From: the human T2T-CHM13v2.0 reference genome, Homo sapiens
Reading direction: 5' to 3' (one strand)
DNA length: 64,000 nucleotides
Assembly (NCBI RefSeq): GCF_009914755.1
Contig: NC_060926.1
Shown here: one piece after another, positions 1 to 64,000 of the stretch
How the letters are laid out: each line of letters opens with the position of its first letter
Numbering within the stretch: the first letter of the stretch is position 1
Notes under the pieces: generated by a model
Database searches by the model: none
What the model saw: the letters and a program-made list of their open reading frames with translations, nothing else
Told to the model about the DNA's origin: nothing
Made by a program: the position numbers and the translations under genes

Positions 1-501
1 TGGGAATGTCTGGGCCTTGAATTCAAGTCCTCTCAGTTGCATAGTCAGCTTCTGCTATTGGAGTATCAGGCACCTAGGCTGGTTAGAGTTGTAGGAGGGG
101 AGAGTGATAGTTTCAGGGCCTGCACCATTGCTTGGTGGAGAAACCAACACTTGAAAACAATACCACCTATGACAACCTATCCTGCTTGTCCCATGGTCTG
201 GATTTCACACTGCTTCCTCTAAAAAAATTTTGTTTTTCATCACAATACTAACAACCACTGGGAAATTGTTGACTAGGCACTATTTGTGGAGAATACACTC
301 AGGGGAGCAATAGCTACACACATCTACTAACTTTTACAGTTTCTGTAACTGCTTGTGAAAAGTCATTTAACTTCCCTAAGCCTCAGTTTCCCCATTTATT
401 AAATAGGAATAACAATGAAAACCAGATGAGACAATGGATTTGAAAGCATATGACAAATTGTAAAATATTGCCAATGATTTAGAAAATAGTGTCATATATA
501 T

Positions 502-1313
502 TGTTAAAGAAAAAATTATCACACTTGTTAAAGTGGTAAGGAAGACTGTTCAGAGAGGGCCATGGTGATAGGAATAGGGATCATTGCAATGGGGTTTTGC
601 AGTGGGGAAGAGAGATTGTACTCAACTCTGACTCCAAAAAGGACGAATGGGGATTTACAACCTAGGAGTGGGGTCAGGGGCAGTGGATGGAAAATTACTA
701 AGAGGAAACACCAAGGATAAGAGGTTTCTGGCTAAACTGACTTGGTAGAGTTATCACTGAAGGATGACCAAGGTGTTCAGATACCAAGGGTGGGAGATAT
801 TCACTAAAGTGACTCAGGAGGATTCTTGATCAAACTGGATTCTATAAGGACAAAAAGGGAAGCCCGAGGTTGGACCTAGTAAAACAAAAGACTCAGAGAA
901 GACTGACTATAATTTTGGTAAAAGGGGAGAGTGTATTAGTTTGTTCTCACACTGCTATACAGAATTACCTGAGACTGGGTAATTTATGAAGAAAAGAGGT
1001 TTAATTGACTCACACTTCCACAGACTGTACAGGAAGCATGGCTAGTAGGTCTCAGGAAACTTACAACCATGGCGGAAGGCAAAGGGGAAGCAAGCACATC
1101 TTACCATCGTGGAGCAAGAGAGAGAGTGAAGGGGGAAGTGCCATACACTTTCAAATAACCAGATCTCACTCATTATCCCAAGAACAGTAAGGGGGAAGTT
1201 CAACCCCATGATTCCATCACTTCCTACCAGGCCCTTCCCCTGACACATTGGGATTACAATTTGAGATGAGATTTGGATGGGGACACAGAGCCAAACCATA
1301 TCAGTCTTTGTCA
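502..1313 (-). mobile_element. ERV1-class LTR (MER31/MER67-like), interrupted by an MSTA-like LTR
   Basis: Ends read TGACAAAGAC...CTTTAACA on the minus strand. Subfamily from recalled consensus. Confidence 0.55.
932..1303 (-). mobile_element. MaLR LTR (MSTA-like)
   Basis: tgtattagtttgttctcacactgct...ccaaaccatatca, the typical MST/THE1 termini. Confidence 0.85.
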
Positions 1314-1380
1314 ATATTTTAATAAATGCTAAAGATGATAAGATTAATAGCCTTGGTACACCAATTAATAATATGTTTCT

Positions 1381-3990
1381 AGAATTGAAAGCAAAAATCA
1401 TATGATCATCTCAATACAGGCAGAAAAAGCTTTTGACAAAATCCAACATCCCTTCATGATAAAAACTCTCAACAGACTGGGCATCAAAGGAACATATGTC
1501 AAAATAATAAAAGCTATCTATGACAAACCCATAGCCAATATCATACTGAATGGGCAAAAGCTGGAACTATTCCCCTTGAGAACTGAAACAAGACAAGGAT
1601 GCTCTCTCTTGCCACTCCTATTCAACATAGTATTGGAAGTCCTAACCAAAGCAATCAGGCAAGATAAAGAAATAAAAGGCATCTGTATTAGTCTGTTCTC
1701 ATGCTGCTAATAAAGACATACCTGAGCCTGAGTAATTTATAAAGGAAAGACGTTCCTTTATAAAGCCACAGTTCCATATGGCTGGGGAGGCTTCACAATG
1801 ATGGCTGAAGGCAAATAAGGAGCAAAGTCACATCTTACAGGGCGGCAAGCAAGAGAGAGCTTGTGCAGGGGAACTCCCATTTATAAAACCATCAGATCTC
1901 ATGAGACTTATTCACTACTATGAGAGCAGTATGGCACAAACTGGCCCCATGATTCAATTATCTCTACCTGGCCCCACCCTTGACACATGGGGATTATTAC
2001 AACTCAAGGTGAGATTTGAGTGGGGATGCAGCCAAACGATATTAGCGTCCAATTAGGAAAAGAAGTCAAACTATTTCTCTTCACTGATGATACAATTCTA
2101 TACTTACAAAACCCTGAAGACTCCTCCAAAGGCTACTAGAATTGATGCATGATTTCAGCAGGGTTTCAGGATAGAAAATCAATATACAAAAAACAGTAGC
2201 ATTTCTGTACACCAATAACGTCCAGGCTGAGAGTAAAATCAAGAACATGACCCCATTTACAATAGCCACAAAGAAAATGAAATACCTGTGAATACAGCTA
2301 ACCAAGGAGGTAAAATATCTTTATAAGGGAAACTACAAAACACTACTGAAAGAAATCAGAGATGACACAAATAAATGGAAAAATATTCTATGATCATGGA
2401 TTAGAAGAAACAATATTGTTAAAATGGCCATACTGCCCAAAACAATTTACAGATTCAATGCTATTCCTATCAAGCTACCAATGTCATTCTTTACAGAATT
2501 AGAAAAAAAGTATTCTAAAATTCATATGGAACCAAAAAAAAAAAAAAAAAAGCCCAAATAGCCAAAGCAATCCTAAGCAAAAAGAACAAAGCCAGAAGCA
2601 TCACACTACTCAATTTCAAACCATATATACTATTAGGCTACAGTAACCAAAATATCATGGTACAGGTAGGAAAACAGACACATAGACCAGTGGAACAGTA
2701 CAAAAAACTCAGAAATAAAGTTGCACACCTACAATCATCTGATCTCCAACAAGACTGACAAAAACAAGCAATGGGAAAAGCACTCCCTAGTCAACAAATG
2801 GTTCTAGGATAACTGGCTAGCCATATGCAGAAGATTGAAACTGGACCCTTACCTTTTACCATATAAAAAAGTAACTCAAGAAGGATTAAAGATTTAAATG
2901 TAAGACCCCAAAATATAAAATTCTAGAAGAAAATCTAGGAAATACCTTTTTCAACATTGGCTTTGGCAAAGAATTTTGGCTAAGTCCCCAAAAGCAATTG
3001 CAACAAAAACAAATATTGACAAGTGGGACCTAATTAAACTAAAGAGCTTCTGCACAGCAAAAGCAACTATTAACAAAGTAAACAGAAAACCTACAGAATG
3101 GGAGAAATTATTTGCAAATTATGCATCTGACAAATGTCTAATATCCACAATCTATAAGGAACTTAAACAGTTCAACAAGCAGAAAAAAAAAATCCCATTA
3201 AAAAATGGGCAAAGGATATGAACAGACATTTCTCAAAAGAAGACATACAAGTGACCAACAAATGCTCATTACTACTCTTCAGAAAAATGCAAATCAAAAC
3301 CACAGTGAGATACAATCTCACACTAGTCAGAATGGCTCTTATCAAAAAGCCAAGAAACAACAGATGCTGGTAAGGCTGTGGAGAAAAGGGAACACTTATA
3401 TACTGTTGGTGGGATGTAAACTAGCTCAGCCACTGTGGAAAGCAGTTTAGACACTTCTCAAGGAACCTAAAACAGAGCTACCATTCAACCCAGCAATCCC
3501 ATTACTGGGTATGTTCCCAAAGGAAAATAGACCATCATACCAAAAAGACACACTTGCACACTCATATGTTCATCACCTTGCTATTCATGATAGCAAAGAC
3601 ATGGAATCAACCTAGGTGCCCATAAATGGTGTATTGGATAAAATATGTGGTACATATACACTATGCAATACTACACAGCCATAAAAAGAATAAAATTCTT
3701 TCCATTGCAGCAACATGGATGGGACTGGAGGCCATAATCTCAAGGGAACAGAAAACCATATCCCACATGCTCTTACTTATAAGTGGGAGCTAAACCTTGA
3801 GCACACATGGACATAAACATGGGAACAATAGACACTGTGGACTACTAGAGGGGGTAGGGAGGAAGGGGTGCGTGGACTGAAAAACCACCTGTTGGGTATT
3901 ATGCTCACTACCTGGGTGCAATATACCTATGTAACAAAGCTGTACATATACCCCCTGTATCTAAAATAAAAGTTGAAATTTTAAAAAAAT
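1381..3990 (+). mobile_element. 5'-truncated L1 (L1PB-type): ORF2 RT/C-terminal remnant plus 3' UTR
   Basis: ORFs [23 protein letters not shown]... and [27 protein letters not shown] are L1 ORF2. A-rich tail. TSD atatgtttct at 1371-1380 and 4000-4009. Confidence 0.95.
1684..2044 (-). mobile_element. THE1 MaLR solo LTR nested in the L1
   Basis: tgtattagtctgttctcatgctgctaataaagacatacc...; 5-bp TSD gcatc/gcgtc; L1 ORF2 resumes after it. Confidence 0.88.
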
Positions 3991-4014
3991 TTTTAAAATA
4001 TATGTTTCTGTGCA

Positions 4015-4509
4015 TTTTTTTTTTTTTTAAGTAGAGACAGTGTCTCTCTGTGTTGGGCTGGGATCAAACTCCTGGCCTTAAGTGACTTACCTGCCTCGGC
4101 CTCCCAAAGTGCTAGTATTATAGGCGTGAGCCACTATGGCTGGCCTGTTTCTGGGCTCTGTCATACTGCCTACACTTTTGTTTATGGTATAGAGACTAAA
4201 TGTGATCAATGGATAATTTTATTTTTTTTTCTTTTGAGAGAGGGTCTCACTCTGTTGTCCATGCTGGAGTGCAGTGGCACAATCAAAGCTCAGCCTTGAC
4301 CTCCTGAGCTCAAACGGTCCTTCCATCTAGCCTCCCGAGTACCTGGGAATACAGGCATGCACCACCACCACACCCAGCTAATTTTTATTTTTATTTTTTG
4401 TTGAGATGGGGTTTTACCATTTGCCTAGGCTGATCTCAAACTCCTGGGTCTCGCCCTCCTTGGCCTCCCAAAGTGTCGAGATTACAGCTGTGAGTCACAA
4501 CTCCTGGCC
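4015..4509 (-). mobile_element. FLAM/Alu monomer (4015-4145) and AluJ (4217-4509)
   Basis: Alu consensus motifs with poly-T heads. Confidence 0.85.
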
Positions 4510-4614
4510 GGATAATTTCGTATATTGGAACACTTTTGTTTAATTTAGCAAAGAACTGCTGTTTGGTAATTTTGATATCACAGTCAATGATGACTATGAG
4601 GAAGAGTAACCTAA

Positions 4615-4821
4615 GTGGGGACTGTGCAGTCTGAGCAGATGGAGTTGTTGATGTGCTGGTGGTTGATGTATCCGCTCCAGCAGAGCATCCAGCCCTTGCT
4701 GTCCACCTGTATACACCAGGTTGCCGCAGCTGAAGCAGGACTGCAGATCACAGTGGTCACTGTTGCACTCACAGTGGTCATTTGCAATGGAATATGCCAA
4801 TAGCAGGGAAATCCTCCCCAG
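4615..4821 (-). pseudogene. Decayed gamma-crystallin gene fragment (exon 1/exon 2 equivalent)
   Basis: Minus strand gives HCECNSDHCDLQSCFSCGN, then after a frameshift IQVDSKGWML, then NNSICS...VP. Compare gamma-crystallin [30 protein letters not shown]...DSxRSCRLIPH. Confidence 0.8.
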
Positions 4822-7589
4822 AATATGTTACCATGAGTTCATGACAAGCCCCTGTTCTAAACTCATCTCACTGTGGCCAGAGGACTGAGGATGCAAAAGC
4901 CAGGGTTGTTCATCAGCTGTAACAGAGACTTGGGAGAGAGAGAGAGAGAGAGACAGAGAGAGAGAGAGCTTGAGCATATTTTAACTTTTATCCTTCATTG
5001 TGTTATAGCTGTGTATCCTTTCTATAATAGCGCTTTGGAGGTCTTTGACGCATTGGAAAAGGAAGGTCAATATATAAAGAAGAAGTTAGAAAAAAATGTC
5101 CTCATCCTCACTGTTTTATTGAATTCTTATGGTTAAGTACAGAAGCAGTGAGAGTAGACAAAATTCACTCTGGAAACTGTGGGTATATCGATTTAAATTT
5201 TGGCAGCCAAGAAGGGCAAACCAGGGAGAACGTTTTTCTTATTTTGCCTTCTAGATTCAGAGTGTCCATGAAAATTTGGGCCTACGGATGGGAGTTGTTC
5301 CCTAAGCCTAGAACACCTTCCCTTCCCCTAAAGCTTGCCAGATCCTGCCCAATATTCAAGGCCGTCCAGGGTCCTCTTCTTAGGAAATCGCTTCTCAGAT
5401 CCAGCCCTTACTCCTCTCTCCCTTCTCTGAACATCAGCATCACCTCATTATTGCTCAGCTTCTTTTAAATATTGTCTTCCTCATGCAGTTTCTCCTTTTC
5501 CAGGTTTATTCTCTTCAAAAGGTTTTTAAGCTCAAGGATAAGGATCATGCCACACTTCTCTATTCCCGATAATGACTTATTAATTAATTGGACAGATAAA
5601 TAGAGCCCTGGTGATTCCTATTCTATTCTGGAAAACAATTACTCTCTCATATGAGGTCACCCCATGTCAAGTTCAAAGACACAGAAGCCACATGTGTTCA
5701 GATATAGGCTTTCTCCTGCTCACTCCTCTACCACATCCACTGCTTCTGATACCCTCCCTTCAGTTCTTTCCAGTCTCTGGTGACCTGGGAAGCCTGAAGG
5801 TAAATAAAAATGACACAGAAGCCTGGCTAGCTGGTGTAGATAGATCATGGGGCGACGTCCCTGGGAGGTGGAAGGAGGTACCTTGGATGGGTAAGCACAC
5901 AACCAGGGCCGTCAGAGTAAGGCCTCAGAACTTACCTCGCATGGCTAATGTAGAGGGACAGGAGAGATGGGCTGACCAAGAGTGTGAAAATGAAAAAGAA
6001 AAGGTGATAAGCAGCATTTTTGTGAAGGGAAATGATGAAAGAGATTCCCAGCCACTTCCTTGTATTTTGGAAGATGGATGGGTCCATGGAAAGAGACATT
6101 GGGTCTTGAATGCAGCAAAACGTGCTTTGTTGGCTGATAATATCTCTTTGTGTCATCAGAATGGGGAGTGAAGACAATGCCGGAGCCTTTTATCCGAGGA
6201 TTTGAATACTGAGTTTAACTCTAAAGTTATACACAAGCTTTTTTCCTTTAAAAATAAGTGCAAAACTTTTCCTTAAAAAATACAGGCCTTATTTAAATCA
6301 GAAAAATTCACCCATTTAAGGTCCTCTAGAATGGTTAATACAAGCTTGTATATCAAAATATTTGAATGGATCTAACAAAACCCTGACTTTTTCCAAAAAC
6401 AGTCATTCATTTAGAAGCCATTAAAGTTAACTGAGGTCTTTTAGAGGCCTCAGTGGGAAACTTCATTACCCTCTCTCCCCTCCCCACACACAAATATTAT
6501 AGCTTATAATCTGATTTTTCCTGTAGCTTTTGCAGACTTCTTTTCCTGGCTCTCTGGTAACCAGCTACATGTCTTCCACATGAAGCCTCCTGAGTTCATC
6601 AGTACATCATTGCATCATTGACATGACCCTGCTGAACTATGCCACGTCTGCCTTTGCTTAAGTGGGTAGGACTGAACCTGCAGCAAACTTTGGAGCACTC
6701 ATTTGGGTCACAATGATAAAAATAATAATACTTAATAATAGCCTACTGTGTCATGAGTGTCTAGTATGTTCCAGACGTTGTACCAGGAATCTTATACAAG
6801 CTGCAACATGTAGCCAACTCAGTCCAATTAACACCAGGACTACCCCTAATATTTGAAAGATATTATGCCTAGAGCATAAATAGAGCCCCTCCCTACTCCA
6901 TGAAGTACCCTCCTTTCTCCCCACTCTCTCACATGTCCAAGTTCTATCCATATGACCCCTCCTCAAACAGCAGCCTGTGGCTATCAGCGTGCCCGGGAGG
7001 ATAGGTCTGGGGAAGACTCCCTCTTAAGTCTTGGAAGTGATCCTGGGTCTAAGTGGAGGGAATTTTGAAGATCCAGGTATAAAGAGTGTGGTCTAGAAGG
7101 AGAGGTGTGGGGATGTCCCATGGCCCCACAAATTCCTGCCCCACTGGGAAGAGTTCAGCTACAGGAAACCAGAGGGAAGTTCTCTGAAGCACCCAGTCCA
7201 GTCTGGGGGTCCTGGTCCACCAACGCTAATCACAGTACTGATCACTAGGGAGAAAAGAATCCGAAAGTTACACATAGCTAGTGAGTGAAAGAACTGGGAA
7301 TAGAACTCAAGTCCATCTACCTCAAGGCCTAAGCTAATTGTCTCTTCATACACTGATGGTTTGTTTTAGATGTTATCTCTTCAGGTGTGCATATCTTATA
7401 TCTTCTCTAAATTATACACTTGTCATAGTAGTTCCTTTGTCATGCTTTTTTTTTTTGAATTTCCACAAAGTCTGCACCCAAATAACCTGTTCAATCCCTA
7501 TGAATTCTGTGCATCTTGGGCTTTAACAGGAATTCCAATATATTCTAGTGGATTGGCCAATTTATTAATTGGTGGAAGGCTGATTTCTT

Positions 7590-7913
7590 TTCTCTTCCTT
7601 TTCTTTTGTTTTGTTTTATTTTGTTTTTTGAGACAGGGTCTTGCTCTGTCATTCAGGCTAGAGTATAGTGGCATGACCACAGCTCACTGCAACCTCTACT
7701 TCCTGGGCTCAAGCGGTCCTCCCACCACAGCCTCCTGTGTAGCTGGGACTACAGGTGTGTGCCACCACACTCGACTAATTTTTTGTATTTTTTGTTAGAG
7801 ACAGGGTTTTGCCATGTTCCCCAGGCTGGTCTCAAATTCCTGGGCTCAAGCAATCTACCAGCCTCAGGCTCCCAAAGTGTTAGGATTACAGGCATCAGCC
7901 ACTGCATCTGGCC
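7590..7913 (-). mobile_element. AluJ
   Basis: Alu consensus with J-type diagnostic positions. Confidence 0.85.
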
Positions 7914-7914
7914 C

Positions 7915-9570
<1,656 letters not shown>

Positions 9571-10379
9571 TTTTGTTTCATAAAGAACTCCACTAACGTA
9601 AAATTCATATACAAAGAACGTGCAGCTCTATTATAGTGGAAAAAAATCACAGAGATATGTAGGATAGCAAACATTAATCACTCACTCTGCATATAGTTGA
9701 GTCCTTTATTTTTATTTTTATTATTATTATTTTTTTAAAAGAGACACGGTCTCACGTTGTCGCCCAGGCTGGTAGTGTTGATCTCCTGGGCTAAAGCAAT
9801 CCATCCACTGTGGCCTCCCAAAATGCTGGGATTATAGGCGTGAGCCACTGTGCCCAGCCAGAGTCTTCAGTAATTTAGTCTTGATAAAAATTCATACTGG
9901 AGTCCAACAGAAGGTGACCACATTGTGATACTGAATTTTAGAAGACACTGTGGATATATTAAATTCTTACATTTGTATAATAATTTAAAGGTAACAAAAT
10001 TTGCTCACAATCTTTTCCCATCATTTCATTGTGATTATCCTGGGATTTAGTGAAGCAAGAATTTATTATTACTTACAGTTTTCAGTAAGGTAATTTAGGC
10101 ACAGAGATGGTACAAAGTGACGTGCTCAAAGAGATAAGCTAGGAAGTGGGGTAACCAACCATTTGGGTTCACCTGACACTGAGGGGCTTTCTGGGATAGA
10201 AGACTTCAAGTGCTAAAATTGGGAGAGTCCCTGGAAAATTGGGCTGGGTTGGTTACTCTACTAGTAAGTAGCAGAGGTAGGCTGTTTAACTCTTGGTTTA
10301 ACACTTTTGCTACCAGATTGCCTAGTGAAGCAGGCTTGCCCTTCTCCACGTGGAAGTTCTCTTTAGAGCTCCTCTCTTC

Positions 10380-11044
<665 letters not shown>

Positions 11045-11144
11045 CTGTCATGGCAATAAACAAAAGAACAAAAATAAACAGCATGCATCCTTGGGTGTCA
11101 ACGAAAGTGACACAATCAGTCTGCATCTTCATGAAGCATGGCTT

Positions 11145-12843
<1,699 letters not shown>

Positions 12844-13189
12844 TTATCTAGATAAACTAGATAGACTTTTCTTTTTTTTCTTTCTTTCTTTTTTTTTTTT
12901 TTACTACTGAATAAGGTGACTTTTATGTAGAAATTAGGGATCACCTAGATGTTACCAAGTTTAATTTAAAGGCTATGTTGTGATTTCCCATGCCCTAAAA
13001 TGATGTCCTTAAGTAAGAAAAATAGAGATTATTGTTACTTTTTTTTTTTATATATGTTTGAGGGTCAGGCCTTGCTATTCTTACTGTGAACACTCATCCT
13101 GTGTTGGAACAAACTGACTTTTATAAACAGGAATTGATGGCCATGGATCATTGATGCTTTCACATCAGTCAAGTTGAAGCAAGACTCAC

Positions 13190-13432
13190 ATGAGGAATTA
13201 TACGGCAGGATTGGACCGAGTCGCTGAGGCCCATCCAGTGCTGATAGTCGGGGTACTTGCCTCGGCGCAGGAAGTACTGGTGGCCCTGGTAATTGGGACG
13301 CTCATAGAGCATCCAGCAGCCGCTGTCTACTCGGATGGAGTTGCAGCGGCTGAAGTAGACCCGCAGGTTGGGGCAGTCACTGATGCAATTGTAGCAGCGA
13401 CCCTGAAAGTCTCGGTCCTCGTAGAAGGTGAT
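13190..13432 (-). CDS. CRYGA: Gamma-crystallin A, exon 2 (Greek key motifs 1-2)
   Basis: cag|ATC ACC TTC TAC GAG GAC...CCT CAT|gtgagt; 243 nt. Translates [81 protein letters not shown]. Confidence 0.98.
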
Positions 13433-13533
13433 CTGAGGTAGAAATAAGGTGACAGTAGACAGTCAGCTGGAAGGAACATCCCCACACACCACAGACCCCC
13501 AATAGACATGGCACAGCACCTCCACAGGCTCAC

Positions 13534-13542
13534 CTTCCCCAT
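13534..13542 (-). CDS. CRYGA: Gamma-crystallin A, exon 1 coding part (Met-Gly-Lys)
   Basis: Minus strand reads ACC ATG GGG AAG|GTGAG. A 9-nt first coding exon followed by a ~100-nt intron is the conserved gamma-crystallin layout. Confidence 0.96.
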
Positions 13543-13598
13543 GGTTGTTGACAGAGGGTGATTAGCATCTAGTATGATAGGGACAAAGGGGCAACTGG

Positions 13599-13644
13599 TA
13601 TATATAGCAGGGAAGCTGCTGTGTTGGCAAAAACAACACAAAAG
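13599..13644 (-). promoter_or_regulatory. CRYGA: CRYGA lens promoter: TATA box, Maf response element and SOX site
   Basis: Minus strand: CTTTTGT (13638-13644, SOX), TGCCAACACAGCA (13617-13629, the MARE conserved in gamma-crystallin promoters), CTATATATA (13599-13607). Order and spacing match known gamma-crystallin promoters. Confidence 0.85.
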
Positions 13645-15341
13645 GGACCTGGGGGTGGTGCGTAGGGGGATTTCTGTATTCTCTTTTTTTTTTCATTTGA
13701 GATCATGGGGCAGTGGGCTCTCTCTCTTTCTGGCATTTTCGAGTTGTCCTCACTAGCTCCAGTGAAAGGTATTAAAGTCAGCAGAGCCATTATGACCTTG
13801 GAGACAAAGGGCACACTTCTCATCCTATGCAGCTCACTAGAAATGCATTACATGCCCAGCATTCTGCAATGTTTGCCTATGGAAACTGCTGAGATGGAGG
13901 TTGGTGGTTCCATCTGAGGTCACTTATGAGAACACATGCGTTCCAGAAGGACTTGAAGTGTGAAGAGGCAACAAAAAAAATCCCAGACAGAAAATCCTCT
14001 AATTGAAAGACAATTATATTTCTTAAGTGACTTCATCAGTATGATAGGGTTTTGATAAAAATATTTTGCCTATATTTATGTAGGGAAAACATAAGATTAG
14101 AAGTGTGTACTATACCAACATATCAATCATGGTAATCAATGAATGGCAAGATTATAGATCTTAGCTTTATGTTGTTATATTTTGTTTTTTGCTGCTGTTT
14201 TCTTAATTTTCTATTATATCTGCCATCTTCAGCCAGACAGAAAAAAAAAATTCGATTATAAATATAACAATTTCATGAGATGAAAAAATAATAAAATCAA
14301 TCTTTAAATGTATGACTTTGAGGTGCTGGTGAAAAGCAGTAAATACTGGAAGCAGGTATATTTAATCAAGAGATTAAACACTTCTTGAGCTAAAAATAAA
14401 AAGATACCCTGAGAATCTGTGAGAGGCTCGAAGAGCAGAAAAATACACAGGAACCTTTCACTCCCCTCCCCCTGCCACCCTCCTTCAAGCATTGCTTTTA
14501 TTTTTTAAAATTAGCGTGATGATTTGCCTGTGTTTTTCCTTTCAATAGTATCACTGTTTCATTGAACCCAAGTGACTGCCTAACAGCCTTCTCCATTGCT
14601 GCCAACTTATTGATTTAGAAGTACTCCTCAGATGTGCAAGTGTGGAGGAAGACTCCAAACCCCAGACTGTCTTTTGTCATTCCACATGTATGTAGGAAGA
14701 TGAAATCAAACACCTTTGTGCTTTAGACCCACCGAGGGATTCTAAAAGAGTATTTGACCACAGCTAGCAACACATTCACAATGTCATTTGTGAAAATCCT
14801 CAGGCAGCATGTAAGGCAAACGCGCAGGTGGTAAAAGGAGAGACAGCAGCAGCTACCGAGAAAAAAATGTTTCCTCATAACTAGCAGAGCTAGGCAAAAG
14901 AAAACTGGGTGAAGTCCTATGAAGCTAAACACCTAGCAGTGCATGCAGGGACCGCAAGTTGCTGATTCCCTCCTTTGCCTCCCCCTAATTAGCTGCAGGC
15001 TTACTGGTAAATCTTAGAACCATAATCAAACCCAGTGTGGAAAACGCTGCATTGGTCTCCCAGCCCCACATGAGAATATACCACCATTTTCAGAAAAAGT
15101 CTACAATCTCCATCTGTGTTTTTGTACATGCTGATGAAAACTGTTCTGTAGACAGATGGCACACCAAAACCTTAAGAAATGTATTATGTGTACTGACATT
15201 CATGTGATCAAGTTGTTATTACATACATTGATAGGCTAAGCCATGTGCCTAATCAGCATTTTGGAAAGGTACTAAAAGACCAGAACATCTTCCCTCCTAG
15301 TAGTCATTATAGACTACTGAGAGAAAGCCTGTATTCATTTT

Positions 15342-15355
15342 TTTAATGCTTTATT
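15342..15355 (-). terminator. C2orf80: C2orf80 polyadenylation signals (AATAAA 15350-15355, ATTAAA 15342-15347; extra AATAAA 15418-15423)
   Basis: tttatt and tttaat on the + strand, ~440 nt past the stop codon. Confidence 0.65.
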
Positions 15356-15794
15356 GAAATGATTTAAACATTCTTTTCATATGAGAACACAGTAAAGGCA
15401 ATCAATGACAGATTAATTTTATTTTGGATTAACTCTTTGGAAATCTGCCTCCCACTCCATCACTGTGCAATATTCAATGCCACACATTTGTAAAATGTGC
15501 TACAAAGCCAGCTTGCTCTAACACAGAAATACTATATACTTTCTGAATTCTCCAGCAGTCTTCCAGTCACAATGAAGTAGCATAAGGTCACAGTTTTTTT
15601 TTTTTAAGAAAATGTAGCCATGCAATATGCTTCTAAAAGAAGAAAGCTCAACATCAAAAATAACACTTCAGTGCAGTTGTACCAAAAACAGTTGTAAAGA
15701 AAAATGTACTGGCAAGAGCTGTGGTTTTAAGATGATGCTTCTCGTCTGCTCCCAGAGAATCTATTATGAAGTTCCATGGTACAATTCCAATTTT

Positions 15795-15803
15795 CTAAGT
15801 GAC
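15795..15803 (-). CDS. C2orf80: C2orf80 last exon coding part (Val-Thr-stop); 3' UTR runs to ~15330
   Basis: ttctgcag|GTC ACT TAG. All splice phases are consistent and give a 193-aa protein. Confidence 0.85.
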   Translation of the reverse strand, partial: VT

Positions 15804-16642
15804 CTGCAGAATAAAAGATGATTTTGGTATCAAGCGCATCAATTTAACATGGACACAGACATTACTTTAAGTCTATAGGAAGTTAAGGTCAAATATCAGA
15901 TACTAACTTACTGACAAAGATAGATTAGATTAATGTAATTACAAAGGAATTTTCATGGAATTATTCTGATATATTTGGAAATTGAGTTATATTTCCCAAC
16001 TAAATGCAATATGTGATCCCATACTGGATCTTATACAGAAGGAAAAAAATGCTTAAAAAGAACATTATTGGGTCAATTGACAAAATTGGTGTATAGAGAG
16101 TACATTAAATAAAAGTACCAATAATAGATATTCTGAAGTTGATAACTATTCTATGGTTATTTAAGAGAATTACTTTGTTCTTAAGAAATACACACAGAGG
16201 TACATAGAGTAAAGTGGTAGAGTATATATACATAACTTCTAATGGCTCAGAAAAAAATTATATATCTTTATCTATATACAGAGAGACAAAGACAGAATAT
16301 AATAAAGCTAACAGAACAAAACATTAACCATTCGTGACTGTATAAAAGGAATACGTGGGTTCTTTGTATATTATTCTTGCAAATTTTCTCTAAGTTTGAA
16401 ATTATTTTTACATTAAAAAGTTATACTTCTCTTAACCAATCCTACCCAAAGCAAATCAGTTTTTGGCCTTTTAGCAGTTATGTATTATGCTTGTAGGATA
16501 TTATTTTGAATTTCTGATGTATTGCTTTGGATTTAAATTTAAATTGTCCTCTCTCTATGTCTCATTTCCTTTCATGATAGCATGAATTTCTCATGAGTGG
16601 TGATAAAGAGAGCGATTATATTATTGCTTGCCACTGTCCTGA

Positions 16643-16936
<294 letters not shown>

Positions 16937-17230
16937 CTGTCCTGACACTTTTCTAAGCCTTTACACATATAACTTATTTAATGCTTATAACAACCCTATG
17001 AGGTAGGTACTATTATGACTTTTTAAAGAGATGAAAAACTAAAAGCACAGAGAGATTAGGTAACTCACTCAAGTTATTAAGTGGGTAGCCTGGATTCAAG
17101 AAGTGTGCTGTATTCTAGCTCTTTAGTATGGTCGTGTTCATTCCAAATTTACTTCCTAGTAATGTGCCCACTACTGACGCTTTCCTAGGACAATGCAATT
17201 TTAAAAAAAAATCTTTAAAACTGTTTCCTA

Positions 17231-17864
<634 letters not shown>

Positions 17865-18382
17865 TGATTTTTTTTTTTTTTTTAATAATTTCCTCTTTTC
17901 TCTTACTCTATGAAGAAATTCGGTGGCTGGAAATAAATAAAAAATTCTGAATAAGGCATTGTTTTATCTTGAGGTTAAAAAAATTGTTCTTCAGCTAAAA
18001 GACATATAATATCTGCAAGCCAAAAAGGAAAAACAGTAAGCTCAAATATTTAAAATGAAAATCTTCTTCAAATACCAAGCTGTGAAAGCATGTTTTTCAT
18101 CCATTTAATAAAATACTTATTCCTTTAATATAGAAAGAATTCTAACAAACCAGTGAGACATACATATATGTATGTTTATATGTATATGTGTAGCAAATAT
18201 TTAAATACCATAAGAAATATTAACAGTGGTTATTTCTGAAAAGTGGGACAGGGGTGTGAAGAAGAGGGAGTTCTTTTGCTTTTCATTTTATATTTTTTGT
18301 CTGGCTTGAAAATTTTACTTATAAGTGTGTACACTATTAAAATTTTTAAAACTAGTTTAAAAGATACATTACCCAAGAGTTG

Positions 18383-18746
<364 letters not shown>

Positions 18747-19252
18747 TTAAGAAAGGGCTTTTCTGGAAGGGATTCATCTCAGGACCTGGGGCCCTACTAA
18801 AACATGGGCATTTGTTCTTTTGACACTCCTAGGCTCGCAAGCATCAATCAGCCTATAGAAAGGTCTGGTCCCCAGAACTGAGCCTTTGATCACTATAGAC
18901 AGGGCACAGAGATTTGAGAACCGTCACCTAAGGACTATTCGCTTACTACCTACTGCCAATTCACTAAATAAAAATTGTTACTGAATCTCTGCTGCCTGCG
19001 AAGTACTTTATATACATGTGAGAAATACTAAGGAAATAAAAGATATGCTTCCATCAAGAATCGAAAAATCTTCATTGGTTGTGGAAGAAAATATATACGG
19101 AACAAAATTATATTTAAAAATAAGATACCAATGAGTAATCTTTAGAGGTAGGTTTTCCTTACATAGGGTCCATTGATGAGGCTTGCAGGGGGTGTCTATA
19201 AACCCCTATTTCAGAGATCTTTTTGTGTGTGTGTGATTAAGTTTAAAGTCTA

Positions 19253-19255
<3 letters not shown>

Positions 19256-19297
<42 letters not shown>
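19256..19297. repeat. (TG)n microsatellite, ~21 units
   Basis: Read directly. Confidence 0.95.
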
Positions 19298-19298
<1 letters not shown>

Positions 19299-19414
19299 TT
19301 TTTGGAGTTGTTACTGTTTTTTCATTGTTGTTTTGTTTTGCTCTCTAAAACTTGCTGCTTCCAAACACGTATAAAAAATGACCTCATTTTTCAAATTCTT
19401 CAAAAAATTCTTCA

Positions 19415-19884
<470 letters not shown>

Positions 19885-20929
19885 TCAATCAGTTCCTAAA
19901 GCAGTTGCTATGATAAGGTTACATTTCTAATTAATCAGATATAAGGGACAGAGAAGACAGTTTGCCTCTGAAATCTGAATAAATCCTAAGTCTCATGTAG
20001 TCCAGTCTATTCAGAGATTCAATTTAAAAATGCATGGTACAACAGCCAAACTAAATAAAAATAAAATTTAAATTGTTACTTGTTTCCTGATGCAAACCCA
20101 ATCATAAGTCAGTATATCAGTTCTCAAAGTTCCCTTCCCCGTTTTCTACCTTACAGCCTTCCAGCATATCTAACATCTCTCATTCAACAAAACTCTAAAA
20201 TATCCCAGAATCCCAGACACCCACCCTGTACCACTTTTCTGATTCTCTCCCCGCTCAGCTTTTATTCTGTTGATCAGAGAAGTCTCTCTGACTTCTTAAA
20301 TTTTCTCTTCACTTTGCACATTACAGCTGAGAGCCCAGAGCTGGAAGAACAAAGAGCCCTCCTCCCTTTCTCCTTTCTTTCCAACCCTGTCCATCTCCGA
20401 CCATTCTCTGAATTCCACCACAAATAAATCAGGAATCAGATGGATAGGGGAGGAGCAGGGGAGACTTTAAGCAGGAAAAAAGAAAATTATTATTACTGAG
20501 AGAGGGATCAAGGATAGAAACATTTGGGATACAGAAATTAATACAAACTTTCTCCTCAACATGCTTATTTGCATCAACAGAGTAACAGCCAATTAACTTG
20601 TGGATAGTATTTTTCAAATGCTGAAAAGATAATAATAGCTAGTATTTATTTGGGGTTTACTCCATGCTAAGCACTGTTCTAACCTTTTAACATGAATAAT
20701 CTCAGTTAATCACCCCAACAAGCTTAAGAGGTAGATATCATTATTCTTCCATTTTGCAGAGGAGGAAACTAAGGCACAGAGAGTTTAAGTATCTTGCCTG
20801 ATGTCCCATAGCTGGTAAGCAGTCGGCTCTAGATTCAAACCCAGAGCACCTGACTCCAAAGGCTAGACTTTTAACCACGGTATCAGGAAAGTACTCCCAA
20901 AATAGCTGGTATCAGTTTGGTCCAATTTA

Positions 20930-21133
<204 letters not shown>

Positions 21134-21159
21134 TTAATTTCATTTCACTAATTAATTAT

Positions 21160-21748
<589 letters not shown>

Positions 21749-21961
21749 CACTCACAGTTTTAGATCCTTTGCTTTTGGAGTGCTTTGCTCCCATCACCAA
21801 AGCATCTGAGAAACAAGACTTCCTTGATTTCAGTAATGGAGGGAAATCAAGCCCTAAGAGCCCCTGGTTCTTTTAAATTCAACCAGACACAGAAATCTAA
21901 TTCCCATTACAATTTTGACCTTACCTGGTGAGCCTACTTCCTAATTTCCTAGTTTGACTTA

Positions 21962-22147
<186 letters not shown>

Positions 22148-22529
22148 TCACAGCATTTGGCCTATTTAATCAACTCAGAATCCTTGAGTCCAATTGTTGA
22201 GTACTGTCCAACGGACACACTGTCCACAGTCCATTGATGGGGCACGTGAAGTATATGAACGTGAACTTGCACACATGGCCTTTTGTTCCCGTACTTGGTT
22301 CCCATTTCCTAGAATGCCCTGTCATGCACAGACACTCTTCACATAGTTCCCTTTATAGCCATTTCCTCCTTTTCTGCCTAGAGGCACCTACCTCTCTTTT
22401 ATCATGTAGCTCAAATATGACCCCTTCCGAGAAATGTATCCTGATGTCCTCCCACACCCAGTCTCCCTTGCTGGCACAGTTCCCCCTGCCTACCCAATGC
22501 AGAATTGTTGGTTCACTCATCTGGCCCAA

Positions 22530-24246
<1,717 letters not shown>

Positions 24247-24998
24247 AATTCCTCATGATTAAGATCTGTCAATATTGAACTTTTGTTTAAAACATAGGTC
24301 CCTCCCCTTATCATGAAAACATTTTAAAATTTCTGCACAATTCGGTCTGAGTCAGCATCCTCCAAAAAGAGAAGATGCTTGGCAAATTACTGGAGTAAGT
24401 GTGAGAGGGTGGAAGCCAGGCCTATCACGAAGGGACCAGGTTGCTATCAGGAGGAAGGAGGGTGGTCATCCCGAGTGGGGGCGAACTTGGAAATAACAGC
24501 ACTAATATGGAAGGTCCCCTGGTGCCACCATCGTGTGCTCGATACGTGCAGTCTCACTGAGTCCTCAGAGTGATCAGGTGTGTTTGGGTAAGTGTAATCA
24601 TGCCTGTTTAGACATGCCTATTTACATATGGGGAAATTGGGAATCAGAGAGAAATAACTTATCCGAAGACACACAGCTAGCAAGTGACAAAGCTGGGACT
24701 GGACATCAGTCTGTTTGCCTGTGACATGCCCTGGACTTGGATGTCAGTTAGGATGGACTCGAATGATAGCCAGTCAGACGCCGGGGTCCGGCTGCATGAA
24801 GAAAGAAGGAAAGCAGAGGTTCTAGTGCTGTCTGACCACCTGCCTTTGTCTCTTTCCTCTTTCTGATGTGCTCATTTCCACTCTCTCTGTCTCCCTCTTT
24901 CTCCATCAAATGGAGCTGAAGAATATTTTTATTTTTGTTCGATTTGTTGAAGGAAGATTTATGTTCTCTTTTCTTCAGGTTAAAATCGAATAAGACAT

Positions 24999-25302
24999 GG
25001 TCGGGCGCGGTGGCTCAGCCTGTAATCCCAGCTCTTTTGGAGGCCGAGGGGGGTGGGTGGATCAGTTGAGGTCAGGAGTTCAAAACCAGCCCTGCCAACG
25101 TGGCAAAACCTCGTCTCTATTAAAAATTCAAAAAAAGTAGCCGTGCGCAGTGGCGCGCACCTGTAATTCCAGCTACTCGGGAGGCTGAGGCGAGAGAATC
25201 ACTTGAACCCCGGGGGGGGGGGGCGGAGGTTGCAGTGAGCCAAGATCACACCACTGCACTCAAGCCTGCGTGACAGAGTGAGACTCTGTCTTAAAAAAAA
25301 AA
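24999..25302 (+). mobile_element. AluS with an expanded G run at ~25212-25223
   Basis: Alu consensus; TSD resembling gaataagacat/gagtaagacat. Confidence 0.88.
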
Positions 25303-25502
25303 TGAGTAAGACATTTTATATTTATCCGGGGCTAGTTGTCAATAACTCTCACTTGCGTAAGGTCTTTAGTTGAATTTTTTCTATGAGTCCAGAATCCTCA
25401 GCAGAAAAAAGCTCCCAATCAGCAAAAAGCAGTTCCCTCTCAGGAGGGAGAACCCGAGGCTAACAGAGTAGGTGAGCAATCCCGCGCCTATGACTCCTTT
25501 CT

Positions 25503-25520
25503 ACCATCAGGTGGCAGCAC
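25503..25520 (+). promoter_or_regulatory. CTCF motif candidate ACCATCAGGTGGCAGCAC
   Basis: Close match to the CCASYAGRKGGCRS core, in unique sequence carrying several CpGs. Confidence 0.45.
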
Positions 25521-26116
25521 ATAATCCCGGAGAAAGCCATCCAGCCTAGCACAGTACCCATATTGTGTCATGCGGCCAATTCCAGTTGCAGGAAATTCTT
25601 CATAATCTGATTAGTATTCAACAGAGTTTTAAGCTTTTGCTTGGGAAGGATTTTAGCTGTTGCTTAGGAGACATTTTATCGGAAGGAATCATTCAGATAT
25701 ATGTAGCAATTAAAGAAGAATCTCTTGCAATATCGTTTTTTTTTTTAAAAAACTCTAGTTAAAACCATTTTTTGAAATTATGTTAAATTCCAAAAGACTC
25801 TTTTAAAATAGGTTTACCGTTCAGTCTTTGAAATGCTACATTGCTATCGAGAGGTCCTGCTAATGCCTAATTCAAAATGTGGCAAAAGTCCCTGTGTGCA
25901 GCTGATGTGTAGCTCCAAGAGTAAGGCCTGAACTGGCGTTCTGGAGGCGGGGAGCTTGTGAGGCTCACGGGGCAGATCCTCAGGCTCTTAGACTCTTGTA
26001 TTGGTAATTCAAATTACGCCCTCTGTGATCACTGGTTGTCCAAAAGAGGCAAAGTTTACATTGTGTTAATAATACACGTGGATGCTTGATTAGCTATTTA
26101 ATTTTTGAATATTTAG

Positions 26117-26590
<474 letters not shown>

Positions 26591-26844
26591 GAACTTTAAT
26601 TAAAGCTATTATTTGGAGGTTACCATGGGCCAAACACTAAGGGCTTCACTGATTCTAACTTACTTCATTCCCACGACAACCCCATCTTTGCGTCCCTGTT
26701 TTTACAAATGAAATTGAGAATTACAGAGGTTAGAACATTTGCCCAGAATTATTCTGCTTGTAAGTGTGGAGCTGGGATTCAAACCCAGGAGGCCAGGCTT
26801 TGGAATCCTAGTGCTTAACATTACACAACCTGCCTCTCAGATAA

Positions 26845-27335
26845 TATATCTATATATATACTATATATACATATGTATACATAGGTGTATATATATACAT
26901 ATCTGTGTATACATATCTGTATACATATGTATACATATCTGTATACATATGTATACAGATATGTATACATATGTATACATATCTGTATACATATGTATAC
27001 AGATCTGTATACATATGTATACAGATATGTATACATATGTATACAGATATGTATACATATGTATACAGATCTGTATACATATGTATACAGATATACAGAA
27101 ATGTATATGTATACATATATACATATATACAGATACATATATACAGATATAGTACACATATATACTATATACATATGTATACATATACGTATATAGATAA
27201 TGTATACATATATAGTAGTATAGTAATCAATGGCTCGATTTTATATATATACATACATATATATTATATATAGTGTGTGCATATATATGTGTATATGTAA
27301 TATACATTATATTATATATTATAATATATATAATC
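26845..27335. repeat. AT-rich minisatellite of 10/12-nt GTATACA(T/G)AT-type units containing a long palindrome
   Basis: Read directly; explains the six spurious Y/I/C/H/M-rich ORFs. Confidence 0.95.
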
Positions 27336-27377
27336 GAGCCATCATTCACATCACATAGCAATAAACAAAATACAAGC

Positions 27378-30580
<3,203 letters not shown>

Positions 30581-30837
30581 AAACCACAACAGAGTAAAGT
30601 TTTGCCCCCAAGCCTGGTACTCATTGCTGCCCCTTCTCAGCCGTACACAAGATACATTTGTTATTACTGCATGGTCTTTTACATATGAAAGGCATTTCAC
30701 ACACGTTATTCAAGTAAGAAATGGTTATGTCTGGTTTTGTACATTTTGATGTAAAACTGTTATTTCATAATTGATGTCTGAAAATACAACATTATACATT
30801 TATACACTAAATAAATTATCTCTAAAAATCCCTTCTA

Positions 30838-30936
<99 letters not shown>

Positions 30937-31286
30937 TTAAACAACAACAGCAATAACAAAGTATGATCATACCATGGCTTTTCTTTTATTATAAAACAAA
31001 GCTAATATAGCTCCAGTATGTCTAAAACTGTGCTTGGGTATCATAAGTATTAAATACAGTAAATAACTTCTGATCAATGGATAAATCAGTTTTCCAGATA
31101 CCAATTAGTTGTGTCTCTCATTCTTTTCTTTTTTCTTTGCCTCTTAAATAAATGTTTTCACATACAGTGTAGAAGTTAGTCTTTTTATTACTTTAAAAAA
31201 CGAAACATTTACTATCAATAACTCCTAAACATTTAGAAACATTGGTTGAAAAATAATGTAAATATTCATTACTGTAAAAATGCTCA

Positions 31287-31454
<168 letters not shown>

Positions 31455-32529
31455 TTATTCTTGTTCTTTTTGATGCCTGCTAAGGTTGTGATGATAATCG
31501 ATAAGTAATCTGCAATGGCTGTGTGCTATCTGCTTATTTATATTAATAAAATTGATGTGATTGTTCCTCCATCGGTGAAATCCACACTTTGAATTTTTAA
31601 TCTTCCAATAATGGTGATGAATTTGGCCTCATCTATCCATGTTTTCACAGCAATCAAAGATTGGCAGACTGGCCACTGTGGTGGATGTTGATGGTTTTGC
31701 AAACCATTATCCTTTCCCTTTCTTGTGACAATTTGCTTTGGGGGAACTACCTAACCCCACTGTAAGCCTATATGCTTCTAGGGAAGCTGACTACACCCCT
31801 AGATTCCAAAGATGAAAAACACACTGTGGACTGAGCTGTCAGCGTATTCCACCTCCCCTGCGCTGCCACTGTCCAACCCTAGACAAGCCAGGTAACAGCC
31901 ACTGAGACACAATTGGGTGATTAAAAAAAAATATATCCACCCTTCCCCGATAATGAAATGGGCTGAAACTAGGAATGGTGTTCACCCTGAGGAAATGGAG
32001 TCAGGAGGTAGATCCAGATGACATTGTTTGAGTTTTGAATTAAACCATGCCTAACACAGTCCTACCCATGGACTTTTCAGATACAAGGGCAATAAAATCT
32101 ACTCCCCAGCTTTTTTGCTTAAGGCTGTTCAAATTGGATTTTCAATTGGATTTTCAAATTGGTCATTACAGCTAAACCCTAACTGTTACAACTCTCTAGG
32201 ATCAGGTGTGTAGTCCAGAGCCATTGAGTAGAAAAAAAATAACAGGCCTCCAGAATAAGCTATTTGATCCTGTCCTCATTAGTTCTGTGTTCTTACCAAT
32301 TGAGTGAGTCTGCCTGAACACTCCCTATACATGACAGAAAATGCTGGTAATCCCAGAAAGAAAATTATTCTGCGCTTCAAACAGCTCAGCTCAGATACAT
32401 GTCTGCCTAAATGCTTAAGAATTTGTTTGGTAGTCCTTAGGAAAAGGTTACAGTCTTTACCCATAGAACTGACTGTTTTAAATCATGGCATGTACATAGT
32501 AAAGCAGTCATGTTTCTAAGACAGAGCAT

Positions 32530-32817
32530 TCTTTATTTTTGAGATGGAGTCTCACTCTGTTGCCCAGGCTGGAGTGAAGTGGCACAATCTTGGCTCACTG
32601 CAACCTCTGCCTCCTGGGTTCAAGTGATTCTCCTCTCCTGCCTCAGCCTCCTGAGTACAGGTGTGCGCCACCACGCTAGGCGAATTTTTGTATTTTTAAT
32701 AGAGGCGAGGTTTTACCATATTGTCCAGGTTGGTCTTGAACTCCTGGCTTCAAGTAATGAGTCTGCCTCAGCCTCCCAGAGTGCTGGGATTACAGGCCTG
32801 AGCCACCGCGCCCGGCC
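32530..32817 (-). mobile_element. AluS
   Basis: Alu consensus. Confidence 0.88.
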
Positions 32818-33080
32818 CCTTAAGACACAACATTCTGTGCAAGAAAGTCTTTCATCTCACTGAAGTCAATTAGTATAGAGATGCAAAACATGGAAACATG
32901 TAACTTCTTCAAGTTGGCAACTGTTCAGGTTCCTCAGGTGTCTCGTTGAAGAGGGATATTCACCCAGTAGTGTTTTCAAATCAAAGTGCCTCATGATGGA
33001 AGATGTTAGGGCTGGAACTTCCTCTATCATTAATCATAGGCACAAATTAAAGAGGAAAGCAACAAACCTACTTCAACTTA

Positions 33081-33200
<120 letters not shown>

Positions 33201-35014
33201 TTAGACATTGGCCGAAGTACTCCCTGGACCCAATGACAATGGGACTGCTAAGCCTATTCTAGTCTGTCATGTCCAAAATGGGAAGGATCATTAGCTTTAA
33301 TAACCTGATGCTCGGCCAGATTTTTTTTTTTTTTTCTGAGACCTCGCCTCACAGGGATGAATCAGCCAGAAATATTTTGGGATCTTGAGACATTAAATTT
33401 ATTTCCACTAGAGCAGTTATCTGATTTCTGTGATTTGGAAAAGAAAGATCAGTGAAGAATAATAAACTTGGAATCAGAAAATCTGGGCTCAAATCTAGGT
33501 ATTGCCAACAACTCACGGAATATTCTTAGGTGAGTAACTGATGCTTTCTGGGCCTCAGTTTCCCTAAATTTTAACATAGTAAAAGGTAAGGGTGGGGGAA
33601 CAGGGCTGCAGGGAACAATTTCTGATTCTGTGAGTAGAATGTCAGAAATGTGCTTCCAGGGGTACAGGGGCAGTGTGGTGGGAATTTGGAGGGATGGGCC
33701 GTTTTATGTCTACCTGGGGAGATAGCTAGAATCCCAAGAAGCTTCAGAGAGGGAAGCTGCATTGGAGCTGGGGCTTGTGGGATGAGAATGTCTACAGATG
33801 GGGAAGGAAATCACAGGTAGAGGAACTAGCATGAGGCAAGGACGGAGCGGGCGGGGAAGGGGGCAGACCTGAGTAAGTGACTTGCTGAGAGTTTCACACG
33901 CACGTATAGTAAAAAGCTGAGAACCAATGCGGAGGCTTATTTTTATCATGGTGACCACCTTTTCCTAGTAATTCCTAAGAGTTCTTGTTCAGTAAGCATA
34001 TTTACCATTTGTCTATCAAAATATTCCTTCTCTCCTTTCAGTCCCCACACACAGAAAACGGAAGATTGGTTTTGTTTTTAATTTTTGTAGAGGCGTTCTG
34101 AAGTTTTAACATTTTTAAACGGTGGAATTATTTCTTCCAGGGACTGAACCAAACTGAACAGTGAACCTAAATGAATAAATAAACAGGAAGAATGGGACCA
34201 TGACCAAATGTTGCAACCGGATCCAAAGTTTGATGCCTTGGCATCACTTGTTTGGTCATTTGAAATGCAAATTCCTAGGCCGCGGGGGCGCCCCCCTCAC
34301 CCCCGCCCCCCTTCACCTCCTGAATCAAAACAGCCTTGTAATACGACCTCATTAAAGTTTGAGAAGCACTGCTCTAATCTACTTAATTTCTCTGTTTAAT
34401 ATGTGTACACAGAGAATAAGGCTTAACTATTTCCTTAGCTCCAGGGTAGTTTTGAAAGCCAGTGAGCCTGGCTCTACTTTAGTCGGAGAAGAAGAGGAGA
34501 GGGGAGTGGAGGGAGAGAGTCTTTTTTATTAGTGTAAGGATAGTAAATGGGCAGTGAAAAAACTGAGGGTTTGCTAATTTCTTTTGAGTTAGATCTTTAT
34601 ATGGTTTCTTCCTCAATTTCTGTGACGTGAACTTTCAGATCCTGAGTCTGGGCTTCGAAATAAATAACACCAAGGATTTTTAGGGTTACTTAATTTATTT
34701 GGTTTTCTCTCACTAATGCAAATGGTAAAGAAATTATTTTGAGAACTACATGATAGCTAATTTTGTCAAACTCTTAACTCCACAGACGTAACATTTTGCC
34801 TGGCATTAATTTTGATTTTTAATCTTCTTTCCTAATAGCAAATAACTCTCATGATTTTTATTTTCTCATTCTCTTTGCTTTCTGGTTAGTGGGTTGAAAT
34901 GACCATATGAACAATCTCAGGGTGAGGGGAAGATGAGGAAGAGGACATTTGGGGGATGGGTGTCAATATTAGCCTTGTTTATTGTATAAATAAGATCCTT
35001 TTTCTGTCTCTTTA

Positions 35015-35308
<294 letters not shown>

Positions 35309-36063
35309 CTACAATGCTGCAGTTTAAAATGTCTAACCATAATTAACTGAAATAACATTTATCTAAAAATTAAACTCAATTGGAACAGAATTTACAGGAA
35401 AGCAAGGAATATGCTAAATACCCACACACAGAAATGGTTTTACAAGACCAAAAGGATTGAGACACACTGTTTAAAATAATCATTTGCTTCCCGTGTTAAA
35501 TTCAAGCAGCATGTCCAAAGTTGATACATTCCAGATATATAAAATTCTGTAGGTAAGTATTCTTTTGCCGTAAGGCTTTTTCTCTTTAGAATGCAAATAC
35601 CCTTAGGAGGAGGAATGCATAAAAACTTATTAGTGATTCCACTTTAGTTTATCCTTAGTGGATCCTTTCCTAACAGTGACTTTTAATAAAAGAAGGTAAA
35701 ATAAGCACCATGAGGAGAGAAGAGAGAAAGGTGCTACCCCGGGAATGTGACAGAGAAAAAATAGGTGCAGGAAAAGAAGGACTATGGCATCTCCCAGGTT
35801 GATTTTGGCACATCTCAATTTTACATAAGGTGGAGAATAAGTTTATTTCTGGCTTCTGAAAGCTTTTCTTCTGAGTCATTAAGCTTAACTAGATTGATAA
35901 AAATTCTTAAATTTCTGCCGAAATTTCAGGATACTTTAAAGTAGCCTAAATGTATTCTTTGGATATAAACTTGTATTTATATCACTTTTGAAATTCCAAT
36001 TATTTGGATGAGATATGTGGAAGAGTTGGCATTCCTGATCATGGTTTGTTCTTTACTATTCTA

Positions 36064-36325
<262 letters not shown>

Positions 36326-37057
36326 GTTTCTTCTAGTATTTCTTAAAGGCTTGTTAAAATAAAATTATCTTAGGAGGCCGAGAAAAGATATTTGATGGGG
36401 ATGGTGATAAGCTCTTTGATGAAAAGGCTATTACTGTTTTGTCTATAACACATATGACATAGAACATAATCTTTCTTTTTTCTTTTTATATGGTTTGTGA
36501 TCTTTCACCAACATTTGTTAAGTACAAGTCAAAGAAACACTGCCATGGGAGGAAAACATTTCTTTCACAGGAAACTTGATGTTTTCTGTGTTCGTTTTAA
36601 AAATGTTCAGATGTAAAGAAAAAGGAGATGAATTTCTTAGTTGATAAGGCTGACAATAAAAGAGGCAGAGCAGAGGCTGCAATTTAGATTCTGGGCCCTT
36701 TCAGGAATCTCTCTTATACCTTTTACCAGCAGGGCCAGCCCCTTTCAACGGTGTATCTTGCCTACACAGGCTGACTGGGACATAGGCTCAGCTCTCAGGC
36801 TCTAGAATGTGGATGCCTCGGATGTGCAGGCTGCCAGCAGAAACATCCTCCCAAGTGTTTCAGCATCCTGCCTCGCACCACAGGTGAGGCCTCCCTGGCA
36901 GGAAACCGAGAGAGGCCAGATCATCCTCTGGTTTTCTCCTACCATGCAGAAATAGATTCTTAGATTTTTACCCACTGCCAATACCCAAGCCATCTATGAC
37001 ATGAAATCCACCGAATGCCAAGTGTCATAAATGAAAGTTATTCTCAGTCATACTTAC

Positions 37058-37098
37058 AAGAGCTTTTTCATTTCCTTCTTTATGAGCCTTCTTTCCAT
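37058..37098 (-). CDS. C2orf80: C2orf80 first coding exon (exon 2; probable acceptor at 37173)
   Basis: ATG GAA AGA AGG CTC ATA AAG AAG GAA ATG AAA AAG CTC TT|GTAAGT = MERRLIKKEMKKL+TT. Upstream acceptor ...tgctgctgtag| at 37174/37173. Confidence 0.9.
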
Positions 37099-37849
37099 GT
37101 TAAAGGCTTAGCCAGCTGAGCAGGTATCTGCAGCTAACACTACACTTAGACCCAGCTTCTCTGAGTCTAGAGGCTACAGCAGCAAATCAGAGAGAATATG
37201 AGTTAGGGATGCTATCACTCCAAATACCAGTCATGGAGTCCTAGGCTCTGGAAGGGATCTGAGGGAGCACCTCATTCAGGCCTCTTACTCGGCAGGTTCA
37301 GGGTCAAAAAGCCACCTGGAGGCTCATGCACTGTACTTTTGTGTTTATTTGACACCTTTTATTCCTTCCAAATTTTTCCAACACTTATTTACTTAATTTA
37401 CTCTTCCTTGCAATAATCTAGCAAGTAAAACCAAAATGGTTTGTGTAATAGCTGATGAGACTATTCGGGCAGAACCATCCAAACTAGATGGATGTGATCC
37501 ATCTAGATCTGAATGTGTTTGGGTTTTTCTGTGAGCATTCAACTCCCAGTGAGTTCACCCTGGCTCAGTGGCTCATAATGGAGTTTTCCATAGAATCCAT
37601 CTACACTCTCCTATTGCCAGGAGATCCTTGAAAGAAAATATGGTTATGGGAAATATGTCTTCAATTCCCACCCCCACATTGAACCAGAAATTGAAGATCA
37701 GGTGATGGGGTCAAAAGGAGTCTGAAGTCACCAAAAAGGAGTCTATAGAAAATCATCACTATTGAATGGGGTACTCAGGGAGAGGTATAAATAGGGTATC
37801 AACTCTATTTGTGATGTTTTATTTATTTTTAAATTTATTTTATGGTTGG

Positions 37850-38195
37850 GCCTCTATGATCAAATAGTTGTTCAAACTTTATCCCGGATGTTTCTGGTGT
37901 TTTTTTTTTAATGAGATTATCATTTAAATCAGTGGACTTTGAAAGCAGATTGCCCTCTATCTGAGTGAGCCTTTTCCAATCAGTCGAAAGCCTTGATAGA
38001 ACAAAAGACTGACCTCCCCCATGCAAGAAGGAATCTGCCAGTAGGCAGCCTTTGGATTCAAACTGCAACTCTTCCCTGAGTCTGCTGGCAGCTGGCCTCC
38101 TCTATCAGATTTTGGACTGGCCAAGACTCCACAATCATGTGAGCCAATTCTGTAAAATCAAAATATTTGAAAGAGATGGTTAAGCCTATACTGCA

Positions 38196-38235
<40 letters not shown>

Positions 38236-38282
38236 CCACACACATCCTGTCAGTTCAATTTCTCTGAGGAACCCTAATACTC
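37850..38282 (+). mobile_element. MLT2 (ERVL) LTR with an internal (TG)n at ~38198-38232
   Basis: agcagattgccctc...atagaacaaaagactgacctcccc...tctctgaggaaccctaatac. Confidence 0.75.
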
Positions 38283-38534
38283 AAATATAACAAAATGTTA
38301 ATAGTTGTTGACTCTGGAATTCTAAGTCCATGGATGTTCATTATACTACCCTTTGTACTTTTAAAATTGTACGTATATTTAAATCACTACTCTAAAGATG
38401 ATTGGAAAACAAACTTTAGAAACGGTTTTTTGAAAATGGTACCATATAAACACTAAGCTTCACTTGATTCAGCTCTACCAACAGTAAGCAGAGAGCCAAC
38501 AGGATGGCGCTGATCTAAATGAATGCTTCCCTAG

Positions 38535-38923
<389 letters not shown>

Positions 38924-40058
38924 TGAAAGTGGGGAAGAAAGTAAGAGCATTTCACAGGAAATTGATTAAGTATCAAGACAATAATATTGCTCCCTACAGA
39001 GTCAATGGGGAGAGGATGCAGCAAGCCATAGAGGTGGCCCTATTGCCTAGAGAAGAGAGAGCACTGGACCCAGGAAAGCCACACTCATTGATGTGGCTGT
39101 GCGTCTTCTGCTTCCCAGCCTCAGGTGTTATCCGAAAAAGATGGGCCTGGTTAACATTGCCAAGAGCACTTCTTACCCTAACATTCTGTAACTCTATAAA
39201 GTCTGGCATGCATTAAAATTCTTCTGATTCAATAGTTTGGAAAAACATTTGTTGCTAGACTATTTGGCCTATCTCAATTCCTTGGCAGGGAGTAAGGCAC
39301 AGTTAGCATGTGCTTTAATCCATTCTTGTCTTGTAATTCTGAGAAAGCCCTTTGAGTTTCAGATTTACAAGTTATAATATTTGCATTGCTTCGTTGTTAT
39401 GACAGCTTCGTCTTAGATCATCCCTCATCCTCCCCATCCCCTGCCCCCACCACCGCCATTCAATATGGTATAATATGCAAAGGTTTCAGTCTTTAAAATA
39501 TGAGTATGTCCCACTCCCAAACCACTAAACTGTAGGTCAGAAGACCCTGTGAGGCCACCAACTAGCTGTGCACCTTGAACAAATTAATTTGCCTATGTTT
39601 TTTCATTTCTTCCTCTGTAAAACAAGCGTTGAATGATTGGAGAGGTCCCTTACAGCTGTGGAAGTCAGTGATTTATATGCATTTAGTAGCTACGCCTGGT
39701 CTAAAGAAGGCCATTTGCATGGATTCTAATTCAGCTAGATTTGAATTCTGCCAGTTATCCCTCTTCTCTGTCTATAGAGCTCTAAAGAAAACAAGACCGC
39801 TGTGTGTTTTGTGTGTGGCTGAAAGCACACACAAAAGAGGTACTGGAAAGATGTCAGCTGTCTCAGGCTTTAGCTGTTTCATAGAAACAATTCCCTAGAA
39901 GTCAGAGCCCCCAAATTCTATAGGAATATCATTTCCTGGAGAATATCTGCACATTCCATGCAGGTTCCCTGCTGCACACCTGCAATCGTGGTACAGGTCT
40001 CTCGGGCTGTTCTATTAAGTGCCTGCTCTTAACAAATTCCCCTTTGAGAATCGCTCAC

Positions 40059-40165
40059 CAACCGGAGACCGGTTCCAGTGCTTTTGTTCTTTCTCTGCTT
40101 CTGGAGGCATGCTGAAGCATCCGCGCATCTCAGACTGGTGCTCACAGACATCAGGAACACATGCT
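40059..40165 (-). other. C2orf80: Probable non-coding exon 1 of C2orf80
   Basis: Strong donor TG|GTGAGC at 40059/40058 in a locally CpG-enriched, non-repetitive patch next to promoter-type motifs. The 5' boundary is a guess. Confidence 0.5.
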
Positions 40166-40173
40166 TTTTCCTG

Positions 40174-40186
40174 GTTGCTAGGAAAC
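40174..40186. promoter_or_regulatory. RFX X-box candidate GTTGCTAGGAAAC
   Basis: 13-bp imperfect palindrome matching the RFX consensus, immediately upstream of the inferred C2orf80 exon 1. A GC/CACCC box (~40225-40241) and an E-box CACGTG (40308-40313) are nearby. Confidence 0.6.
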
Positions 40187-40623
40187 AGTGAATGAATTAA
40201 AATCATTTGTTTTAAAAATACACTCCCCTACGCCCACCCCCATTAAGGGTTGAGGGAGGGTGGAAAGTCATATATTTGGGACAGGATTGTGATCCTGGCC
40301 TGAAGTTCACGTGTCTTTTTACCTGAGTAGGCTTATGTTTCCCATCTAAATGATTAATTGAAAAACCAAGAGGATGGGAGGAGTTTACCTTCCCCAGAGT
40401 TTTTTATAGCATTTGGCTGCAGACATAGGAATCAATTGACTAAGCAAGGATTGCTGGGGAAGCTAGTGAAACTCTGGCTCCTACATAGTTAGGGTGCCCC
40501 AAAGTACCCAATGACCCAAAGATCATTCTACTCGATGAATGTCAATACAAAACAGTGGCAATCCTGAAGAAACATCACCTGGGTTCAAGCTAGCACCATC
40601 TTTCTAATTATAGATGAGATCCC

Positions 40624-41085
40624 TTTCATGTGCGTCTGTGTGAAGAGACCACCAAACAGGCTTTGTGTGAGCAACATGGCTGTTTATTTCAACTGGGTGC
40701 AGGCAGGCTGAGTCCGAAAAGAGAGTCAGCAAAGGGTGGTGGATTATCATTAGTTCTTATAGGTTTTGGGATAGGCGGTGGAGTTAGGAGCAATGTTTTG
40801 TGGGCAGGGGGTGGATCTCACAAACTACATGCTCAAGGGTGGGGAGAATTACAAAGAACCTTCTTAAAGGTGGGGGAGATTACAAAGTACCTGCTTAAGC
40901 GGGGGGAGATTACAAAGCACATTGATCAGTTAGGGTGGGGAAGAAACAAATCACAATGGTGGAATGTCATCACTTAAGACTATTTTTACTTATTTTGTGG
41001 ATCTTCAGTTACTTTAGGCCATCTGGATGTATATGTGCAAGTCACAGGGGATGTGATGGCTTGGCTTGGGCTCAGAGGCCTGACA
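40624..41085 (-). mobile_element. HERV-H solo LTR (LTR7 family, LTR7B-like)
   Basis: Minus strand begins TGTCAGGCCTCTGAGCCCAAGCCAAGCCATC and ends ...CACATGAAA. Perfect 5-bp TSD ATCCC at 40619-40623 and 41086-41090. Confidence 0.93.
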
Positions 41086-41682
41086 ATCCCTGCCCACACG
41101 CCTGCCTCCTAGTCTTAAACACTTGCTCCCTTGCTTAAAGCTTGTTAATGGTTTCTGTCTGTGTCTCCTCTATACCACTAGACTAGGGGCAGAGTTTGTT
41201 CTTCTGGCCCATCTACGGCTGGGTGTCTGTTATTGACACCTCTTAATCTTTATTTCCACTCCTTTCCACTGGCCAAGTAAGTCACTTGATTACCTGAGGT
41301 CATATTATGAAAGACACTAACAAAACCCTAGATATAGAATTTTCTAAACTAGTTGTTCACTCCATATTGAGTTTATATTGTACCTAGACACTTCCGGGTT
41401 TGGTGAGCCTGAAGTTTATACATTATGGGGACCGTCTTTAATAAAAAGAATGCAGAATTGTAAATATGAAACTAATACAAAATTGTATGTTTATTTAGAA
41501 CTATTAATTACAAGTTACAAATTTTAAAGAGCTGAAAAATACCACAAACAAAAAATCAGTATTAATATTTTCATGATTACTAACTGCCTAACATACACTA
41601 AAATTCCTTTTTTTCTTACATACTCTTTGATTATCTGTTAATAGGACCAAGGTTTCATAGTATTTTCTATAGAGAGAATTAA

Positions 41683-42542
<860 letters not shown>

Positions 42543-42907
42543 CAGAAAATAAACTGAGTTATTTTTCTTTTTGACTCCCTATTGTTGATACCTCATTATA
42601 AGGTGTTCCACAATTTCTTGATCAAGAGAGCTTTTCACCCAAAGGCAACCTTGGAGAACTTCAACCTTGACCTTGCTAGGCTTGTTCATCCCTGTTAACT
42701 CCCTTACCCCTGCCCCCAGCTGAGGCTGCTGCAGCTGGTCCAACTCAGCCAAGTGTTCATCGATCCCAATAGTCACCTTCCCAGCTTCAGTCCTTGAAGG
42801 CAAATAGAAGGTCCACGTGTGCAGTGGTCTATCAGGGGCTGGTCATTGCTAAGACTCACATTGATGGAGGTAGTGATGGCAGTGTGCCTATCCCGATGCC
42901 ATGCCAG

Positions 42908-46055
<3,148 letters not shown>

Positions 46056-46924
46056 TGGAGAATGGCCCTCAGGCTGGGGCCATGCTGCTTTCTCTTCGCA
46101 TTCCCCATGGAGGACACGTCAAGGGTTGGAAGAGCCCAGGAAAACGAGGGCCCTCCAGCTAGGCTGCTTTAGCTTTGGGGGAAATTCACGTCTTCTTATA
46201 CCTTTTATTCTCAAGACATTAAAATCAAAACAAATAACACAACAGCAAAGAACACTTTTATGCCATAGTTAGGAAATTCTCAGTTCTCATAGCGTATCCT
46301 TGAGGCAGATATAAAAATAATATCCATGTTTTATACAGATGGGACAGAGGAGGAATACCTAGCCAGAGAAAGACCATTTCTGCAATTCTGACTTCCCAAG
46401 TACTGCATCTTCATCAGACTTCAATGTCCCTTTCAAAGTCTTTAAAATTCTTACAATATTATATCTACATATATATTACCTTGATATTGTGGAAATGTCA
46501 CAGAACATTGCCACTTCCACAGAATATTGATAGGAATTTTTCATCTTCACCAAAATTTATATTTAAATTACTGAAAAGTAGCAGTAGTACATGGTAAGTT
46601 AATAGAATGATAACTATGTGATTTTGGGTAAGTTACTTCTGCACTTTATTTCTCTCTTCTGTAAAGTGTTGTTAATGAAAATCTACCTTATGGGTTCTCC
46701 TAAATATTAGAAATATCATATATATAATGTTGGCTTGGAACATTATAATAAGTCTTTTGCAAATGGTAGTTATTACTATTATAAAGTAGTGTTTGCCTCT
46801 TTCTTCATTGTATTTATCCAGCCCTTTTAAAGTGTTCTACTAGTGAATTTCTTTGGAATCTCCTATTTTGATAGTAAGCTCCTGAAGTATAAACATCATA
46901 TTTTCTTTTTTTTTATTATTTTAA

Positions 46925-47074
<150 letters not shown>

Positions 47075-47195
47075 TGACCCCCAAATAAGAAGTATTAAAA
47101 TGTTTTATACATATCATGCATTCGCTAAACATGATCTGACATGGAAAATTTTTTTATGTCCTGAATGTAATAAGAACTCTGAACACATTGCATAC

Positions 47196-47667
47196 TGTAA
47201 AGGAGAAAAAGAAATACTATATTTTCCTCATCCATAGCAAGGCTGATGGCCGAGACCTCTCTAACAATGACATATTAACAACAAAAAAAAGCAAACAAAT
47301 TTATTTAATATAAGTTTTATGTGACATGGGAGTTTTGATAAATGAAGACCCAAAGAAATGGAAAAAATCTGTGTATTTTTATGGATAGTTGTGCAGAAGT
47401 ATGATTTGAGGACAAAAGGGTATGATCTAATGGTAAAAAACTAGGGGTACTTTAGGAAAGCCTGTTTGTTCTGATTCTTCTTGGCTTCTTTGTGCCTTTA
47501 TCCCTTTCCTCCAGGGAGAAGGTCATTGAGTGACCTTCCTAGGTTTCATGACCTGCTTCAGGGGAGAAGGGTAGGAGAAGGCCAGAGAGAACTTCCTGCT
47601 TCTGCTGTTTTCTCAGATTCCGTAGTTCCATATTTTGGGTGAGCATGTCATGTCCTGAGCGTCAACA
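47196..47667 (-). mobile_element. ERV1 LTR (MER34/MER39-like)
   Basis: Minus strand TGTTG...CCCAAAATATGG...CCATGTCACATAAAACTTATATTAAATAAATTTG...TTTACA. Confidence 0.6.
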
Positions 47668-47749
47668 GACAACATTTCTGCCTTCTCATTTGTAGAAACT
47701 TTCTAGCCCTTATTGGTTGAATAATTGGAGTCTGCAGGAGTTTATCACA

Positions 47750-48312
47750 ATGGGGTTTAGAATTCTCTACCCCAAAACATGGTACCTTGACATATTGAAT
47801 ATTTTAAGACAAAGGAATTTGAGAAAATAGCGGAAGCAGGAAGGTCACTCTCATCTTCCCGCCATCTCTCCTCCCCTGAAGCAGGTCATAAAACCTAGGA
47901 AAGATTTTTCTGACTTACTTCTGAAGCAGGTCAAAAGGCCCTCGAGTGAGAGGTGCCCTCTCTATACACGGAGGAAAGGAACATCCTTTTCTCTGAAGAC
48001 AATGGGTCACAGAAAAGAATCTGAACAAACAGGCCTTGCTAAATTCTCCCGTTTTTTGCCATTAGGTTGTACCCCCTTTGCCCAATTATATTTCTCCATG
48101 ACTGTCTATTCATCAAACATACCATAAAAATATACAAATTTAACTCTTTTTTGGGGTCTTCATTTCCTTATTAAGACTCCCATGTCACGTAAAACTTGTA
48201 TTAAATACATTTGAATGCTTTTCTCTTGTTAATCTGCTTTTTGTTAGAGGGGCCTCAGCCATGAACCTATGTTGGGCAAAAGAAAAAAAAAAAGATAGCT
48301 CTTCTCTTCTGT
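47750..48312 (+). mobile_element. ERV1 LTR (MER39/MER34-like)
   Basis: tggggtttagaa...ccccaaaacatgg...ccatgtcacgtaaaacttgtattaaata...ttttctcttgttaatctg. Confidence 0.65.
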
Positions 48313-48585
48313 AACTGGATGGTAGTATCTTTAGCATTTGCATTTGTTGTGGGGGGATGAAACTTTATGCACATATAGTGTACAGTAAACCGGCATATAT
48401 AAATATAGCATTTTTGCATGAAAAAAAGATGTGATTTAGTAAATTTCTCTGTGAACACCAGAGACCAGACATTCTAGGGTAATGAGGTTATGGCTGTGCT
48501 CAAGCTAGGATTTAAGTATGTCTGGGCACCTTTGGGGAAGTCTGCAGGACCAGGGGTTGTGAGATTATCAGAATTCTATTTGCAT

Positions 48586-48745
48586 CCGTGGTTGTCAACA
48601 TTGGCTGTACTTTAGAATCACTGGAGAAACGTTAAAAACTCCCTGGAACAATTAACTCAGAATATCTGGAAGCAGGACCCAGGCAGCCATAGCCTTTAAA
48701 TTTCTCCAGGTGCTCTAATACGCAGATAAGGTTGATAACCACGGA
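48586..48745. mobile_element. MER5-type DNA transposon
   Basis: Terminal inverted repeats ccgtggttgtcaac...gttgataaccacgg. Confidence 0.7.
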
Positions 48746-48829
48746 CACATGTGAAAAGCTGAAGGCATCCCAGGTGGTGCTCCATTATTGCAGTTGCACT
48801 GACCTCTAGCTTGGGGAAAAGTTTTCTTC

Positions 48830-49333
<504 letters not shown>

Positions 49334-49948
49334 TGTGGGGAAAAGAAAGAGAGATCCGATTGTTACTGTGTCTGTGTAGAAAGAAGTAGACATAGGAGAC
49401 TCCATTTTGTTCTGTACTAAGAAAAATTCTTCTGCCTTGAGATGCTGTTAATCTGTAACCTTACCCCCAACTCCATGCTCTCTGAAACATGTGCTGTGTC
49501 AACTCAGGGTTAAATGGATTAAGGGCGGTGCAAGATGTGCTTTGTTAAACAGACGCTTGAAGGCAGCATGCTCATTAAGAGTCATCACCATTCCCTAATC
49601 TCAAGTACCCAGGGACACAAACACTGCGGAAGACCTCAGGGACCTCTGCCTAGGAAAGCCAGGTATTATCCAAGGTTTCTCCCCATGTGATAGTCTGAAA
49701 TATGGCCTCGTGGGAAGGGAAAGACCTGACCGTCCCCCAGCCCGACACCACCCGTAAAGGGTCTGTGCTGAGGAGGATTAGTATAAGAGGAAGGAACGCC
49801 TCTTTGCAGTTGAGACAAGAGGAAGGCATCTGTCTCCTGCCCGTCCCTGGGCAATGGAATGTCTCGGTATAAAACCCGATTATATGTTCCATCTACTGAG
49901 ATAGGGGAAAACCACCTTAGGGCTGGAGGTGGGACAGGTAGGCAGCAA
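49334..49948 (+). mobile_element. 3'-truncated HERV-K(HML-2) LTR (LTR5B-like)
   Basis: Starts TGTGGGGAAAAGAAAGAGAGATC...; similarity stops at ...gggctggaggtgggacaggtaggcagcaa, so the TATA/R/U5 part is missing. Confidence 0.9.
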
Positions 49949-50039
49949 CCTGTGCCCACCTGTCCATTGGCTGGCCATTGTCACACTAAATATGATGCCC
50001 AGCACTGTGATAGCCAACTTATTATCAATCTGAAGATGA

Positions 50040-50466
<427 letters not shown>

Positions 50467-50583
50467 TAACTTTAGCCAAAGACACTCTAGGTGATACACT
50501 CTTCTAAATCCAACCTCAAAACTCATCCCAGGATTCTTGGTAGAAGGAACTGCAATAGAAGAGTGAATAAAAACAAAAAGTAA

Positions 50584-50893
<310 letters not shown>

Positions 50894-51639
50894 TCTGGGT
50901 GGACAATTTGGCAGCAGTAGTCGTACCACAGTTTCTGCCATGATGGTAGACAATGCCACCAGCTGTGGAGGCAGAAGAGAAAGGCAGACATCAGCAGCTT
51001 GGCACCTGGCATCACCAATAGGTGTTATAACAAGCAGACCCTGAGAGGTGCCAGTAGGAGCTCTCTTTGTGATCTTCTCTTGGTGGATGTCAGTGCCGTC
51101 TTCCCTGACTCACCATTTGTGGCTCAGGCTGCAACAAAACACATTATTGTAAGACGCTTGGCAACATGTAACTAGCCATTTGCTAGCCGTGGGGTATCAA
51201 AGCAATGTGCTAAACATTTCTAAGGTAATCTACACATTGTGTGTAATATTAATAACAGGTTTGTGAAGGATGCAGATCAACTTAGACAATGGGTAGGAAA
51301 GGTAGCCCCGTGCTTGCAACAAAATCTTTATTCAATAACTTTAATTCAGGCAGTTCAGCTAATATTAATGTGTGAAAAGGTGTTTCCTGTGGGAAAGAGC
51401 TTCCAGAACAAAGAATGTGTACTGAAGATAAAGATAAAATCTTTAATTTCCTAGAGTGCTCTGATGCAAAGCTTCCAGTATTTGCACTAAGAAGACTCTG
51501 CCTCCCTCACTCACAGAGGGTCCTGGTGAGCCATTGGGAAACAGACTGCCATTGAAATATCTTAATTAGGGGTGACTTTCCCCCTCAATGCTTATCCTAA
51601 GTTCTCGAAAGCAGGATTGTCCTTTTTAAAAAATTAATT

Positions 51640-55449
<3,810 letters not shown>

Positions 55450-56167
55450 TAAGCTCATTTTCTTCTTTCAAAAATTGATTATCATTCAAAGTCATCTTCT
55501 TGGGAAACATTACTGTTTTTGGGTTGTAATACAAAATAATTACAATTCTTCTTGGTTGGTTGTCACTCCTATTTCATGTGTTCATCCATACGGCCATTTA
55601 TTCATTTTTACAGACATCTTTCTATACATATTCATGAAGCTTGGAAGGACACATCCCCTGCTGACTTACCTGGCTCATAAATTTGGAAGTACCTTCAGTT
55701 TACTCCTCTGTGACAGGATCAGGCCCTATGGGGGAGGTAGGCCTGTGGTATATAGCAATGCAGTGACTTGAGGGGTGAGACAGCCCCAATAAGGGCATTA
55801 GCAGGTATTAATAAGGGAGCTTCGCTAGATCCAAGCCATTCCTTCAATATCAGCTTCATCAGTAATTAAATTGACATTTTCTTTGCCTGGTTTCTGTGTC
55901 TAGCTCTCAGTGGCTCCAAATTTGAGCAAAAAGAAAAAGTAGATTTTATCTCTTAGCCCCCTACAATCCCAAATTTATATGGATGGTGGAGAGTAGGGCT
56001 TATGGAATCCTGTCTTGGCTACTAATGGCTTTGCGACCCGAGTTGTTTAACCTTTTTGTGCGTCAATTTCCCATTTGCAAAAGGAGAATCTTAATAGTAT
56101 CAGCCTCATGAAACTGTTACAAAAACTACGTGGGTTTATTCATGTGTACAACTTAAAACAGTACGTA

Positions 56168-56563
56168 GGTTTGCAGCGGCAGGGTCTGGAAAAGGGGTGG
56201 CAGGTGCCACATCCAGCCATGAAGGTGGCAAATGGAAGCCCCTGAAACAGCTCAAGAAGCAGGCCAAGGAGATGGACGAGGAAGATGGGGCTCTCTAGCA
56301 GACACACAAGGAGGGCAGCAGAAACTGGAGATGCTGAAAGCGAGGCCGTGGCGAAGGGCCTCTGGACGCAGTGAAATTAGGAATCCTGACACAAAGCAAG
56401 CTGCTCCTTGTGCCTGAGGCAAGGGTGGCCCTTGATCCATTCCTAGTTAAACACTTGGATTCCCTGCCATAGCACATTTTGCCACCTATAGCTGGAATGA
56501 GGTGTTGTCTTGAAGCTTGTTGTACATTTAGAAATAATCTTTCATAAAAAACAAAAATAAAAA
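56168..56563 (+). pseudogene. Processed pseudogene of TMA7 (CCDC72)
   Basis: Intronless; encodes (S)[24 protein letters not shown] vs TMA7 [26 protein letters not shown]. Start codon mutated to ACA (56209-56211), later frameshifts, TMA7-like 3' UTR and A-rich tail. Confidence 0.88.
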
Positions 56564-56708
56564 ATACTGTGCCTCATTGGATCTTTGTTTTTCCTCAGCC
56601 TTAGCTGTGAATTTAAAGTCAGCCCAGCCCAGCATCCTGCCAGAGCTTGCTCTTTGGTCTTAGTCTGACTGAATTCTGTATCATCTGGAAATAAACTAGC
56701 TCATTTGA

Positions 56709-57354
<646 letters not shown>

Positions 57355-57830
57355 AATGGATGTTATTCATAATATTTTAACCAAAATAATACTATGCTGT
57401 TCTGTAGCCCCTTCTCCACCTTTTCTTCAGTCAACCACACATCATGAGTATCTTTCCATGTCTGCAAATACACTCCTATCCCATTACAATTAAAGCCTGA
57501 CAAGCGTTTCACTGTGTAAAGCTTCCACAACGAATCTGCCAATCCCTTATTGCCCCCTCTTTAAACAGATATCTTGGAATTCAGGGAAAGAAGGTGGAAT
57601 ATGTACAAGCTTGTTAACTTCTTCCAAGTATTGATAAAAAAAAAAAAAAAACTAAAAAATAAATAAAAATAGGGTAGGTTTTATGAGCCTTGAAACCAGG
57701 AAATAGTGCCAGCCCCGTTTCATAAACTCAGAACAATATTTCCCAATACAGCTTGACTCAAATGAGAGAAAGTGTCCATAATTCCCTTTAACACACTGTT
57801 CTCGGTACTTGATAAAAAATAACATAGAAG

Positions 57831-58835
57831 TTTTTCCATGCTACCTAAGAGGGATCTATATGGTGCTGTTCCTTATTCTCGTCATAACTTAAAGGGAAAC
57901 TTTCACAATGTCCAGAGCCCTTTATGTCCTGCAAATGAAAGAGAAGGATGTCCTCAAATTTCTTGCAGCAGGAACCCACTAAGGTGGCACCAACCTTGAC
58001 TTCCAAATGGAACAGTACATTACAAAAGGAAAAGTGACCATCATCAATCTGAAGAGGACCCGGGAGAAGTTTCTGCTGGCAGCTCGTGCCATTGAAAACC
58101 CCTCTGAGGTCAATGTCATGTCCTCTAGGAACACTGGCCAGGGGGCTGTGCTGAAGGTTGCTGCTGTCATGGGAGCCACTCTTATTGCTGGTAGCTTCAC
58201 TCCTAGAACCTTCACTCACCAGATCCGGTCAGCCTTTTGGGAGTGTCTGCTGATGGTTACTGATTCCAGGGCTGACCACCAGCCTCTCGCAAAGGCATCT
58301 TGTGTTAACCTGCCCACCATTGCCTTGTGTCCTCTGCACTGTGTGGACATGGCCATCCCATACAACAACAAGAGAGCTTGCTAGTGGTTCCAAAGTGGTG
58401 GACGCTGGCCTGGGAATTTCTTTGCACACGTAGCACTTTCTCCCATGAACACCCATAGGAGGTCATGCCTGATCTCTCTTTCTAGAGATCCTGGAGAGAT
58501 TGAAAAAGAAGAGCAGGCCACAGCTGGAAAAGCTGAGACCCAGGAGGAATTTCAGGGTGAATGGACTGCTCCAACTCCTGAGTTCGCTGCTACTGAGCCT
58601 GAGGTTGCAGACTGGCCTGAAGTTGCGCAGGTGCCCTCTGGGCCTATTCAGCAGGTCCCCACTGAAGACTGGAGCACTCAGCCTGCCGCTGAAACTGGTC
58701 TGCAGCTCCCGTGCTCAGGCCAGTGAACGGGTAGGAACAACCACTGAGTGATCTTAAACTGTTCTTCCACAGGCTCTTAAGCAACATGGAAATAAGGCTG
58801 ATGGAAAATAAACATCAATTTCTTAAAAAAAAAAA
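57831..58835 (+). pseudogene. Full-length processed pseudogene of RPSA (40S ribosomal protein SA / laminin receptor 1)
   Basis: Starts at a 5'-TOP-like tract. ATG 57908 (MSRALYVLQMKEKDVLKFLAAGTH), premature TAA at codon 25 (57980-57982), several deletions. RPSA-like ORFs 58007..58384 and 58445..58726; AATAAA 58807-58812; poly(A) 58825-58835. Confidence 0.96.
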
Positions 58836-59107
58836 GTTGAAGAAAGGCTCTAAAAGGATCTGAGCAGTGAAATAAATTAGGTTGACCTCAGTGCTCTCAT
58901 AACTTTTTATAACATCTTCCATCTTGGTAAACTCAACCATCTTATTTTTAAAAAATATTTACATTATGGAAATAAGGTTTTTACAGTGCTCCCCCAAATA
59001 AAATTACAATATAACATAGAATATGTTGTTATCAAACAATACATCTCACCTCTTTTCACTGCTGCCATGCTCTCTTTACTCTGTACTTTTAGTTGAGAAT
59101 CACAATC

Positions 59108-59396
<289 letters not shown>

Positions 59397-60001
59397 CACA
59401 ATCTTATTAATAGTTGTGTACGGAGCCCTGCAAGCAGAGCACACACCTCCTTCACCAACTCCATGGAACATTTCATGAAATTAATCTCAGAATCATGGTG
59501 TCAGAAAGAAGAGTCTTATTTTGTCACTTCAGTTAGATCATTAGTCACTAGGCACTTCCCTCTCCCCTTCCTGCTCAGGATCTAGTTTAACTGTTAGCTG
59601 TAAGTAGACTAGATAGAAGGTTTCAGAAACATACTAAGACTTCTGAGTTAGGCTTCATATTTAAGTGTTACCTCTGCCACAGAAGGCTGGGGACAGAGTT
59701 TATAATAGAGTTTCAATAATAATGATGAGCAATATTAATTTTCTGGTTCTTTTTATTAATATGAAATTCTTTATTTGGATCAACAGATAAATGATTATCA
59801 ACAAAACAGTTTTCATTATGAGTGTAATTTTACTTCGACGAGCACGCTATAGACCTTTGGAACTATTCTAATGTAGAAAATGTATAGGTGTGATATAGAA
59901 AATACATTATCTATGTTGGCGTTGAAAAAGGTGGTCTGTTACTTATTCTCATTATGTTTTCCATATGTTCTTTTGCAAGCATAAACATAAAATGTATGTA
60001 A

Positions 60002-61275
<1,274 letters not shown>

Positions 61276-61470
61276 CATCAATGTGACCTGGGCCAGTCTG
61301 TGCCTCAGTTTCTTTTTTTATGAAACAGAGTACCTACACCACAAGGTTATTGCAAGCATAGAACAAGTAATCAAGTAAAAAATCTAGGACAGTGCTTATA
61401 TGAGGTAAACAAATGTTAGCTACAATTATCATTATTGTGCATCCAAACTATAATAAAAGGGCAAAAAAGA

Positions 61471-63310
<1,840 letters not shown>

Positions 63311-63383
63311 TGAATGAGAGAGAAAACTGATGTGTTGAATGGGAGGGGAATTAGAGAGGGATGCTGGGGAAAGAAGAGGTCTA

Positions 63384-63384
<1 letters not shown>

Positions 63385-63423
<39 letters not shown>
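63385..63423. repeat. (CA)n microsatellite, ~19 units
   Basis: Read directly. Confidence 0.95.
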
Positions 63424-63426
<3 letters not shown>

Positions 63427-64000
63427 AGATGATCAAACAGTTTCTTCGTTATCAATTTGAACTCTGTTTATTTATCACAAAAAAATTAAACAATAACCAG
63501 GAAGGCTCACCACAACTTCCTGCTGCAGCTGTGACAATGTTGTTGTAGTATATTTCATGATGTATCTGTGATTAATGGCCTTTTTCATTAAGGTTTTCCC
63601 ATTCAAAGTGACTTGGAATGCAAATGTGCATTTCAGCCAGGAGATTGTGGGGAAAATATTGTAGAAATGCCTGAGAAGTAGGGCAAATGTTCTGGCAGCT
63701 ACGGAACCAAGAACTCCTGACTTAACAAATAACTGTGTTTTACAAAGAGCCACAGGTGACCTTGCCACTCTCCTGATCCCCCTACTGAAGGTTTGTTTTC
63801 TTTCTGTCCCAGCTAAGTTAGTCTCTTTTTACTCTCTTGGTAGTCTCTTTCAGAGTTAACTACTTCCATTATAAGTGATGAAATGTATAAGGCTCCACTT
63901 CAGATGCTGGCATTGCTACGAGCATGGTCTTTCCCTTTACTGCAATTCAGAGTTAACACTTTTGATTCTTGGGGGTTTTTAAATTATATATATCTGTTTT

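What the first reader, a model, noticed from the sequence alone, without database searches (positions are those of the whole stretch)
4615..4821. Decayed gamma-crystallin relic ~6 kb downstream of CRYGA, same strand
Seen: the minus strand reads CAC TGT GAG TGC AAC AGT GAC CAC TGT GAT CTG CAG TCC TGC TTC AGC TGC GGC AAC (HCECNSDHCDLQSCFSCGN), then out of frame ATA CAG GTG GAC AGC AAG GGC TGG ATG CTC (IQVDSKGWML), then AAC CAC CAG CAC ATC AAC AAC TCC ATC TGC TCA...GTC CCC. This is colinear with gamma-crystallin exon 2, with an internal deletion. The H-x-E-C and S-D-H pattern resembles the gammaD/E/F branch (HYECSSDH) more than the adjacent CRYGA (CYNCISDC). Inference: an extra, old member of the cluster lying between CRYGA and CRYGB. 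I cannot tell whether it is already catalogued; a quarter-gene fragment is described for this family but I do not know that it is this one.
Basis: partly seen in the sequence, partly recalled or inferred. Interest (0 to 1): 0.72.

Follow-up and report, generated by a model that had tools for sequence, protein, structure and literature searches.

The report
Ancient dead gamma-crystallin gene, CRYGA–CRYGB gap
Between the human lens genes CRYGA and CRYGB lies the badly decayed wreck of one more gamma-crystallin gene (two of its three exons are still recognisable), a harmless fossil that suggests the ancestral mammalian cluster held at least one more gene than the six counted today.

Summary
The minus strand at window 4614-4812 is a decayed copy of gamma-crystallin exon 2. 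A DNA profile of seven human CRYG exon 2 sequences hits 4682-4776 at E=2.9e-10. The best score in 2.6 Mb of reversed or shuffled control sequence was 10.2 bits, against 34.5 here.

A matching exon 3 relic lies about 5.4 kb downstream on the same strand, just outside the window at -810..-1079 (E=3.5e-20). So this is a whole unprocessed pseudogene, not a quarter-gene fragment. Both exons carry frameshifting indels. The exon 2 splice donor is lost, and none of the 12 consensus CpG sites in exon 2 survives. No promoter or exon 1 was detected.

It belongs to the gammaA-F clade rather than gammaS (46 against 7 diagnostic sites).

The published quarter-gene fragment, CRYGGP, lies at 2p16.3 and is a different locus. 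RefSeq, two reviews and five of the six literature searches show nothing named here. GENCODE and other mammals could not be checked.

Verdict: a real, old, non-functional relic, probably uncatalogued, of modest interest.

The parts
4614..4812 (-). Relic of gamma-crystallin exon 2 (N-terminal domain, Greek-key motifs 1-2). It is 199 nt where live genes have 243.
   Evidence: nhmmer core 4682-4776, 34.5 bits, E=2.9e-10. The 3' segment is significant against 5 of 6 paralogs. MAFFT colinearity gives indels of +4, -39 and -9. The outer 5' ~36 nt (4777-4812) are placed only by colinearity and a weak tblastn hit (E 0.66) and are not significant alone.
4609..4614 (-). Position of the former exon 2 splice donor. 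Live genes read GTGAGT; the relic reads TTAGGT, so the GT is lost.
   Evidence: MAFFT alignment with 40-nt flanks and the sequence read.
4716..4719 (-).
   Evidence: nhmmer and MAFFT alignments. The exact placement depends on the alignment.
1..4613 (-). The in-window part of the former intron 2. The whole spacer runs from window -809 to 4613, about 5.4 kb, and is swollen by interspersed repeats. These are a ~2.3 kb dispersed repeat at about window 1381-3998 (itself interrupted at about 1683-2044) and an Alu at about 4214-4517.

THE EXON 3 RELIC LIES JUST OUTSIDE THE WINDOW and cannot be entered as a part of its own. It is at window -810..-1079, which is chr2:208628921-208629190, on the minus strand. 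It is 270 nt where live genes have 273.
   Evidence: Spacer: a genome search with window 1-4611 gave 67,119 first-look candidates, with copies at 76-86% identity over query 614-2568 and 2929-3231. The repeat families are not named because no RepeatMasker was available.

Exon 3 relic: the nhmmer exon 3 profile of 5 genes gives 67.9 bits, E=3.5e-20, model positions 43-260 of 273. The best control score was 3.6 bits. MAFFT gives indels of -4, -1, +4, -1 and -1. All three frames contain stops. It is single copy in the genome.
4813..5100 (-). Where intron 1, exon 1 and the promoter should lie. No recognisable relic was found. A (CT)n microsatellite sits at about 4925-4965.
   Evidence: A profile of 450 nt upstream of exon 2 from 6 paralogs finds only the 5 live or young genes in 124 kb. 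A promoter-plus-exon-1 profile finds nothing in window 4827-10700; its only hit is at 9233-9271, E 5.8. Sequence read.

Best explanation
This is an ancient, unprocessed (DNA-duplicated) gamma-crystallin pseudogene. It lies in the tandem array between CRYGA and CRYGB, in the same orientation as the live genes. It arose as one more tandem copy during the early mammalian gammaA-F radiation. It then lost function and has drifted neutrally ever since.

Shown:
- Homology to exon 2 and to exon 3, in the correct order and on the correct strand.
- Frameshifts, a 39-nt deletion, a lost splice donor and stop codons.
- Wholesale CpG-to-TpG/CpA decay.
- A spacer filled with transposable elements.
- Membership of the A-F clade rather than gammaS.

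Inferred:
- It was once a working lens gene.
- It died near the time of the radiation. The ML branch is 0.66-1.15 substitutions per site. By recalled neutral rates for the human lineage that is of the order of 150-200 million years.
- It now does nothing. It makes no protein, it has no detectable promoter, and it sits antisense inside an intron of lncRNA LOC100507443.
For: - Exon 2 profile hit: E=2.9e-10.
- Exon 3 profile hit: E=3.5e-20.
- Scaled to both strands of a 3.1 Gb genome, these E-values would still be about 1e-5 and 1e-15 (my arithmetic from those calls).
- Each relic matches its own exon type. The exon 3 profile does not hit the exon 2 relic, and the exon 2 profile gives only 3.4 bits on the exon 3 relic.
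- Controls: the best scores in 2.6 Mb of reversed or shuffled sequence were 10.2 and 3.6 bits.
- Across the 124 kb scanned, these are the only extra hits besides the five known genes.
- Of 12 consensus CpG sites in exon 2, the relic has TG or CA at 8, other changes at 2 and deletions at 2. None is kept.
- Relic GC content is 52% in exon 2 and 44% in exon 3, against 62% and 58% in the paralog consensus.
- At sites separating A-F from gammaS, the relic sides 46 with A-F, 7 with gammaS and 9 with neither.
- Both exons are single copy in the genome.
- At least ~2.6 kb of the spacer is repeat sequence. That leaves an intron of a size like CRYGA's 2.1 kb (annotation table).
- Kappe et al. 2010 (PMC2929430, section 12 read) state that the gammaA-F radiation preceded the Prototheria/Theria split. 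That fits so old a relic.
Against: - No promoter, exon 1 or intron 1 relic was found, so a complete three-exon gene is not demonstrated.
- The first ~36 nt of exon 2 are not significant.
- Protein-level tests fail: Pfam gives no Crystall hit and tblastn E is 0.007-1.1 in a 124 kb database.
- Global identity to the paralogs is only 52-60%, so parts of the alignments, the indel list and the branch length depend on the alignment.
- The age rests on neutral rates recalled from memory, not on a cross-species alignment.
- The position in the tree is unresolved.
Confidence: 0.9

Rival explanations
1. It is already catalogued: an annotated CRYG pseudogene in GENCODE/Ensembl, pseudogene.org, or the 1985-1990 cluster papers. 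In that case the relic is real but not new.
For: The cluster has been studied intensively since the 1980s and the region has been fully sequenced for decades. I could not read GENCODE tracks. I also could not read Meakin 1985 (not held), nor den Dunnen 1989 or Brakenhoff 1990 (neither looked up; Brakenhoff 1990 seen only as a reference).
Against: - The RefSeq RS_2025_08 table supplied with the finding has no feature at 4614-4812 or between CRYGB and the window start.
- Wistow 2012 (PMC3554465, passages) lists only CRYGA-D, CRYGEP, CRYGFP, CRYGS, CRYGN and CRYGGP (2p16.3).
- A 2026 review (PMC13326903, passages) names only E and F as pseudogenes.
- Five of the six literature searches found no paper describing an extra relic; the sixth only sought a reference id.
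- Protein-based pseudogene pipelines would probably miss it. A genome-wide search with the CRYGA exon 2 protein at E<=10 returned 40 matches, none of them here. tblastn E-values are 0.007-1.1 even in a 124 kb database.
Confidence: 0.2
2. It is a translocated or partial fragment, like CRYGGP or CRYBB2P1. On this reading it was copied as a piece that was never a working gene, for example exons 2-3 duplicated without a promoter.
For: No promoter or exon 1 relic is detectable. Partial copies are known in this family: Wistow 2012 describes CRYGGP as a translocated remnant and CRYBB2P1 as a partial copy.
Against: - Both large exons are present in order, on the cluster strand, at a spacing typical of the array.
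- At 52-60% identity, a 9-nt exon 1 and a ~50-nt conserved promoter box would not be expected to remain detectable, so their absence says little.
- The expected place is occupied by a (CT)n microsatellite.
Confidence: 0.12
3. It is a chance or compositional resemblance, for example GC-rich or low-complexity sequence that mimics crystallin codons.
For: Protein-level searches are not significant. The 5' end of exon 2 is indistinguishable from shuffles.
Against: - There are two independent DNA-profile hits at E=2.9e-10 and 3.5e-20.
- They are exon-type specific, colinear, on the right strand and inside the cluster.
- Controls reached at most 10.2 and 3.6 bits.
- Differences from the consensus follow the CpG-decay pattern.
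Confidence: 0.01

Closest known systems
CRYGEP and CRYGFP (human gammaE and gammaF pseudogenes)
   Same: Both are unprocessed pseudogenes of the same gammaA-F family. CRYGEP lies in the same tandem array on the same strand.
   Different: E and F are young and 'still largely intact' (Wistow 2012). Here their exon 2 translations are 72-74% identical to CRYGA with a single TAG each, and their promoters align with those of the live genes. The relic is only 52-60% identical at DNA level and has six indels that shift the frame. It has also lost its exon 2 donor and has no detectable promoter.
CRYGGP (gammaG fragment, 2p16.3)
   Different: CRYGGP is an isolated copy of gammaD-like motif 2 only, on 2p and associated with a LINE (Wistow 2012). 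I found it at chr2:51771605-51771757, still in an open frame and 63% identical to CRYGA residues 31-81. The relic lies inside the 2q cluster, has both exon 2 and exon 3, and is far more decayed.
CRYBB2P1 (partial beta-B2 pseudogene)
   Same: It is a DNA-level duplicated pseudogene lying within its parent crystallin cluster.
   Different: CRYBB2P1 is close enough to its parent for gene conversion and mispriming (Wistow 2012). The relic is too diverged for either.

Membership tests
Mammalian gammaA-F crystallin gene family (as a pseudogene member) | Sequence homologous to exon 2 (N-terminal domain) | tested here: met
   nhmmer 34.5 bits, E=2.9e-10; best control score 10.2 bits.
Mammalian gammaA-F crystallin gene family (as a pseudogene member) | Sequence homologous to exon 3 (C-terminal domain), downstream on the same strand | tested here: met
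   nhmmer 67.9 bits, E=3.5e-20, at window -848..-1067; best control score 3.6 bits.
Mammalian gammaA-F crystallin gene family (as a pseudogene member) | Closer to gammaA-F than to gammaS | tested here: met
   Diagnostic sites: 46 with A-F, 7 with S, 9 with neither. K2P distance is 0.60-0.82 to A-F and 1.01-1.32 to S. gammaN and non-human sequences were not included.
Mammalian gammaA-F crystallin gene family (as a pseudogene member) | Short exon 1 (ATG plus two codons), an intron 1 of about 100 nt, and the conserved proximal promoter | tested here: not met
   No hit with the 450-nt upstream profile in 124 kb, nor with the promoter/exon 1 profile in window 4827-10700. The test has low power at this level of decay.
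Functional gamma-crystallin (Pfam Crystall, PF00030; accession recalled) | Open frame encoding Greek-key motifs that the family profile recognises | tested here: not met
   No Crystall match at E<=10 in either open frame of the exon 2 relic. Frameshifting indels are present in both exons. All three frames of the exon 3 relic contain stops.
gammaD/E/F sub-branch | Shares the derived states that separate D,E,F from A,B,C | tested here: inconclusive
   Sites: 5 with D/E/F, 5 with A/B/C, 5 with neither; 4:4:4 in exon 2 alone. Tree support is 52.5/49 and 16.5/36.
CRYGGP | Isolated motif-2 fragment on 2p16.3 | tested here: not met
   The relic is at 2q in the cluster and has two exons. The CRYGGP-like fragment is found separately at chr2:51.77 Mb.
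Processed (retrotransposed) pseudogene | Exons joined without an intron | tested here: not met
   The exon 2 and exon 3 relics are separated by about 5.4 kb.

The most novel reading that the evidence does not exclude
The relic is an uncatalogued seventh founding member of the mammalian gammaA-F cluster, at a slot between gammaA and gammaB. It would have been born in the radiation that preceded the monotreme/therian split and been silenced soon after on the line leading to humans. If so, the ancestral array held at least seven genes, and an intact or less decayed ortholog may survive in some mammal with a hard, gamma-crystallin-rich lens, or in marsupials or monotremes. That would give a new gamma-crystallin type and a dated marker for how the array grew.
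Probability: 0.35. Interest if true: 0.5.

Novelty: new member of a known kind. Interest (0 to 1): 0.33.

Why it matters
[quoted passage not shown] An additional, much older casualty inside the array shows that gene loss began long before the primate-specific silencing of gammaE and gammaF. It raises the minimum size of the ancestral cluster and gives a fixed landmark for reconstructing the order of tandem duplications.

In practice, the relic is too diverged to act in gene conversion or to cause mispriming with the cataract genes, so it has no evident clinical weight. It also illustrates that DNA-profile searches seeded with paralogous exons find relics that protein-based pseudogene pipelines miss.

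Tried and rejected
- Promoter, exon 1 and intron 1 relic: two profile searches found nothing. By eye, a 10-of-12 match to the CRYGA start-codon context lies about 85 nt upstream of the relic exon (near 4901-4912). No test supports it, so I do not claim it.
- Protein-level recognition: Pfam gave no Crystall hit. Its only hit was a sub-threshold Amdovirus NSP match, 16.7 bits against a cut-off of 25, which I treat as chance. tblastn was weak.
- Further relics elsewhere in 124 kb (CRYGEP through C2orf80 and beyond): none.
- LOC100533727, the pseudogene between CRYGC and CRYGB, as a second crystallin relic: rejected. Pieces of it match a locus at chr7:75.43-75.45 Mb and a dispersed repeat, and neither crystallin profile hits it.
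- Topology test (AU) of alternative placements: the script was not run (see the operators' field). The placement therefore rests on unconstrained ML trees and site counts and stays unresolved.
- Classical literature: Meakin 1985 is not held. Brakenhoff 1990 and den Dunnen 1989 were not looked up, and what I say of them is recalled or taken from citing reviews.
- No other mammalian genome was available, so orthology and cross-species dating were not attempted.

Full report
**Setting.** The window is human T2T chr2:208630001-208694000. CRYGA lies at 10708-13575 on the minus strand, and CRYGB lies just before the window start (-7410..-3698, minus), according to the annotation supplied with the finding. 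The finding concerns the minus strand at 4615-4821, about 5.9 kb downstream of CRYGA's last exon.

Translation shows HCECNSDHCDLQSCFSCGN in one frame. IQVDSKGWML and then ...NHQHINNSICSDCTVP follow in the next frame.

With CRYGA alone the signal is marginal. blastn of CRYGA exon 2 gives 67% identity over 86 nt at 4682-4767, E=0.043, and tblastn gives nothing there.

I then collected the exon 2 sequences of all human gamma genes from the same assembly. These were CRYGA, B, C, D, EP, FP and S, with their reading frames checked. I built a DNA profile from them. nhmmer hits window 4776-4682 with 34.5 bits, E=2.9e-10. That is the third-best hit in the window, after CRYGA's own exon 2 and its paralogous exon 3.

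- Controls: in 21 control copies of a 124 kb region (1 reversed, 20 block-shuffled) the best exon 2 score was 10.2 bits.
- Pairwise local alignments give z-scores of 12.2-21.5 against the six cluster paralogs and 2.4 against CRYGS.
The 5' ~36 nt and the acceptor are not significant.
- A MAFFT alignment with flanks shows colinearity over the whole exon, with a 4-nt insertion, a 39-nt deletion and a 9-nt deletion.
- In the same alignment the donor GTGAGT is replaced by TTAGGT.

**What else belongs to it?** I fetched the 60 kb before the window and scanned 124 kb, from beyond CRYGEP to the end of the window, with exon 2 and exon 3 profiles.

Besides the five known genes, the exon 3 profile gives exactly one further strong hit: 67.9 bits, E=3.5e-20, model positions 43-260 of 273. 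It lies on the minus strand at window -848..-1067 (chr2:208628933-208629152), between the exon 2 relic and CRYGB. The best control score was 3.6 bits.

MAFFT extends this hit to the whole exon (window -810..-1079). The extension includes the stop-codon position and the first bases of the 3' UTR, and it shows five small frameshifting indels. All three frames contain stops.

The two relics are exon-type specific. The exon 3 profile does not hit the exon 2 relic, and the exon 2 profile gives only 3.4 bits on the exon 3 relic. Each is single copy in the genome.

The 5.4 kb between them contains a ~2.3 kb dispersed repeat and an Alu. The repeat gave 67,119 first-look candidates, has copies at 76-86% identity and is itself interrupted. 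Without these insertions the spacer is of the size of a normal CRYG intron 2.

No relic of the promoter, exon 1 or intron 1 was found. A (CT)n microsatellite occupies part of the place where they should be.

**How decayed, and how old?**
- Over the full exon alignments the relic is 52-60% identical to the cluster paralogs (K2P 0.60-0.82) and 41-47% identical to CRYGS.
- Of the 12 CpG sites in the paralog consensus of exon 2, the relic has TG or CA at 8, other changes at 2 and deletions at 2. None is retained. This is the signature of long neutral decay in methylated DNA.
- GC content has fallen from 62% to 52% in exon 2 and from 58% to 44% in exon 3.
- The ML branch leading to the relic is 0.66 substitutions per site on the confidently aligned blocks and 1.15 on the full alignment.

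By neutral rates I recall for the human lineage (not computed here), this is of the order of the age of the mammalian crown group. Kappe et al. 2010 (PMC2929430, section 12 read) conclude that the gammaA-F radiation preceded the Prototheria/Theria split. The relic falls inside that radiation: at sites separating A-F from gammaS it sides 46:7, with 9 matching neither. So it was probably born in the radiation and lost early. This dating is an inference. The test is a cross-species alignment, which I could not run.

Local alignment scores are indeed highest for D/E/F. But the sites that separate A,B,C from D,E,F split 5:5:5 overall and 4:4:4 in exon 2. ML trees place the relic beside D/E/F with support of only 52.5/49 or 16.5/36. 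The 3' part of exon 2 aligns best with B and C. The placement is therefore unresolved, as expected for one very long branch in a family known for concerted evolution. An explicit topology test was not run.

**What it does.** Nothing, most probably. It cannot encode a crystallin, given frameshifts in both exons, a 13-codon deletion and stops in exon 3. It has no recognisable promoter and has lost its exon 2 donor. It lies antisense within an intron of lncRNA LOC100507443 (annotation table). It is too diverged from the live genes to take part in gene conversion.

**Comparison with what is known.**
- Wistow 2012 (PMC3554465; passages read) lists the human gamma genes as CRYGA-D, CRYGEP, CRYGFP, CRYGS, CRYGN and CRYGGP.
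- It describes CRYGGP as an isolated gammaD motif-2-like fragment on 2p16.3 associated with a LINE. I found that fragment at chr2:51771605-51771757, still in an open frame. It is not this locus.
- A 2026 review (PMC13326903; passages) names only E and F as pseudogenes.
- Five of the six full-text searches found no description of a relic between CRYGA and CRYGB; the sixth only sought a reference id.
- The RefSeq table has no feature there.
- The neighbouring RefSeq pseudogene LOC100533727 is unrelated to crystallins.

I could not inspect GENCODE, and I could not read the 1985-1990 cluster papers. Meakin 1985 is not held. Brakenhoff 1990 and den Dunnen 1989 were not looked up and are known to me only from recall and citing reviews. 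Supplements of the cited papers were not opened.

Standard protein-based pseudogene detection would probably miss the relic. A genome-wide protein search at E<=10 gave 40 matches, none here. tblastn E-values are 0.007-1.1 even in a 124 kb database.

**Verdict.** This is a real, single-copy, two-exon, heavily decayed unprocessed gamma-crystallin pseudogene between CRYGA and CRYGB. It is distinct from CRYGGP and probably uncatalogued. It is a new member of a well-known kind, of modest interest for the history of the cluster.

Noticed in passing
L009, chr2:51771605-51771757 (minus), outside the window: An isolated half-exon-2 gamma-crystallin fragment that still has an open frame. It is 63% identical to CRYGA residues 31-81 and by eye very close to CRYGD motif 2. 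It matches the published description of CRYGGP at 2p16.3.
   Followed up: partly
L036:5264-7565 (window -14736..-12435), LOC100533727: This RefSeq pseudogene between CRYGC and CRYGB is not crystallin-related. Five pieces of it match a locus at chr7:75.43-75.45 Mb at 74-91% identity. Its middle (query 818-1425) is a dispersed repeat. A 95% identical 0.6 kb copy of that part lies 4 kb away at chr2:208610496-208611102.
   Followed up: partly
window 4925-4965: A (CT)n microsatellite lies directly upstream of the exon 2 relic, where the old promoter and exon 1 would be expected. Near 4901-4912 a 10-of-12 match by eye to the CRYGA start-codon context has the ATG position reading CTG. No test supports it.
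   Followed up: partly
window about 1381-3998: A ~2.3 kb member of a very abundant dispersed repeat family (67,119 first-look candidates; copies 76-86% identical). It is interrupted by a ~0.36 kb insert at about 1683-2044. The family was not named because no RepeatMasker was available.
   Followed up: no
window -19850..-21779 versus the RefSeq CRYGC span -21845..-10882: CRYGC's promoter, exon 2 and exon 3 all lie within -19850..-21779. The RefSeq gene span reaches 9 kb further upstream, presumably because of an alternative upstream exon.
   Followed up: no
L007, CRYGFP upstream region (chr2:209.625 Mb): In the alignment of the 450 nt upstream of exon 2, CRYGFP keeps exon 1 and intron 1. It does not align with the conserved proximal promoter box shared by A-E, where it reads AT-rich repeat-like sequence.
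   Followed up: no
window 4597-4827 (minus), frame translation: A weak sub-threshold Pfam match to Amdovirus NSP 1-3 (16.7 bits, cut-off 25, E 0.0081). It comes from a Cys/His-rich stretch and I take it to be chance.
   Followed up: no
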